DNA of 64,000 bases from a bacterium. Lineage in GTDB: Bacteria; Patescibacteriota; Minisyncoccia; UBA6257; WO2-44-18. The notes beneath the pieces are model-generated. The model was not told the origin of the DNA. It did no database searches and saw only the letters and a program-made list of their open reading frames with translations. This document shows positions 1-64,000 of this stretch, one piece after another; the first letter of the stretch is position 1; each line of letters opens with the position of its first letter. The stretch spans positions 20,404 to 84,403 of the forward strand of contig JAUSKF010000004.1 of assembly GCA_030646995.1 (NCBI GenBank), written 5' to 3'. The position numbers were made by a program, and so were the translations under genes.

Positions 1-675
1 CTCCCGATTCTGGCGGAGAAGATTTTTGCGCTGAAAATTCCCGATCTCCACTTAATGGTAATAGATGATAACTCCCCTGACGGTACGGGCAAAATTGCGG
101 ACGAGCTACGTCAGAAGTATCCAATTTCCGTGATTCATCGTGAAAAAAAATCCGGGCTGGGAAAAGCCTACGCGCAAGGTTTCCAATCTTTACCGCCGGA
201 AACGGAAATAGTGATCCAAATGGACGCCGATCTTTCACACGACCCGGCTGTCATACCGGCAATGCTAGAAAAAATAAACTCTTCGGCTGGCTCAGGACAA
301 GTTCCCTGCGACCTGGTGCTAGGTTCACGATACGTTCCGGGTGGGAAAATTGAAAATTGGAATCTGATCCGTAGAATGATTAGCCGCTTTGGAAATTTCT
401 ACGCCCGAACTATTCTCGGACTTCCCTACCGCGACCTGACCGGAGGATTTAAATGTTTCCGTCGCGAAGTTTTAAAAACGATTCAACTCGACTCCTTAAG
501 TTCCACCGGCTATAATTTTCAAATTGAAACAACTTACGCAGCCCACAAAAAGGGATTTAAGATCTGCGAAGTCCCAATCACTTTCGCCGAACGCAAAACC
601 GGAAAATCAAAATTTAATCTTAGGATTATTTTAGAAAGCTTCTGGAAAGTACTGACTTTAAGGTTTAGGAACTAA
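1..675 (+). CDS. Polyprenol-phosphate mannosyl/glucosyltransferase (GT2, DPM1/GtrB-like), 5'-partial; frame open to window start
   Basis: ORF 55..675 continues upstream in frame (LPILAEKIFALKIPDLHLMVIDDNSPDGTG...); DxD-type GT2 motifs (IQMDADLSHDP), C-terminal DPM1-like region. Confidence 0.8.
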   Translation, partial: LPILAEKIFALKIPDLHLMVIDDNSPDGTGKIADELRQKYPISVIHREKKSGLGKAYAQGFQSLPPETEIVIQMDADLSHDPAVIPAMLEKINSSAGSGQVPCDLVLGSRYVPGGKIENWNLIRRMISRFGNFYARTILGLPYRDLTGGFKCFRREVLKTIQLDSLSSTGYNFQIETTYAAHKKGFKICEVPITFAERKTGKSKFNLRIILESFWKVLTLRFRN

Positions 676-2211
676 CTTCAATTTCTTGCTGGTGATTACC
701 AAGTAACGATTTTCAAATAGATTGGCATCAAAGAATCCCGACTGAATGTAGTTATCAATGTAAGTCTGGAACGCCCCCTCGTCTTTAAAGCCGAAGCTAT
801 CACCAAGATCAATGAGCACCATATCCATAAATTTCGGCTCGCTACCCAAAGCGTAAACGTATTCTCGATGCGCCAGATGAGGCACCATATTGGTATTGGC
901 GGCTACGCTTATGCCATCAGGCACTAAAGTAACCATACTTCGATAGGCCAATTTTTGCGGAGTATCCTGAAAATAAGAAATTGGGAAGTTTTTCGGAGAA
1001 AGCGGAGAACGGGTCAGGAATCCCAGCGCCGCCACAATAAGAATGACCCAGAAAAATAATCTTTCCCTCCGCCATCCGCCCTCTCTGGCGGAGGCGGATG
1101 GCCACCTATCAATCAAATTCTTCAACCCATAAACAGAGCCGATCAAAACCGCAGGAATTAAAATGGAATCATAGTGATAGAGGCCGCTAAATTGGAAATT
1201 GTAGTTGGTAAGTAAATTTTCCGGCAGGCCGGGTAGGAATAATATCCAGGTTTTCGGGGAAAAAATAGGCAAAAAAGCCACCGGGAAAAGCAAAATGAGC
1301 AGATAGAACAGTTTTTCCGGAGTAAAAATGGTTTGCGCTACCAACGCGGGATGAGTAACGGCGGTCGCAATCGCCGCGGCCGGAGTGGCGCCAAAATTGG
1401 CGTAACGATCAAAGCGCAACACTCCCCCGCCCAGCGCGGGCATAAAAACTTTGACCGCCAGCAGGAAATAAAATAATGCGAGTACTGCTATTATTATCCC
1501 AAAAGCCTTTTTTTTATTTCTCAAAACTCTAAATCCTAAATTCGAAATTCTAAATAAATTCAAAAGTTTAAAATTTTGAAGGTTAGAATTTTGATCTTGT
1601 TTAGAGTTTAGAGCTTCGGATTTAGGGTTTGTCTCAAGGAATAGAAAATAGATCCCGGCAAAAAATACCGCCAGAATCGCGTCTTCTTTGACGCTGGCCG
1701 CCAAGGCAAAAAATAATCCCGCCCAACCCCATCTTTTGCTTTCAACAAAATAAAACGCCGCCAGAAATAACGGAACGAAGAAAGTGATTTCGTGAAAATC
1801 ATAGAAGTTCGCCCAATGAAGTGAGGGGTACAGGAGGTACGAGAAAACAATGACAAAAGACAACCACTTACGACCGAGGACTTTTTGGGCCAGCAGATAC
1901 AGCGGCCACGCTCCAAGCGCCAAAGCCAACGTCTGAATGAATAATAGATAATAAGGGGTCTGGAAAAGCGCGTAGCCCGGCGCCAGCACCAGCAACCAAG
2001 GGCTCATATGCAAACCGAGATGGTTATGGACCTGCTCTAAATTATTTTCCATTATCCGCCCCTGCGCCGTATTCCAAAAAGTTTGTACGAATGCGGCTAA
2101 ATCCCAAGCTTGAGTCTGGAAATTATAATGGCGCAAGGCAGTCATCACGCCGAAAACAACAAAATAACCGAGGATTAAAAGCCAGATAGACTGCTTCGCG
2201 GTAATTCTCAT
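658..2211 (-). CDS. Polytopic membrane protein, DUF2079-like (putative glycan-related membrane protein)
   Basis: 517 aa, many TM helices, N-terminal similarity pattern to DUF2079; sits between GT2 and GT39 genes; internal AT-rich low-complexity insert around 1500-1620. Confidence 0.5.
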   Translation of the reverse strand: MRITAKQSIWLLILGYFVVFGVMTALRHYNFQTQAWDLAAFVQTFWNTAQGRIMENNLEQVHNHLGLHMSPWLLVLAPGYALFQTPYYLLFIQTLALALGAWPLYLLAQKVLGRKWLSFVIVFSYLLYPSLHWANFYDFHEITFFVPLFLAAFYFVESKRWGWAGLFFALAASVKEDAILAVFFAGIYFLFLETNPKSEALNSKQDQNSNLQNFKLLNLFRISNLGFRVLRNKKKAFGIIIAVLALFYFLLAVKVFMPALGGGVLRFDRYANFGATPAAAIATAVTHPALVAQTIFTPEKLFYLLILLFPVAFLPIFSPKTWILFLPGLPENLLTNYNFQFSGLYHYDSILIPAVLIGSVYGLKNLIDRWPSASAREGGWRRERLFFWVILIVAALGFLTRSPLSPKNFPISYFQDTPQKLAYRSMVTLVPDGISVAANTNMVPHLAHREYVYALGSEPKFMDMVLIDLGDSFGFKDEGAFQTYIDNYIQSGFFDANLFENRYLVITSKKLKLVPKP

Positions 2212-2251
2212 TTCTTTTATTCTACCCCAATTTAGAGCTAAACTTAATTTT

Positions 2252-3976
2252 GTGACTACGAAAAAACTCTTATTCGGAATTCTGCTTGCCGCGGCGATAT
2301 TGCGGCTAGCCGGACTGGGCTCCGGAGATCTGATTGGCAGCGATGAAATTTTTTACGGCGTCCGGGCAATCGGCATGCTGGACTATGACAACGCGCCAAA
2401 ACAATCCACGCCCCTTGAATGGTTCGACCCGATCAATCGGCAGAACCATATAATTCCCCACCCGGCAGATCTTTCGTTGGAGGGTGGCATTCCCTTGTGG
2501 ACAAAACTTTCTTTCCACGACCATCCGCCCCTGGTTTTTCTGGCGCAACATTTTTCAATGCAGATCTTCGGCGAGAATAAATTCGCCTTTCGTCTGCCTT
2601 CCGCGCTCGCCGGAATTTTAACGGTATATCTACTTTATCTGCTCGGGAAACGCCTAACGTCCGAAAAGGCCAGCCTCGCCGAGTCTAGGCGAGCGGGATT
2701 ATTTTCGGCGGCAATCGCTGCGGTAACCGTCAATTCAGTCCACAATTCACGGCTCGGCCTGCAAGAACCAATCCTGATTCTGCTGATGCTGGCGACGGTC
2801 TATTTTTTCACGCTTGCCAAAGATAATAAGAAACATCTCCTGACAACCGGCATCTTCGCGGGGCTGGCGATGCTCGCGAAATACAACGCCATCATCCTCG
2901 CGCCGATCTTTTTTACTTACATCCTGCTATTTCGAAGGGGTTGGCTGAAAGAAAAAAATCTCTGGCTCGGAATACTGCTCGCGATTGCCGTGTTTAGCCC
3001 GGTAATCATTTATAACTTGGGGCTCTATAATGCTACCAGCCACTTCGATTTCCAGCTTTCTTATCTTCTTGGGCAAAATGTGGAAGTCTGGCAATCCGCT
3101 CCCGGCAAAGAAAACGCTGGAACGCTGTTTAACAAAATGACAGCCATCGTTCCAAATCTAGCAAAATTCAACTCTTGGCCATTCCTGTTAATTAGCGTAG
3201 CAGGGCTTTGCTGGCTCACTTATCGCGCTCTAAAAAAAGATCAGCCAGCAACTTTTCTTCTTATAATAAATGGCTTTTTATTCCTGTTGATCGTTGTGGC
3301 TATTGGACCGGCATCAAGATTTCTGGCGATGCTAACTCCATTTCTTGCGCTGGCAGCCGGGAATCTTTTATCCCAGGCGCGCTTATCCGCGAAGCCGGTA
3401 ATCACTATCCTAGTAATATTTTTGGCTTGGGAACTCACCTACACGACAAACACCGACATCCTGAATTATCCGGTCGGACCGAAACATTTTGCCTGGTCGC
3501 GATTGCGTTACGAAAACTACCGCTGGGGATATAACCAACTCGACGATTATTTAGAAAAAGAGCTCGGTGGAAAATTTCCGGCTTTTGTTTTGAATCAAAA
3601 ATATCAATTCCTGGATAAAATAATCGACCGCGATATTACGCAACGGAAACGGCTGGGCGATCAACCCTATTCCGCTCTTTTTATTTATGACGACAATTTA
3701 CGGGATTCGGCAAGATTCTGGAGTCTAGACCGACTACAGATCTACCACGGCTGGCCCGTCATCAAAGCCGAGGGGTTCGCGGAGCTGCAAAAATTCGAAT
3801 TACCTCCCCGCACGACTTATTTCATTGCCCCTACCGACAAAGTACTGGTCAGAGAAGGGGCGAGACTAACCACGGACGGTCCAGCGCTTGAGCAATCTTT
3901 ACTGAAAAAAGGATTATCGCCGATAGAAATCAAAAACCCGAAAGGAGAGGTGGCTTTCAAAGTTTATAAATTTTAA
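2252..3976 (+). CDS. GT-C glycosyltransferase, family 39 / ArnT-PMT-like (dolichyl/undecaprenyl-phosphate-sugar dependent)
   Basis: 574 aa; N-terminal multi-TM region with ArnT/PMT_2-like signature, large C-terminal soluble domain. Confidence 0.7.
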   Translation: MTTKKLLFGILLAAAILRLAGLGSGDLIGSDEIFYGVRAIGMLDYDNAPKQSTPLEWFDPINRQNHIIPHPADLSLEGGIPLWTKLSFHDHPPLVFLAQHFSMQIFGENKFAFRLPSALAGILTVYLLYLLGKRLTSEKASLAESRRAGLFSAAIAAVTVNSVHNSRLGLQEPILILLMLATVYFFTLAKDNKKHLLTTGIFAGLAMLAKYNAIILAPIFFTYILLFRRGWLKEKNLWLGILLAIAVFSPVIIYNLGLYNATSHFDFQLSYLLGQNVEVWQSAPGKENAGTLFNKMTAIVPNLAKFNSWPFLLISVAGLCWLTYRALKKDQPATFLLIINGFLFLLIVVAIGPASRFLAMLTPFLALAAGNLLSQARLSAKPVITILVIFLAWELTYTTNTDILNYPVGPKHFAWSRLRYENYRWGYNQLDDYLEKELGGKFPAFVLNQKYQFLDKIIDRDITQRKRLGDQPYSALFIYDDNLRDSARFWSLDRLQIYHGWPVIKAEGFAELQKFELPPRTTYFIAPTDKVLVREGARLTTDGPALEQSLLKKGLSPIEIKNPKGEVAFKVYKF

Positions 3977-4024
3977 GAAGTTTGCAGTTGTTAGCGGTTA
4001 GTTGTAAGTTTAGACATTGCCAAT

Positions 4025-4762
4025 ATGAAAAAGGACACATCTTGGGGCGTGGAAACTGTCATCGGCCACTATCAAAAAACTTTGATTTTGCCGAACCTGC
4101 TCCGACTGATGAACATCAAGAAAGATGAAGATATTTTGGATATCGGGTCCGGTCCGGGTTTTTTTGCTAATGAATTCGCGAAAAGAGGAGCGGAGGTAAC
4201 AGGCGTAGAGCTTTCTCAAGCTTTGATAGCGGAGGCGAAAAAGAAATATCCCGGCTTGAAGTCCTGCGTTGGTTCGGCCGAGGATATGCCTTTTTTGCAA
4301 AAATCGGAATTCGATAAGGTGGCGGCCGTACTGGCTCTTCAAAATATGGATAACCCTCACAAAATACTGGCGGAATGCGCCCGTATTCTTAAAACTAACG
4401 GCAAGCTATATATAGTAATAACCCATCCGGCCTTCCGAGTTTTGAAAAATAGCGAATGGGGCTGGGACGACACGAAAAAAATCCAATATCGCCGCATTGA
4501 TAGCTATTTATCCGAGTCAAAAGAAAAAATCGCCATGCACCCCTCAATAGGAATGGGCAAAGACCCGAAAGATTATACCATCTCATTCCATAGGCCGCTA
4601 CAAACGTATTTCAAATTACTAAAAAATTCCGGTTTTGTGGTGAGCGCACTTGAGGAATGGGAGTCCAACAAAAAAAGCGAGATGGGGCCTAGGGCCAAGG
4701 CGGAAGATGTGGCGCGAAAAGAAATTCCTTTGTTTTTGTTTATTGAAGCGTCTAAACTGTAG
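4025..4762 (+). CDS. Class I SAM-dependent methyltransferase
   Basis: Motif I DILDIGSGPGFF, Methyltransf_11-like. Confidence 0.8.
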   Translation: MKKDTSWGVETVIGHYQKTLILPNLLRLMNIKKDEDILDIGSGPGFFANEFAKRGAEVTGVELSQALIAEAKKKYPGLKSCVGSAEDMPFLQKSEFDKVAAVLALQNMDNPHKILAECARILKTNGKLYIVITHPAFRVLKNSEWGWDDTKKIQYRRIDSYLSESKEKIAMHPSIGMGKDPKDYTISFHRPLQTYFKLLKNSGFVVSALEEWESNKKSEMGPRAKAEDVARKEIPLFLFIEASKL

Positions 4763-4766
4763 ATAT

Positions 4767-5465
4767 ATGAGACTGCACAGATTTATCGGCGATTTCGATT
4801 TATCGAAAGAATATTTAAAAATCAGCGACCGAGATTTGGTAAACCAGCTAAAGAACGTCTTCCGCCTAAAAACCGGCGATGAAATTCTACTTGGAGACGG
4901 AAAGAAAAATGAAGCGCTGGCTTGCGTAGAAGAAATTTCCAGAGGAGCCGCGACTTTGATTATCAAGCGTACACAGGAAAATACCAACGAACCGGAAATC
5001 TATGGGATTCTTTATTGCTCGATATTAAAAAAGGAAAACTTTGAACTCGCCGCCCAAAAAGCGGTGGAGGCGGGAATCTCTGAAATAGTGCCGATTATCG
5101 GCCAGCGAACGGTCAAAACAGCGATCAATCTTCCTCGTTTAGAGAAAATAGTTAAAGAAGCGGCGGAGCAATCCGGCCGAGGAATTATTCCGAAAGTTCA
5201 CCCGACTCTATCTTTTGAAAAAGCCTTTGAGCATGCCTCAACGAATAACGCGAATATATTTTTCCGCCCCAGCGGATTGCCGATAGCCAAAATAAAAATA
5301 CTGCCCCCGAAAGTCGGCATCTTTATCGGACCGGAAGGTGGCTGGAATGAACTGGAAACTGAATCAGCGGAAAAAAATCAATTTACTATGGCTTCTTTAG
5401 GAAAACTTATCCTCCGAGCAGAAACTGCGGCCTCGATTGCCTCCTACTTGGTACTCAACCGATAA
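4767..5465 (+). CDS. rsmE: 16S rRNA (uracil1498-N3)-methyltransferase RsmE
   Basis: MRLHRFIGDFDL... N-terminal PUA-like region plus C-terminal SPOUT domain; ORF 4650..5465 trimmed to the first ATG after upstream gene stop. Confidence 0.75.
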   Translation: MRLHRFIGDFDLSKEYLKISDRDLVNQLKNVFRLKTGDEILLGDGKKNEALACVEEISRGAATLIIKRTQENTNEPEIYGILYCSILKKENFELAAQKAVEAGISEIVPIIGQRTVKTAINLPRLEKIVKEAAEQSGRGIIPKVHPTLSFEKAFEHASTNNANIFFRPSGLPIAKIKILPPKVGIFIGPEGGWNELETESAEKNQFTMASLGKLILRAETAASIASYLVLNR

Positions 5466-5484
5466 AAGGTGTAGGCTAATCCTG

Positions 5485-6393
5485 ATGAAAAGACTAGTTT
5501 TCGCCCTGACATCTATAATCGCCCTAATAACCGCCTCCGGCGCAATTTTTGTGGGTTACAAGACTTATCAGCAGTTAACCTACCAACTGGAGGCCACACA
5601 AACTCAACTGGCCCTCTTAGAACGCTCCGTCGGCAATATACAAAACAAAACCACCGCCTCTCTCTCGAATCTTCAGGATAAAAACAAAACCCTATCCAAA
5701 GAATTGGAAAAGTCTCAAGGGGAATTGGAAGGCCTGTCTCTACCGCAGGATTTATTGCAGAACCTAATGGCACGTATCGTTTATGTTCAATGTAGGGATT
5801 CAGATAGCGCAGGGGATCGGGCGGGATCCGGAACCATCGGCTTGGTAAAAAGCACGGAAAGTGGCTTAGCGATTACGACCAACCTACACGTCACCGGATA
5901 TCCGACCTCTTTCTGTACCGCCCGACTACCAACTAGCCCAACTTATGAAAAACTTGGAGCAACGCGGCCGGCATTCGTGGGCAAATATGACAGCAATTAT
6001 CCGGATGTTGATGTGGCGCTAGTGCACGCGCAAAATGTGACGGAAAAGTTCGGGGTCTTCCCGATTCCCTTCTGCGCTCCAGCAGATATCAAAACCGGCA
6101 ACCCGATTACTTTATTCGGATACCCAAGCTTCGGCGGGAAAACCCTAACAATCACTGATGGAATTATCAGCGGAGTGCTACAAACTAAATGGGGGCCAAG
6201 ATATAAAACTTCTGCCAAAATTGATTTCGGCAACTCCGGCGGATTGGCGGTAGATAATAAACATCGCTGCGTAATCGGTATACCAACTTGGACTAAATTC
6301 GGCGGAGAGCTTGGGCAAAACCTAAGCACCGGAGAATCTCTGGGTCAAATCCAATCTTGGGAAATGATTAAAAAATCCGGAGAAATTTTCTAA
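5485..6393 (+). CDS. Membrane-anchored trypsin-like serine protease (S1 family) with N-terminal coiled coil
   Basis: N-terminal TM helix, coiled-coil stretch, DFGNSGG active-site serine motif; ORF 5437..6393 trimmed to MKRLVFALTS. Confidence 0.6.
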   Translation: MKRLVFALTSIIALITASGAIFVGYKTYQQLTYQLEATQTQLALLERSVGNIQNKTTASLSNLQDKNKTLSKELEKSQGELEGLSLPQDLLQNLMARIVYVQCRDSDSAGDRAGSGTIGLVKSTESGLAITTNLHVTGYPTSFCTARLPTSPTYEKLGATRPAFVGKYDSNYPDVDVALVHAQNVTEKFGVFPIPFCAPADIKTGNPITLFGYPSFGGKTLTITDGIISGVLQTKWGPRYKTSAKIDFGNSGGLAVDNKHRCVIGIPTWTKFGGELGQNLSTGESLGQIQSWEMIKKSGEIF

Positions 6394-6395
6394 CT

Positions 6396-6602
6396 ATGAA
6401 ACTATTTTCATATCTGATGTTCGCGCTAGGAACTGGCTCGCTCTTGCTAGGCATCTACTATGTGGCCAAATTATCGCAAGGCGCCGGTGGTTTAGCCGCA
6501 ATTCTGCCGCTATTCATTCTGGTCGCTTTTTGCCTGATTGGCGTTCTATTTTTTGGAATAATCGGATTAATTTCGTTTTTATTCGCCAAAAAGAAAAAAT
6601 GA
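6396..6602 (+). CDS. Small hydrophobic membrane protein
   Basis: 68 aa, two predicted TM helices; weak. Confidence 0.3.
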   Translation: MKLFSYLMFALGTGSLLLGIYYVAKLSQGAGGLAAILPLFILVAFCLIGVLFFGIIGLISFLFAKKKK

Positions 6603-6940
6603 TTAATTTTGAAGATTTTTCTAAAATTGAATTAAAGATTGCCAAAATTCTTTCCGCCGAGCGGATAGAAGGCTCGGATAAACTTTTAAAGCTTCAGCTG
6701 GATGCCGGGGATAAAGATGACGCCGGTAATTCCAAAAGCAGGCAGATCGTAGCCGGGATTGGGAAAGTATATGATCCGGCAACACTCGCGGGCAGAGAAA
6801 TCACCATTGTCGCTAATCTGGAGTCCAGAGCTTTAATGGGAATCGAGAGCCAAGGAATGCTCCTCGCCGCAAAAGACGAAAATGGCCCGGTAATTCTTAT
6901 TCCGGAAAAGGAAGTACCTCCGGGATCTGTAGTTGGTTGA
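6599..6940 (+). CDS. tRNA-binding domain protein (CsaA/EMAP-like, MetRS C-terminal domain homolog)
   Basis: MINFEDFSKIELKIAKILSAERIEGSDKLLKLQLDAGD... typical tRNA_bind OB fold signature; in-frame ATG inside ORF 6530..6940. Confidence 0.7.
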   Translation: MINFEDFSKIELKIAKILSAERIEGSDKLLKLQLDAGDKDDAGNSKSRQIVAGIGKVYDPATLAGREITIVANLESRALMGIESQGMLLAAKDENGPVILIPEKEVPPGSVVG

Positions 6941-6990
6941 TTAGTTGTTAGTCATTAGTCATTAGTCGTTAGTTATTGTATATTGAAGGC

Positions 6991-7152
6991 ATGCATCACT
7001 ACATTTGCCTCGGCGGCTGCGAAGGGGTAGCGGAAAAAGAAAGTAAGTGCGGGGATCCTAAATGCCCGGATTATCAAAAAGATCTGAAGCATTGTGATTG
7101 TACTGACGGAAAGCACGAAGGAGAGTTCGAAAAGAAAGACAAGCAGGCATAA
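6991..7152 (+). CDS. Small Cys/Lys/Glu-rich putative metal-binding protein (53 aa)
   Basis: MHHYICLGGCEGVAEKESKCGDPKCPDYQKDLKHCDCTDGKHEGEFEKKDKQA, 8 Cys in CxxxC/CxxxxC/CxC spacing; not on ORF track (<60 aa); weak RBS. Confidence 0.3.
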   Translation: MHHYICLGGCEGVAEKESKCGDPKCPDYQKDLKHCDCTDGKHEGEFEKKDKQA

Positions 7153-7232
7153 TGTAATCCTACGCTATGCTCAGGATTGCTACTGCTTACCAAATTTTTT
7201 GCTTCTTTGAATTGAAAATTTGGAGCAGTAGG
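7153..7232 (+). repeat. ~90-bp double-hairpin element, copy 1 (inverted copy at 55262-55340)
   Basis: AATCCTACGCTATGCTCAGGATT hairpin + long hairpin CTACTGCTTACCAAATTTT..AAAATTTGGAGCAGTAG; ~95% identity to reverse complement of copy 2. Confidence 0.7.
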
Positions 7233-7262
7233 TAAAAAAATCCCCGTAGCAATGCGGGGATT

Positions 7263-7751
7263 TCAAATGAACTCTTCCTGCTCTTCCGGAAATCGATAGA
7301 AAGAGATGGTGCGACCAAGATTCTGATCAAACTCTTCTTTGGTTTGCGCCGCCATACGAATAGCCAACTTAGGGTTTAGACAATCGTGCAAACCGGGAAT
7401 CATCTTTCTCCGAATCACCGAGATAATCAGCCTGCGGGGATCTTCGCCGGTGAAAGTGGCTAATGCCAAGGCGAACGGATAATCCATCGGAAGGATGCCA
7501 TTCAATTCGGCTACCAGACGGAAAAAGACTGATTCTATCTCGGTAATACCAAATCGAGGTTTAGTTATCTGAAGAAGAGCAAAAAGGTTTGCTTGCGCCT
7601 CTTTCCAGATTGGCATTACCGCGGCATGAAAACCCGTCGCGGAATTCGGCCTCTCCTCTTCAGCAAGTTTTTTCATTCGGAGTAGAGAGGCATTCGCCGA
7701 CAAAATAAGAAATTCTTCGAACAAAGATCTGCCGCGATCAACGGTCGACAT
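7263..7751 (-). CDS. Hypothetical protein
   Basis: 162 aa ORF, followed by intrinsic terminator at ~7228-7258. Confidence 0.5.
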   Translation of the reverse strand: MSTVDRGRSLFEEFLILSANASLLRMKKLAEEERPNSATGFHAAVMPIWKEAQANLFALLQITKPRFGITEIESVFFRLVAELNGILPMDYPFALALATFTGEDPRRLIISVIRRKMIPGLHDCLNPKLAIRMAAQTKEEFDQNLGRTISFYRFPEEQEEFI

Positions 7752-7865
7752 GCCGCCTCCTCTCTTTTTAATCTTCTGACTAAATTTTGCGCTGAAAATA
7801 TGTTTAAATCAAGAGTAAGAGCCTTCTTTAAATATTTAAATTTTTAAATAATAAAATATCCTACA

Positions 7866-8708
7866 ATGCCAATAATAGGTGCACACGTATCAACCAATGG
7901 AGGGCTTTCTAAATGTTTTGAAAACGCTGCGGCGATGGGAGCAAAGGCTATCCAAATTTTCGGATCCTCGCCCCAACAGTGGTTCACCAAAATGCCGACT
8001 GCGGAGGCAATACAGGATTTTACTTCTAAAAAAACCAATGCCGGCTCGCCACCGGTATATCTGCACGCCGGCTACCTGGTCAACCTAACAAGCCCAAATC
8101 CCATCAACCGAGAAAAGTCCATTAAGAGCCTCGCCGAGCATTATCAGATAGCCCAATCCCTGAATGCCGAAGGCTTAATTTTCCATCTTGGTTCTTTTGG
8201 AGAAGAGGGCCACGAAAAAGGCCTAAAAAATCTGATTTCCGGAATCCGCGAAGTTTTAAAAAAGGTTCCGGGAAACGCCCGCCTAATATTAGAAAACAGC
8301 GCCGGGGGGGGCAATAAATTAGGAAAAACCCTGGAAGAGCTGGCGGAAATCTTTGAAGGCGTGAATTCACCAAGGGCTAAGTTTTGTTTCGATACGGCGC
8401 ATGCCTTTGAAGCCGGAATGATCGGATATGAGTCAGCGAAAAAAGTTGAAGAATTCTTCAACCTCTGGGATAAAAAAATCGGCATCGGTAATATCGAAGT
8501 CCTGCACTCCAATGACTCAAAAACTATTTTTGAATCACATAACGATAGGCATGAAAATATCGGGCAGGGCGAAATTGGAAAAAAGGGATTCACAAATTTA
8601 GCGAAGGAAAAAAGACTGCACGGCAAGGTATGGCTGCTGGAGGTTCCGGGCGAAGATGACCGGGGGCCGGATAAAGAAAATATTGAGAAACTGAAAGCGC
8701 TGTTTTAA
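7866..8708 (+). CDS. nfo: Endonuclease IV (AP endonuclease family 2)
   Basis: MPIIGAHVSTNGGL...AIQIF.., conserved Nfo metal-binding His/Asp/Glu pattern; contains a G8 tract at 8305-8312. Confidence 0.85.
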   Translation: MPIIGAHVSTNGGLSKCFENAAAMGAKAIQIFGSSPQQWFTKMPTAEAIQDFTSKKTNAGSPPVYLHAGYLVNLTSPNPINREKSIKSLAEHYQIAQSLNAEGLIFHLGSFGEEGHEKGLKNLISGIREVLKKVPGNARLILENSAGGGNKLGKTLEELAEIFEGVNSPRAKFCFDTAHAFEAGMIGYESAKKVEEFFNLWDKKIGIGNIEVLHSNDSKTIFESHNDRHENIGQGEIGKKGFTNLAKEKRLHGKVWLLEVPGEDDRGPDKENIEKLKALF

Positions 8709-8747
8709 ACATTTCAATATTTCCAGATTTAAAATATAATTACTCTT

Positions 8748-9338
8748 ATGAAGAAACTCTTGGTCGCTACACAAAATCCCGGTAAAATATTGGAATACAA
8801 GGAATTGCTGAAAGATCTGCCGCTGGAAGTAATTACGCTACAGGATTTGGGAGTTACCGAAGAAGCTCCGGAAGACGCCCCAACATTTGAAGAAAATGCC
8901 AGATTGAAAGTGGCTTTTTATTCAAAACTCACAGAATTCCCGACGATTGCGGAGGATTCAGGTTTAGAAATCGACCACCTCAACGGAGAACCGGGGGTTA
9001 AATCACGACGCTGGCCGGGCCACCGCGCCACCGATGATGAGCTCGTAAAGCTGATTGAAGAAAAAATGCAGGGCGTGCCGAAAGAACAACGTGGAGCTCA
9101 ATTCCGGGTAGTTATGGCTCTAAAAATTCCCGGAAAAGACATAGTAACCGCAGAAGGCACAATGCGTGGAATTATTACCGATAAGCCGACCGAAACTATA
9201 ATTACCGGATTCCCCTTCCGATCAATGTTCTATGTGCCAGAACTAGATAAAGTACTTGGCGAGATGACTATGAACGAAGAAGCGAAGATTGGGCACCGCA
9301 AGCAGGCATTAGAAAAATTACTCCCCTTTCTTCTCTAA
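8748..9338 (+). CDS. rdgB: dITP/XTP pyrophosphatase (RdgB/HAM1 family)
   Basis: MKKLLVATQNPGKILEYKELL... Ham1p-like signature. Confidence 0.85.
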   Translation: MKKLLVATQNPGKILEYKELLKDLPLEVITLQDLGVTEEAPEDAPTFEENARLKVAFYSKLTEFPTIAEDSGLEIDHLNGEPGVKSRRWPGHRATDDELVKLIEEKMQGVPKEQRGAQFRVVMALKIPGKDIVTAEGTMRGIITDKPTETIITGFPFRSMFYVPELDKVLGEMTMNEEAKIGHRKQALEKLLPFLL

Positions 9339-9361
9339 AACTTCAGTGGACAACTTTTCGA

Positions 9362-9874
9362 TTGAGCCTTAGAGCGGCACCAATTATCATTATGGTAATG
9401 AATAAAAATATAATTGGCGCCGTTTTAATTCTCGCCGGCATCGCTATTGCAGTTTACAATTGGGGATATAAAACAGCGGTTACCCCTTCGCCCGTTCCGC
9501 CACCCGCGCAAATGAACATCATTCCACCGACTCCACCAACCGGCGGAATAAAACCGGCTCCTCCGCCAGCTGGCGGACCAACTCCGGCTCCGAGCTCTAT
9601 TAAACCGCAAGAACCCGCCTTTACCTCCAATATCCAAGTAGCCGTACGAGGTTTCGGGTTCGTTTCGGAAACTGTCCGGGTCAAAGCCGGCACAAAAATA
9701 ACCTGGACCAACTTTGATGCCGCCGGCCACACTGTTACCAGCGACACCGGCCTTTTCGCCAGTAAAATTTTAAGCCAAGGCAAGAGCTTTGAATACATCT
9801 TCAATACTCCAGGCACGTATTCCTATCACTGTATTCCACATCCTTACATGAAGGGGGAGATAGTAGTAGAATAG
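9362..9874 (+). CDS. Secreted cupredoxin (plastocyanin/azurin-like blue copper protein) with Pro-rich linker
   Basis: N-terminal TM/signal, PAPPPAGG linker, C-terminal HxxxxxxxxxxxxCxxHxxM-type copper site (YSYHCIPHPYMKG). Confidence 0.7.
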   Translation: MSLRAAPIIIMVMNKNIIGAVLILAGIAIAVYNWGYKTAVTPSPVPPPAQMNIIPPTPPTGGIKPAPPPAGGPTPAPSSIKPQEPAFTSNIQVAVRGFGFVSETVRVKAGTKITWTNFDAAGHTVTSDTGLFASKILSQGKSFEYIFNTPGTYSYHCIPHPYMKGEIVVE

Positions 9875-9881
9875 TTTCCAG

Positions 9882-10274
9882 ATGAAAAGGATATATTTCT
9901 TAGTTGCCGTTTTAATTGCAGCAATCGCGGCATTAATCTTTTGGTTTACACCAAAAAGTTTAATTGAGGTTTATTCTCCAAAGAATGATTCGATCATCAC
10001 CAGCCCGGTAACTATCAGCGGTCAGGCCCGCGGATTTTGGTACTTTGAAGCTTCTTTCCCCGCAAGATTACTGGACGGAAATGGGAAAGAAATCGCTATC
10101 ATTCCGGTGCAGGCCCTGGATGAGTGGATGACGGAAAGATTCGTCCCCTTCTCCACAAAGATGGAATTCATCGCCCCAAAGACCGACACCGGCACTTTGA
10201 TACTGCAAAAAGACAATCCCTCGGGTTTACCGGAGCACGACGCCGAAATTCGAATCCCAGTTAGATTCCGATAA
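9882..10274 (+). CDS. Hypothetical secreted protein (Ig-like/Gmad2-like?)
   Basis: 130 aa, N-terminal TM/signal. Confidence 0.45.
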   Translation: MKRIYFLVAVLIAAIAALIFWFTPKSLIEVYSPKNDSIITSPVTISGQARGFWYFEASFPARLLDGNGKEIAIIPVQALDEWMTERFVPFSTKMEFIAPKTDTGTLILQKDNPSGLPEHDAEIRIPVRFR

Positions 10275-10307
10275 TTCCGTTAACGGTTTTTTGTTATACT
10301 GGTAGGA

Positions 10308-11936
10308 ATGTCCTTAAAAGAAGAAATTAAATCATTTTTCAAAGGGGAAGTTTTTGACGACAACTCAACTCTAGAAAAATACAGCCGGGATGCCAGCTTA
10401 TTTGTGGTAAAACCGGCGATTGTAGCCGTTCCCCAGAACACGGAAGACATTAAAAATCTTGTAAAATTCGCGGGAAAGCATAAAAAGGAAAAGATTTCCC
10501 TTACCCCCCGTTCAGGTGGTACTTGCATGACCGGCGGCCCGCTTAGCGAATCGGTCATAGTGGACGTGAATCAACACCTCAATCACATAAAAGAGGTGGG
10601 CAATGGCTATGCAGTCACTGAACCAGGAGCTTTTTACCGTGATTTTGAAAAGGCCACTCTGGCGAAAGGGTGGATTTTGCCGTGCTATCCGGCATCCCGA
10701 GAAATTTGCACTGTTGGCGGAATGGTAGGCAATAACGCCGGCGGAGAAAAAACCTTAGCGTATGGGAAAACTGAAAAATACGTTGAAGAGCTAAAAGTAA
10801 TCTTGCGGGATGGCAACGAATACACTGTGAAGCCCCTTGCCGGAATAGAGCTGAAAAAAAAGCTGGACTCAAAAACAATCGAGGGGAAAATCTATAAAGA
10901 AATTTTTACTTTAATAGATAAAAATTATGAGCTTTTGCAGGCCGCAAAACCTAAGGTTTCAAAAAATTCCTCCGGATATTATCTTTGGAATGTTTGGGAT
11001 AAAAAAACCTTTGATCTGACTAAGCTTTTGGTCGGCTCCCAAGGCACTCTCGGCATCACTACTGAAATCAAATTCCGGCTCGTCAAACCAAAACCGCACA
11101 CTAAAATGCTGGCGATATTTTTGAAAGACTTGAAGCCGCTCGCTAAAATTATAAATATTGTACTTTCCTACAAGCCGGAAAGCTTTGAATCCTACGACGA
11201 CAACACTCTAAAATTAGCCATCCGATATCTACCGGACTTCATCAAGCTAATGAAAACTAATCTATTTTCTCTGGCATGGAGCTTCTTGCCGGAATTTTGG
11301 ACCGCCATTACCGGCGGTATACCAAAATTGATTCTAATTGCTGAATTCGCCGGTGATTCGGAGGAGGACGTGACACGTCGCGCCACTAATGCCAGAACTG
11401 CCCTCAAAGAATTTTCTGTGCGCTCCAGAATCACAAAAAGCGACAAGGAATCGAAAAAGTATTGGGTAATCAGACGGGAAAGCTTTAATTTGCTTCGTCA
11501 TCACATCAAAGGTAAACATACGGCTCCGTTTATAGACGATATGACCGTCCGCCCCGAACAGCTTCCGGAATTTCTGCCGCAATTAAACGAAATAATGGCC
11601 CAATACAAGCTGGTTTATACGGTCGCCGGCCACATTGGCGACGGCAATTTCCATATTATTCCATTGATGGACATGACCAATCCGGAGTCCAGAAAAATTA
11701 TTCCGGAGCTGTCCGAGAAGGTTTATGATTTAGTATTCAAATTTCACGGCTCAATGAGCGGTGAGCACAACGACGGCTTGATCCGCACGCCTTTTCTGGA
11801 AAAAATGTACGGCAAAAAGGTGATGGCATTATTCAGAAAAACCAAAAAGATATTCGACCCGGACAATCTATTTAACCCGGGCAAAAAAGTAGATGTTAGT
11901 ATAGAATATTCTATGGGACACCTAGCGGAGAAATAG
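10308..11936 (+). CDS. FAD-linked oxidase (GlcD/D-lactate dehydrogenase-like, PCMH-type FAD binding)
   Basis: FAD_binding_4 N-terminal pattern (VVKPAIVAVPQNTEDIKNLVKFA..), FAD-oxidase C domain. Confidence 0.8.
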   Translation: MSLKEEIKSFFKGEVFDDNSTLEKYSRDASLFVVKPAIVAVPQNTEDIKNLVKFAGKHKKEKISLTPRSGGTCMTGGPLSESVIVDVNQHLNHIKEVGNGYAVTEPGAFYRDFEKATLAKGWILPCYPASREICTVGGMVGNNAGGEKTLAYGKTEKYVEELKVILRDGNEYTVKPLAGIELKKKLDSKTIEGKIYKEIFTLIDKNYELLQAAKPKVSKNSSGYYLWNVWDKKTFDLTKLLVGSQGTLGITTEIKFRLVKPKPHTKMLAIFLKDLKPLAKIINIVLSYKPESFESYDDNTLKLAIRYLPDFIKLMKTNLFSLAWSFLPEFWTAITGGIPKLILIAEFAGDSEEDVTRRATNARTALKEFSVRSRITKSDKESKKYWVIRRESFNLLRHHIKGKHTAPFIDDMTVRPEQLPEFLPQLNEIMAQYKLVYTVAGHIGDGNFHIIPLMDMTNPESRKIIPELSEKVYDLVFKFHGSMSGEHNDGLIRTPFLEKMYGKKVMALFRKTKKIFDPDNLFNPGKKVDVSIEYSMGHLAEK

Positions 11937-11937
11937 C

Positions 11938-12405
11938 ATGTTGAAAAAATACTATATGCACTTCCTCGAAAAACTTGACCGGCAAATAATCTCCAAAATC
12001 AGCGCCGCCTTCCCTTTTGTGGCGCGCCTCGCATTATTTGTGGTTTTTTTCGGATTTGGTGCCCTAAAGCTCTTTGATGCAAGTCCGGCTAATCCACTGG
12101 TTGAAAACTTACTACACAACACCCTCCCTTTCATTGGATTTAACGAATTCATAATCGGTCTCGGAATCTTTGAGATGCTAATCGGAATCTGTTTCGCCAT
12201 TCCTCGCCTAGAGAGGCTGGCAATCCTGCTTTTGGTGCCGCACATGATTACTACCGGAATGCCGCTATTTCTCCTGCCTGAAATTGCCTGGAGCTCTTTC
12301 CTTGTTCCAACTCTTGAGGGGCAGTACATAATAAAAAACTTGGTAATTATCGCTCTCGCGATGGGCATCGCCAGCCAACTAAAACCGATTCACTTTAAGA
12401 AATAG
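11938..12405 (+). CDS. Membrane protein (DoxX-like?)
   Basis: 155 aa, 4 predicted TM helices. Confidence 0.45.
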   Translation: MLKKYYMHFLEKLDRQIISKISAAFPFVARLALFVVFFGFGALKLFDASPANPLVENLLHNTLPFIGFNEFIIGLGIFEMLIGICFAIPRLERLAILLLVPHMITTGMPLFLLPEIAWSSFLVPTLEGQYIIKNLVIIALAMGIASQLKPIHFKK

Positions 12406-12505
12406 TCTAATCCCCCATTCACGCTAGAATGAGGGATTTTTTTATGGCTTTGTGTTACGTGTACCAGACTTATAAAATTAGAGATAAAATGGTATAGTTA
12501 TTAGA

Positions 12506-12982
12506 ATGGAAGCAAAGACCTCCCCGAAAGATGTATTCCTACACCTCCTATCAATTGTTTCGCTATATACGAGCGGAATCGCTTTTTTAGTGCTGATTTT
12601 CCAATATGTGAATGTGCTCTTCCCCGATGCCGTAGCTGGAGATAATTATTATCAACTAGAGTCCGCTTATCGGATGATTCGATGGTCTATTTCTTCTCTA
12701 ATTATAGTTTTCCCGACCTATATTATCGCCACCTGGTTTTTGAATAAATCCTACGACAAAACTCCCGCCAAGAAAAAAATCTGGGTCCGAAAGTGGCTAG
12801 TCTATTTCACGCTCTTTGTCGCCGCGCTGATTATCATCGGCGACTTAGTAAGTCTGATTAACAATCTTCTCAACGGTGAATTAACGATGCGCTTCTTATT
12901 GAAGGTACTGGCTGTATTCTTTGTATCCGGAAATGTTTTTTATTACTACATCTGGGAGTTAAAACATAAAAAAGCTGAGTAA
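12506..12982 (+). CDS. DUF5671-like membrane protein
   Basis: 158 aa, 4 TM helices with DUF5671-like topology common in CPR. Confidence 0.45.
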   Translation: MEAKTSPKDVFLHLLSIVSLYTSGIAFLVLIFQYVNVLFPDAVAGDNYYQLESAYRMIRWSISSLIIVFPTYIIATWFLNKSYDKTPAKKKIWVRKWLVYFTLFVAALIIIGDLVSLINNLLNGELTMRFLLKVLAVFFVSGNVFYYYIWELKHKKAE

Positions 12983-13455
12983 TGAAATACTACGTTTATA
13001 CAATTATCGCAATTGTCGCGACATCGGTAGTAGCCGGTTTCTTTATCGTCGGCTCACCAAAAACTGCCCGCCTTTTCGAGCAAGACAATCAACGGCTCTC
13101 CAGTCTTCAAATGATTCAATCGGAAATAATTAATTTTTGGATTAACAAAGCAAGATTGCCGAAGATGCTTTCTGAATTAGAAGACGATATCCGCGGCGTG
13201 CGCATCCCGAGCGACCCCGAAACCGGCGCGCCTTATACCTACACCGTCACGGGAGCGGAAAGCTTTAAATTATGCGCCGTATTTGCAAAGCCAAGTCTAA
13301 TTTCAACCCGTTCAAATATTAGCCCGAAGCCTATACCGGCAATGTACTACGCAGAGCCGTACGCGCAAGATAATTGGCAACATGGCGAAGGAGAAGTTTG
13401 CTTTGATAGAACTATCGATAAGGAGATATACCGCCCGACCCCAATCAAGAAGTAG
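12982..13455 (+). CDS. Hypothetical secreted/anchored protein (pilin-like N-terminus?)
   Basis: 157 aa, single N-terminal TM; short hairpin terminator at ~13452-13470. Confidence 0.45.
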   Translation: MKYYVYTIIAIVATSVVAGFFIVGSPKTARLFEQDNQRLSSLQMIQSEIINFWINKARLPKMLSELEDDIRGVRIPSDPETGAPYTYTVTGAESFKLCAVFAKPSLISTRSNISPKPIPAMYYAEPYAQDNWQHGEGEVCFDRTIDKEIYRPTPIKK

Positions 13456-13496
13456 CTCGGCTACTTTTTGCTCTCTTACAAAAGGCTTGTTCGTAT

Positions 13497-13620
13497 TGCT
13501 TCTCGGACACAGAATAGCCCCACTCCAACGGTGGGGCTTTCTTCTCTCTCGGCGGTTAATCGTTCGTAAAATAATAACGAACGAACCAAGCTTAACCGCC
13601 TCCGAGATGTTCCTTAAAGC
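13497..13620 (+). repeat. Structured ~125-bp repeat element, copy A (family shared with 34014-34140 and 48568-48704)
   Basis: Shares CTCTCGGCGG-hairpin(GTTCGTTCG..CGAACGAAC)-CCAAGC..AACCGCCTCCGAGATGTTCCT core with copies B and C; 5' hairpin differs by compensatory changes. Confidence 0.7.
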
Positions 13621-13685
13621 AACACGACCAAGCCCCAAGACACCAAGAGAACAAAAAGTAGCCTCACTCATGTTGGGAGGCGTAG

Positions 13686-14462
13686 TTATTTTTTTGCGAA
13701 CAGCGATAACAGAAATACGGCCGCGCTGGATAAGACTACCAACGGCCCGGGGGGGAGATTGAAAGTAAACGCCAATAGAATGCCACCCAAGGCACTGACC
13801 GATCCTAGTATTACGCTCATAAAGCCATAGGTGCTGAAATTTTTCGCGATATTCTTTGAAGCAGCAGCCGGAATAACAACCAGCGCGCCCATTAATAAAG
13901 TTCCTACTACCTTCACGCCCAACGCCACAACCACCGCCACCAACGCCATAAACACAAAATTCCAGACACGCGTGTTAATTCCTTGGGACCGGGCGAGATC
14001 CGACGAAACTATGTCTAATAAAATCCGGCGACGAATTGCAAAAGTTGCCACCAGAACCACCAGCGACAAAACGACTCCCAAAATTGCGTCCATCAAATTA
14101 ACCTTGCTAATATCGCCGAACAACGACTCCAGTAATTCCGGCTCCGGAGTCACCAAGATGCCGACTGCCAGCGCCACGGCGAAAATAATACCCACAATCG
14201 CTTCGGCGGGAATATCCGTTTTCTCTTCTAGTTTCCAAACTAAGAATACTCCTACCGCCAAGGCAGAAAACGCCCCCAAGAAGGGATTTATACCATAAGT
14301 AAGGGCAATGCCAATGCCGGGCAGGGCAACGTGCGATAATGCATCCCCCACTAATGCCATGCGCTTCAAGACCATCAAAGAACCAAGGTAAGCCGAAGCC
14401 GCCCCCACAAATACACCCACTAAAATACTGGCGATTAAATTAGAATCAATGTTGGTGCTCAT
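13686..14462 (-). CDS. znuB: Metal (Zn/Mn) ABC transporter permease, ABC-3 family
   Basis: 258 aa, 7-8 TM helices, ABC-3 signature; overlaps ATPase gene. Confidence 0.75.
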   Translation of the reverse strand: MSTNIDSNLIASILVGVFVGAASAYLGSLMVLKRMALVGDALSHVALPGIGIALTYGINPFLGAFSALAVGVFLVWKLEEKTDIPAEAIVGIIFAVALAVGILVTPEPELLESLFGDISKVNLMDAILGVVLSLVVLVATFAIRRRILLDIVSSDLARSQGINTRVWNFVFMALVAVVVALGVKVVGTLLMGALVVIPAAASKNIAKNFSTYGFMSVILGSVSALGGILLAFTFNLPPGPLVVLSSAAVFLLSLFAKK

Positions 14463-15168
14463 GTGGGTAAATTCCTATCTGCGATCCGTACAACTCTTCC
14501 AAAATTTTCGGATTCAAAGCCTCTTTCGGCGAACCGAAACAAACTTTCTCTTTATTCAAACACAAAACTTTCTCGGCATAACGATATACGATATTAAAAT
14601 CATGGGTAATCAAAATAATAGTGAGGCCATGCTCGCGGTGCAGCTTCCCAAGTAGATTATAGATTGTCTCTTCGCCGCCAATATCAATGCCGGTGGTCGG
14701 CTCATCAAAAAGTAAAACGTCGGGGTGATTCATTAAAGCATAAGCTATCATCACCCTCTGAAATTGACCTCCCGATAGCTCACCAATGCGCGCGCCCAGA
14801 ACATGCCTCCGGAAATGATGTTGATCGGCAGACTCTCCGCGGCGCATTCCCACAGATTCTAAGGCTTCATAAATTTCCGCTTCTGAAGCTCCCTTCAAGC
14901 GCAAAAAATCCAATACACTCATCGGCAAATCCCTATCAATGGATAGCTTTTGAGGCACGTATCCCACCTTTACATTCGGCATCCAATCAATTTTTCCTTC
15001 ATATGGTAAAATACCCAAAAGCGCCCGGAAGAATACGGTCTTTCCGGCTCCATTCGGACCGATTACCGCGACTACTTCTCCCTTTGTTACCTCCAGAGAG
15101 AGATTACTAATCACCGGCTCGCCCCCAAAAACTACCCGTAGATCTTGAACTTTAAGTATTGCAGGCAT
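14446..15168 (-). CDS. znuC: Metal ABC transporter ATP-binding protein
   Basis: Walker A GPNGAGKT, ABC signature LSGGQFQR, Walker B LLFDEPT. Confidence 0.85.
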   Translation of the reverse strand: MPAILKVQDLRVVFGGEPVISNLSLEVTKGEVVAVIGPNGAGKTVFFRALLGILPYEGKIDWMPNVKVGYVPQKLSIDRDLPMSVLDFLRLKGASEAEIYEALESVGMRRGESADQHHFRRHVLGARIGELSGGQFQRVMIAYALMNHPDVLLFDEPTTGIDIGGEETIYNLLGKLHREHGLTIILITHDFNIVYRYAEKVLCLNKEKVCFGSPKEALNPKILEELYGSQIGIYPHEHQH

Positions 15169-15229
15169 AAATAAGTCATTGCTTTCAGTATAACTAAGAT
15201 ATGGTAAAATAAACAGTAATGACTGAACG

Positions 15230-15472
15230 CCCTTTTTCCCAATTGATAAGAGAAATTTTTACTCAAGCCCGAGGCTTGTTTATGCCGTCATATAAACATA
15301 TGACCAATAAACTTAACAAAGGGATTGATAAAAATTTCCTTACCCTTCCGGGAGGCGCGACTATAGCCGATTTCTTTGTCGCTCTTCTTCAGCGTAGAGT
15401 CTACGCTTTCATCGTCGCTTCGCGAAATCTAGGCTATAGTCGTAGCCTTCAATTGGAAAAGGAGGGTATTTA
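15230..15472 (+). repeat. Duplicated ~245-nt structured element, copy 1 (candidate ncRNA/leader), upstream of LOG-family gene
   Basis: ~93% identical 3' 140-bp block and identical 5' 30 bp with copy at 23734-23976; terminal closing helix CCCTTTTTCCCAATTGA/TCAATTGGAAAAGGAGGG; internal long stem CGACTATAGCCGATTTC/GAAATCTAGGCTATAGTCG. Confidence 0.55.
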
Positions 15473-15484
15473 GTCATTACCAAA

Positions 15485-16231
15485 ATGAAAAAAAATAAAA
15501 AACAAGATAAGCCCGTTCGGCAAGCTCAGAGCGAGAAAGATAAATTATTGGTTCCGGCGAAAGAATTGCCGATCCATCTCCACCCGAAAGATTGGCGTCA
15601 TTCTTTCCACTGGCGCATCTTCCGCATTATGGCGGAATTTGTGGACGGCTTTCAATTTTTAGCTGACCTAAAGAATACGGTTACTTTTTTCGGCTCTGCC
15701 CGCCTCAATGAAGGAACCCGCTGGTATGAAGTGGCTCGAGAGCTCAGCAAAATGCTCGCTAAGGCCAAATTTGGCGTAATTACAGGAGGCGGACCGGGTA
15801 TTATGGAAGCCGGTAACCGCGGCGCTTTTGAGGGTAAGGGCGACTCTATCGGAATCAACATCCAACTGCCTTTTGAGCAACGCATCAACGAATATGTAAC
15901 TAAAAGTCATGGTTTCTATTATTTCTTCACCAGAAAAATAATGCTCTCTTTCGCTTCGCAGGCTTATGTTTATTTTCCCGGTGGATTCGGAACTTTAGAT
16001 GAGCTTTTTGAAATCTTAACTTTAGTTCAAACAAAAAAGATTTATGACAAAATTCCGATAATTTTGGTAGGAAAAGAATTCTGGGGAGATATCGATAAAT
16101 GGATGCGCGAGAAACTCCTCTTGCAGCACAAGACAATCGATGCCGAAGATCTGGAGCTCTACACGATTGTAGATACCGCGAAAGAGGCTTTCGAGATAAT
16201 TAAGAAATCTAAACCCCGCGAAGAATTCTAA
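15485..16231 (+). CDS. LOG family protein (TIGR00730, cytokinin riboside 5'-monophosphate phosphoribohydrolase-like)
   Basis: GGGPGIMEA and PGGFGTLDEL LOG motifs. Confidence 0.8.
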   Translation: MKKNKKQDKPVRQAQSEKDKLLVPAKELPIHLHPKDWRHSFHWRIFRIMAEFVDGFQFLADLKNTVTFFGSARLNEGTRWYEVARELSKMLAKAKFGVITGGGPGIMEAGNRGAFEGKGDSIGINIQLPFEQRINEYVTKSHGFYYFFTRKIMLSFASQAYVYFPGGFGTLDELFEILTLVQTKKIYDKIPIILVGKEFWGDIDKWMREKLLLQHKTIDAEDLELYTIVDTAKEAFEIIKKSKPREEF

Positions 16232-16232
16232 T

Positions 16233-16262
16233 AAAAACCCCCTCTTTCGAGGGGGTTTTGTT
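16233..16262. terminator. Bidirectional intrinsic terminator
   Basis: AAAACCCCCTCTTTCGAGGGGGTTTTGTTTT hairpin with flanking A/T runs between convergent genes. Confidence 0.7.
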
Positions 16263-17372
16263 TTATTTCTTAATCTCTCCTTTGTAGCCTTCAGACTTTT
16301 CATAGCGCTCTTTGGCTTCATCTCCGCCAATAAACTGCTCGTAGGCCTGCCAAATCTTAGCGCCGCTCATTTCCTGCGAATCACCGACCGGATGGTTGCG
16401 CTGACGCTCATGAAGATCCCAAAGCACTTGCTGGCCATCCTCAGCCATTTGTACAAATCCCCTCCACGTAGCCTCCATATCGATACGCGCCTGAAGGATT
16501 GTGTGCCAAATCACCTTAAATCCAAGATCGCGCAGTTCGTTGAAGGTCGGGGGCAAACAATTGTGATTTTTTCGATAGTAACTCACCCAATCTTTATTGG
16601 GTGAGTAGTTGATACCCAAGATCATCTTCGGGTCATGCTTGAGCATTTCCGAAACCCAACGCTCAATCTGCTTTTTGCCAATCATAGCGTCCGCCCAAAG
16701 CACAGTTGGGCGCAAACCCCGATAATCCACATCCATGTAGCGCTTAGCTCGGTCGAGTGCGTTATCGATGCCACCGCCCACCGCTGTCAGAGCATCAGTG
16801 CGAACCATGAGACGCATCGAGGTACCGAGAGCTTTAGAAACATTCAACCAAGAACGAATCTTGGCAACCATCTTCTCTGGCGCGATACACTGCTTACCGC
16901 CAAGATTGCCACAGCGACGAGTCGCTTCAGAGTCCTGGTCTTCCATGTGAGCCAAACCCACACCCATCTGGTGATAAAGCTCGACCAATTCAGGAAGAGT
17001 TACCTCGGTTCCGAAGCCAGTTTCTGCGTCCACGATTGTTGGCAAGGGATAGGCCGATGAAACCGCATAACGAGCCATCAGGCTCATCATGGTGCGATCA
17101 TGAAATCCCATATCAGGACGGCGCCAATTCATTGCGCTGATTGACCAGCCACCGATGTAGACTCCATTGAAAACACAGGGTTGACTGACAGCCTTTCGCC
17201 TTAGCATGATTTCCTTGGCGATGTAGGCACCCATGGCGTTATAAACGCCAGGAGCAATAATACAGCCGTCGCGCTTGAGCGTGTTCATAAACACATCCCC
17301 AGGACGCTTGTGTCGGCACTGGAAAAGAACTTCGAAGTCCTTTTCCATGAAATCTTTGGATCCCATGGTCAA
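16263..17372 (-). CDS. Isocitrate lyase / PEP mutase superfamily enzyme (ICL-PEPM family)
   Basis: TIVDAETGFG and RRCGNLGGKQ resemble ICL/PEPM signature K-x-C-G-H (His replaced by Asn); GC-richer than surroundings. Confidence 0.6.
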   Translation of the reverse strand: MTMGSKDFMEKDFEVLFQCRHKRPGDVFMNTLKRDGCIIAPGVYNAMGAYIAKEIMLRRKAVSQPCVFNGVYIGGWSISAMNWRRPDMGFHDRTMMSLMARYAVSSAYPLPTIVDAETGFGTEVTLPELVELYHQMGVGLAHMEDQDSEATRRCGNLGGKQCIAPEKMVAKIRSWLNVSKALGTSMRLMVRTDALTAVGGGIDNALDRAKRYMDVDYRGLRPTVLWADAMIGKKQIERWVSEMLKHDPKMILGINYSPNKDWVSYYRKNHNCLPPTFNELRDLGFKVIWHTILQARIDMEATWRGFVQMAEDGQQVLWDLHERQRNHPVGDSQEMSGAKIWQAYEQFIGGDEAKERYEKSEGYKGEIKK

Positions 17373-17500
17373 CCTCTTAACTAATTAAGAACTGAGAATA
17401 TTCTAAACTTTTCCCTCCTGCAAATCAACTATAGTTCGGCCCTTCGACTAGCTCAGGGTAAACAGGCTCACTATAAATAAAAAATGACCCCTACTTGGGG

Positions 17501-17800
17501 TCATTGCTTAAATTTTATGCCGCATTCCGGACAATATTCGAAAGAGGATTTCTGATGACGACTATGGTCGGTCCGTTTGCAGAAAATTTTACAGAGAGAG
17601 CACCATCCTTCACAAGCCCTAATTAGGCTATGAAAGAAATTCGAGCAAACGCCATTCTCATCCGGCTCCCGCCATTGCTCTGTATCACTGCGCTCTTCCT
17701 CGGAAGGCGGATTTTTAGCTACCGGTAGAATCACTCCGCACATCCCACAAAAATTCGCTACCGAACCCATCTTATATCCGCAATTACCGCAAAGATTCAT
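17501..17800 (-). CDS. Zinc-ribbon domain protein (multiple CxxC pairs)
   Basis: CGNCG...CGMCG...CPECG motifs; intrinsic terminator just downstream (~17481-17505). Confidence 0.5.
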   Translation of the reverse strand: MNLCGNCGYKMGSVANFCGMCGVILPVAKNPPSEEERSDTEQWREPDENGVCSNFFHSLIRACEGWCSLCKIFCKRTDHSRHQKSSFEYCPECGIKFKQ

Positions 17801-18131
17801 GGCGACGCCCCCTTTTCTTATTCCGGCGATTTTCTAAAACCACCCCAACAAGTAGTCTTCCAATACGTGCACTACAATAGATAGCGACACACACAGCCAA
17901 AATACATAGTGGCGTATGGAGTACTCGATCCGGCCCGCCCCACAACATCGGCAAATGATCGATATCAATGAAGACAGCAGCCAGCCCAGCAAAAAGCCCA
18001 GCGCAAAGTGTGAAAGAAAAGCCATCACGGACCATTGCCAGCTCCAGATAGGATTTCTTAAGTCGGTAATAGGCGCTTTTAAGACCTTGAGCACATGATG
18101 TCCAGATGGCCACATTCTGCCTCCCTCTCAA
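17784..18131 (-). CDS. Hypothetical membrane protein (frame ambiguous with overlapping ORF 17834..18115)
   Basis: Two overlapping minus-strand ORFs in different frames both look hydrophobic; cannot choose from sequence alone. Confidence 0.25.
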   Translation of the reverse strand: MRGRQNVAIWTSCAQGLKSAYYRLKKSYLELAMVRDGFSFTLCAGLFAGLAAVFIDIDHLPMLWGGPDRVLHTPLCILAVCVAIYCSARIGRLLVGVVLENRRNKKRGRRHESLR

Positions 18132-18160
18132 TGTTCTAGAGTCAATTTAAACAAAATGCG

Positions 18161-19210
18161 CTAAGAAATCAAATACTTTTCCAAAAAGAAAAACACCAGG
18201 CCAAGCGCGCTAAAAATTGCGGAGATAATCCAAAAACGCATAGTAACTTTAGTTTCCGGCCAACCCAGGGCTTCAAAATGATGATGAATAGGGGCCGACA
18301 AAAAAACTTTCTTCCCACGAAACTTCTTACTAAGAACCTGCACGATAACAGAGAAAGATTCGAACACCATAACCGAAGCGAACAGCGGTAGTAGTAAAGT
18401 GGTGTTGGTCAGCATCGCGATTACGCCCATGGTTATTCCCAATGACATCGAACCGGTGTCTCCCATAAAAAAGCGGGCCGGATAGATATTGAACCATAAA
18501 AACGCGAGCAGGGCGCCGATGGTAACGCCGCTAAAAGCTGCCAAATCATAGCGACCGATGGCGAAGGCCACGACCGTAAGCGCCGAAAAAGCGAAAAGCA
18601 AAACCCCTCCAGCCAAACCATCCAAGCCATCAGTCTCATTGGCTGAAAAAGCGCTGGCTACGATAATAAATACGAATAGCGGTATATACCATAAGCCAAT
18701 TTCCAGATTTCCAACCAAAGGAATATGAAGAACGCTCCAATCCAATCGATAATAGAACCAAAGCGAACCAACTATCGCCAAGGTGAGATAGAGGACCAGT
18801 TTCTGAGTCATCCTCAATCCCCCTCCGTAGGGTCCAATCTTGAGAACCCCAAGTATGTCATCAGATAATCCTAAGATTGCCGCGATAAACATAGCCGCAA
18901 TCGGCAAATAAGTCTGAGCCCGATCCACGAAACTTAAATAGGTCCAGAATCCATCAAAAAGAAGATCGAGAATCAAAAAAAACATTGCTAAACCTAAGAC
19001 CGTAATCCAAATAATCGAGCCGCCCATCGTCGGCGTACCGGCTTTCTTGGCGTGTAAGCTGGAAAATATCGGAGCAGATTCACTGGAACGAATTTGTTTT
19101 GCGGCGTGAAATTTATAAAGCAGCTTGGAAATCAAGGGCGTTAAAGCCAATGCCACTAAAAATGACACTAGCGAAAGACCTATGACTCGGACTGCTTGAA
19201 GAACAATCAT
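18161..19210 (-). CDS. mraY: Phospho-N-acetylmuramoyl-pentapeptide transferase
   Basis: GT4 MraY signatures (DDxxG, NExDGLDGLA, ten TM helices). Confidence 0.9.
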   Translation of the reverse strand: MIVLQAVRVIGLSLVSFLVALALTPLISKLLYKFHAAKQIRSSESAPIFSSLHAKKAGTPTMGGSIIWITVLGLAMFFLILDLLFDGFWTYLSFVDRAQTYLPIAAMFIAAILGLSDDILGVLKIGPYGGGLRMTQKLVLYLTLAIVGSLWFYYRLDWSVLHIPLVGNLEIGLWYIPLFVFIIVASAFSANETDGLDGLAGGVLLFAFSALTVVAFAIGRYDLAAFSGVTIGALLAFLWFNIYPARFFMGDTGSMSLGITMGVIAMLTNTTLLLPLFASVMVFESFSVIVQVLSKKFRGKKVFLSAPIHHHFEALGWPETKVTMRFWIISAIFSALGLVFFFLEKYLIS

Positions 19211-19235
19211 TGGGGTGGTAATTAGTTGCTATTGA

Positions 19236-20153
19236 TTAATTATCGACTAGAAACCAGTCACTTAAAATCTCAGTATCTTCCGCCCGCTGTTTGCTTCCCA
19301 GAACGATGACCGCGAACGCGCGGTTGCGATAATTGAATAATGATACCAAGTTACCACCTGCCTCATCAATAAATCCGGTTTTCCCGCCGATAAAATTAGA
19401 ATATCCCGCAAAAGGATGGGTCGCGCCTTCGATTTTTTCTTGCGAGAGAGTTAATAGGTTTATATGTCTTGTGAATATATAATTCACAAGACGATTCAAA
19501 TCTTCTGCGGTGGTCAAATCCAGCGGCGAAAGTCCGCTTGAATCAAAGAATCGGGTATTAGACATTCCCATCTCCGATGCCTTTTTATTCATCATCGATA
19601 CAAAATTTTCTTTCCCGAAATGCTCTGCGATAGCTACTGCTGCGTCATTACTGGAAAAAACCATCATCACCCTCAAAAGATCCATAAGTGGATAAGATTT
19701 CCCGCTGACTAAATTACCGGCAGAACTTTCCGTGGCGATTGCAGCCGGGCTCACCTTAATAATCTGATCACTGCTTAAATTTTCGATCGCCACCACGGCC
19801 GTAACTAACTTGGCCAAAGAGGCGGCCGACCATTGTTTTTGAGAATTAAAACTAAACACCGGCTTAATAATTCCAATTTCTTGTACTAAGGCGGAAATTC
19901 CTGAAATGGAGGGGGTAAGAATTGCCGACTCTGTTACTTTCACTAATAAAGCGCCCCTCTTGGAAATCAGATCAGGAATAACGACCGCTTTGGCTAGTAT
20001 GTTATCTCGCGAGATAACACCTGATATTCTATCAGCCTGACGGATCTGCTCACGCTGACTGTGCCCGCGCGCGCCTCCGGCTAAAACCAAAATAAAAACC
20101 ACAATCGTAAAAAATAAACCGTGAAAATTATGCTCCTTGTGTTCCTTGGTCAT
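19236..20153 (-). CDS. dacA: D-alanyl-D-alanine carboxypeptidase (peptidase S11, PBP5-like)
   Basis: SxxK motif (SAASLAKL), SxN and KTG-like motifs, N-terminal signal anchor. Confidence 0.7.
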   Translation of the reverse strand: MTKEHKEHNFHGLFFTIVVFILVLAGGARGHSQREQIRQADRISGVISRDNILAKAVVIPDLISKRGALLVKVTESAILTPSISGISALVQEIGIIKPVFSFNSQKQWSAASLAKLVTAVVAIENLSSDQIIKVSPAAIATESSAGNLVSGKSYPLMDLLRVMMVFSSNDAAVAIAEHFGKENFVSMMNKKASEMGMSNTRFFDSSGLSPLDLTTAEDLNRLVNYIFTRHINLLTLSQEKIEGATHPFAGYSNFIGGKTGFIDEAGGNLVSLFNYRNRAFAVIVLGSKQRAEDTEILSDWFLVDN

Positions 20154-20207
20154 TGTAGAATATTTTTATTATTTAAAGATTTAAATATTGAAACATAAAG
20201 CGTGGGT

Positions 20208-20798
20208 TCATTCGGTTGGGAGACCAGCTGAAGTCTCGGGTGCCGCTGGGGGTGGACCAACCTCGGCGGGATTTCTTAATTTTGATATCAGGCTCTGGAA
20301 TTTTTCATAATCAGGTAAATCTTCAACTCTGGCCACGCCCAAAAACTTCAAAAGCTCGAAGTTAGGCTTATACAAATAAACATTCCCCCTCTTCGGGTCA
20401 GGATAACGCTCCACAAGCCCTCGGATAGAAAGATTCCGCAAGCTGAAGCTGGAATTGACGCCTCGGATATAATCCAGCTCTGCGCGAGTCATCGGGCCGG
20501 CATAAGCGACGATGGAAAGCGTCTCTAGGGCGGCCGGTGTCAGATTTTCCCGCAATTCTTCTTTCATCACTGTCTCCAGCAAAGAAGAGAAGTCTGGCTT
20601 GGTAGTTAGTTGAACTTTTTCTTTATCGTAAACCAAAAAAAGTCCGCGATTCCCGGCCTTCAACTCTTCCGCTAATTTCTTAAGCGCCGCCTCTACATCT
20701 TCTTCAGAAGCCTTTAAAGTTTGTGCAATCTTTTTTAAACCAATTGCATCTCCGTAGATAAAAAGTAGCGCCTCAATTTTAGCTATTATTTCAGCCAT
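20208..20798 (-). CDS. scpB: Segregation and condensation protein B
   Basis: Winged-helix ScpB pattern (LEALLFIYGD...TLSIVAYAGPMTRAELDYIRGV); start trimmed to MAEIIAKIE inside ORF 20208..20846; Pro/Ala-rich C-terminal tail. Confidence 0.8.
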   Translation of the reverse strand: MAEIIAKIEALLFIYGDAIGLKKIAQTLKASEEDVEAALKKLAEELKAGNRGLFLVYDKEKVQLTTKPDFSSLLETVMKEELRENLTPAALETLSIVAYAGPMTRAELDYIRGVNSSFSLRNLSIRGLVERYPDPKRGNVYLYKPNFELLKFLGVARVEDLPDYEKFQSLISKLRNPAEVGPPPAAPETSAGLPTE

Positions 20799-21504
20799 TA
20801 GATTTTTGAATAACCATGTCTTCAAACTGACTCCCCTGTTCAACATTAATAATACGCTCTTTCAAAAGATGCAGAATAGCCAAAAATAAAATAATTACTT
20901 CATGCCGAGCCTTCTGGCCGGACATTGTGCGAAAGCTGTGCTGACCAGCATCTTTAAATCTATTTAACAGCTCTTCCATCTTTTGTTCAATAGTTACCAC
21001 CGTCCTTTTGACGGTTTGCTCTTCCGGCAACAATACTTTTAAAATTGCCGCCAGATTATTCACGGCGCGAGCCAGATCAGAAATTTTCAAATCTTCCGGA
21101 GGATAAAAAATTGATTGCTCGCCTAAGCTAAAAAACAACGGCCTCGCATAGGCGGAAACATTCCTATCCCAAAGATTTTTAATGAACCCACTCGCCTGCT
21201 TGAACTCGCGATAAATTCTCAATCTGCCCTCCAAATCTTTAATATCTTCTTCCTCATCTTTAGAAAGCTCCAACATCGGTAAAAGCGCTTTTGATTTTAT
21301 AAGCACCAATTTCGCCGCCACCACCAAAAAATCGGCAATCACTCCTGGAGCCGTTTTCTCTAACGTTTTCACATATCGTAAAAAGTCGGCAGTAACCTCC
21401 GCCAAACTGACGGCGGTGATCTCCAACTTTTTTTCTTCGATTAATTCCAGCAGCTTCCCAAGTGGCCCGGCAAATTGTTGTGTTTTAACTTCGTAATTGG
21501 TCAT
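20791..21504 (-). CDS. scpA: Segregation and condensation protein A
   Basis: ScpA kleisin family pattern; directly upstream of scpB. Confidence 0.8.
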   Translation of the reverse strand: MTNYEVKTQQFAGPLGKLLELIEEKKLEITAVSLAEVTADFLRYVKTLEKTAPGVIADFLVVAAKLVLIKSKALLPMLELSKDEEEDIKDLEGRLRIYREFKQASGFIKNLWDRNVSAYARPLFFSLGEQSIFYPPEDLKISDLARAVNNLAAILKVLLPEEQTVKRTVVTIEQKMEELLNRFKDAGQHSFRTMSGQKARHEVIILFLAILHLLKERIINVEQGSQFEDMVIQKSNG

Positions 21505-21513
21505 AAAATATTC

Positions 21514-22722
21514 CTATGGCGTTTCAGGCTTCAGCGCATCTTTAGTATAAATGTTTGATGCGTTCCAAAGCATCCAGCCGCCATCAAGATCGGGGTGGCC
21601 GGCTACTGAATCTTCCCAAGCCTGAATCTGGGCCTTCACTTTCACGGCGTCATAGTCAGCCCCCAAATCAAAATCCTGAAACCACGGCCGAAGCTTGGCC
21701 CGAATCGGAGTAGTAGAAGCATAGACTTTAAATTCTTCAATTCTTTTCACCGCAGTGTCCATAGAGTATTTTATCACTTCATAAGGATACTCTGCCGGCT
21801 TTTCAAATCCGATGAATCCCGTGAAGTAATGAGATGGGTAAGTCATCGGAGCGATGGCATCTAAGTACGGCAGAGCGAATTCCAGATGCTGACCGATGCC
21901 CAATCCGTCTTTGTTTATAGTCACCAATCCGAACAAATCACCGGAAATTTTACCGTCAGGAATCTGCGCGTGAAGATACTCAAGAAATTGCCGAACGATT
22001 TTCGTTTTTAAAGTTTTCTCATCCCAAAAAGGATACTTGATATCATCCATATCGCCGTCGGAAGCAAAACGAATATAATCAAAATTCGCCTCATCCACTC
22101 CCCTGGCCAGAATCTCTTTAGCGATATCGGCATTGTATTGCCAAACTTCCGTAGAAGCCGTATCCATCCACATCAAACCTTTGAAATCTTTCCATAGTCC
22201 TCCGGTTGAAGAACTATAAAGAGCGAGGTCCGGACGGGCCAAGGCCAGACGTTGATCCTGAAAGACCGAAATACGGCCGATTACATAAATTCCTTCGTCA
22301 TGAAAACGCTTCACTAGTTGGTTCAGCTTGGGAATTCTAATTTCAATAGCGTCGTATTTTTTAGGAAGCTCTAAATCAGTGTTGTATGCCACGTAACCGG
22401 AATAATCCTTAATATCAATAACTATCGCATTTAATTCCGTTTCTTTTATCAGATCAATTAAATATTTTAATTTTTTTTCACTGCCGGCTGACCAGCTAGT
22501 AGCGTAGATAGCTTTGATTTTTTCCGGAGGATTGATCAGTGGCTTCTGCGGGGCAATATCAACAATTTTTGGAACAACCGGTTCCGCCGGAGCAACTTTT
22601 TTCTCTACCCCCATGTCTTCCGTAGATAGAATAATTATCTTATTGGATTCCTGTGAAAATAAAAAAAGCCCGAGGCCGGCTAAAAATATCCCTATTGAAA
22701 TTATCATATTCCTCACGCGCAT
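21514..22722 (-). CDS. Putative glycoside hydrolase-like protein (GHL/DUF4015 family), signal-anchored
   Basis: 402 aa, N-terminal TM, TIM-barrel GH-like motifs (YPSHYF, WFQDFDLGADYD). Confidence 0.45.
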   Translation of the reverse strand: MRVRNMIISIGIFLAGLGLFLFSQESNKIIILSTEDMGVEKKVAPAEPVVPKIVDIAPQKPLINPPEKIKAIYATSWSAGSEKKLKYLIDLIKETELNAIVIDIKDYSGYVAYNTDLELPKKYDAIEIRIPKLNQLVKRFHDEGIYVIGRISVFQDQRLALARPDLALYSSSTGGLWKDFKGLMWMDTASTEVWQYNADIAKEILARGVDEANFDYIRFASDGDMDDIKYPFWDEKTLKTKIVRQFLEYLHAQIPDGKISGDLFGLVTINKDGLGIGQHLEFALPYLDAIAPMTYPSHYFTGFIGFEKPAEYPYEVIKYSMDTAVKRIEEFKVYASTTPIRAKLRPWFQDFDLGADYDAVKVKAQIQAWEDSVAGHPDLDGGWMLWNASNIYTKDALKPETP

Positions 22723-22916
22723 GAATTTACCTTAATTTTACCTCACCCGAGGCCGACTGCCAATAAGACTTATAAGTCCTATGTGACGTATTTGTCCTAT
22801 GACACTCCTAGGTATTGACGGGTTCGAGAAAGTGTTGTAGGATGGCGGTAGCGAGATTTGGCGTGGTGCCAAGTCCTTACCAATTTTCAATAAGTTTCAG
22901 ATGAAGGAGGCGGCAG

Positions 22917-23666
22917 ATGGCCAGAGAAGAGAAGGCTAGAACGAAAGGTACGGGATTCGTTAAGCTGGTGAAGAAAGGCAAAGATGGTGAGTGGATCGAG
23001 TTGCTTCTCGTGCACAATCTTTCCAAGCCAATGCCCGATGGCAAACCCAAGAATGTTGGCTGGGGAACACCGGGCGGTGGAGTTCGCGAAGATGAAAATG
23101 AGTATGAGGGAACGCTCCGTGAGTTGTTTGAAGAAAGCAATGCATTCCTCAATGTCGTCAGAGAGCTGATGAAAGAATTTATCGGACGCGAGCATGAGTT
23201 CGGCTATCTGGAGTATATGAACGAGGAAGATCAGAAAAAAGTTCTCACCATTCACCGGTTTGAAAAAATGCCGGAAAGGCTGGACAGTCTCACAAGGGAG
23301 ATCAAGCGACTGAAGATCGAAGATCCTCGGCTGAAGCCGGCTGTTGAGGAACGCAATGCGATCATCACGGAATATGCCTCTGCCGCAAAGAAATTCGGCC
23401 TGATAAAAATGATCGGCCAGCCGACGCCAGAAAATGGCCGCGACGGTGGGACTCATACGACCTGGCTGTTTGAGGTAGATGCCGCCGACATCCTCAACAT
23501 CGATGATCTAGGAACTCGCAACGAGATCGCCGGGAACGTAGACGGCTGGATGTGGGCGATGCGCGAATATCTCGAAGAGCGCGGAAGAAATTACAAGAAC
23601 TCTTTCGGCAAACCCGACTACATCTACGTAAAACACCTGCGCCGTCTTGGATTGATTCAAGACTAA
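22917..23666 (+). CDS. Nudix-box containing protein (N-terminal Nudix-like domain, C-terminal unknown)
   Basis: GGVREDENEYEGTLRELFEESNA fits GX5EX7REUXEEXGU except G->N; strong RBS AAGGAGG; intrinsic terminator at ~23668-23705; GC-rich relative to neighbours. Confidence 0.5.
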   Translation: MAREEKARTKGTGFVKLVKKGKDGEWIELLLVHNLSKPMPDGKPKNVGWGTPGGGVREDENEYEGTLRELFEESNAFLNVVRELMKEFIGREHEFGYLEYMNEEDQKKVLTIHRFEKMPERLDSLTREIKRLKIEDPRLKPAVEERNAIITEYASAAKKFGLIKMIGQPTPENGRDGGTHTTWLFEVDAADILNIDDLGTRNEIAGNVDGWMWAMREYLEERGRNYKNSFGKPDYIYVKHLRRLGLIQD

Positions 23667-23733
23667 CAATCACCCGCCCCCCACAGGGGCGGTTTTTTTA
23701 CTTTTGTTATAGAATAATAGCAATGTCCAAATA

Positions 23734-23976
23734 CCCTTTTTCCCAATTGATAAGAGAAATTTTTATTCAATCTCCAAGGCGCGAGAGTGTAGCTGTAGAC
23801 TCTACTGCAAGCTTGAGCAACGAAGGAGTTTATAAAAATTTCCTTACCCATCCGGGAGGCACGACTATAGCCGATTTCTTTGTCGCTCCTCTTCAGGGTA
23901 GAGTCTACGCTTTCATCGTCGCTTCGCGAAATCTAGGCTATAGTCGTAGCCTTCAATTGGTAAAGGAGGGTATTTA
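23734..23976 (+). repeat. Duplicated ~245-nt structured element, copy 2, immediately upstream of dnaX
   Basis: See copy 1 at 15230-15472; all 5 substitutions in the shared 140-bp block would be non-synonymous in the ORF-track frame. Confidence 0.55.
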
Positions 23977-23987
23977 GACATTGCCGT

Positions 23988-25094
23988 ATGGCACTCGCTA
24001 TATATAGAAAGTACCGCCCGAAAAGTTTTGACGAGCTTTTGGGTCAAAAAGAAATAATCGAGGTACTCCGCAACGCGGCGCGGCAAAATAAAATCGCCCA
24101 CGCCTATCTTTTCTATGGCCCAAAGGGCACCGGCAAAACCACCGTCGCCCGCCTCGTTGCCAAACTCGCCAACTGCGAGACTCGCAAAGAAGACAAAGCT
24201 TTCGGCCAGAAAGGCGAACCCTGCAACAAATGCGCTCACTGTTCGGAGATAGATTCCGGCCGGGCGCTAGACGTAATTGAAATTGACGCCGCCTCCAACC
24301 GCGGCATAGACGACGTGCGCGAACTGCGCGAAGGCATCCGCCTCTCCCCTTCTTCTTACGACTACAAGGTGGTCATTCTAGACGAGGTCCACATGTTGAG
24401 CCGCGACGCATTTAACGCGCTTTTGAAAACTCTGGAAGAGCCGCCGGCGCACGCGATAATTATTTTGGCGACCACCGAACTGGAAAAGGTCCCTCCGACC
24501 ATCATCTCCCGCACCCAGCGATTTCATTTCCGAAAACTGACCGTGGAAGAAATTATTGAGAAGTTGAACCGGATTGCCGCCACGGAAAAATTCAAAGTCG
24601 CCGAAGATGCCATAGAATTGATTGCCGCCTCAGCCGAAGGTAGCTTGCGCGACGCCGAATCTCTGCTGGACCAGATGGCCAGCATCAAAACGGAGATCTC
24701 CGTTGAAGATATAGAAAAAATTATCGGCAAAGTGGGCCTCGCTCGCACTGCCGACTTCTCCGAACTGGTACTCTCCACCGATCTAGCGGGCGCTTTGAAA
24801 TATATTTCCGACCTGAACTCGGGCGGCTATAACTTAGTGGACTTCAACAAGGAACTGATAAATTACTGGCGCCGGTTGTTGAGTCTGAAATTTGACCCAA
24901 AGCTGGATGAGTTATATAAAAACGAACTGACGAAAAAAGAATTGGAAAAAATGAAAGCGCAAAGCGTGAAAGTCGTCGCCGATAAACACATTAATTTCAT
25001 AAAATCCCTCATCCGCGCCTACAGCGAAATGCGCTACTCCCCTTTTGCAATCGTCCCGCTGGAAATCGCGATAATTGAGAATTTGCAGAAATAG
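23988..25094 (+). CDS. dnaX: DNA polymerase III subunit gamma/tau (short form)
   Basis: AAA+ clamp-loader motifs (GPKGTGKTT, DEVHML, SRTQRF), zinc module CxxC...CxxC. Confidence 0.85.
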   Translation: MALAIYRKYRPKSFDELLGQKEIIEVLRNAARQNKIAHAYLFYGPKGTGKTTVARLVAKLANCETRKEDKAFGQKGEPCNKCAHCSEIDSGRALDVIEIDAASNRGIDDVRELREGIRLSPSSYDYKVVILDEVHMLSRDAFNALLKTLEEPPAHAIIILATTELEKVPPTIISRTQRFHFRKLTVEEIIEKLNRIAATEKFKVAEDAIELIAASAEGSLRDAESLLDQMASIKTEISVEDIEKIIGKVGLARTADFSELVLSTDLAGALKYISDLNSGGYNLVDFNKELINYWRRLLSLKFDPKLDELYKNELTKKELEKMKAQSVKVVADKHINFIKSLIRAYSEMRYSPFAIVPLEIAIIENLQK

Positions 25095-25095
25095 T

Positions 25096-25167
25096 TCCGG
25101 GGCAGGGAATCGAACCCCAATATCATCCTTCAAAGGGATGCGTCCGACCATTAGACGACCCCGGAAT
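25096..25167 (-). tRNA. tRNA-Gln (anticodon TTG)
   Basis: Reverse complement folds as cloverleaf: acceptor TCCGGGG/CCCCGGA, D-arm GTCT..GGAC, anticodon stem CATCC/GGATG with loop CTTTGAA, T-loop TTCGATT (T-stem has two G-U pairs). Confidence 0.65.
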
Positions 25168-25536
25168 AAACCTACTTTAACTCAAAAAAGCCATTCATTC
25201 AATCATTGAGGATTGCTGGGATTTTTATTCCTCCGTAGTTATGTATAATATATTTATGATGAATTTTAATTTTTCAACGATGAATTGGAGCCTCTGGACA
25301 CCGCTTATGGGGGCGGGAATGATTTTAAGCTTGGCTTTCGTAGTATGGTCTCTATTTGGAAGGGAATGTCGATGTGGAAAGCGGCTCAAAAAGGAGACCG
25401 TAATTGGTTTATTGCTCTATTGATACTCAATACGGCCGGAATTTTGGACATTCTTTATATCTATCATTTCAGCAAGAAGAACGAGGCGCCTGCAGAAGTA
25501 AAGCAATAAACGTTAAAATCGTGTAAAGTAGCAGTA

Positions 25537-27060
25537 ATGTCTAAGTATCTTACTTTCGGAGCTATTTTAGCTGTGATTATCAGCGCGGGACTTTTCTCTC
25601 TTGGCGACCCAGCTGAGCTGGGTCAGGCCACGCTTAGCGTGGCGAACAAAAAAACCGAAAATGTAGCAGCAAATCCCTCAACAAGCGGAGCAGGTTTTGT
25701 CATCAAGATGAGCGATGCCGGCTATGACAAGTTGGCTTTGGAAATAAAGCAGGGCGATACGGTCACTTTTGAAAATACTGGGACAACCAAATACCGCTGG
25801 CCGGCTTCCAACATCCATCCGACTCATCAAATATATTCGGAGTTTGATCCGAAGAAAAAAATGGCGCCCGGAGAATCCTGGAGCTTCACCTTTAACAAAC
25901 CCGGAACCTGGAAATTCCACGACCACCTCGCCCCCGGTATCGTTGGGGACATCAAAGTAATCCCGGTTGCCGGAGCGATCGAAAATATCGCGTCGGAAAA
26001 AGTTGAACCGAAAAAATCTGTTCCAAAACCGACCACTAAAACTGAAACTGATTTCGCCTCCATAAATATCATGGCGGCCCTGAAAGATAACGAACAGCTG
26101 ACCAAATGGCTGAACGCGGTCGGCCCGAAAAAAATAATGGAAAAACTACTGAAAGACACCAACGGCGGTTCGTTGGTGGACTGCCATCAGGAATCCCACA
26201 CCGTCGGACGATTAGCATTTAAAATATACGGCGCCTCGGCTTTCGGCGACGGCAATTCTTCCTGCCACTCCGGCTATTATCACGGAGCAATGGAAGAGTT
26301 GCTAAAAGAAAAGGGCACCGCCAATCTATCAAAAACCATCAATGATGTCTGTGATACTTTCAACACCAGCTTCGGACGCTTTGAATGTCTGCACGGTGTC
26401 GGCCATGGCGTCCTGGCCTATGATAACTACGACCTTCCGAAGGCCATAAAAACCTGCCGGCTCCTAAAGGATGACTACTCTGTCTCCTCCTGCTACGGCG
26501 GAATGTTTATGGAAAATATCATCACCGGCCAGGGTTCCGGCGGGAGTAAGGACCACGACACGGAATGGGTCAGCAAAGATCCGCAGTTCCCCTGTAATGC
26601 CATTGATCAGGACCACGAAGTTCAATATCAGTGCTATCAGATGCAGACCAGCTGGATGCTGACGCTGTTTAGTTATGACTTCAATAAAGTCTCTGAAGAA
26701 TGCCTGAAATCCCGCCCGGATATGGTTGAGGTCTGCTTTAAAAGCTATGGCAGGGACGCGGCCGGCCACACCCTGCGCAATCCGCAAAAGATTAAAGAAT
26801 TATGCGGAAAAATTCCGGACATCCAAAACTACTACTACATCTGCGTAGTGGGCGCGGTGAACGTGGTCGTTGATTTCTGGGGCGACCTGCTCACCACCCA
26901 AGCCACCGAGCTTTGCCAAATCCTTCCCGAAACCGGAAAACGCTCCTGCTACACTACACTCGCCTCTCGCCTGCTGGATGTATTCAACACACCAGAGCGC
27001 CGAAAACTTATCTGTGACGGCTTTGAGGCTGATTATAAAAATCTATGTCTAGCCAATTAG
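25537..27060 (+). CDS. Secreted two-domain protein: N-terminal cupredoxin-like domain fused to Cys/His-rich C-terminal domain
   Basis: Signal anchor; cupredoxin beta-sandwich pattern (TVTFENTGTTKYRWPASNIHPTH...HDHLAPGIVGDIKVI); C-terminal region with ~20 Cys. Confidence 0.55.
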   Translation: MSKYLTFGAILAVIISAGLFSLGDPAELGQATLSVANKKTENVAANPSTSGAGFVIKMSDAGYDKLALEIKQGDTVTFENTGTTKYRWPASNIHPTHQIYSEFDPKKKMAPGESWSFTFNKPGTWKFHDHLAPGIVGDIKVIPVAGAIENIASEKVEPKKSVPKPTTKTETDFASINIMAALKDNEQLTKWLNAVGPKKIMEKLLKDTNGGSLVDCHQESHTVGRLAFKIYGASAFGDGNSSCHSGYYHGAMEELLKEKGTANLSKTINDVCDTFNTSFGRFECLHGVGHGVLAYDNYDLPKAIKTCRLLKDDYSVSSCYGGMFMENIITGQGSGGSKDHDTEWVSKDPQFPCNAIDQDHEVQYQCYQMQTSWMLTLFSYDFNKVSEECLKSRPDMVEVCFKSYGRDAAGHTLRNPQKIKELCGKIPDIQNYYYICVVGAVNVVVDFWGDLLTTQATELCQILPETGKRSCYTTLASRLLDVFNTPERRKLICDGFEADYKNLCLAN

Positions 27061-27788
27061 TAATTCTGGCGGGTGGTCAGGGAAAACGGATGAATCATCA
27101 CCTGCCCAAACCGCTCGTTCCTATCGCAGGCAAAAGCATAATTGAGCGACTTCTGGAGCGAATGCGCGACCTCTTCCCGAAACCGGTGATTGTCATCGGC
27201 CACAAAAGCCAGGAAATCAGGAATGCTCTCGGATCTTCATACACCTACGCCGAGCAGAAGGAACAGCGTGGCACAGGCGACGCCCTGCTATCAGCCAAAG
27301 AAGCTCTATCCGATTTTGAAACCATCGTGGTAATTCCCGGAGACAATCCCCTGGTCAGCCGGGAAACAATAGAAGCAATGCTCGCCGATCAGGAGGGAAA
27401 CAACAGCGTGATGGCAATGGCAACGATTAAGGTACCGAATTTCGAAAATGAATTTAAAGTCTGCGAACGCTATGGGCGGGTCATCCGAAGCAGTGATGGT
27501 TCGGCCAACCGAATCGTGGAGTTCAAAGATGCCACAGACGAAGAGAAAAAGATCACCGAAGTTAATCCTAGTTATTATGTTTTTGATACCAATTGGCTCT
27601 GGGAAAATATCGGAAAAATAAAACCCAATAACGCCGCCGGCGAGTATTATTTAACTGATCTTTTGAATATCGCAACCGAGCAGGGTCATAAAGTCCCGGC
27701 CGTTAAAGTAAAAAATCCTATTGAAGGAATGGGTGTAAATAACCCGGAGGAGCTCGCGATAGTTGAGAAATATATTCAAAATTTGTAA
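27045..27788 (+). CDS. Sugar-phosphate nucleotidyltransferase (GlmU N-terminal/MobA-like NTP transferase)
   Basis: LAGGQGKRM pyrophosphorylase motif, PKPLVPIAGKSIIE. Confidence 0.75.
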   Translation: MSSQLVILAGGQGKRMNHHLPKPLVPIAGKSIIERLLERMRDLFPKPVIVIGHKSQEIRNALGSSYTYAEQKEQRGTGDALLSAKEALSDFETIVVIPGDNPLVSRETIEAMLADQEGNNSVMAMATIKVPNFENEFKVCERYGRVIRSSDGSANRIVEFKDATDEEKKITEVNPSYYVFDTNWLWENIGKIKPNNAAGEYYLTDLLNIATEQGHKVPAVKVKNPIEGMGVNNPEELAIVEKYIQNL

Positions 27789-27829
27789 GATAGAGGCAGT
27801 TCTTGCCTAGCTTCTAGGAGAAAACCAGA

Positions 27830-28672
27830 ATGGCAATGCCAAGGAGTCTACTGCTGGTGCGCCACGGAGAATCGGAAGGTAACGTCGCAAAAAAATTATC
27901 TGAAAAACGCGACCACAGTCTATTCACGGAAGCGTTTATGAAACGCCACAGCTCCACTTTCCGCCTTACAAACAAAGGCAGGAAGCAGGCAGAAATGGCC
28001 GGCGATTGGATTCGCAAGAACGTTGGCTTAGAATTCGACCGATGTTACACATCCGTATATCTACGCGCGATTGAAACAGCTTGCATCCTGCAACTTCCGT
28101 TCGCGGAATGGCGAGCAGAGATTTTTCTCCGCGAAAGGGACTGGGGCGATCTCGATGTAGTTTCTCAAGAAGAAAAGGAGACTAAATATAAAGAGATTAT
28201 GGAGGCGCGGAAATCAGATGGAATATTCTGGCGGCCACCAAACGGCGAGTCTATGTCGAACCTCTGCATTAGGGTAGATCGAGTTATTCAAACGATGGCT
28301 CGTGAATGTAGCGGCAAAAATGTGATTGTAGTCTGCCACGGGGAGACAATGAGGGCTTTCCGAATCATCTTGGAAAGAATGTCGCCTTGGGAATATGCCC
28401 GCCTTGATGCCTCGACCGATAAAAAAGACCGCATTCTCAACTGCCAAATCCTACAATATACCCGAGAAGATCGAGTGTTTAGCACGAACCCCGCCATCGG
28501 CGGGGCCACTAAAAAATCCAAAAAGCTTCTCCCCCACTTCACCTGGATGCGCTCCGTCTGCCCGACCAATACCGCCTTATCGAGTAATATCTGGACACCC
28601 ATCCAAAGAAAAAAATACAGCAACAGTGATCTTTGGGAAATCGCCGAACAGACAAAAAGAATGATTGAATAA
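27830..28672 (+). CDS. Histidine phosphatase family protein (phosphoglycerate mutase-like)
   Basis: LVRHGESEGN catalytic RHG motif. Confidence 0.75.
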   Translation: MAMPRSLLLVRHGESEGNVAKKLSEKRDHSLFTEAFMKRHSSTFRLTNKGRKQAEMAGDWIRKNVGLEFDRCYTSVYLRAIETACILQLPFAEWRAEIFLRERDWGDLDVVSQEEKETKYKEIMEARKSDGIFWRPPNGESMSNLCIRVDRVIQTMARECSGKNVIVVCHGETMRAFRIILERMSPWEYARLDASTDKKDRILNCQILQYTREDRVFSTNPAIGGATKKSKKLLPHFTWMRSVCPTNTALSSNIWTPIQRKKYSNSDLWEIAEQTKRMIE

Positions 28673-28705
28673 AAAAACCCGCTAAACGCGGGATTTTTGT
28701 TTTTC
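28673..28705. terminator. Bidirectional intrinsic terminator
   Basis: AAAAAACCCGCTAAACGCGGGATTTTTGTTTTT. Confidence 0.7.
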
Positions 28706-29449
28706 CATTCTTTCGTTAATTGTTGGCTTAACTTTCACGGCCAACCGCAACTTAATCAAAGCCCAGATAACTACCCAAGAGGGATCAAATTCACTCTTGA
28801 GAAATCCAAGCTTGGGCGAATTCTGATCATGATGATGATTGTTGTGCCACCCTTCTCCGGCACCCCACAATCCCAGCCACCAAACATTGGTAGCCGTATT
28901 ATCAAAATTTTTATACCCACGCGTATGGCCAATGCTATTGATGGCCGCAGCAGTTCTCAAATAAAGGTAGAGTTGGGCCACGAAAGCGAGGCCACCCGCC
29001 AGAACGCCCCACCAGCCGTAAAGCAAACCGAATGCCGACATTGAAGCAACAAATCCGATAGCTACGCCAAGCGGTCCATTTTCCAAAAGAACATCCGCTT
29101 TCGTTTTCGGAATGCCCCAGCAATACTCCTCCACCAATTGCGCGTTGTTAGCCGCCTCGGTGTAATACTTTTCATGCGTCCAGAAAAGACGCCAAAGACC
29201 AATTAGTACCGGGCTATGGGGATCTCCTTCAACGTCAGTAAAACGGTGATGCTTGCGATGTACTGCCACCCAGCTTCTCATCGCCTGCCAGGTAAACAAC
29301 CAGAGCCAAACCCTCATCATAAATGCCACAGCCGAATTCAATTTGATTCCTTGATGAGTCATAGCCCGATGCAAATAGATAGAAGTGAGTAGGCCGTCCA
29401 TCTGATGAGCAACCAAAACATAGCAGATCGCTGCGATGAAAAGATTCAT
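28682..29449 (-). CDS. Membrane fatty-acid desaturase (acyl-lipid/acyl-CoA delta-9 desaturase family)
   Basis: Three His boxes: HRAMTH, HRKHHRF, WHNNHH; 4 TM helices. Confidence 0.75.
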   Translation of the reverse strand: MNLFIAAICYVLVAHQMDGLLTSIYLHRAMTHQGIKLNSAVAFMMRVWLWLFTWQAMRSWVAVHRKHHRFTDVEGDPHSPVLIGLWRLFWTHEKYYTEAANNAQLVEEYCWGIPKTKADVLLENGPLGVAIGFVASMSAFGLLYGWWGVLAGGLAFVAQLYLYLRTAAAINSIGHTRGYKNFDNTATNVWWLGLWGAGEGWHNNHHHDQNSPKLGFLKSEFDPSWVVIWALIKLRLAVKVKPTINERMEKQKSRV

Positions 29450-29643
29450 CTCGGCCTCCTCTTACCCCTCAACGTCTGTCAAAGAATCTGGCTTCAGGGT
29501 AGCACTAAAGCATGCTCCGACACCAGAACGAGCGCCAATCTTCTCCAACATCGTCTTCGCCAAACAAAGCGCTACTCAATAAACTTAATTTGCGAACAAC
29601 TAGCTCCAGTATCAAAAGAACGGCTGGACGATGCAGCGCTCGG

Positions 29644-31167
29644 CTAGGTGCGGAGCTCCCCCATATCCAACTGATAATCAAAATTAATCTGCGCGGCGAA
29701 TTCCTTCATGTGACTGACTACAATCATCGCGCCATCATATTTACTCAATGCTTCGGCGATGACCGGCAGATGACGGAAATTAATATGGTTAGTCGGCTCA
29801 TCTAAAATCAATAATCCCGGCCTCTGCAGAACGAAGCGGGCGAAAGAAAGGAGCCCTTTCTGACCCTCCGACAACGAACCAACTTTATTTTTCAGAAGAT
29901 CATCAGTCAAAAGAAAATTCGCCGCTGCCGAACGCAAAGACTCTTCCGATCCCCCTTCCATAACATCCGCCAGAGATTTATAAACCGTCTGCTCAAAATC
30001 CAAGCCGGCAAAATCCTGCTGATAGTATCCGATTTTCACACCATCGCTAATTGAAGCCCCTTTAGCTTTTCCGGAAGCAATCAGCTGCAAAAAAGTACTC
30101 TTACCGATTCCGTTCGGACCTTTTAAAAGTAATTTGTTTTTCCGCTTCAAAATGACATTAACCTTTTTTTGAGTCGGCTTGTGATTTTCCATCACCGTCA
30201 CGGCTTTAATCTCGGCAATCTTCCATTCCGGCAATTCGGAATCTATGAAAGTCTGTACCGGAATCGCAAAATTCCGAATTGTTTTGTCTTCCTGTCTCAT
30301 ATCCACCAGTTGGGATTCCAGTTCTTCTATCGCCTCTCCCATCTTGCGGGCCACATCACGCATCTTGCCTCCTTTCTGGGCGAAAAAATTGAATTGTTCT
30401 TTGCGATTAGTAATATCCCGCTCCAAACGAACGTTGGCCTGACGCTCCCTTTCAATCCGACGGGCGATTTCCGCCACCACATCCAAATAATCACCGACAT
30501 ACTGCTCCATTTTTCTGGTAAAAGAATCCAGATATAAAACCCCATGCGTAAATGCATTTAAAAATTTCGCGTCGTGAGAAATAACAATGCAAGTCTTTTC
30601 ATAATCCACCAAAAACTTCGTTAATCGCTCAATGCCCTCTTTGTCGAGATTGTTAGTCGGCTCATCGAGCAACAAAATATCCGGATTTTGAATCAACGCA
30701 AAGGCCAACAATAAACGCGCCTGTTGGCCGCCGGAAAATTCCCGGACTTTCTTTTTTTCATCGAACTTCAAATTCACCACATTCAAGATTTTCTTTACCT
30801 TCGGCTCAATATCATAAACCTTCTCCTGAAATGCCTTTTCGAAAAATTGAATTACCGTCAAATCCAACTGATCACGAGGAATTACCTGCTTAGCAGTAGC
30901 AATAGTCGCGCCGTCTTTTATATTAATTGCGCCTTCTTCCGGCTCCACCTCTCCGGAAATCATTTTGAAAATGGTACTTTTTCCGGCGCCGTTCTGCCCC
31001 ATTAAAGTCATTTTGGCTCCTTCCCGTATGCTAAAATCCACCTCATCCAAAAGAGTCTTGGCGGCTGTGAATCCGAAAGTAACTTTATTAAACCTTAAAA
31101 CCACATCTCCGTGGTCGTAGTTTTTAGCCTCTTTTTGCGGTTGTTTAGCTTCCTTCTCCTTAGCCAT
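29644..31167 (-). CDS. ABC-F family ATPase (tandem ABC domains, translation-associated EttA/Uup-like)
   Basis: Two Walker A (GQNGAGKST, GPNGIGKST) and two ABC signatures (FSGGQQARL, LSEGQKGLL), no TM domain. Confidence 0.85.
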   Translation of the reverse strand: MAKEKEAKQPQKEAKNYDHGDVVLRFNKVTFGFTAAKTLLDEVDFSIREGAKMTLMGQNGAGKSTIFKMISGEVEPEEGAINIKDGATIATAKQVIPRDQLDLTVIQFFEKAFQEKVYDIEPKVKKILNVVNLKFDEKKKVREFSGGQQARLLLAFALIQNPDILLLDEPTNNLDKEGIERLTKFLVDYEKTCIVISHDAKFLNAFTHGVLYLDSFTRKMEQYVGDYLDVVAEIARRIERERQANVRLERDITNRKEQFNFFAQKGGKMRDVARKMGEAIEELESQLVDMRQEDKTIRNFAIPVQTFIDSELPEWKIAEIKAVTVMENHKPTQKKVNVILKRKNKLLLKGPNGIGKSTFLQLIASGKAKGASISDGVKIGYYQQDFAGLDFEQTVYKSLADVMEGGSEESLRSAAANFLLTDDLLKNKVGSLSEGQKGLLSFARFVLQRPGLLILDEPTNHINFRHLPVIAEALSKYDGAMIVVSHMKEFAAQINFDYQLDMGELRT

Positions 31168-31254
31168 ATGTTTGGAAATGATATCATAATTGCCTTATTT
31201 TGTCCCGTCGCGCCAATTTTAAATATAAAGAAGGCGGGATCCCGCGCAGCGGGA

Positions 31255-31285
31255 TAAAAAAACCCCCGAATTCGGGGGGTATTCT
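31255..31285 (-). terminator. Intrinsic terminator
   Basis: CCCCCGAATTCGGGGGG hairpin with T-run on minus strand after PP2C-like gene. Confidence 0.65.
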
Positions 31286-31904
31286 ATTTCAGTGGAACGA
31301 CTACGGCGGAGTAGTTCGGCCGGGGCAGCTTTTTCTGAGCCGCCTTCACCAAAGCCTCCGCAGACTTTTCGGGATCACAACATTCACGAACGATGCGGGA
31401 AATCTCGGAGATATCTAAAACCGAAAAAAGATTGGAATTTCCGGAAACCAGATAGAGGTCTTGGTCGTCAATCATCTCCCAATCGATCTTCGGCCGCGTG
31501 AATCCACTTTCCAGCACTTGCTGGGCAGGAGGACGAATCTTTATCAAACTGCTTTCACCATCCACCCGGACCCGCAATAGCTTAGCTTCGTCAGCAGCAG
31601 CAAACCAAATCCCATCGCCGGAAACCAAGAAGCATACGAAATTTTCAATACGCCGGCCGCTTTCCATCAAGACGTCATAGCCCTCCTGAAACGCCGAAAT
31701 CTGCGACCTGGTGGAATTCAACACTCTTAGAAACCGTCCGGTGAATTCGGTGACCAAACAGCTCGCTTCCTGAATTCCCGGATCAGCTTCCTCATAGAAG
31801 ACCCCGAACACCCATCCAGGCCGGTAAAAATCTCCAATCACATCGCCGGGCGACATCAACGAATCATCGCCACGCGACCGGAGAAAGCCTACAACTCTTT
31901 TCAT
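31284..31904 (-). CDS. PP2C-family Ser/Thr phosphatase-like protein (possibly degenerate)
   Basis: 206 aa; LVSGDGIW, LVSGNSNLFSVLD and C-terminal NYSAVVVPL resemble PP2C motifs. Confidence 0.4.
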   Translation of the reverse strand: MKRVVGFLRSRGDDSLMSPGDVIGDFYRPGWVFGVFYEEADPGIQEASCLVTEFTGRFLRVLNSTRSQISAFQEGYDVLMESGRRIENFVCFLVSGDGIWFAAADEAKLLRVRVDGESSLIKIRPPAQQVLESGFTRPKIDWEMIDDQDLYLVSGNSNLFSVLDISEISRIVRECCDPEKSAEALVKAAQKKLPRPNYSAVVVPLK

Positions 31905-31922
31905 TGCAAGCTCCTTATTCTA

Positions 31923-32480
31923 ATGAACCGATGGTTATATTACCAACTCTCCAGAAGAACGTCAAATATTCGCAATAGTGCTATAATTACCTTAATGATT
32001 GGAGAAATACTTTTAGTTTTAGCGGTGTTCGCCCTATTCGCAATCGGACTATTAGGCACGGTGCTACCGATATTGCCGGGGGTGCCACTAGCATGGCTTG
32101 GTTTATTTATTTACGCCTACGTGAAACATTTCGAACCGATTTCCCTGACTACCATCCTAGTCTCCCTTGGTCTAACCATCCTTACTCTGATTACCGACAT
32201 AATCGCTCCGCTGATTGGAGCCAAGCGATATCACGCTACCAAATATGGAGTAGTGGGCTCTTCGTTGGGTTTGCTGTTTGGAATATTCGCCCTCGGACCG
32301 CTGGGAGTAATCGTTGGTCCATTCTTGGGAGCGCTAATCGGAGAAGTTGCCGCGGGAAGAAAATCGAAGGACGCGATCCACTCCGCTATGGGAACCTTTC
32401 TCGGGTTCCTCGCCGGCTCACTGATTAAATTGATAGTCATTTTCGTAATGCTGGGATTTTTCATCGTTGCCTTGTTCTAG
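31923..32480 (+). CDS. DUF456-like membrane protein
   Basis: 185 aa, 4-5 TM helices, Gly-rich helices. Confidence 0.45.
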   Translation: MNRWLYYQLSRRTSNIRNSAIITLMIGEILLVLAVFALFAIGLLGTVLPILPGVPLAWLGLFIYAYVKHFEPISLTTILVSLGLTILTLITDIIAPLIGAKRYHATKYGVVGSSLGLLFGIFALGPLGVIVGPFLGALIGEVAAGRKSKDAIHSAMGTFLGFLAGSLIKLIVIFVMLGFFIVALF

Positions 32481-32483
32481 AAG

Positions 32484-32530
32484 AGTAATCGCTAATAATG
32501 CTAATTAAAGATTTAATATTGCGAATGGGC
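32484..32530 (+). repeat. 47-bp TGCGAAT-triplet motif, copy 1 (copies also at 47541-47587 and 62233-62283)
   Basis: AGTAATCGCTAATAATGCTAATTAAAGATTTAATATTGCGAAT; three spaced A(T/A)NGC(G/T)AAT half-sites. Confidence 0.6.
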
Positions 32531-32588
32531 TTAAATACTCATTATTTGCATTATTTGCCAAAATTCGTATTATTAGCGAAAACTAACT

Positions 32589-33557
32589 ATGTTAATTGAC
32601 GACGTTACAATCAAAATCGCCGCTGGGCATGGAGGCAAAGGTGCCGTGGCTTTTGATAAAAATAAATTAGCCCTCGGCCCGGCCGGAGGCAGTGGAGGCA
32701 AAGGAGGTAGCATCTTTTTTCAGGGCGTGGCCGACATCGGAGCACTGCGTCATTTTCGTTTCAGAAAAGTAGTAGAAGCAGAAAACGGCCAAGAGGGTCG
32801 CGGTCAATATCGCGACGGCCAAGATGGGCAGGATTTGGTCTTAAAAGTCCCCGCCGGCACAGTCATCCACAATCTCGCGACCGGAGCACACACGGAGGTC
32901 ACAAAAATTGGGGAGAAGATTTTAATCGCGCAAGGGGGCAAAGGAGGCAAGGGCAACTTTCAATTCCGCTCCCCTCGCGATACCAGCCCAGTCAGATTCC
33001 AATCTGGACTACCGGGAGATGAATTTCCTGTACGGCTAGAGCTCAAACTGATTGCCGGTGTTGGTTTAGTTGGCCTGCCGAATGCCGGTAAGTCCAGCTT
33101 GATAAATGAATTAACGGCCGCGAATAGTAAGGTGGCCAATTACCCCTTCACCACACTGGAGCCAAGTTTGGGCGCTTATTATGACCTAATTATCGCTGAC
33201 ATTCCGGGACTAATCGAAGGAGCATCGGGCGGCAAAGGCCTAGGAATAAAATTCCTTCGCCACGTAGAGCGCACGCAGACGATTTTCCATTTAGTTTCCG
33301 CCGAATCAGCGAATGTAGCCAAAGATTACAAAATTATCCGCGGTGAGCTGGGAGAATACAACCAAGAATTACTGGAAAAGAAAGAATATGTTTTCCTTAC
33401 AAAAAGCGACATGCTGGATGCCGCCGGATTGAAGAAAAAACTCGCCACCCTGAAAAAACTAAATAAAAACGCCATCGCCATTTCTATCCACGACTCCGAC
33501 AGCCTCGAGAAAGTAAAGAAAATCTTAAACAAGCTCATCGACGCGAAGAAATCTTAG
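32589..33557 (+). CDS. obgE: GTPase Obg/CgtA
   Basis: Obg-fold Gly-rich N-terminus (GGKGGSIFF), G1-G4 GTPase motifs. Confidence 0.9.
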   Translation: MLIDDVTIKIAAGHGGKGAVAFDKNKLALGPAGGSGGKGGSIFFQGVADIGALRHFRFRKVVEAENGQEGRGQYRDGQDGQDLVLKVPAGTVIHNLATGAHTEVTKIGEKILIAQGGKGGKGNFQFRSPRDTSPVRFQSGLPGDEFPVRLELKLIAGVGLVGLPNAGKSSLINELTAANSKVANYPFTTLEPSLGAYYDLIIADIPGLIEGASGGKGLGIKFLRHVERTQTIFHLVSAESANVAKDYKIIRGELGEYNQELLEKKEYVFLTKSDMLDAAGLKKKLATLKKLNKNAIAISIHDSDSLEKVKKILNKLIDAKKS

Positions 33558-33566
33558 GTATTTGAC

Positions 33567-33600
33567 AAAAAAACTAGCTAGAGTATGATAAACGAGTTCG
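33567..33600 (+). promoter_or_regulatory. Sigma70-like promoter for RRM gene
   Basis: TTGACA-16nt-TATGAT, ~65-nt 5'UTR. Confidence 0.4.
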
Positions 33601-33663
33601 TAGGTTTCTCAGTCAAGTTAAGTCTTCTGAGTGGTCGCCCTATGAAAATTAATTAAATTACAC

Positions 33664-33942
33664 ATGGCAAAGAAATTGTATGTTGGTAACTTGCCTTACA
33701 GCGCTAACGACGAATCTCTAAAGGAGATGTTCGCAGCTGCTGGCAGCGTAGAGTCCGCTACCATTATCATGGATCGCGCCACTGGCCGGTCAAAGGGCTT
33801 CGGTTTCGTCGAGATGACGAATGACGAGGAAGCTACTAAAGCTATTGAAATGTTCAATGGCAAAGATATGGGTGGTCGCGCTCTCACTGTTAACGAGGCA
33901 CGTCCAATGGAGCCCCGCGCTCCTCGCGAGTCCCGCTACTAA
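33664..33942 (+). CDS. RRM-domain RNA-binding protein
   Basis: RNP-2 LYVGNL and RNP-1 KGFGFVEM; terminator hairpin at ~33957-33992. Confidence 0.8.
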   Translation: MAKKLYVGNLPYSANDESLKEMFAAAGSVESATIIMDRATGRSKGFGFVEMTNDEEATKAIEMFNGKDMGGRALTVNEARPMEPRAPRESRY

Positions 33943-33971
33943 GCGCGACTTACACAAAAACCGCTCTCGAT

Positions 33972-35105
33972 TTATCGGAGCGGTTTTTGGTTGCAGAACA
34001 CCCTACATCTTTCGGCCAGACAGCTTCTCGGAAACAGAATAACTTTTCTCCTGCGGAAAAGTTTTCTTCGCTCTCGGCGGTTGTTCGTTCGATTATATAA
34101 ACGAACGAACCAAGCCCAACCGCCTCCGAGATGTTCCTCAAACCAATCTGACCGAAAGATGGGTACTTCCGTCGACGGAAGTAATAAATTTAGCCTCGCT
34201 TTTATTTTATTCGCGTTCCCATGCCCCAACATCCCCAAATATGACTGCCGGGATTGCTCATTTGGATTCTCTTTCAATCTCCGGAACATTTTCCACTTTG
34301 TGACGAAGCGAATAACCCTATGATCCGGGAAATGCACCCAGCCGAGAAAATCCACTCCCGAAACAAGGGTCTTCAGAAATAACTTGTCTTTGTGAATGAA
34401 TAATTTGAGATTCTCCTCAAGGAAATCCTGAATTTTCGGGATTATTTCCACAAGTCGTTCCTTGTCCGGAGACAAAAACACAAAGTCATCGGCGTATCTT
34501 ACGTAATGTCGGGCTTTGAGTTTATGCTTCACGAACTGGTCAAATTGATTCATATAAACATTAGCGAATAACTGGGAAGTGAGATTGCCGAGGGGCAGAC
34601 CAAAACCCGGCTTGGTGGAGAAACTACTTATGACATTCTCTAACAGCCAAATTATTTTCTGGTCGGGAATATATGCCTTCAGAATTTTGAGAAGAATCTG
34701 ATGATTAATGCTGTCAAAAAACTTTTTGATATCACACTTTAATACCCAGCAGGTTTTGGTGTGATTTTTGCTAACTTTATATGCTATCGCTCGGAAACGA
34801 TTAAGCGCTCGATGGGTTCCCTTTTTGATCCGGCAGGAAAACGAATCGGCAAAGAAAGTTTTATCAAAAAATGGATAAAGCAATCGGTGAATGGCGTGAT
34901 GAACGAGACGATCGCGAACTTCCGCCTTGTGAATGATGCGTGGTTTGGGGTCGGCGATTCGGAATTGATAATAGCCGCCGTGACGGTATCTTTGACTTGC
35001 CAACTCCCCGTGAAGCGATAGAATGTTATCCATAAGATTGAAACCGAATTCCTGCACATCCTTTTTACCTCGCTTCCCCTTCAAGAATTCCTGCCAAGCA
35101 ACCAA
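33972..35105 (-). CDS. Diversity-generating retroelement reverse transcriptase
   Basis: RT motifs incl. YADDFVF (motif C), GNLTSQLFANVY (DGR-type motif 4 with SQ), VDFLGW; N-terminal region colinear with Bordetella-phage-type bRT; last ~60 codons read through repeat element B and are probably not genuine. Confidence 0.85.
   Translation of the reverse strand: MVAWQEFLKGKRGKKDVQEFGFNLMDNILSLHGELASQRYRHGGYYQFRIADPKPRIIHKAEVRDRLVHHAIHRLLYPFFDKTFFADSFSCRIKKGTHRALNRFRAIAYKVSKNHTKTCWVLKCDIKKFFDSINHQILLKILKAYIPDQKIIWLLENVISSFSTKPGFGLPLGNLTSQLFANVYMNQFDQFVKHKLKARHYVRYADDFVFLSPDKERLVEIIPKIQDFLEENLKLFIHKDKLFLKTLVSGVDFLGWVHFPDHRVIRFVTKWKMFRRLKENPNEQSRQSYLGMLGHGNANKIKARLNLLLPSTEVPIFRSDWFEEHLGGGWAWFVRLYNRTNNRRERRKLFRRRKVILFPRSCLAERCRVFCNQKPLR
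34014..34140 (+). repeat. Structured ~125-bp repeat element, copy B; overlaps 3' end of RT ORF on opposite strand
   Basis: ~90% identical to copy C (48568-48704 reverse complement) and core-identical to copy A. Confidence 0.7.
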
Positions 35106-35166
35106 AAGATTTTCAATAGAAATTATATCCTCAAAACTATGACGGAATTGAATTCTACCTATAACG

Positions 35167-35176
35167 CCCCCCCCCC
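35167..35176. repeat. Homopolymeric C10 tract in divergent RT/avd promoter region
   Basis: ACGCCCCCCCCCCAGCC between RT start (35105) and avd start (35191). Confidence 0.8.
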
Positions 35177-35190
35177 AGCCGATTTTTCCG

Positions 35191-35532
35191 TTGTTGCATA
35201 AAATAAAAGATGCTTACGCGCTTTGGTATTCCTACTACCAGATTCTACCAAAAACCCACCGCTACTCGCTCGGCCAGAAAATTGACTCTCTTTTTGTAGA
35301 AATTATAGAAACCGTGGCTGCTGCCGGCTTTATCGCCAAGGAAAAGAAGCTGGCATATTTAAGTTTGGCGATTATGAAAGTAGATACGCTAAAAGTTTTG
35401 ATGATGGTTCTCTGGGAGAATAAATCGCTGAACGATAAAAAATATATTCAAATATCTTTTAAAATAAGCGAACTAGGAAAAATGCTTGGCGGCTGGCTGG
35501 GAAAGATTCAGAAACAAAACTCTCCCCGCTAA
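35191..35532 (+). CDS. avd: Avd-like accessory variability determinant (four-helix-bundle protein, TIGR02436-like)
   Basis: 113 aa, basic helical protein with pattern resembling 23S-IVS/four-helix-bundle family; divergent to RT and adjacent to TR. Confidence 0.65.
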   Translation: MLHKIKDAYALWYSYYQILPKTHRYSLGQKIDSLFVEIIETVAAAGFIAKEKKLAYLSLAIMKVDTLKVLMMVLWENKSLNDKKYIQISFKISELGKMLGGWLGKIQKQNSPR

Positions 35533-35544
35533 AAAGCGGGGAGA
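35521..35544. other. GC-rich hairpin flanking TR (DGR hairpin/cruciform candidate)
   Basis: CTCCCCGCTAAAAAGCGGGGAGAG; avd stop codon lies in loop. Confidence 0.6.
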
Positions 35545-35555
35545 GAAATAGATAG

Positions 35556-35690
35556 ATTTGCGACGACCGAACACCCAGACGTTGTCGGGATTCCAGAAGT
35601 TGTCAGCGTTGCCGTTGTTCGCGTTGAGCCAATGCTCATCGCTATTATGCTCCACGTTGAACACGTTCGGGTTGCCGTTCGAGTCAGTTA
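35556..35690 (-). repeat. DGR template repeat (TR), Asn/AAC-rich
   Basis: ~135 bp; coding-strand reads ...NGNPNVFNVEHNSDEHWLNANNGNADNFWNPDNVWVFGRRK; 24 of 25 mismatches vs VR lie at TR adenines. Confidence 0.85.
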
Positions 35691-35935
35691 TATATAAGAG
35701 GCTGCCTATGCCACCGCCCATTGAATACTCTCTGGGTTGTATCGAATTCCGTACCTAAAGTACGATAGCCTCTTATACCAAGTATCTCTATTTTTTTAGA
35801 GTTCTGCGCGCGCCACTCTATCTCCAACCTTGATCAGAAACACACTCGACACGCGGATACTGGATTCGGCAGCAAGGAACCTTAGTCCCCCGCGTATTCG
35901 CCTAATACCAAAATTATATTAACATACGCTAAAAA

Positions 35936-35970
35936 CAAAAACCCCCGCGCTCGAAAGCGCGGGGACAAAG
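35936..35970 (-). terminator. Intrinsic terminator after DGR target gene; doubles as VR-proximal hairpin
   Basis: CCCCCGCGCTCGAAAGCGCGGGG with T-run on minus strand. Confidence 0.65.
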
Positions 35971-36008
35971 AGTCAAAGGGCCAGGTCAAAAGTTCCAAGG
36001 ACTAAGAG

Positions 36009-36764
36009 CTACTTGCGACGACCGAACACCCAGACGTCGTCGGGATCCCAGAAGCGGCCAGCGTCGCCGTCGCTCGCGTGGAGCCAATGCCCACCGCCAT
36101 CCGGCTCCACGCAGAACACGAACGGGTAGCCGCTCGAGTCAGAAATCGGCTCCATTCCGACCAGAATCCATTCCCCGTAAGGCTGGTCCTGGTATTGGAG
36201 GCGGAGCTGGGGGCCGACTTCGGCAGGGCAGCGATCCAAGCCAAGCTCTTTGGCTTCGGCGTAGATCTGCTCGCGAGTGCCGCCACTGGGAAGTCCCAGT
36301 TGGGCGACCGTCATCTTGACCAGATCGATCTCTATCTCCTTGGGGTTGACCGAGATCTTTTTCAGAATGTCGTTGCCCCAGTCAGAGACCCGGTTTTTCT
36401 TGCCGATGATGGCCTTTCGGAGAGCCTCCGGAGACGGATGCGTTCCCAGCTTGAGGGTCTTCCAGACAGGAAGAGCGGAAGAGCATCGAATCGGCTTGAT
36501 CTCGCCAACCCTGGCAATCGCCTGGTCGATTCGGTCGCAGAACTGCTGAAGTCCGGTGATTTTTTCACCGAGCTCAGAACGAAGCACCTCCAAATCATTC
36601 TTGTGTGCCTGCTTCGCTTCCGAAAGCTGGTTTTCCAACTCTCCGATTTTCTTCACCTCTTCCTTGGCCTCCTCGCAAACTTTCGTCAAATCCCCACTCA
36701 AGTCGACGTCTTCTTCAGACTTCTTTTTTCCGCTCACCGGAGCTCTCCTGAATTGGGTTATCAA
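36009..36764 (-). CDS. DGR variable (target) protein: N-terminal coiled coil, C-terminal ligand-binding domain ending in VR
   Basis: C-terminus ...GYPFVFCVEPDGGGHWLHASDGDAGRFWDPDDVWVFGRRK encoded by VR; perfect TTGACA-17-TATATT promoter upstream. Confidence 0.8.
   Translation of the reverse strand: MITQFRRAPVSGKKKSEEDVDLSGDLTKVCEEAKEEVKKIGELENQLSEAKQAHKNDLEVLRSELGEKITGLQQFCDRIDQAIARVGEIKPIRCSSALPVWKTLKLGTHPSPEALRKAIIGKKNRVSDWGNDILKKISVNPKEIEIDLVKMTVAQLGLPSGGTREQIYAEAKELGLDRCPAEVGPQLRLQYQDQPYGEWILVGMEPISDSSGYPFVFCVEPDGGGHWLHASDGDAGRFWDPDDVWVFGRRK
36012..36147 (-). repeat. DGR variable repeat (VR)
   Basis: Matches TR over ~135 bp with adenine-specific substitutions (AAC->AGC/TAC/TTC/GAC/CAC etc.). 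Confidence 0.85.
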
Positions 36765-36803
36765 TTTTTATCCGCCGAATAGCGGATTTGTGAACTGCCG
36801 TAA

Positions 36804-36832
36804 ATATAGCAGAGTTGAGGCTATTTGTCAAC
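36804..36832 (-). promoter_or_regulatory. Sigma70 consensus promoter of DGR target gene
   Basis: TTGACA-17-TATATT on minus strand; paralogous promoter at 38407-38436. Confidence 0.6.
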
Positions 36833-36862
36833 CCCAACCTTTGGCCCTCCTTAGGGGGCAAC

Positions 36863-36950
36863 GGGGGGGGATATTGACTTAGTCCAAATGGAACGCTATA
36901 ATGGGGATACTAAACGTGAAGGGCATCCTATATGGGTGCCCTTCGTTTTT
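36863..36950 (+). promoter_or_regulatory. G8 tract + TTGACT-17-TATAAT promoter followed immediately by intrinsic terminator (tiny transcript unit)
   Basis: G8 36863-36870, -35 36874-36879, -10 36897-36902, hairpin GAAGGGCATCCTATATGGGTGCCCTTC 36918-36944 + T6. Confidence 0.5.
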
Positions 36951-37573
36951 TATTCCATTTTTATACGCTCTCTAAGATATTCGAAGTCCCTGAAATCACT
37001 GCCTGCAAACTGCTTGATTTCTTTAGCAGTCCTCGCTCCTCTACCTAAAACCACAACCTCTTTCTTCTCAGATCGAAGATGTTTCAATACGGGAAGGAAG
37101 TCTCCATCGCCTGACAAAACAAGAACTCTATCAAAATTGTCTTTTTCTCTCATTAAGTGAAAGGCCATATCCACATCACAATTAGCTTTTCTTTTTGTGG
37201 AACCGTCATCTTGGTTATATAGCTTTACTGGTTTAAGAAAAAGTTTGTATCCGAACTTCTCAAGACGAATATAGAATTTAACTCTTTGAAGATGTCTACT
37301 GATTAAAGCGAGCTGCGCTTCATTGAGCTTCCTGTCTTTGTTCTCGGGTAGCTGTCTCAAATACTTCTCTAGCTCTTTTAGAGGAACGGTCTCATTGGAT
37401 TGGTAATCATATGGAAATTCATAAATTTCCACGCCGCCAAAATAAAAAACCGTATCTACTCCATATTTTTCTTTTAGATACTCAAGGAGTTTTTTGTAGT
37501 CTATTTTCCAACCTAAACTCTTTTCGCCGCCATAAAAAAGATTGGATGCATCCACAAAACCATATGCTTTCAT
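36950..37573 (-). CDS. NYN-domain (LabA-like, PIN-fold) ribonuclease
   Basis: GFVDASNL..., ANCDVDMAFHLM, VLSGDGDF motifs of PF01936; AT-rich, sandwiched between the two DGR target paralogs. Confidence 0.7.
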   Translation of the reverse strand: MKAYGFVDASNLFYGGEKSLGWKIDYKKLLEYLKEKYGVDTVFYFGGVEIYEFPYDYQSNETVPLKELEKYLRQLPENKDRKLNEAQLALISRHLQRVKFYIRLEKFGYKLFLKPVKLYNQDDGSTKRKANCDVDMAFHLMREKDNFDRVLVLSGDGDFLPVLKHLRSEKKEVVVLGRGARTAKEIKQFAGSDFRDFEYLRERIKME

Positions 37574-37654
37574 GCGTCTATTTTATAATAAAAGCTCGCA
37601 ATAAAAAAGCCCTCATGAAGCTAGCTTCATGAGGGCGCCCAAGTGTCCAAGGGC

Positions 37655-38341
37655 CTAAGACTTGCGGACGGCGAGGAAACGATAGCTGCCGTACCAATCG
37701 CTGCCGAACCAGTAGAGATTGAGCTTCCGAACGTCGAACCAGTACAGATACGGCACGCGGCGGTTGCCGAACGAGCCCCGCCAAGGATTCCCGAGCCCGA
37801 CGATCGGATATTGCTTGTGCTCGTCGGGATGGGCCATCTGGTAGTGGAGGAGCGTCTTCAGGGAGGCCGGTTCGAAGCCGTCACGCTTCATCTCGGCGAC
37901 CACGTTGTCGGAATTCATGTCCCGACTGAAGTGATACATCTTGCACTCCAGCGTTTCCGTGCCGTCCGTCTTCTCCTGATTGAAATGCTTTTCCGTGATG
38001 TCGGAGTTGACGTAGCTAAACCCGGCTTCGCCGATGAGCTGAGAGATGGACTTTCCGTAGTTCACGATCAAGGAATTGTCCGGAGGCTTTCCGGATTTCG
38101 CGCGACCGAACTTGTCGATCACTGCCTGAATCTTCTCGGCCGTCGCTTTCGCGCTGGCCGCCACCTGCTCCATCTCCGACTTGGCTTCCTGAAGAACCTG
38201 CTCAGCTTCCTGCGACATCGTGTCTAGCTTGCCCTTGAGATCCTTATTGATCTCTTCCAAAGCAGCAATCACCGGGTCCCACATGTTCTGGCTGTTCTCC
38301 ACTGCCTCCTCCACGTCGGAAGACTTCTTTTCTTCGCTCAC
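37655..38341 (-). CDS. Paralog of DGR target protein (coiled-coil N-terminus; C-terminal region diverged from TR)
   Basis: Colinear with target 1 (…YQ..Y.IVG.G.P… then W/F/G-rich tail ending RKS); near-identical promoter/5'UTR to target 1 (TTGACA-18-TACATT). Confidence 0.6.
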   Translation of the reverse strand: MSEEKKSSDVEEAVENSQNMWDPVIAALEEINKDLKGKLDTMSQEAEQVLQEAKSEMEQVAASAKATAEKIQAVIDKFGRAKSGKPPDNSLIVNYGKSISQLIGEAGFSYVNSDITEKHFNQEKTDGTETLECKMYHFSRDMNSDNVVAEMKRDGFEPASLKTLLHYQMAHPDEHKQYPIVGLGNPWRGSFGNRRVPYLYWFDVRKLNLYWFGSDWYGSYRFLAVRKS

Positions 38342-38541
38342 GGCAATCTCCTTGAATTGGGTTTTCAGTTATTTTCCGCTTAATTGCGGACTTCAGAACT
38401 GCGGTAAATGTAGCACACTTTAGGCCTATTTGTCAAGAAGTCTGTTTAAGCACGCTAAAACCTCCTCAACGTCAACACCGCCTTCTCTAATAGACGTAAA
38501 ATCTATGATTGTTTCCCAGCCCTCTTCTTGTTTCTTTGACT

Positions 38542-38775
38542 CTAAAAATTTAGCCATTTGTCCTTTGGAATACCGGACTGCGCAATCATACCCTTGAAAG
38601 TTCGAGGTTTAAAAGTTTTTGATGAATGAAACGGTACGCAAACTTGCATCAATTTTCCCTCATAGACTCCGGTGAAAAAATGATGACTCCCCTCCGTATG
38701 ATTCAGGCGAAAACCGTGCTCTTTTAAAAACTCTACAACATCATGAAACGTCCAATTAAAAACCTTTCTAGGCAT
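38542..38775 (-). CDS. hicA: HicA-family toxin (mRNA interferase)
   Basis: 77 aa, YcfA/HicA pattern (…HTEGSHHFF…). Confidence 0.7.
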   Translation of the reverse strand: MPRKVFNWTFHDVVEFLKEHGFRLNHTEGSHHFFTGVYEGKLMQVCVPFHSSKTFKPRTFKGMIAQSGIPKDKWLNF

Positions 38776-39109
38776 GCACCAAGCTACGGTTACTCATGCT
38801 GCCAAAAGTAAACACGTTTGACGGCACATCTTCTTTATTAGACTTTTTTACCTCCAATGAGTTCCACATATTTTCATATTCGGAATCAGTTTTTTGATTC
38901 AAAATATGATTGATTCGAGCTTTGGCCTTTTTAGCTGATTTTAAATATCCACGGGTGGCTTCAAGCAAAAGGAACAGAGCCTCATCGGGCGTGTCGCCCG
39001 ATTCCACAATATTAAATTCCAAACCAACGCCATACCAAACACCCTCTTCGCGAAAGATTATATACCTTAAAGACCCTTTTTGCAGAGTATTTTGATGTAG
39101 TTTAGTCAT
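38768..39109 (-). CDS. hicB: HicB-family antitoxin (N-terminal HicB/UPF0150 domain)
   Basis: 113 aa, overlaps hicA start by 8 bp. Confidence 0.6.
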   Translation of the reverse strand: MTKLHQNTLQKGSLRYIIFREEGVWYGVGLEFNIVESGDTPDEALFLLLEATRGYLKSAKKAKARINHILNQKTDSEYENMWNSLEVKKSNKEDVPSNVFTFGSMSNRSLVHA

Positions 39110-39166
39110 TGACTGTTAGTTTAATTTTAACAGAGGGAGGGGGAGGGGTCAATCAGCTACCAAGCC

Positions 39167-40399
39167 CTACATCTGCCTTATTTCCTCCACTATCTTATCC
39201 AACCCAATCGCGCGGGAACCTTTTATCAATATCAAATCCCCTTTTTTCAATAAATCCTGCACCGGAATCCTTGCTTCATCTGCGAAGTCGAAAGTAAAAA
39301 TATTTTTCCTAGCCAGCCCGGCTTTCTGCGCGGCATCGGCAATAAACTTCGCTCTCGGCCCAACAGTTATGATAATATCAAAAACTTTTTCGGCTAACCG
39401 ACCGACGTTCTCATGAGCTTCAATTGCATACTTTCCAATCTCCAACATATCTCCCAGCACCGCTATTTTTCTTAGTGCCTTAAAATCTTTCATCGTATCA
39501 ATGGCGGCGTGCATTGAAAGCGGAGAGGCGTTATAGCTATCATCAAAAATTAAAGTATCTTTTATTCCTTTAATAATTCTACCGCGACGCTGTGGCACCT
39601 GATAATAAGCCAAGGCCTCCGAGATACGCACAAGATTCATACCGAAAGAAAATCCTACTGCTGCTGCTGCGGCGGCGGCATAAGCCTGAGCCCTACCAAA
39701 GGCTCCATCAAGACGAACCGGCACGAAACTGCCTCCATATTCCAATTTAAAAGTAAGACCGACAGGATGGCCGTCTTCCATTCTGTTTTCAAAATTAGTA
39801 ATCCGCACTTCGGCGCCACTCGCAAAACCAAAAGTAATCACGTGAGCGCGAGTCTTCTCCCTCATTTCATATACCGCCTCATCATCAAAATTCAGAACTG
39901 AAAAACCGATAGCCGGCAAAGCTTCAACCAATCTGGCTTTTTCCCGCGCCACCGCATCGGGCCCGCTATAAAACTCAACGTGCACAGGAATATCGCCGAT
40001 TGCCGTCACCACTCCGATCTGCGGCCGGGCCATCTCCAAAAGATATTTCAAATCGCCGGGCTTATCGGCTCCGTACTCCAATACCAAAATTTCCGGATAA
40101 GAGCCGCGAATCACTAGCCTCATCAAAGAGGAAAGAATCACTTTAATCCAGAAAAAAATACCCCCCGATTTTTCCCAAGTTCCTAAAATTGTGAGCGGCA
40201 AACCAAATTCATTATTAAAATTTCCGGTTGAGGCCCGAACTTTCCGGATTGAGCGTAGGGTCGTCAAAATCGCTTCTTTGGTAGAAGTCTTCCCTACGGT
40301 ACCGGTAATGCCCACAATTCCCGGCTGATACTTACGTAAAGTCCATCGCACCAGCAACCTCAAAATCCCCCTCAATTGATTGCGTAAAAATGATCGCAT
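39167..40399 (-). CDS. murF: UDP-N-acetylmuramoyl-tripeptide--D-alanyl-D-alanine ligase
   Basis: Mur ligase P-loop GITGTVGKTSTKE, Mur ligase C domain. Confidence 0.85.
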   Translation of the reverse strand: MRSFLRNQLRGILRLLVRWTLRKYQPGIVGITGTVGKTSTKEAILTTLRSIRKVRASTGNFNNEFGLPLTILGTWEKSGGIFFWIKVILSSLMRLVIRGSYPEILVLEYGADKPGDLKYLLEMARPQIGVVTAIGDIPVHVEFYSGPDAVAREKARLVEALPAIGFSVLNFDDEAVYEMREKTRAHVITFGFASGAEVRITNFENRMEDGHPVGLTFKLEYGGSFVPVRLDGAFGRAQAYAAAAAAAVGFSFGMNLVRISEALAYYQVPQRRGRIIKGIKDTLIFDDSYNASPLSMHAAIDTMKDFKALRKIAVLGDMLEIGKYAIEAHENVGRLAEKVFDIIITVGPRAKFIADAAQKAGLARKNIFTFDFADEARIPVQDLLKKGDLILIKGSRAIGLDKIVEEIRQM

Positions 40400-41994
40400 T
40401 AGTTTTTATCGGCCAAATCGTCTGCCGGAATATTATAGTAGTTTAGTATAAATTGAGCTAATTCCCTAAAAGCGGGCACCACGGTAGAGCCAGCAAGGCT
40501 CGCGCCTTTGGGTTTATCAATTTTCATCAGAATTGAAAACTTCGGATCAGAGGCCGGCCCAAATCCGACATAGCTATGAATATATTGGTCGCCGTATCCT
40601 CCCCTCTTAAAATCCGGAACCTGCGCAGTACCGGTTTTGCCGGCAATTTCATATCCATTAATTCTGGCAATCTCGGCCTTGTCTACGGCGGAGACCATCA
40701 TCGCAGTAACCAAATCAGCGGACTCTTTGGAAATTACATCATTCATTTTTTCGGCCGGCAAACCCTTGACGATGTGGGGCCGCATTAACTCTCCATCGTT
40801 AGCGATAGCAGAAACAGCGTTAATCAACTGCATGGGCGTTACCGAAACACCCTGACCGAAAGCGGCGGTAGCAAAATTGATATCCCGAGTGGCAGTTTTC
40901 AAATTAGTCAGTTTGCCCGATAATTCGCCGGGCAAAGTAATGCCGGTAGGATCATCAAAGCCAAACTTCAAAAGATAATTATAAAATATATCATGGCCGG
41001 TCTTTTTTTCCGCGAAAGATGCTCCGGTATTAATAGACTGCTCGATAACTTCGGTCATAGTGACATTGCCATGAGCTTTGCCGTCCCAGTTTTTAATTGT
41101 CTTCCCATTCAGAGTCAGGGAACCGCTGTCGTAAAATTTCGTAGTCGGAGTAATTTTGCCAGAATCAATTCCGGCCGCCATCGTCAACACCTTGAACACC
41201 GAACCGGGCTCATACACGCCCTGAATCGCCGGATTAGTGAAAGACCGAATCGGGTAATCAGCATATGCGTTAGGATCAAAATTCTCGAAACTTCCCATAG
41301 CTAGAATCTCTCCGGTCTTAGGCACCTGCACAATCACTGTGCCACCCTCTGCTCCATGTTTATCAATTAAAGCTTTTAGAATCTTTTCGGCCTGCGCCTG
41401 AATGTTTCGGTCGATGGTCAAGTAGACATCATCGCGGCCTAAAGAATCTTCGTAATAGGCTTCTACACCATAACGGCCCGTCAGGGCCCCATCTTCACTG
41501 CCCTGACCCACGAAACCAAGAACTTGAGATGCCAGATTAGCGAAAGGGTAGAATCGGAAATATTCACTGTCGATGTAAATACCCTTGAGGCCCAATGCCC
41601 GAACCTTTGACACCTGTTCGTTGGTTGCCTTGGAAGATAATAATTCATATTGATCGTTCGGCGTGGAAGGCTTCAGGTGAATTTTGCCGGCCGCAATATT
41701 CAAAATCGACGACAGGGCATTGGCTGCTTCATCGGGATCTTCCACGTCTTTCGGCACGGCAAAAATCACCGGAAATTGTCGGTTAAAAACCGCCGGAATC
41801 TCATTACCGCTTTTATCCGTAAAATAAATAGTGCCCCGAGTGGAATTTAAATAAGAAACACCCCGCGATTGCGAAACGGCTTTGGCGGCATAAATACTCC
41901 CCTTCTTAATCTGTAAATTATAGATATTCAGGATCAGCGCGGAATAAGTGAAAAATATTGAGGCGGTAATCAGCCATAATCTCCAAGTTTTCAT
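40399..41994 (-). CDS. ftsI: Penicillin-binding protein (class B transpeptidase, FtsI/PBP2-like)
   Basis: SVFK (SxxK), SxN, KTGTA motifs; N-terminal TM + dimerisation domain. Confidence 0.85.
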   Translation of the reverse strand: MKTWRLWLITASIFFTYSALILNIYNLQIKKGSIYAAKAVSQSRGVSYLNSTRGTIYFTDKSGNEIPAVFNRQFPVIFAVPKDVEDPDEAANALSSILNIAAGKIHLKPSTPNDQYELLSSKATNEQVSKVRALGLKGIYIDSEYFRFYPFANLASQVLGFVGQGSEDGALTGRYGVEAYYEDSLGRDDVYLTIDRNIQAQAEKILKALIDKHGAEGGTVIVQVPKTGEILAMGSFENFDPNAYADYPIRSFTNPAIQGVYEPGSVFKVLTMAAGIDSGKITPTTKFYDSGSLTLNGKTIKNWDGKAHGNVTMTEVIEQSINTGASFAEKKTGHDIFYNYLLKFGFDDPTGITLPGELSGKLTNLKTATRDINFATAAFGQGVSVTPMQLINAVSAIANDGELMRPHIVKGLPAEKMNDVISKESADLVTAMMVSAVDKAEIARINGYEIAGKTGTAQVPDFKRGGYGDQYIHSYVGFGPASDPKFSILMKIDKPKGASLAGSTVVPAFRELAQFILNYYNIPADDLADKN

Positions 41995-42281
41995 CGCTGC
42001 GCTAAATACTCCGGCTTGCGCTCCTTTATCAATCCTAATTTTCCGGCCAGAACATCAGCGTTTTCTATATCCAACGCCAAATAAAGCTGATTTTTCAAAT
42101 CGGCGTTCTCTGCCCGCACAATCTCTGTTTTTTTATGATTTTCTTTTAAAGAATAATTCAACTGCACGCTCTGATTATAAGCAAAAATACTTAAACCCGC
42201 TTCAAATAAAACCAAACCCATAAGCAAATAGGCTACTATTTTAGATTTAAAACTATTTTTATTTGGTTCAATGATTGTCAT
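41991..42281 (-). CDS. ftsL: Cell division protein FtsL-like (septum formation initiator)
   Basis: 96 aa, single TM then coiled coil; position between rsmH and ftsI. Confidence 0.55.
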   Translation of the reverse strand: MTIIEPNKNSFKSKIVAYLLMGLVLFEAGLSIFAYNQSVQLNYSLKENHKKTEIVRAENADLKNQLYLALDIENADVLAGKLGLIKERKPEYLAQR

Positions 42282-43168
42282 ATGATTTGTGCGGCCCGTA
42301 TCTTGGCCGAGCGAGAGCGTGGATTACTCCTCACCTCTTCGTCGCTGGCCTCAACCGGTTTTTTGGTCAGAATTTTCAATTTCTCTTCCTTGGCATAATC
42401 ACGGAAATAATTTTTGACTATCTTGTCTTCCAAAGAATGGAACGAAATTATCGCGACTCGCCCGCCGGATTTAACTATCTTGAACAAATCCTTCAAAACT
42501 TTTTCCAGATTGCCCAGCTCGTTGTTGGCATAAATGCGCAGCGCTTGGAAAGTACGGGTCGCGGGATGAATTCTTCCATGCTCATAATTTCCTGGCACTG
42601 CTGATTTCACCGCCTCCGCTAAATCGAAGGTGGTGTTAATTCCCCGTCGGTGAATGATCTCTTTGATTACTCGGGCGATTCTCCCCGAAAATTTCTCTCC
42701 TCCCAAATCCCGAATGATTCCTGCTAACTCTTTCTCGGTCAGCTCTTTTAAAATCGTGCGGACGGGATTTTGATTGATGTCATAAACCATCGCCAACGGT
42801 TCATTGATCTGAAAGCTGAAGCCCTTGCCACCGCCAAGCTGCTCGGAAGAGAAACCTAAATCAAGAAGAAGACCATCGGCTTTGCCCAGTTTTTTGGCTT
42901 TCAAAATCTCCACAAGGTCGGCGTAATTTTCTCCGGTCTTTTCCCAATCAATGGCCAGTAGCCTCCCTCCGCCGGCTGGCGGACCAATCCGTTCCTGAAT
43001 CGCCCGACTATGACCACCGGCTCCGAAGGTTCCGTCAATGAAAAATTCTCCCGGCTTCGGTTCGAGAAATTTCAGAACTTCATTTAAAAGAACGGGCACG
43101 TGACCACCGACTGACGACTTATGACTGGCGACTGAAGGACTTGTCGTTAGTTGTTTGTCGTAAGTCAT
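42278..43168 (-). CDS. rsmH: 16S rRNA (cytosine1402-N4)-methyltransferase
   Basis: HVPVLLNEVL...FIDGTFGAGGHS MraW signature. Confidence 0.9.
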   Translation of the reverse strand: MTYDKQLTTSPSVASHKSSVGGHVPVLLNEVLKFLEPKPGEFFIDGTFGAGGHSRAIQERIGPPAGGGRLLAIDWEKTGENYADLVEILKAKKLGKADGLLLDLGFSSEQLGGGKGFSFQINEPLAMVYDINQNPVRTILKELTEKELAGIIRDLGGEKFSGRIARVIKEIIHRRGINTTFDLAEAVKSAVPGNYEHGRIHPATRTFQALRIYANNELGNLEKVLKDLFKIVKSGGRVAIISFHSLEDKIVKNYFRDYAKEEKLKILTKKPVEASDEEVRSNPRSRSAKIRAAQII

Positions 43169-43171
43169 TTG

Positions 43172-43603
43172 TTAAATTCCGAGCTCTCCCAACTTTTCGG
43201 CTATGTCGTCGGAAGAGGCTTCGGTTTTAGATTTGTAGGACTTCCAGTTTGCTTCATCCCAAATTTCAATTCGGTCGTAGAGTCCGGCAAAAATCGCCTG
43301 CTTTTTTAGCGATGCATAAATTCGCAAATATTCCGGAATCAGAATTCTTCCCTGATTATCAAATTCCACTTCACTCGCGCCGGCGAGCATCAAACGAGCA
43401 AACGCCCGAGAGTCGGATTTCATAAAAGACATAGCCGCAATCTTGGCAGTTAATTTTTCCCAGCTCTCTTTCGTGAATACAAATAAACAATGATCAAGTC
43501 CACGCGCGATAATTGCTCCATCGCCAAGCTTCGGCCGAAATTTAGCGGGTAAAGCTACTCGCCCCTTAGTATCTAAGCTATGTGTGTATTCTCCAATGAA
43601 CAT
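43172..43603 (-). CDS. mraZ: Transcriptional regulator MraZ
   Basis: Duplicated DxxxR(V/I)xLP MraZ motifs. Confidence 0.85.
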   Translation of the reverse strand: MFIGEYTHSLDTKGRVALPAKFRPKLGDGAIIARGLDHCLFVFTKESWEKLTAKIAAMSFMKSDSRAFARLMLAGASEVEFDNQGRILIPEYLRIYASLKKQAIFAGLYDRIEIWDEANWKSYKSKTEASSDDIAEKLGELGI

Positions 43604-43817
43604 TTTTTATATTTTTTAAGCTCGTTTAAGCTTAATTACTCTCCTATCAGTTGTCCCCAGATTCGGCGGTTATCCCCACCTTTATCCACTTTTCACCACT
43701 ACCAACTAAATATAGCTTAAAGTGAGCTCATGCAAAACCCACTTTATCCCCAAAAGTTAATCACGACTTTTTAGGCATTGAAAAAGAACCAATTAAGCAT
43801 TAGATTAAATAAATCTT

Positions 43818-43890
43818 GCGCCCTTAGCTCAGTGGTAGAGCGTTCCATTCACATTGGAAAGGCCGTTGGTCCGATTCCAACAGGGCGCAC
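43818..43890 (+). tRNA. tRNA-Val (anticodon CAC)
   Basis: GCGCCCT acceptor, GCTCAGTGGTAGAGC D-arm, anticodon loop TTCACAT, T-arm GTTGGTCCGATTCCAAC, 3' AGGGCGC+A; followed by hairpin CCGCCCGGTTAGGGGCGGG. Confidence 0.75.
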
Positions 43891-43925
43891 AATAAAAAAA
43901 TCCGCCCGGTTAGGGGCGGGGGCTA

Positions 43926-44255
43926 TCAACTGATGAACTTTCGTGCACTGCGAATCCACGGCCTTTTTTCTCTGTGTCCATTCTGACAAGACGAAAGATT
44001 GACGAGCAATTTCTTAGCCAGCATGTCCACGGGTGTCGCCAGGAAACGCTTCAAAATATTAAGACGATTTTGCAGATGAAGACTGCGACCTTCCGGCAAC
44101 GGCTCGGGGGTAATCATCAAATTTGATCCCCGATTCGTCGCAGAGTGATCCCGCAAAGCTTTACGCATTTCATGGGATCGAGCGTAAACCTTCATTCCTC
44201 TTCGATTCGCCCAGCCTTTCTTGAGAACTGATCCTTCGCCGGGAAACTGCAGCAT
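43926..44255 (-). CDS. Hypothetical basic protein downstream of rplL
   Basis: 109 aa ORF bracketed by two terminators; no recognisable family. Confidence 0.3.
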   Translation of the reverse strand: MLQFPGEGSVLKKGWANRRGMKVYARSHEMRKALRDHSATNRGSNLMITPEPLPEGRSLHLQNRLNILKRFLATPVDMLAKKLLVNLSSCQNGHREKRPWIRSARKFIS

Positions 44256-44295
44256 CCGTTTCTCCTTAATTTGAAACCGAAAAGATTATAAATCA

Positions 44296-44330
44296 AAAAG
44301 ACCCCACAGTCAAGGGGGTCTTTTTGATAG
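44296..44330 (-). terminator. Intrinsic terminator after rplL
   Basis: AAAAGACCCCACAGTCAAGGGGGTCTTTTTGA. Confidence 0.7.
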
Positions 44331-44333
44331 AAT

Positions 44334-44705
44334 TTATTTCAATTCCACAGTCGCGCCGGCAGCTTCCAACTTTTTCTTCAAGTCTTCGGCTTCCTCTTTC
44401 TTCATTCCGGCTTTCACAACTTTCGGGGCGGCATCTACGATGTCCTTAGCTTCTTTCAAGCCAAGACCTGTGACTTCGCGGATAACCTTGATGACCTGGA
44501 TTTTCTGGCCACCACCCACAGTCAACATGACATCCCAAGCGGTTTTCTCTTCCGCTTCGGCGCCACCTGCTCCACCACCTACTCCGGCAGCGGCCGGCAT
44601 CGAGGCAGAAACTCCGAACTTCTCTTCCATTGCTTTTACTAACTCAGCAAGCTCGGTAACTTTCATATCGCCAATCTTAGTGAGTAAATCTTGATATTTT
44701 TCCAT
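44334..44705 (-). CDS. rplL: 50S ribosomal protein L7/L12
   Basis: Classic L12 NTD, Ala/Gly hinge, CTD (…[22 protein letters not shown]…). Confidence 0.9.
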
Positions 44706-44734
44706 TGTTTTGTTTATTTATTATTTCGACTTTT

Positions 44735-45379
44735 TTATTGACTAGCTGGGGCTGGCTCAACCGCAGGGGCTCCGCCAGTTGGCGGATGGACTGCTTCCGA
44801 AGCTGGCACTACAGACGTTTCCGCTGAAGATTCAACGGGGGCTGGAACGCTAGCCACAGGAGCTTTATCCGCCGAGGCGGAGGCTTTCTTTGCTAACTCG
44901 CCAAGCATGTACATGAACGCGCGAAGCGGACCTGTAATACCACTAATCACCATCGAAAGCAGAACCTCGCGGCCCGGCAATTTGGCGATTACAGCAAACT
45001 CTTCTACGGAAACGGCTTGCTTGTTCGCTAAGTCATAAGCCCCCAAGACGATAAAATTTTTCTTGGTTCTGGCCAACTCTTTAGCAAACTTGTGAATCGT
45101 AGCCGCGATAGAACTCAAATCTTCAGGAATAAAGAAGGTGCCGACTTGGGTTTTAAATTGCAAAGGATCAAACGCCACTCCCATTTCTTTCAGGGTGATG
45201 TTCAATAAACGCTTTTTGAAAACCTTGAAGGACGCGCCAACTTTCTTCGCCTCGATCTTGATTCTGCGGATGGAAGCGGTGTCTACGCCGGTAAAATCAG
45301 CAAATACCAAAGTCTTGCTCCCCTTCACCATCTCTGCGCTCTTATCTATGTGCTGTTTTTTCTGCGCTTTAGTTAACAT
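44735..45379 (-). CDS. rplJ: 50S ribosomal protein L10 with Ala/Pro-rich C-terminal extension
   Basis: L10 core plus ~45-aa A/P/S-rich tail. Confidence 0.85.
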   Translation of the reverse strand: MLTKAQKKQHIDKSAEMVKGSKTLVFADFTGVDTASIRRIKIEAKKVGASFKVFKKRLLNITLKEMGVAFDPLQFKTQVGTFFIPEDLSSIAATIHKFAKELARTKKNFIVLGAYDLANKQAVSVEEFAVIAKLPGREVLLSMVISGITGPLRAFMYMLGELAKKASASADKAPVASVPAPVESSAETSVVPASEAVHPPTGGAPAVEPAPASQ

Positions 45380-45624
45380 TTATTTTTTGAACGAAGTGAA
45401 ATGAATCACTCCGCTATCTAGCATTTCGACCTTTTTTATTTTTGTAATTCAGGCCTCCGCTAACAAAAATGGACCTTTACGGTCCACAGGTGAATTCAGT
45501 AACTAGTAACTAGAAAATAGTAACTAGAACTTGGATTTCCTAGGCGGGACTTGTTTCGCTTTTTCGCGAATGCCCACCGTCTGCGGATTACGAATAATAT
45601 ACTCCACCTCCTCACAAAAGTCAA
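45380..45624 (-). promoter_or_regulatory. rplJ promoter (TTGACT-18-TATATT at ~45595-45624) and ~200-nt structured leader (candidate L10 leader)
   Basis: Long untranslated stretch upstream of rplJ with hairpins and TAGTAAC heptad repeats; position equivalent to L10 autoregulatory leader. Confidence 0.35.
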
Positions 45625-45754
45625 CGTCGCTATTCAGTCATTGCGAGCGAAGCGCGGCAATCTTACGATAGTGCTATTTATAAATAACATCAGTGTAAGA
45701 TTACTTCATTTCACTCGTAATGACGGATAGAGTAAGTGCCTCGCGATGACATAT

Positions 45755-45790
45755 AAAAAAATCCCCGTGTTTAACGCGTTGAACACGGGG
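45755..45790 (-). terminator. Intrinsic terminator
   Basis: TCCCCGTGTTTAACGCGTTGAACACGGGGA hairpin, T-run on minus strand. Confidence 0.7.
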
Positions 45791-45800
45791 ATTTGAAATT

Positions 45801-46568
45801 CTAGTGAACGACTGCCGTACTGGGAGCTCGATCGCAAATCATCTTGGCCAGATGAGGCACGTCGCCAAGCTTCATCTTGCCGTTCTTGCCAACCTCGACA
45901 GCCTCTCCGAGAAGCGTCCAGCCTTCCTCCTCGGAAACCTTGTCCTTATCCTGGATCTTGCTGAACATCGTCAGATGACTTTGCGGAGCCATGACCTTCG
46001 CCTCCGGAATCTCTTCTTTTGGACTGGGCTTCGGACTCATCAGGTACCTGTAGTAGGCCCCGCCAGCCATGAAGAGACCCACGAAGACGTTGCTGGCCAG
46101 GAGGAGAGCCGATGCGGCGAAAACATAATGCAACGGCTGGATCATCCCCATCTGATGCAATTTCCACACGGAACTCGGCAGGCTGGCAAGCGGAGTCTCT
46201 GCAAGAGCAATCCAGGGAACGCTCGAGGAAGTGGTGAGCGCAGCCGTAACGAGACAATATAGGTAAAAGACCATCGCGCCAAACACGACACCCCCATCAG
46301 AGCCCTCATCCTTCGCGACTTTGATGGAGGCGAACGGAAAGATCGCGATTGATCCGCGATTGCGGATTGCCCACTTCCCCACCGCGATCGGCACGGTAAT
46401 CGGCAACTTCAGGATAGAACCGAGATTCCACAGGATCAGCATCGGAAGCTGGACGAGAGCCACATAAGCTCCCGACCCGATCACCTGCAAGATCGCCATC
46501 GGCACCATCAGCGGGTACACCACCAGCTTGACCGGGAACAGCGCGGACGAACCGAGAAACTTCAGCAT
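45801..46568 (-). CDS. GC-rich integral membrane protein, unknown function
   Basis: Start set at MLKFLGSS with strong RBS GGGAGAAAGG; ~6 TM helices; local GC clearly above window average. Confidence 0.5.
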   Translation of the reverse strand: MLKFLGSSALFPVKLVVYPLMVPMAILQVIGSGAYVALVQLPMLILWNLGSILKLPITVPIAVGKWAIRNRGSIAIFPFASIKVAKDEGSDGGVVFGAMVFYLYCLVTAALTTSSSVPWIALAETPLASLPSSVWKLHQMGMIQPLHYVFAASALLLASNVFVGLFMAGGAYYRYLMSPKPSPKEEIPEAKVMAPQSHLTMFSKIQDKDKVSEEEGWTLLGEAVEVGKNGKMKLGDVPHLAKMICDRAPSTAVVH

Positions 46569-46867
46569 TGCCTTTCTCCCTAAATCAAACTTGTTTGATC
46601 GGGCGATCAATCCGCAATGGATTAATCTAGCCTTTCGAGGGACTGGCGGTATAATAAACAAAAAACTCCGCAAAGTCAATAGCGGAGCTACTCATAGTTT
46701 TTCGGATTCACGAAAATTCGGAAAGCAATTAAAGCGGCAATGATGCCCATTACTACCAACAAACTCCACGGCGGATTCAGAAACCAGACCAGCAGAAGCC
46801 CTGTAACCATGATTGCCAACGGCACGAATCGGATCATCGCGATCGCCTCCAGAGAACTAATATAAAT

Positions 46868-47536
46868 CTAAGCCTTCCCCCGCTCCTGGTCAATTTTCTT
46901 ATGATGCCCACTCACGAGAACCTTGGGGACGCGCCAGATTTTTGACTTACGACCAACGACAGCCTTGAATTCCTCGGGGCGAGTGTAGACTTCATACGAG
47001 CCTTTTATTTCTTCCAGAGATTCCATTTTTCCCAATACTCCTTGGATTTGGCGAGAGACGGCGTCTAGCAAAACCAGCGCCGGCAACTCCCCTCCCGACA
47101 ACACATAATCCCCGATAGAAATTTCTTCATCTGCCACATATTTCGCCACTCGTTCATCTACGCCTTCATAGCGACCGCAGATTAAAATCAGCTGGTCGTA
47201 TTTAGATAATCTTTTCGCGATTGTGTTATCAAACTTCTTCCCGCGGGTACTAAAAAGAATTGTCCTAACTTTCGGCTTCTTCCCCCGCTTCCCCATACTT
47301 AATACTTGATACTTAATACTTGATACTGCTTTGTAGATTGGCTCCACCTTCATCACCATCCCCGGCCCACCGCCGTAAACCTTATCGTCTACTTTATTGT
47401 GCTTATCGGTAGCGTAGTCGCGGATATTATGCGCCTGAATTTTAATAAGGCCTTTTTCTTGAGCGCGCTTAATAATGGACTCGGAAATATAGGAGTCAAA
47501 AATTTTCGGGAAAATTGTGAGAATGTGGAATTTCAT
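46868..47536 (-). CDS. trmD: tRNA (guanine37-N1)-methyltransferase
   Basis: SPOUT TrmD motifs (YGGGPGMVM, CGRYEGVDERV, GDYVLSGGELPA); linker encoded by a 14-bp tandem duplication. Confidence 0.9.
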   Translation of the reverse strand: MKFHILTIFPKIFDSYISESIIKRAQEKGLIKIQAHNIRDYATDKHNKVDDKVYGGGPGMVMKVEPIYKAVSSIKYQVLSMGKRGKKPKVRTILFSTRGKKFDNTIAKRLSKYDQLILICGRYEGVDERVAKYVADEEISIGDYVLSGGELPALVLLDAVSRQIQGVLGKMESLEEIKGSYEVYTRPEEFKAVVGRKSKIWRVPKVLVSGHHKKIDQERGKA

Positions 47537-47540
47537 ATGG

Positions 47541-47587
47541 AGTAATCGCGAATAATGCTAATTAAAGATTTAATAATGCGAATAAGC
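47541..47587 (+). repeat. 47-bp TGCGAAT-triplet motif, copy 2 (abuts trmD start codon)
   Basis: AGTAATCGCGAATAATGCTAATTAAAGATTTAATAATGCGAAT. Confidence 0.6.
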
Positions 47588-47616
47588 TCATGGTACTGCG
47601 GATCCGGGAAAACTAA

Positions 47617-47642
47617 AACCCCGCAATAATCGGGGTTTTAGT
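47617..47642. terminator. Bidirectional intrinsic terminator
   Basis: AAAACCCCGATTATTGCGGGGTTTTAG. Confidence 0.65.
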
Positions 47643-47667
47643 TATGTAAGATCCGCCAGCTGGCGGA

Positions 47668-47961
47668 CTACTCTTTTTCCTGACGTTCACGAGGAACGTG
47701 AGTGGAACCTTCCGGCTCTTCAATTTTTAAGTTCACGCGGGCATTATTCTTAATGCCAACGATTCTCAAAAGAGAGCGGATGGCCTTGGCGGTAGCGCCT
47801 TCGCGGCCGACTACCTGACCCATGTCCTGGAGATGTACTTTCAAAGAAAGTAGAACTCCCATTTCATCTACCGTGCGCTTCACCACGACATCATCGGGAT
47901 GATCAACGATAGATTTGACAAGGTATTCCAAGAACTCAAGATCTGTAGATTTTTCTGCCAT
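47668..47961 (-). CDS. KH-domain RNA-binding protein (YlqC/UPF0109)
   Basis: GxxG KH motif (VVGREGATAKAI); conserved rpsP-KH-(rimM)-trmD neighbourhood. Confidence 0.75.
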   Translation of the reverse strand: MAEKSTDLEFLEYLVKSIVDHPDDVVVKRTVDEMGVLLSLKVHLQDMGQVVGREGATAKAIRSLLRIVGIKNNARVNLKIEEPEGSTHVPRERQEKE

Positions 47962-47983
47962 TTCTTTCTATTCAGAATTTTAT

Positions 47984-48382
47984 TTACGCGACCTTTTCTG
48001 CGGGGGCTTCAGCGGCTGGATCTGCGGCGGCCGGAGCTTTATCCGCCGAGGCGGGAGCTGCTGGAGCAGCTGCGGCGGGTCCGCCAGCTGGCGGATTCGC
48101 ATCCCCTTCTTTCTTCTTCGGCTGGCTATGAACTGCAATCTTTTTTCCGGAAAGAATCCCGGCGGTAATCAGCAAATTGTAGACGGTGTCGGTCGGCTTA
48201 GCGCCGGTTTTCATCCAATATTCCACTCGGTCTTTCTTAATTTCAGATTTATCCGTGCGGGGATTGTACCAGCCCAAATCTTCAACGTGCCTACCAAAAA
48301 GCTTGTGGCGCTTTTCATCCACAATAAGGCGGAAGCTCGCTTGGTGCTTCTTGCCAATCCGTTTTAGCTTTAACATCAACAT
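47984..48382 (-). CDS. rpsP: 30S ribosomal protein S16 with Ala/Pro-rich C-terminal extension
   Basis: MLKLKRIGKK…S16 core (~80 aa) plus ~50-aa A/P-rich tail containing PPAGG. Confidence 0.9.
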   Translation of the reverse strand: MLMLKLKRIGKKHQASFRLIVDEKRHKLFGRHVEDLGWYNPRTDKSEIKKDRVEYWMKTGAKPTDTVYNLLITAGILSGKKIAVHSQPKKKEGDANPPAGGPAAAAPAAPASADKAPAAADPAAEAPAEKVA

Positions 48383-48425
48383 TGATAGATATTCTATATC
48401 AGTCTGAGGACAAAGTCAAAGGGCT

Positions 48426-48547
48426 ACGGGAATAGCCCCTCGGAAACGGCATAATTTGCTTCCGGCGAGCAAATTTGCCTCTCCCTCGCTTCGCCACTAT
48501 TAAGACCAAGCTGGCGAAGCTCCGGCATGTTCCTCGAAACTATTCCC
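48426..48547 (+). repeat. ~125-bp hairpin-rich element L with 8-bp terminal inverted repeats (GGGAATAG/CTATTCCC)
   Basis: ~85% identical to reverse complement of 49429-49556; internal stems show compensatory changes between copies. Confidence 0.7.
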
Positions 48548-48567
48548 TTCGCTCTTTTTAAGAGTAA

Positions 48568-48704
48568 GGCTAGACAGCTTTAAGGAACATCTCGGAGGCG
48601 GTTGTGCTTGGCTCGTTCGTTATGTCCGAACGAACAGCCGCCGAGAGAGAAGGAAACTTTTCCGCAGGAGAAAAGTTATTCTGCTTCCAAGAAGCTGTCT
48701 GGCC
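48568..48704 (-). repeat. Structured ~125-bp repeat element, copy C, with 13-bp terminal inverted repeats (GGCCAGACAGCTT/AAGCTGTCTAGCC)
   Basis: Reverse complement ~90% identical to copy B at 34014-34140. Confidence 0.7.
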
Positions 48705-48768
48705 GAGCCATTGACTTGAAAATACTGTAGGCGTACTTTTAAGGCAGCTACTTTTCAAGGAAAAGCCG

Positions 48769-49377
48769 ATGAAAAGCTTCATTGCTCTACTCGTTTCCGC
48801 GACTGCGATTTTTGCCTATCCCGACGAAGAAGTCAAAGAGGAAGCAAAGGCTCCTAACATCGAAGGCTGGACGGTTTCCGATGCGGATCCGCCCAAGCAC
48901 GGCTTCCAGGCCGTGCGTATGAGCAAGACCGGCACCGCCCTGAAGCCCGACGATGCACGCCAGCCCGTGATGGAAAGTGTTTTTTATGAAGACCCGGATA
49001 ACCCCGGCGAATACGGCGGCATCTACCGCTCCAAGAACGATAGGGGTGAATGGGTGACCTTCGCTAAGGTCTGGGGCATCAAAAAAGTTGAAGGTAAATA
49101 TATGCAGGATGAAGACAGGGACGGCAACGGCGTACCCGACGGCAACGGCGAGATGAACTATGCAGTTCTCGACGAAAACGGGAAATGGGTTCCCGGCTTG
49201 CCCGGAAAAACCATCATGGCCTGGAAGACCGTCTGGAACGACTCGGATACGAAAGACTATCCAGTCGGTTTCAGCTACTGCCTGTGTTATGAAGATGAAG
49301 GCGACGCCAGCGGTCTCTTTATGAAGACCGGAAATGTCTGGATTGAAAAGCCGGAAGCCGAAAAAGACGAAGAGTAA
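48769..49377 (+). CDS. GC-rich secreted acidic protein, unknown function
   Basis: Signal peptide MKSFIALLVSATAIFAY; Asp/Glu-rich; terminator at ~49381-49410; flanked by inverted copies of element L/R. Confidence 0.55.
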   Translation: MKSFIALLVSATAIFAYPDEEVKEEAKAPNIEGWTVSDADPPKHGFQAVRMSKTGTALKPDDARQPVMESVFYEDPDNPGEYGGIYRSKNDRGEWVTFAKVWGIKKVEGKYMQDEDRDGNGVPDGNGEMNYAVLDENGKWVPGLPGKTIMAWKTVWNDSDTKDYPVGFSYCLCYEDEGDASGLFMKTGNVWIEKPEAEKDEE

Positions 49378-49428
49378 AACCAAAACCCCTCTCATGAGGG
49401 GCTTTTTGTTGTTTTCAAATTAACCAAA

Positions 49429-49556
49429 GCGAAGGAAATAGCTTCGAGGAACATGCCGGAGTTTCGCCAGCTGGGTCTTTCAGAAGTGGCGAAACGAGGG
49501 AGAGGCAAATTGAGCCGCTGGAGCTCAATTATGCCGTTTCCGAGGAACTATTCCCG
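49429..49556 (-). repeat. Element R, inverted copy of element L
   Basis: Reverse complement aligns with 48426-48547 end to end. Confidence 0.7.
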
Positions 49557-49561
49557 GAGCC

Positions 49562-51760
49562 CTATTCTAGTTTTAATGAAAGCACCCGCGAAGTCCCATC
49601 ATCTCCCATAGTCACACCATACATCACGCTGGCGGCTTCCATTGTGGCGCGGTTATGAGTAACCAATAAGAACTGGGTTTTTTCGGAAAAAGTTTTAATT
49701 AAGTCGGAGAAGCGGCGAGCGTTGCGTTCATCAAGCGGCGCATCTATTTCATCAAGCACCAGAAATGGCGGGGGGCTGACCGAGATAAGAGCAAAAAGCG
49801 CGGCGATAGAAACCAAACTCTTTTCTCCGCCCGAGAGCATTTCCAAACTACTGATTTTCTTACGGGGAATGCTGACGTGCACCTCCAAGCCACCATGGTC
49901 TACTTTGTGACCCGCATCTTCGTCCTCACTGGGAACCTCATCGCCCGGAGTCGCATTTTCCATATTAACCTCATCAGAAACTTCCGGCTTCGGCTCATCC
50001 TTTACCAATTTCAAGCTAGCCTTCCCGCCTCCGAACATCAGTTTAAAATACCTATCAAATTCATCGTTAATTGACGACATCGCTCTATCAAATTCGGTAT
50101 GAATTTTCTCATCCAAATCATTAATCAAAACTCCCAAGTCATCGGAAGCTTTATCCAAATCCGCCATTTGGGTAGACAAGAAATTATGTCGCGCCTCAGT
50201 ATCTTGGGCTTCTTTTACCAAAGCCGGATCCAAATCCCCTATTCCGGCCAACTCGGCCCGCAACTTAAACATCTTCTTCTCTAATTCCGCTAATCCGCCT
50301 CCGCCAACCAGGGCGGATGACGGACTCCCACCCACCAATTCCTTCGCAGAGAAATCACTCAACTTACGACCGGCCTGCGCCGCCAAATTATGCAATTCTT
50401 GCCGCCGAATAGTTATCCTTTCCCTATCAAAAAGCAGTCTATTTTTCTCATTTTCCAACTTCTGAATCTCATCTTTCTTTGCCTCCACTAATTCAAAAGC
50501 CTTCTTAAACACCGCGTTAAACCCGCGCAAATCTTCTGCTAACTTATCTTCCATGCCGGTCAACTGACCAAGCTCGGCATCCACTGCCGCCAAATCGGAA
50601 AATAATTTTTCTTTAGACTTTTCCAATTCTTTTACCTTTCCTTCGCGATTATCTGAACCAACGGAAAGTACACGCTCAATCTTATCTGAAAGCTCGCGCA
50701 AAATTGATTTCAAGCCCACTAGGTCGTCCTCTACTAGGGCTTCACCAATCTTTTCCCTCGTTTCTTCAAGCAGTTTCACCGCTTCGGCAGCCTTCATCTC
50801 CGACTTTGGCTGATTCACCAAAAATTCCATCTGCGCCTCCAAACGGCCGATGTCTTTTTGAAAAATAGACTTCTTAAAGAGAAAATCTGCCTGCTTCTTT
50901 TTAAAATCCTGAAAATTCTGGTCCCCTTTCGGGCCTGATTTATCGACTTTCGCCAACTCGCCCTGCACGTCTTTTAGTTCTCGTCGTTTGTCGTTGGTCT
51001 CTTTGTCTAAGCCGTTAAGTTGCGGCTCCAAATCTTTTAAATCCTTTTCTATATCAAATAAACGACCGCCGAAATAAATGGCCTCCAGGTCGTGGAGTTC
51101 TTTTTCCACATCTGCCTGCTTCTCCCACTTGGCGGCCTGACGACGGAGTAAACGTAAATGCGGGGTTAACTCATCAATCATCGCTTTCACTTTTTCCAAA
51201 TTAAATTTAGTAGAAACTAGTTTCCGTTCCGCCTCATGCTTTTTTAATTGGAACTGGCGCAATCCCAAAACCTCCTCAATCATCGCGCGGCGTTCCTTCG
51301 GAGTAGCGCGCACAAAAATATCGCTATTGCCCTGATTTACTATAGTAAGGCCACGGGTTCCAAGACGGGCTTTGGCAAAAAAATCTATGATATCTTTCAG
51401 GCGAACCGAGGCTTCATTTAAAAAATATTCCGAATCACCTCCGCGGCTGACTTTGCGGGTGATGGAAACTTCATCATAATCCACGGGAAAGAAATGATCG
51501 CTGTTTTCAAAAATCATTGTTGCCTGCGCCATACCCATGCGCGGCTTCTGTGGCGTGCCCGCGAAAATAAGATCTTCAGATTTAGTGCCGCGGATATTTT
51601 TCGCGTCACGCTCTCCTAGGAGCCAACGAATCGCATCAATCACGTTAGATTTACCCGAACCATTCGGGCCGACAATGGCCGTAATTCCTGCCGGAAAATC
51701 CAAAACCGTCTTTTGGGCAAAAGACTTAAAACCGACTAGTTCTAGCCGCTTCAACTGCAT
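49562..51760 (-). CDS. smc: Chromosome segregation protein SMC (short-coil form)
   Basis: N-terminal Walker A GPNGSGKSN, long coiled coils, C-terminal LSGGEKSLVSIA signature and Walker B LVLDEIDA; scpA/scpB present elsewhere in window. Confidence 0.75.
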   Translation of the reverse strand: MQLKRLELVGFKSFAQKTVLDFPAGITAIVGPNGSGKSNVIDAIRWLLGERDAKNIRGTKSEDLIFAGTPQKPRMGMAQATMIFENSDHFFPVDYDEVSITRKVSRGGDSEYFLNEASVRLKDIIDFFAKARLGTRGLTIVNQGNSDIFVRATPKERRAMIEEVLGLRQFQLKKHEAERKLVSTKFNLEKVKAMIDELTPHLRLLRRQAAKWEKQADVEKELHDLEAIYFGGRLFDIEKDLKDLEPQLNGLDKETNDKRRELKDVQGELAKVDKSGPKGDQNFQDFKKKQADFLFKKSIFQKDIGRLEAQMEFLVNQPKSEMKAAEAVKLLEETREKIGEALVEDDLVGLKSILRELSDKIERVLSVGSDNREGKVKELEKSKEKLFSDLAAVDAELGQLTGMEDKLAEDLRGFNAVFKKAFELVEAKKDEIQKLENEKNRLLFDRERITIRRQELHNLAAQAGRKLSDFSAKELVGGSPSSALVGGGGLAELEKKMFKLRAELAGIGDLDPALVKEAQDTEARHNFLSTQMADLDKASDDLGVLINDLDEKIHTEFDRAMSSINDEFDRYFKLMFGGGKASLKLVKDEPKPEVSDEVNMENATPGDEVPSEDEDAGHKVDHGGLEVHVSIPRKKISSLEMLSGGEKSLVSIAALFALISVSPPPFLVLDEIDAPLDERNARRFSDLIKTFSEKTQFLLVTHNRATMEAASVMYGVTMGDDGTSRVLSLKLE

Positions 51761-51811
51761 TGCTATTATTTTAACTAAAAAAGCCGCGTATTGCTACGCG
51801 GCTTCATATTT

Positions 51812-53632
51812 TTACGTCGGATTAGCACAACCGGCAATCACTGCATCAATTTCATCACCGGTCAGAACCTTCTTTTCCAGTAGTTCGGCAACCAACGCGT
51901 CGCGCTGACGCAAATTATCCTTAACAATCTGCTGGGCGCGCTCAAAGGCATCATCCAGAATCTTTTTAATCTCTTCGTCCACAATCTGAGCAAAAGCATC
52001 AGAACAGCTTAGATTGTTGGAGGACGCTCCCAAGAAATCACTACGCTGGGCAATCACCGCCAAACCAATGCGCTCGCTCATTCCGAATTCACAGACCATA
52101 CGACGAGCAAGGTCAGTGGCCATTTTACGATCCTGATGATCACCAATACAAGATTTTCCGTACTTAGCAATCTCTCCGGCTTTTCCGCCAAAGAGCATGT
52201 CGAGCATATTTTTGAAGTATTGCAGGTGAGCGCGGGTCATCTGATTTTCTTCCATAACCAGTCCGGTATAACCACCGGCTTTAGCTCGCGGAAGATTTGT
52301 AACTTTGCGCACAGAAATCTTGTGATGTCTCGCAACGATTGTATGTCCGATCTCATGATGGGTCACCAATTCCAAATCATCATCTGTCATCTCCCGACTC
52401 TTTTTAATCGGGCCCCAAGCGACTCGGTCAATCGCTTCGTCAAACTCCTTCATTCCGATCTCGTCTTTTTTGGCCCGAATAGCCATGAATGCGGCTTCAT
52501 TCGCAACCGCTTCCAACTTGGCGCCGGAATGATTAGGAGTCCACTTCGCGACTTGCATAAGGTCAACTTCTGGAGCCTTGGGTTTATTTCTGGTATGAAT
52601 CTTCAAGATTAATTCGCGGGCCTTCAAGTCAGGCAAATCAATACTGATTTCCCTATCCAAGCGGCCAGGCCTCTTCACCGCTTCATCCAGATTTTCCGGA
52701 CGATTAGTGGCGGCAATCACCAGAACACGTTCGTCGGTTTTGAATCCGTCCATCTCATCCAGCAGCGCCGTTACAGTCTGGGCTTTTTCGTCATTTCCAC
52801 CCGGACCAGGCATCCGCTGCGATGCAACCGCGTCAAACTCATCGAAAAAAATAATTGATGGGGCATGAGCGCGAGCCATGGCGAATGTTTCACGAATACG
52901 CATTGCGCCGACACCAACGAAAACCTGCACAAAATCCGAACCGCTCAAAGCATAGAAGGAGGCGCCGCATTCACCGGCCATAGCTTTAGCCATCAGGGTC
53001 TTGCCGACTCCGGGAGAACCCGTGAGCAAAATACCGCGCGGAGCCTTCGCTCCAAACTTCCGGTAAATTTCCGGGCGCTTCAAGGCATCAATCGCTTCCT
53101 GCGTTTCCTCAATCGCCTCATCGCAACCGGCAACATCAGAGAATCTTTCTTTCCGAGCCTTACTGGTCAAATTTCCTACACTAAGCATTGCCTTCTGCCG
53201 TCTAGAATTGAACCAGAAAAAGAAAACTATTAGCAAAACCAAAATCCCCCAAGAAGCAAAGAATTGCAAAGCATACACCCACCATTCAGTACCAAGGGGC
53301 TTGGCAGTCAGCTTCACGTTTTTGGCCAGCGCTATGGCTTCCAGCTTCTCGACGTCGGCGACTTGAGTATGGAAAAGTTTATTGCTGGAAAATTTTCCAG
53401 CGACCACTCCGGTGTTTCGATCGATGTTCATTTCTTTCACCGAACCACTGTCAATTTCCTTATACAACTCATCAATCGTGATGGCCTTGTCTTCAACATT
53501 CGGACCGCCGAAGAATCGATCATAGGCTCCGATTATCAACAAAGAGATAATAAAAATCATCAACAGCCGAAAAGAAGGAGGGCGAAATTTAGGGGAACGA
53601 CCCGGCGGAATTCCCTGCTGATTGGCAGGCAT
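51812..53632 (-). CDS. ftsH: ATP-dependent zinc metalloprotease FtsH
   Basis: AAA+ motifs (GSPGVGKTL, DEFDA), SRH, HEIGHT zinc site. Confidence 0.9.
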   Translation of the reverse strand: MPANQQGIPPGRSPKFRPPSFRLLMIFIISLLIIGAYDRFFGGPNVEDKAITIDELYKEIDSGSVKEMNIDRNTGVVAGKFSSNKLFHTQVADVEKLEAIALAKNVKLTAKPLGTEWWVYALQFFASWGILVLLIVFFFWFNSRRQKAMLSVGNLTSKARKERFSDVAGCDEAIEETQEAIDALKRPEIYRKFGAKAPRGILLTGSPGVGKTLMAKAMAGECGASFYALSGSDFVQVFVGVGAMRIRETFAMARAHAPSIIFFDEFDAVASQRMPGPGGNDEKAQTVTALLDEMDGFKTDERVLVIAATNRPENLDEAVKRPGRLDREISIDLPDLKARELILKIHTRNKPKAPEVDLMQVAKWTPNHSGAKLEAVANEAAFMAIRAKKDEIGMKEFDEAIDRVAWGPIKKSREMTDDDLELVTHHEIGHTIVARHHKISVRKVTNLPRAKAGGYTGLVMEENQMTRAHLQYFKNMLDMLFGGKAGEIAKYGKSCIGDHQDRKMATDLARRMVCEFGMSERIGLAVIAQRSDFLGASSNNLSCSDAFAQIVDEEIKKILDDAFERAQQIVKDNLRQRDALVAELLEKKVLTGDEIDAVIAGCANPT

Positions 53633-53691
53633 GCGTACACCTCTCTTAATTTCAAAGAGCTGAAAACTAGCCCAAGTAAAGCAATAATTTA

Positions 53692-54375
53692 CTAGTCGAG
53701 CAAGGACAAAGCCTCTTTCGCGGCATCTGCTTCCGCCTCTTGTTTAGACTGGCCGGTGCCTTTAGCAATCATTTTTTCCCCGAAATAAACTCCCACAGTA
53801 AATACCTTCGCATGATCCGGTCCGATTTCCGACAATACTTTATAAACCGGCGTGACTCGCTTGGTTTCCTGCACTTTTTCCTGAAGCTTGCTCTTCGGAT
53901 CCTTATAAGACCCGGCCCGTAAAACTTCTTCCAAATGCTCTAAAACAAATTTATTTACAAAGCTGTTTGCTACATCCTGTCCGCCATCAAGGTATATCGC
54001 GCCAATCAACGCCTCCATCGCGTTCGCCAGAATAACCTCACGCGCTTTTCCGCCATCTCTTGCCTCTCCACGGGAAAGCAAAACAAATTTCTCCAAGCCT
54101 ATATCTCCGGCAATCCGAGCCATCATCACATAATTCACTAAAGCGGCTCGATAACTCGTGAGCGCTCCTTCTTTCTGCTCCGGAAAACGCTTGTACAATT
54201 CTTCGGTAACCGATAATTCTAAAACCGCATCTCCCAAAAATTCCAATCGCTCATTGTCCGGCACATCCCACTTAGGATTTTCATTCAAATAAGAACGGTG
54301 AGTTACCGCCTCTTTCAAAAGGTTTTTTTCTTCAAACTTATAACCGATTACTTTTTCTAATTTAGATAACTCCAT
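53692..54375 (-). CDS. rnc: Ribonuclease III
   Basis: ERLEFLGDAVLEL RNase III signature + C-terminal dsRBD. Confidence 0.9.
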   Translation of the reverse strand: MELSKLEKVIGYKFEEKNLLKEAVTHRSYLNENPKWDVPDNERLEFLGDAVLELSVTEELYKRFPEQKEGALTSYRAALVNYVMMARIAGDIGLEKFVLLSRGEARDGGKAREVILANAMEALIGAIYLDGGQDVANSFVNKFVLEHLEEVLRAGSYKDPKSKLQEKVQETKRVTPVYKVLSEIGPDHAKVFTVGVYFGEKMIAKGTGQSKQEAEADAAKEALSLLD

Positions 54376-54459
54376 TTGTTTGGAGTTATTAAGTAACTAA
54401 GTAATTTCGTCATTCAACCGCCAAATAACCAAATTACTTAACAACTTAATAACTGAATT
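54376..54459. repeat. Intergenic inverted repeat between rnc and nusB
   Basis: TTATTAAGTAACTAAGTAATTT ... AAATTACTTAACAACTTAATAA. Confidence 0.5.
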
Positions 54460-54924
54460 TTATTCTTCTTTTTTCTCTTCTTTTGGCTTTTCCACTATCT
54501 GCCCAGAAGCCAACATTTCTTTATAAATGGTGCCGAGAACACCGTTGATGAACTTTCCGGAGTTCGGCCCACCGTAATTCTTGGAAATTTCGATGGCTTC
54601 ATTTATAGCAACCTTTGGCGGAACCTCCTCATGGTCCGCATGCAGCAACTCATAAAGACCTATGCGCAAAGCATTGCGATCGATAATGGCAATCTGCTCA
54701 ATCGGCCAGTCCGGCGCGGCGCGAGTGATAATGGTGTCCAGCTCTTCCAGATTATCCACGATTCCTTTCATCAATCTCCAAGCAAATTCCGGCTCATCAA
54801 TGCCGGGAGCAAATTCCGCAAGGTTTCTTTCCAAGACTTTCGTCAAATCTTCTTTCTTGTGGTAAAAGTCCCACTCAAAGAGTGATTGGAGGACTACTGA
54901 TCTTGCAAGTTGTCGAGTTGCCAT
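54460..54924 (-). CDS. nusB: Transcription antitermination factor NusB
   Basis: NusB all-helical fold pattern; Lys/Glu-rich C-terminal tail. Confidence 0.85.
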
Positions 54925-54982
54925 TCTTTCAGTTTGTAATTTTCAAACTTTCTATTTTCTACTTACTACTCTCTACTTACTG

Positions 54983-55147
54983 CTATTTCGCCTTCTCGTA
55001 CACTCCACACTGCGGGCAAGCCTTATGTGGAAGCATCGGACCCTGACACTTCAGGCAAGCGATAATCATGTGTTTTTTCAAAGCCAAATGCGACCGGCGA
55101 CGGCCGACTTTCGATTTAGAATGATGTTTTACTGGTACGCCACCCAT
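54983..55147 (-). CDS. rpmF: 50S ribosomal protein L32
   Basis: 54 aa: MGGVPVKHHSKSKVGRRRSHLALKKHMIIACLKCQGPMLPHKACPQCGVYEKAK (CxxC…CxxC zinc ribbon); not on ORF track (<60 aa). Confidence 0.75.
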   Translation of the reverse strand: MGGVPVKHHSKSKVGRRRSHLALKKHMIIACLKCQGPMLPHKACPQCGVYEKAK

Positions 55148-55261
55148 ATGAATAGTAGCTAGTGGCTAGTAGATAGTAGCTAGAACAGCCAATAGCAATA
55201 CTTTTAAGATAGCGGGTTTCAAGAAAATTGTCAAAGAGTCAGAGGATACTTGATTTTTTTA

Positions 55262-55340
55262 CCTACTGCTCCAAATTTTCAATTCAAAGAAGCAGAAAAT
55301 TTGGTTAGCAGTAGCAATCCTGAGCGTAGCGTAGGATTAC
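55262..55340 (-). repeat. ~90-bp double-hairpin element, copy 2
   Basis: See copy 1; lies in rpmF upstream/divergent region. Confidence 0.7.
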
Positions 55341-55414
55341 ATTTACCGTGTTGCCAAAATTAAAAGCCTATGCGACATTAATTATAGCGTTTTGACATAG
55401 AGAAAGGTCAGAAC

Positions 55415-56386
55415 ATGAAACCTCGCAATGCCCTGATTGCCGGTACGCTTGCCGTACTTGTTGCTACTTTTTGCTTCGTTTACGTACAGAAAAAGATTGA
55501 AAATACGCGCAAAGATAGCGAACAGGCCAATGTCATACTTACCGAAAGAGTGCTGGAACTTGAAGATGCCCGTGTCGCAACGGAAAAAGAAAAAGCCGAA
55601 ATGAATCTGCAGATTGGTTTTCTTCTTTATGCGCTCGGCGAAAACGTCGGACATCTGACTGACCAAAATACGAATCTGGCGGACCAGAACGATGATCTGC
55701 GCGATGAACTGAACAAGCTCCGCGAAGATTTCGAAAGCTACAAGAACTGCATCGTCAAGATCTATGGCGAAGCCGGCTACCTGACCCATCTGATGGTGGA
55801 TTATAGCAACACAAAAGAACCCACTAAGAAGGCGCGGTCCTGCCTGTCGGGCTCGATCATCCGCTACGAAGGCAACACCTACATCCTGACTGCCGGCCAT
55901 CTGGATATGGCGGGCTACACGGTCTCCAAGATCACGGCGACCTTCAACTTCGGAGTCAGCACCCAGGAAGCGGAGATCGTGGGCTACGATCATAGCTATG
56001 ACGTGATGCTGCTCAAGTTCAAAGACCCGAACTTCAAATATGAAGGCTACACCCCAGGCTTCGCCGATAAGGACAGTCTGAAGGTGGGCCATCGGGTCGT
56101 GGCAATGGGCTCCCCTCTCTGCAAACCTTTCGTGCTGTCGGTGGGGTGTATCGGTAAAATTTACCGGGATTCCCCGGCCACTCGGGACCTGCTGATGCAT
56201 AATGCCCTAATCAACCCCGGCAACTCCGGCGGACCGCTACTCAACGAAGATGGCCAAATCGTCGGCATCAACACGATGGTCACCGGCGACCCCGTCAATA
56301 ACTTCGTTTCGGCAATGGGGATCGCGGTATCCGTAAGAAGCATTCTGGAAGTCATGCCCGAACTGATCAGAGGACAAAAAAATTAA
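55415..56386 (+). CDS. Membrane-anchored trypsin-like serine protease (S1C/HtrA-like catalytic domain, no PDZ) with N-terminal coiled coil
   Basis: LTAGHL (His), catalytic GNSGGPL; N-terminal TM + coiled coil; GC-rich; antisense ORF 55382..56200 is a shadow. Confidence 0.7.
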   Translation: MKPRNALIAGTLAVLVATFCFVYVQKKIENTRKDSEQANVILTERVLELEDARVATEKEKAEMNLQIGFLLYALGENVGHLTDQNTNLADQNDDLRDELNKLREDFESYKNCIVKIYGEAGYLTHLMVDYSNTKEPTKKARSCLSGSIIRYEGNTYILTAGHLDMAGYTVSKITATFNFGVSTQEAEIVGYDHSYDVMLLKFKDPNFKYEGYTPGFADKDSLKVGHRVVAMGSPLCKPFVLSVGCIGKIYRDSPATRDLLMHNALINPGNSGGPLLNEDGQIVGINTMVTGDPVNNFVSAMGIAVSVRSILEVMPELIRGQKN

Positions 56387-56454
56387 TAAAAATCCCCGCG
56401 CGAAACCTGCCTACCAGCAGGCAGGCGCGGGGCTTTTATTTTAAGAAAATTTTA

Positions 56455-59400
56455 TTGATAAAAACCGGTGCGCCGAGTAAAATTAGTCCAACGAACTCAA
56501 TGCCTAAATTTACTCACTTACATACCCACTCCCATTACTCTCTTCTTGATGGCCTCGCTAAAATTGACCAGCTAGTAGACCGCGCCAAGGAGTTAGGAAT
56601 GGATTCGCTAGCCCTAACCGACCACGGCAATCTTTACGGCGCCATCGAATTTTATAAAGTCGCCAAAGCCGCAGGCATCAAACCGATTATCGGCGTGGAG
56701 GCCTACATCATGCCGGAAAAAGAAAACGCCACGGAAAGATATTTCCATATGATTTTGCTCTGCCAGAACGAAACCGGCTGGAAGAATCTTTTAAAACTGA
56801 TTACTCACGCCAACTTCGAAGGCTTCTATTATAAGCCGCGTATCAACAAAGATTTTTTACGAAAACACAGCGAAGGGCTGATTGCACTCTCCGCTTGCCT
56901 GTCTGGTGAAGTCGGGCGAAATATTTTGAATAACCAAAATGCGGAGGCAGAAAGGGTGGCGCTGGATTATGAAAGTATTTTCGGCAAAGGAAAATTCTTT
57001 CTTGAAACCGGCTATCACCCCGGCATTAAAGAAACCATCAAAGTTCACAAGGGCGTAGTTGAGCTATCTAAAAAAACCGGCATTCCTCTGATCGCGACTC
57101 ACGATGTTCATTATTTAAAAGCTGAAGATGCGAAATATCACGACATTTTGTTGGCGGTTCAGACCGGCAACAAACTTGACGACCCTGATCGCCTCTCGCT
57201 GAAAGACGACGACTTCTCAATGAAGTCTCCTGACGAAATGGCGGAAATGTTCAAAGATTTGCCGGAGGCTATCAGCAATACGCAGGTGGTTGCAGACCAA
57301 TGCAATCTGGAAATCGAATTAAATAAAATCCGATTGCCGAAATTTGAAGTTCCGGAAGGCGAAACACCCAATACTCACATGCGAAAGTTGGTAGCCGAGC
57401 GGCTGGCTTACCGCTACCCGAATCCAACACAAGAAGTAAAAGACCGCATAGAATTTGAAATGAGCGTGGTGGAGAAGATGGGTTTTGCCGATTATTTCTT
57501 GATTGTGCAGGATTTTGTGAATTGGGCGAAAGACCGAGGGGTAGTCGTAGGGCCGGGCCGTGGTTCCGCCGCCGGTAGCATTCTCTCCTATATACTGCGC
57601 ATTACCGATATTGACCCGATTAAATACGACCTCCTTTTTGAACGCTTCTTGAACCCAGACCGTATCCAGATGCCTGATATCGACATAGATATCACCGACA
57701 AACGCCGCGACGAGGTGTTCGGATATCTGCGCGAAAAATACGGCGAAGATCACGTCGCCCACATTATTACCTTCGGAACGATGGCAGCGCGCGCCGCAGT
57801 CCGTGACGTAGGTCGCGCGATGGGCATCAGTTATGGATTTTGCGACCAACTCGCCAAGCTAATCCCCTTCAACCAAGACCTCGAAGAGGCGATGGAGAAT
57901 GAAGACTTGAAAAAACTTTACGACACCCAACCCGACGCCAAAAAGATTCTTGATGCCGCGCGGAAAATGGAAGGCGTTGCCCGTCATGCTTCGGTGCACG
58001 CCTGCGGCACAGTTATTTCCGGCGCCCCGCTGACGGATTATATGCCGCTCCAAAAAGCTCCGCAGGATCCGGATGTGACCGTCACTCAATTTGAAATGCA
58101 CAGCGTTGAAGACCTTGGCCTTTTAAAAATGGACTTACTGGGATTAAAAAACCTGACCATCATCGAAGACGCCGTCCGCCTGATTAATGAAACCTATCCC
58201 GATAAAGTTGATATCAACAAACTTCCGGAAAATGACCCGAAGGCTTTCAAGCTTTTCCAAGCTGGCGACACCACCGGCGTCTTCCAGTTGGAATCTTCAG
58301 GAATGAAGCGCTACCTCAAAGAATTAAAACCGACCGAGCTAGAAGACATCATCGCCATGGTTTCTCTATATCGCCCGGGTCCGATGGAACTTATCCCAAG
58401 CTACATTGCCCGCAAGCATGGCTTGGAAAAAGTCGTCTACCTCCATCAGAAGCTGGAGCCAATCATGAGAAAGACTTACGGCGTGGGCGTTTATCAGGAG
58501 CAAATGATGAGAATCGCGCGTGATTTGGCCGGCTTTACTCTTGCTGAAGCCGACGGACTTCGAAAAGCTATCGGCAAAAAAATCAAAGCTCTGTTGGATC
58601 AGCAGAAGGGCAAGTTAATAAACGGGATGATTGCGAATGGAATTGATAAAAAAATCGCCGAGGAAATCTGGGAATTGTTCCCGCCATTCGCCCGCTACGG
58701 CTTCAACCGCTCACACGCCGCCTGCTACGCCACCATCGCCTACCAAACCGCCTACCTGAAAGCTCATTATCCCGTGGAGTTTATGGCCAGCCTGCTCAAT
58801 TCCGAATCCGGAGATGTAGATCGTATCGCCGAGCTGATGTCGGAGTGCAAGAAAATGAGCATCGCCGTTTTGCCGCCGGATATAAACAAAAGCTCGGCGG
58901 ATTTCACTGCCGATAACGGCAATATCCGCTTCGGATTGGCGGCGATTAAAAACGTGGGCGAAAATATCGTACAGGTAATTATTGAGGAGCGTCAGCGTGG
59001 AGGTGAATTTAAAAAACTTTCCGAGATGATTTACCGTGTGCTTCACCGCGATTTGAACAAAAAATCAATGGAAAGCTTGGCGAAATGCGGCGCCTTTGAC
59101 TCCTTCGGCTTAGAACGCAATGCCATTCTTACGAATATGGAAGAGATTTTGAAGTTCAGCCAAGGCATCAGGAAAAATAAAGAAAGTTCTCAAGTTGGCC
59201 TCTTCGCCAATCCATTCGCCAACCTTTCTATTAAATTCCAGCCGGCCACTCCTGCTACCTCGCACGAGAAGCTGACTTGGGAGCGCGAATTGCTGGGTCT
59301 TTATGTGTCGGACCATCCGTTGAACGTGCACCGCGAAAAAATTGCCGCCAAGGGCGCTAAGCCTATCAAACAGGTAAAGCTAATGACCTCCGGCGTCGTG

Positions 59401-59634
59401 AATATTGCCGGCCTCATCTCCACGGCGAAAAAAATTATGACTAAAAATGGGAAGCCGATGATGTTTGTGAAAGTGGATGGCTTAGATGATTCGGTGGAAG
59501 TGGTGGTCTTCCCCGATATAATGGCAAAATACGCCAATCTTTGGGTGGAAAATAAGATTGTGCTAGTCTCCGGCAAAGTCTCCCCCCGCGACGGTGAATG
59601 TAAGATCATTTGTGATTGGGTGCAGGAACTATAA
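56455..59634 (+). CDS. dnaE: DNA polymerase III alpha subunit (compact form)
   Basis: PHP domain HLHTHSHYSLLDG, Pol III alpha palm/fingers motifs, C-terminal OB; probable true start at MPKFTHLH (~56500). Confidence 0.9.
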   Translation: MIKTGAPSKISPTNSMPKFTHLHTHSHYSLLDGLAKIDQLVDRAKELGMDSLALTDHGNLYGAIEFYKVAKAAGIKPIIGVEAYIMPEKENATERYFHMILLCQNETGWKNLLKLITHANFEGFYYKPRINKDFLRKHSEGLIALSACLSGEVGRNILNNQNAEAERVALDYESIFGKGKFFLETGYHPGIKETIKVHKGVVELSKKTGIPLIATHDVHYLKAEDAKYHDILLAVQTGNKLDDPDRLSLKDDDFSMKSPDEMAEMFKDLPEAISNTQVVADQCNLEIELNKIRLPKFEVPEGETPNTHMRKLVAERLAYRYPNPTQEVKDRIEFEMSVVEKMGFADYFLIVQDFVNWAKDRGVVVGPGRGSAAGSILSYILRITDIDPIKYDLLFERFLNPDRIQMPDIDIDITDKRRDEVFGYLREKYGEDHVAHIITFGTMAARAAVRDVGRAMGISYGFCDQLAKLIPFNQDLEEAMENEDLKKLYDTQPDAKKILDAARKMEGVARHASVHACGTVISGAPLTDYMPLQKAPQDPDVTVTQFEMHSVEDLGLLKMDLLGLKNLTIIEDAVRLINETYPDKVDINKLPENDPKAFKLFQAGDTTGVFQLESSGMKRYLKELKPTELEDIIAMVSLYRPGPMELIPSYIARKHGLEKVVYLHQKLEPIMRKTYGVGVYQEQMMRIARDLAGFTLAEADGLRKAIGKKIKALLDQQKGKLINGMIANGIDKKIAEEIWELFPPFARYGFNRSHAACYATIAYQTAYLKAHYPVEFMASLLNSESGDVDRIAELMSECKKMSIAVLPPDINKSSADFTADNGNIRFGLAAIKNVGENIVQVIIEERQRGGEFKKLSEMIYRVLHRDLNKKSMESLAKCGAFDSFGLERNAILTNMEEILKFSQGIRKNKESSQVGLFANPFANLSIKFQPATPATSHEKLTWERELLGLYVSDHPLNVHREKIAAKGAKPIKQVKLMTSGVVNIAGLISTAKKIMTKNGKPMMFVKVDGLDDSVEVVVFPDIMAKYANLWVENKIVLVSGKVSPRDGECKIICDWVQEL

Positions 59635-59639
59635 ATAAA

Positions 59640-59672
59640 AAAACGCCGCCCAGATAGGGCGGCGGATCTACT
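59640..59672. terminator. Bidirectional intrinsic terminator
   Basis: AAAAAACGCCGCCCAGATAGGGCGGCG. Confidence 0.7.
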
Positions 59673-60381
59673 AATAAAAAGAGTCCCAGCTAGCGGCGTA
59701 CTTGATGGCGAACTTCTTCTGAGCCTCGGTCCAAGGAATTACTTCCGGTGTTCCTTTGAACGGGCCAGAGGCTTTCTGAAAGGCGGCCTGATAAAGATTC
59801 CAGTTGTCGCTATCTTTGACGAACTCGCCACACTGCCTAACAAGCTTAATCCTTTTCTTCTCAAGAAGATCACGCTGGATCCGACTCATCACTTCCTCAG
59901 CGTAAAGAGGAGTCTGACAGATTTGAATGACGAGATGACCGTCGTCACGCAAAATACGCAAGGCCTCCTTGATCATCGCCCACTTAGCCCCTTCGGTGAT
60001 ACAGGTTTCATCCGGATAAGGCTCTGAAACTGGCGTAGTGCCTGGGATCGGAGCCGAAAGTATATCCGAAAGAAGCACAACATCTGCAGAGCCAGTTGCG
60101 ATCCTAAGGCTTCTCGCATCTCCGGCTTTAAAAGAAATCTTAGATGTGTCAAACCATGACCACTTTTTCTCCTTGATGGATTTCTTACAAGAAGCAATCG
60201 ACTCTTTATGCCGATCAATCCCGATATATCGATCCCCTTCCTTGATTGCCAAAAAATCCCTTGAAAGCGGCGTTGAGTAAATCAAACGCTCCTTAGATCT
60301 TGCCTCCTGTTCAATATCAACAAAAACCGGCCTCGCGCCACAACCGATATCGACGACCAGCCGACCTTTCGTTTCAGGCAT
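59671..60381 (-). CDS. Putative SAM-dependent methyltransferase
   Basis: VVDIGCGARP Gly-rich motif I; otherwise unassigned. Confidence 0.4.
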   Translation of the reverse strand: MPETKGRLVVDIGCGARPVFVDIEQEARSKERLIYSTPLSRDFLAIKEGDRYIGIDRHKESIASCKKSIKEKKWSWFDTSKISFKAGDARSLRIATGSADVVLLSDILSAPIPGTTPVSEPYPDETCITEGAKWAMIKEALRILRDDGHLVIQICQTPLYAEEVMSRIQRDLLEKKRIKLVRQCGEFVKDSDNWNLYQAAFQKASGPFKGTPEVIPWTEAQKKFAIKYAASWDSFY

Positions 60382-60472
60382 ACGATATTCCTTTTTAAGA
60401 GGATTGAGATGTTAAGCTTCTGCTTGATATATTACAAGATTATTAGATTAAAGTCAAGCTCAATGGACTTGA

Positions 60473-62248
60473 TTGTATTTTATGAGTAAAATTGTATCTA
60501 TGGCTTCCGAAACTAATCTAGAAAATATTCGCCACTCGCTCGCCCATTTGTTAGCGGCGGCGGTTTTAAAAAAATATCCGAAAGTAAAACTCGGTATTGG
60601 CCCCGTCATTGAGAACGGGTTTTATTATGATTTTGACCTGCCCGAAGCGCTGACTCCCGAAGACCTGCAAGATTTCACAAAAGAAATGCGGAAAATGATT
60701 AACGCCAAACTCCCCTTCTCGGGCGAGGAAGTTACAGCCGCGGCCGCCACCAAGCGGATGAAGGGCCAGAAATATAAGCTGGAATTAATCAAAGATTTTT
60801 CCAAAGAAGATCAGAAGCTTTCTATATATAAAACCGGCGATGTCTTTGAAGACCTTTGCCGCGGAGGCCATGTGGCCGACACTTCGGAAATAAATGCCGA
60901 AGGTTTTAAGTTGGATTCCATCGCCGGAGCTTATTGGAAAGGCAGCGAGAAAAATGCCCAGCTTCAACGTATCTATGGATTGGCCTTCGCCAACAAAAAC
61001 GAACTGGAAGCCTTCTTAAAAATGCGCGAAGAGGCCCAGAAGCGGGACCACCGCAAACTCGGCAAAGAGCTAGAACTTTTTGAGATCATTGATGAAGTCG
61101 GCCCAGGATTGCCGTTGTTCCATCCGAAAGGCGCGATCTTGCGCCGCGTCGTAGAAAACTACATCACCGAACTTCAGGAAAGCCGAGGCTACCAACCGAT
61201 CTGGATCCCCCACATTACCAAAGGCGAGCTCTACAAGATCTCCGGCCATTTGGATAAATACGACGCGATGTACCCGCCAATGAAGCTCAAAGACGAGGCG
61301 GATTACTACATCAAACCGATGAACTGCCCGCACTTTATGATGCTTTATAAAGCTCAACAGCATTCATATAAAGAGCTACCAGTGCGCTGGACCTGCACCA
61401 CCACCAACTATCGCCACGAAAAATCCGGCGAGCTTTCCGGCTTAACTCGCGTGCGCTCACTCACCCAAGACGATTGCCACGTGTTTGCCCGACCGGATCA
61501 GATAGAACCAGAAATTAATCTGATGCTGGATATGATAGAAGAGGTTTATAAAAAATTCGGCTTCAACGATTTCTGGGTCCGCATCTCCACGCGCGATCCG
61601 AATCCGCCAGCTGGCGGATCGAAAGATAAATATATCGGCGATGAGAAGGTCTGGCAGGAATCCGAAGAAGCTCTGGCTCGGCTCATCCAAAAGCGCGGCT
61701 GGAAGCATGAGATCGGCGTGGGCGAGGCCGCCTTCTATGGTCCAAAGTTGGATTTCATTTTCAAAGACGTGATTGGCCGCGATTGGCAGCTTTCCACAAT
61801 TCAATTAGATATGAACCTGCCGAAAAGATTTGATTTGGAATACACCGACACCGATGGCACCAAAAAAGCTCCAGTGGTCATTCATCGCGCAATCTTAGGC
61901 TCTACCGAGCGCTTCTTGGGAATACTCATTGAGCACTATGGCGGCGCCTTCCCTGCTTGGCTCGCTCCTGTGCAGGTAAAAATCGTGCCGATTTCAGAAA
62001 AGCATCTGGCCTATGCGGAAAAAATCAAAAAGGAATTGGTTGGCTATCGCGTAGAAATTGCTTCCGAAAACGACACGCTTGGGAAAAAAATCCGCAACGC
62101 TGAAAAGGAAAAAGTGCCGTTCTTGGCGGTGGTTGGAGATAAAGAAATGGAAAGCGGCATGGTTAGCCTGCGCGAACACGGCGGCAAAGACCACGGCTCG
62201 ATAAGTGTAGAAAAACTGAAAGAAATGCTCCGGAGTAATCGCGAATAA
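60473..62248 (+). CDS. thrS: Threonine--tRNA ligase (lacking N-terminal TGS domain)
   Basis: Class II aaRS motifs, second additional domain (HxxxH…CGGxH), anticodon-binding domain; contains in-frame CCGCCAGCTGGCGG (NPPAGG). Confidence 0.9.
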   Translation: MYFMSKIVSMASETNLENIRHSLAHLLAAAVLKKYPKVKLGIGPVIENGFYYDFDLPEALTPEDLQDFTKEMRKMINAKLPFSGEEVTAAAATKRMKGQKYKLELIKDFSKEDQKLSIYKTGDVFEDLCRGGHVADTSEINAEGFKLDSIAGAYWKGSEKNAQLQRIYGLAFANKNELEAFLKMREEAQKRDHRKLGKELELFEIIDEVGPGLPLFHPKGAILRRVVENYITELQESRGYQPIWIPHITKGELYKISGHLDKYDAMYPPMKLKDEADYYIKPMNCPHFMMLYKAQQHSYKELPVRWTCTTTNYRHEKSGELSGLTRVRSLTQDDCHVFARPDQIEPEINLMLDMIEEVYKKFGFNDFWVRISTRDPNPPAGGSKDKYIGDEKVWQESEEALARLIQKRGWKHEIGVGEAAFYGPKLDFIFKDVIGRDWQLSTIQLDMNLPKRFDLEYTDTDGTKKAPVVIHRAILGSTERFLGILIEHYGGAFPAWLAPVQVKIVPISEKHLAYAEKIKKELVGYRVEIASENDTLGKKIRNAEKEKVPFLAVVGDKEMESGMVSLREHGGKDHGSISVEKLKEMLRSNRE

Positions 62249-62283
62249 TGCGAATTAAAGAGGTAATATTGCGAATAATAAAC
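62233..62283 (+). repeat. 47-bp TGCGAAT-triplet motif, copy 3 (overlaps thrS last four codons)
   Basis: AGTAATCGCGAATAATGCGAATTAAAGAGGTAATATTGCGAATAATAAAC. Confidence 0.6.
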
Positions 62284-62289
62284 TCTTAA

Positions 62290-62325
62290 GAAAAAGCCCC
62301 CCGTTAACCCGGGGGTCTTTTGAAT
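62290..62325. terminator. Bidirectional intrinsic terminator
   Basis: AAAAAGCCCCCCGTTAACCCGGGGGTCTTTTG. Confidence 0.7.
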
Positions 62326-62747
62326 GCCTGCGCCATTATGCCGTCTTTATTGTGAATTGCCAGAGTAATTTCTTTAAAGGGCGCGACCTTTTCTCTAGAA
62401 TTCATCTCCAACTCATCACCTTTTTCCATTAGGAACCAGCGCCCGCCCAAACACACCGCCTGTTGCCCTCCACTCGATTCCAGCTCACTGAAGAAGCCCC
62501 AATTCTGCATCGCAAGCTCCTTTCCGAAAACCTTGAAAGCATGACAGACGACCATATTGTCATCATTAAGCTTTCCCTGCGAGTCATCCAAAAAATATAC
62601 ATCAGTATGACCAATCCAGTATTTATCTTTGGTTCTCGTAGAAAATAAGCTTGAGTCCAGTCCGGACCCCCGGATTGAAAGATAAAAATTATCCACGAAA
62701 ACCCATTTCCGATCGGGGTTGCCGATCGGAGAAACGATTTCTCTCAT
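62304..62747 (-). CDS. Hypothetical protein
   Basis: 147 aa ORF, no recognisable motif. Confidence 0.4.
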   Translation of the reverse strand: MREIVSPIGNPDRKWVFVDNFYLSIRGSGLDSSLFSTRTKDKYWIGHTDVYFLDDSQGKLNDDNMVVCHAFKVFGKELAMQNWGFFSELESSGGQQAVCLGGRWFLMEKGDELEMNSREKVAPFKEITLAIHNKDGIMAQAFKRPPG

Positions 62748-62790
62748 CGGTGGTCCCCTAAATGTTCTACGCCAATTTTAACACAAAAAA

Positions 62791-64000
62791 TTACTTTTTT
62801 AAGGTCTCCTCGAAAATCTTCCGCAACACCTCCGGATTACCCGAACCCTTCAAAGCGCCCATTGCCCGGCCAACTAAAAATTGCACCGCCGCCATTTTTC
62901 CTTTGCGATAATCCTCGATTGCCTTCGGATTCTCGGCGATAATTTTATCCACAATCGGTTGTAGAGCTCCTTCATCAGAAACCTGCGCCAACCCTTCCTT
63001 TTTCATAATCTCCCTCGGGTCTAATCCTGTTTCCATCATTTTTACCAAGATATCCTTAGCGCCACGGCTGGAAATTTCCTTTTTACTGATTAACACAATC
63101 AAATCAGCGAAGTTTTCCGCGTCAATCTTCAATTCCGAGAAAGTCAGCCCTTTATCCATAATCAAACCCCAAAGATCGCTGGTCAGATAATTAAAGGCCA
63201 ATTTTATTTTTTCCAGTGCTCCCGATTCATCTTCCTCGCGGATTTCCGAAACCGTTTCTTCAAAAAATTGCGCCGCTTCACGATTTTGAATCAAAGCCTC
63301 CGCCTGCTCCGGCAGGAGACCATATTCTTTTGTGAAGCGCAGACGCTTGGCGTGCGGCAATTCAGGAACTTCCAACTTCAATTTTTTCAAATCAAAACCG
63401 GCCAAGTCCAACGGCGGTAGATCAGGCTCCGGGAAATATCGATAATCGTGCGCCTCTTCTTTCAAGCGCTGGGAGAAGGTGGAATTTTTTGCATCATCCC
63501 AACCCCTCGTCTCCTGCACCACTTTTCCTCCGGACTTTATAAGTTCTTCCTGCCTCTTTAGTTCGTAATTAATCGCGCCAAAAACCGCCCTAAAAGAATT
63601 GATGTTTTTCACCTCAACTTTAGTCCCCATATTCAAGCTAATATTGGCCTCCACGCGCATCTGACCCTTTTCCATATCCGCATCCGAAATGCCCAAATAA
63701 CGCAAAATTAGCTGTAATTCCTTGCCAAACTGCACCGCCTGCTCGGCGCTGGTGATATCCGGCTCGGTTACCAATTCCATCAATGGGACGCTGGAACGGT
63801 TATAGTCCACATAAGAAGATTTACCGTCTTCAGAGTGAGCTAATCGGCCAGTGTCTTCTTCAAGGTGAATACGACGCAAGCGGACTCCCAATAATGAACC
63901 ACCGAATACAAACGGCAGGTCGTATTGAGAAAGTTGATAAGCTTTGGGCAGGTCAGGGTAAAAATAATTTTTCCGGTCGAATTTAGAAAACTGCGGAATA
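62791..64000 (-). CDS. gatB: Asp/Glu-tRNA(Asn/Gln) amidotransferase subunit B, 5'-partial (continues beyond window end)
   Basis: GatB catalytic and YqeY-like tail domains; frame stays open to position 64000 (…GVRLRRIHLEED). Confidence 0.85.
   Translation of the reverse strand, partial: IPQFSKFDRKNYFYPDLPKAYQLSQYDLPFVFGGSLLGVRLRRIHLEEDTGRLAHSEDGKSSYVDYNRSSVPLMELVTEPDITSAEQAVQFGKELQLILRYLGISDADMEKGQMRVEANISLNMGTKVEVKNINSFRAVFGAINYELKRQEELIKSGGKVVQETRGWDDAKNSTFSQRLKEEAHDYRYFPEPDLPPLDLAGFDLKKLKLEVPELPHAKRLRFTKEYGLLPEQAEALIQNREAAQFFEETVSEIREEDESGALEKIKLAFNYLTSDLWGLIMDKGLTFSELKIDAENFADLIVLISKKEISSRGAKDILVKMMETGLDPREIMKKEGLAQVSDEGALQPIVDKIIAENPKAIEDYRKGKMAAVQFLVGRAMGALKGSGNPEVLRKIFEETLKK

Follow-up and report, generated by a model that had tools for sequence, protein, structure and literature searches.

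The locus examined here raises the question of what a gene located near a DGR is when it resembles a DGR variable protein: a target that is still being rewritten, a target that was rewritten in the past, or a protein that was never diversified. The window, the 64,000-nt stretch of DNA that was analysed, holds a canonical DGR, all elements of which lie on the minus strand except avd (Table 1). Between the template of this element (TR1) and the variable region of its target T1 (VR1) there are 21 mismatches in 130 nt, 20 of which fall on TR adenines. The RT domain of RT1 stops near 34200, and the tail of its ORF runs on through a repeated structured element. A structured repeat of approximately 125 nt is found in three copies in the window, and a poly-G tract is located at 35167-35176, between avd and the RT gene.

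The second gene, T2, is by its sequence an intact gene with a complete transcription unit of its own, from promoter to terminator. The ORF proposed for it in the initial annotation proved real: it starts with the GTG at 38341, is preceded by an AAGGAG ribosome-binding site (RBS; 38348-38353) and a sigma-70-like promoter with a TG-extended -10 box (TTGACA-18-TACATT, 38436-38407), and ends ahead of an intrinsic terminator. A HicA/HicB-like pair sits upstream of T2, and an NYN-domain gene separates it from T1. Pfam searches with T2 and T1 returned sub-threshold coiled-coil noise only, and the 90% protein cluster of T2 has a single member.

Table 1. Features of the DGR and of the T2 gene in the window, with positions numbered from the first letter of the window.
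Feature	Position	Strand	Details	Evidence
RT1	33972..35105	minus	MDO8466858.1	Pfam RVT_1, E = 1.6e-26
Avd accessory gene	35191..35532	plus		Pfam bAvd, E = 2.2e-12
TR1 with conserved leader	35558..35743	minus	TR1 35558-35687, leader 35711-35743	
T1, target served by the local DGR	36009..36737	minus	242 aa; real start GTG 36737	
VR1 of T1	36013-36142	minus		
T1 copy of the shared module	36711..36831	minus	78% identical over 123 columns	
NYN-domain gene between T2 and T1	36950..37573	minus		Pfam NYN, E = 5e-18
T2 intrinsic terminator	37609..37636	minus	12-bp stem, then T run	
Two 8-nt-spaced CTTGG motifs	37639..37654	minus	GCCCTTGGACACTTGG; directly past the T2 stop codon	
T2 coding sequence	37655..38341	minus	228 aa; MDO8466862.1, locus tag Q7S83_01845	ORF list, sequence
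IMH-like VR end of T2	37661..37681	minus	CGTTTCCTCGCCGTCCGCAAG; encodes RFLAVRK	
VR-like region of T2	37661..37792	minus	Codons 184-227; 12 hot codons	
T2 copy of the shared expression module	38315..38436	minus	-35 box to codon 9	

T2 had been described as a paralog of T1 sharing its architecture and a conserved middle block. The common architecture holds at the level of the predicted fold: in the AlphaFold2 models of T2 (pLDDT 91.8) and T1 (pLDDT 82.1), a helix of approximately 75 residues precedes an alpha/beta domain whose secondary-structure elements run E-H-(H)-E-H-H-E-E-E-E in both proteins. The N-terminal helix of T2 is modelled at residues 3-80 and its C-type-lectin-like domain at residues 90-228. 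Among the best 50 Foldseek matches listed for T2 in the PDB, essentially all are C-type lectin or C-type-lectin-like (probability at most 0.99, target TM approximately 0.5); the best matches of T1 are also C-type lectin domains, and both models match 8oks_B. The classical scaffold on which DGR variable proteins are built is the C-type lectin (PMC5758913, PMC5006420). Paralogy and the middle block find no support in the amino acid sequences. BLASTP of T2 against T1 gave nothing significant (best E = 4.5), and hhalign of the two family profiles produced a collinear but weak alignment over 127 columns (E 0.0099, probability 4%). Going by these comparisons, T2 is not a recent or close paralog of T1. 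The N-terminus of T2 is acidic and without a hydrophobic stretch, so that inspection gives no sign of a classical signal peptide. T2 is probably a ligand-binding protein that oligomerises through its N-terminal helix, and its C-type-lectin surface would present approximately 12 residues that were formerly, or are currently, variable.

T1 and T2 do share an expression module, which reaches from the -35 box to codon 9. In a global alignment 96 of 123 columns are identical, and past codon 9 the likeness ends abruptly. The T2 module comprises a -35 box (38431-38436), a -10 box (38407-38412) and a hairpin (38375-38390); the T1 promoter, TTGACA-17-TATATT (36831-36803), has a TG-extended -10 box like that of T2, and the hairpin TCCGC-loop-GCGGA is found in the 5'UTRs of both genes. 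A blastn-short search returned the T1 copy as the sole non-self match to the T2 upstream region in 64 kb, with 81% identity over 84 nt. The local alignment score of the two modules is 68, against a maximum of 20 among 2000 shuffles. The near-identical promoter that had been reported is thus real and unique, and extends to the hairpin and RBS, however "almost base-for-base" describes an identity of 78-81%.

The module had no match in 122 loci from other genomes. The T1 and T2 copies agree at 91 of 125 columns (73%) when compared alongside the T1 ortholog P0031 (78% protein identity), whereas T1 and the upstream region of this ortholog agree at 55 of 117 (47%); the latter keeps just generic hexamers and an RBS and lacks the hairpin. 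The leader as a lineage-wide element was therefore rejected. The shared 5'UTR was also rejected as a known RNA family, since Rfam searches of 33800-38700 and 48400-48800 gave nothing near gathering thresholds. We infer that the module is genome-specific and was copied between the genes by duplication or gene conversion, and read it as something other than a relic of recent whole-gene paralogy. A copied module would give T1 and T2 the same expression signals, and expression of T2 is predicted to rely on the strong promoter and leader that the live target T1 also uses.

The proposal that T2 is a DGR-type target gene is borne out both by its C-type-lectin-like fold and by its family, in which TR/VR pairs were verified. 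Twenty-nine homologs of the T2 protein were detected, all from CPR/Patescibacteria-type sources, with a core motif VNSDITEKHF and a tail GSVWR..G.R.VPYL....R.L.L.W...W...RFLAVRK in which hypervariable columns are interspersed; the VR class of T2 differs from that of T1. A metagenome scan with a 14-sequence subset of the family alignment added 80 more family loci. A second scan, of a genome collection that does not contain the MAG of the window, used the T2 VR end CGTTTCCTCGCCGTCCGCNNG and yielded six family loci, including the L008 pair, plus approximately 29 chance matches in GC-rich genomes. The T2-family gene of L008 is followed, 350 bp downstream, by a TR, and 17 of 17 mismatches are at TR adenines; tblastn found no RT in this 8-kb locus. 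A TR was located 260-430 bp downstream of a T2-type gene in 32 foreign loci, with mismatches almost only A>N (for example 24/24, 25/25, 22/22 and 20/20), and most verified pairs of the family have 0-2 non-A mismatches. RT1 homologs were found in 26, and homologs of the window Avd in 32, of the 91 T2-family loci screened. The TRs of the T2 class share with TR1 a leader of approximately 50 nt (GATACAnCCCnGAGAGTATTCAAnGGGnGGTGG) and a downstream hairpin with a T-run, suggesting that one RT/Avd type could serve both classes. The proteins of the T2 family are canonical DGR targets, and the RT/Avd cassettes that serve them are homologous to the cassette of the window.

Copies without a template are nevertheless common in this family, as no TR was located near 42 of the 74 evaluable genes. 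The dispersed paralogs P0010, P0022 and P0007 have identical 3' flanks, VRs that are 85-88% identical and no TR within 10 kb, and evidently share one unseen TR. A TR-like fragment in another genome (L003, GCA_040961635.1) was considered as the template of the paralogs there and rejected, its mismatches not being confined to adenines.

The C-terminal end of T2 carries traces of the same process. Its 3' end is adenine-poor, as the initial annotation had stated, with an A fraction of 0.10-0.18 over the last 150 nt against 0.23-0.35 upstream and a similar pattern in the T1 VR; third codon positions in the VRs of both genes are free of A. All 12 hot codons of T2 are NNY, compared to 49% of codons in the rest of the gene, and all five degenerate ones end in pyrimidine, against a background of 54%. 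An 18-mer of the VR end recurs at the end of both members of the verified TR/VR pair in L008 and of T2-family genes from five other CPR genomes, these loci having been selected by that pattern. The CTTGG octamers that follow the T2 stop codon are present at 25 of 29 verified VRs of the family; within 70-nt flanks, CTTGG occurs 52 times for the 29 VRs and never for their TRs, with a background of 0.09 per 70 nt. The terminator is the only GC-rich inverted repeat after the T2 VR.

A sister gene, P0002 (MDO8467148.1, Q7S83_03370), is located on another contig of the same MAG. The core domains of T2 and P0002 are 84% identical and differ conservatively, whereas 13 of the last 46 residues differ and include the radical swaps F/N, R/Y, S/Y and V/D; the non-hot VR residues are identical at 33 of 33 positions. 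When both tails were aligned to 28 verified family TRs (P0002 at the protein level only), the mean TR-Asn fraction was 0.59 at positions that differ between T2 and P0002 and 0.10 at identical ones (Mann-Whitney P = 6e-5). The coincidence of these differences with TR-Asn columns indicates that T2 owes its tail to adenine mutagenesis templated by a TR of its own class.

This template is absent from the window. A blastn-short search of the whole 64 kb with the T2 3' end found no match elsewhere, the TR leader motif (GATACARCCCNGAGAGTATTCRANGGGNRGTGG) occurs once, at TR1, and the spot 260-430 bp downstream of T2, the usual TR site for targets of its class, is filled by the NYN gene. The best local score of the T2 VR against TR1 is 10, a value reached by 28% of shuffles. 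An alignment of approximately 20 nt between T2 and the TR, reported earlier, is accordingly not above chance. The conclusion that the TR of the window does not template T2 is upheld, however the wording that T2 "no longer matches" this TR implies a former match of which there is no trace, the VR of T2 being of another class.

A second TR outside the window had also been suggested, and the same MAG does contain a second DGR. Its RT2 (P0157, MDO8467246.1) is 82% identical to RT1 with an intact YADD, and shares a 169,423-bp contig with P0002, approximately 98 protein accessions apart. An ORF 100% identical to RT2 (P0155) is present on a Logan contig (SRR13727527, locus L123) that carries the TR leader, TR2, Avd2 on the opposite strand and RT2; this contig was assigned to the MAG by the 100% amino acid identity of the RT, rather than by DNA identity to the MAG contig. 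Two other RT matches, P0178 and P0192, belong to other MAGs and were discarded. TR2 encodes the peptide GSVWQHWNGNRNVAYLWSNADKRNLNLNWFENDWNDNYRFLAVR and is of the T2 class. It is 69% identical to the T2 VR over 122 nt, with 38 mismatches plus a 3-nt indel; 17 of the mismatches are at TR adenines and 21 at non-adenine positions. Both T2 and P0002 have N, P, S, P and Y where TR2 has the adenine-free codons for S, V, W, A and W, and the TRs of unrelated genomes match T2 at least as closely as TR2 does, an ordinary family-level similarity. The misfit at adenine-free codons and the lack of special closeness indicate that T2 and P0002 need a template with a scaffold of their own. The genome thus holds an RT, an Avd and a TR of the right class beyond the window, as had been suspected, but TR2 is not the template of T2. 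To judge from the alignments, neither TR1 nor TR2 can have made the present sequence of T2 by adenine mutagenesis, and with no match to TR1 and a misfit to TR2, T2 is an orphan.

The account that we favour, at about even probability, is that the tail of T2 was diversified earlier, that its cognate TR has since been lost and that T2 is now retired. Its past diversification would stem from a TR of its own scaffold, and T2 would now be a fixed-specificity binding protein that is still expressed. Two RT/TR cassettes of the genome are accounted for and neither fits T2, the homolog search returned neither a third member of the T2 family nor an N-rich template gene from this MAG, and orphan copies are frequent in the family. 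Speaking against retirement, T2 retains its IMH-like VR end, CTTGG octamers, NNY hot codons and A-free third positions; the identity of all 33 non-hot residues, despite a core identity of 84%, is likewise compatible with a recent rewriting of the two genes from one TR.

These same features give real, if lesser, credence to the possibility that T2 is an active remote target of a third TR, with the scaffold of T2 and P0002, elsewhere in the genome. Such a TR would most plausibly lie 260-430 bp downstream of P0002, with RT1/Avd1 or RT2/Avd2 using it in trans, and T2 and P0002 would still be undergoing rewriting. The position of T2/P0002 differences on TR-Asn columns around an otherwise unchanged VR, the pyrimidine-ending hot codons, and the intact VR end, octamers, ORF and expression signals of T2 are all consistent with this possibility. 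The family offers precedents in the L008 TR found without an RT and in the dispersed paralogs P0010, P0022 and P0007, and the leader and hairpin common to TRs of both classes would allow one RT/Avd type to serve them. However, the two known RTs have TRs of their own, neither of which fits T2, the homolog search brought up no further family protein or N-rich template gene from this MAG, and the scaffold residues are the most conserved columns family-wide, such that the identity of T2 and P0002 may reflect purifying selection.

A more elaborate joint reading is doubtful. T2 and P0002 would be live targets of a stand-alone third TR without an RT of its own, so that in a small CPR genome two RT/Avd pairs would serve, in trans, three TR scaffolds of two VR classes; each VR would be marked by the 8-nt-spaced CTTGG array behind it, a common landing-pad signal that tells VR from TR, and the poly-G tract between avd and RT would act as a phase-variable on/off switch of diversification.

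The retirement of T2 is challenged far less by the remaining explanations. It is very unlikely that T2 is a target of TR2 whose mismatches arose by non-canonical mutagenesis or by recent drift of TR2. The two share a VR class, the last 21 nt bar one base and 78% identity over the 3' 68 nt, and several non-A substitutions have been reported in CPR DGRs (PMC5758913). The 21 non-A mismatches and 3-nt indel in 122 nt, however, stand against a reported maximum of 11 (PMC5758913) and exceed those of most verified family pairs; the five residues that T2 and P0002 hold in common at adenine-free TR2 codons, and the equal closeness of T2 to the TRs of unrelated genomes, also argue against this origin. 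More improbable still is that T2 represents an ordinary paralog with a lectin fold, that no DGR ever diversified it and that its adenine-poor tail reflects amino acid composition alone. A composition rich in W, F, G, Y and R can indeed give adenine depletion, and no cognate TR exists in the 64 kb, but the 32 verified TR/VR pairs in the family, the VR-specific 3' flank motif at T2 and above all the radical T2/P0002 differences on TR-Asn columns, set against conservative ones in the core, lead us to reject it. That T2 is a diverged former target of TR1 is scarcely credible: T2 lies just 2.5 kb from RT1 and has its module in common with T1, but its VR resembles TR1 no more than shuffles do and belongs to a different class with its own TRs elsewhere.

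T2 belongs to a known kind of protein, the DGR variable proteins of CPR bacteria that have a C-type lectin fold, and both non-adjacent targets and multi-DGR genomes are documented (PMC5758913). T2 was compared to Mtd of Bordetella phage BPP-1, TvpA of Treponema denticola, archaeal AvpA and CPR targets (PMC5758913). Like those, it has a VR of approximately 45 C-terminal codons on a C-type-lectin-like scaffold, with hot positions derived from AAY codons, an IMH-like 3' end, an RT and Avd in the genome, and family TRs with A-to-N mismatches. Unlike those, T2 has no cognate TR among the two recovered from its genome, its domain is minimal (approximately 135 aa) and preceded by a long, acidic helix, a signal peptide not being visible by inspection, and its VR is followed by 8-nt-spaced CTTGG repeats rather than by a GC-rich inverted repeat. 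More than one DGR is present in approximately 10% of DGR-bearing complete genomes (PMC5758913); the genome studied here is similar in having two RT/Avd/TR cassettes, the TRs of which belong to two different VR classes. Non-adjacent or remote targets were recorded for 45 of 372 DGRs, Treponema denticola providing an example (PMC5758913). T2 resembles these in that its VR gene is not beside a TR and in that its family has dispersed paralogs with one VR scaffold. The definition of a remote target requires a TR in the same genome that it matches with A-to-N differences only, and T2 has no such match to TR1 or TR2. Membership of T2 in a DGR target family and its past diversification are thus supported, while as a current target it fails the defining TR comparison.

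Standard DGR annotation rests on TR-VR matching and would miss T2, together with similar TR-less copies such as the 42 among the 74 evaluable family genes. These copies record turnover of variable-protein repertoires in CPR bacteria. If T2 is retired, it represents a once-hypervariable binding protein frozen at one specificity and kept under a strong promoter copied from, or common with, that of a live target. The CTTGG octamer array and the conserved TR leader are candidate cis signals of target recognition and could be used to locate targets and TRs without TR-VR matching.

A related groundwater contig (L047) carries a live T2-class cassette beside a T1-type domain that is followed by an RT fragment. 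The window and this contig are mirror images of each other, suggesting that cassettes of both VR classes occur together, trade places and leave fixed copies in their wake.

Tandem CTTGG motifs with a period of 8 nt lie behind most target VRs (variable regions at the 3′ ends of target genes) of this DGR clade, beginning 4–16 nt past the stop codon; in the window they flank both the variable-protein gene T2 and its neighbour T1, which carries a VR of a different class. Across 29 verified VRs, CTTGG occurs 52 times in the 70-nt flanks, and it is absent from the flanks of the corresponding template repeats (TRs); the background frequency is 0.09 per 70 nt. Of 77 intervals from one CTTGG to the next, 44 measure 8 nt exactly, and the motifs are retained in 29 of 40 TR-less copies, that is, family genes with no TR nearby. 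The CTTGG array may serve as the target-side signal for telling VR and TR apart in cases where a GC-rich inverted repeat is absent.

On the template side, TRs of either VR class have a leader of ~50 nt (GATACAnCCCnGAGAGTATTCAAnGGGnGGTGGnAT.GA) upstream, and a hairpin followed by a T-run lies downstream of the TRs, just ahead of the end of the avd gene on the opposite strand. Together, these elements look like a conserved DGR RNA architecture, and could be used for the direct detection of TRs.

Locations of the features described, in the window and in loci (L) from other genomes and metagenome contigs
Feature	Window	Other loci	Strand	Remark
TR leader	35711-35743	Upstream of TRs in L003, L008, L044-L118, L123		
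Tandem CTTGG	37639-37654 (T2 flank); 35960-36008 (T1 flank)	VR flanks of L008, L044-L118		
Homopolymeric G tract	35167-35176	L123 554-563; Avd-RT intergenic regions of L044-L119		
L047 regions		3512-5527; 9782-11791		
Second DGR (TR2, Avd2, RT2)		L123 1-1551		Logan SRR13727527
HicA toxin gene and adjacent 113-aa ORF	38542-39109		-	HicA by Pfam, E = 8e-12
NYN-domain gene	36950-37573		-	Predicted RNase
Structured repeat, ~125 nt, three copies	34003-34135; 48582-48710; 13493-13625		-; +; -	

The second DGR of the source genome encodes a reverse transcriptase, RT2, with 100% identity to MDO8467246.1 and 82% identity to RT1 of the window; the homolog search returned no further T2-family protein from this genome. 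Within the window, T2 has a HicA toxin gene immediately upstream, and the 113-aa ORF beside that gene occupies the position expected for a HicB-type antitoxin. The NYN-domain gene sits between T2 and the T1 promoter, at the position that holds the TR in T2-class loci elsewhere.

Locus L047 is the mirror image of the window. Its RT, with 67.5% identity to RT1, adjoins Avd and a full-length, Asn-rich "template gene" of the T2 class, in which the TR is embedded within an ORF. Approximately 5 kb away lies what appears to be a T1-class cassette in decay: a 639-aa protein with a T1-type domain at its end, and after it an RT fragment of 97 nt. The template-gene layout may also be present in L051, L058, L082, and L100.

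Dispersed members of the T2 family were found in GCA_040961635.1 (L001-L005), where at least six paralogs are scattered among housekeeping genes. For three of these paralogs, P0010, P0022, and P0007, VR identity within the trio is 85–88% and the 60-nt 3′ flanks are the same; neither a TR nor an RT lies inside 10 kb. A TR-like fragment with the conserved leader lies at L003:10883-11017, its mismatches extending beyond adenines.

The divergent avd and RT genes are separated by a conserved G tract, which is G9 in 11 loci, G10 in eight, G11 in two, and G12 in one, and is replaced by a (CT)n repeat in two others. With the G10 of the window and of the second DGR, the reading frame of the upstream ATG is shifted by one base relative to the conserved N-terminus of the RT (..GGGVIGRIQFRHSFEDIIS..); the relative P0151 is in frame. 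The tract may act as a phase-variable or slippage switch for RT expression, or else may reflect assembly error in a homopolymer.

The structured repeat has no match in Rfam; RNAalifold predicts 36 base pairs from only three copies, seven of them with compensatory double changes. At its 3′ end, the RT ORF is fused in frame to one copy, and RT residues ~297–365 are therefore read-through of the repeat.
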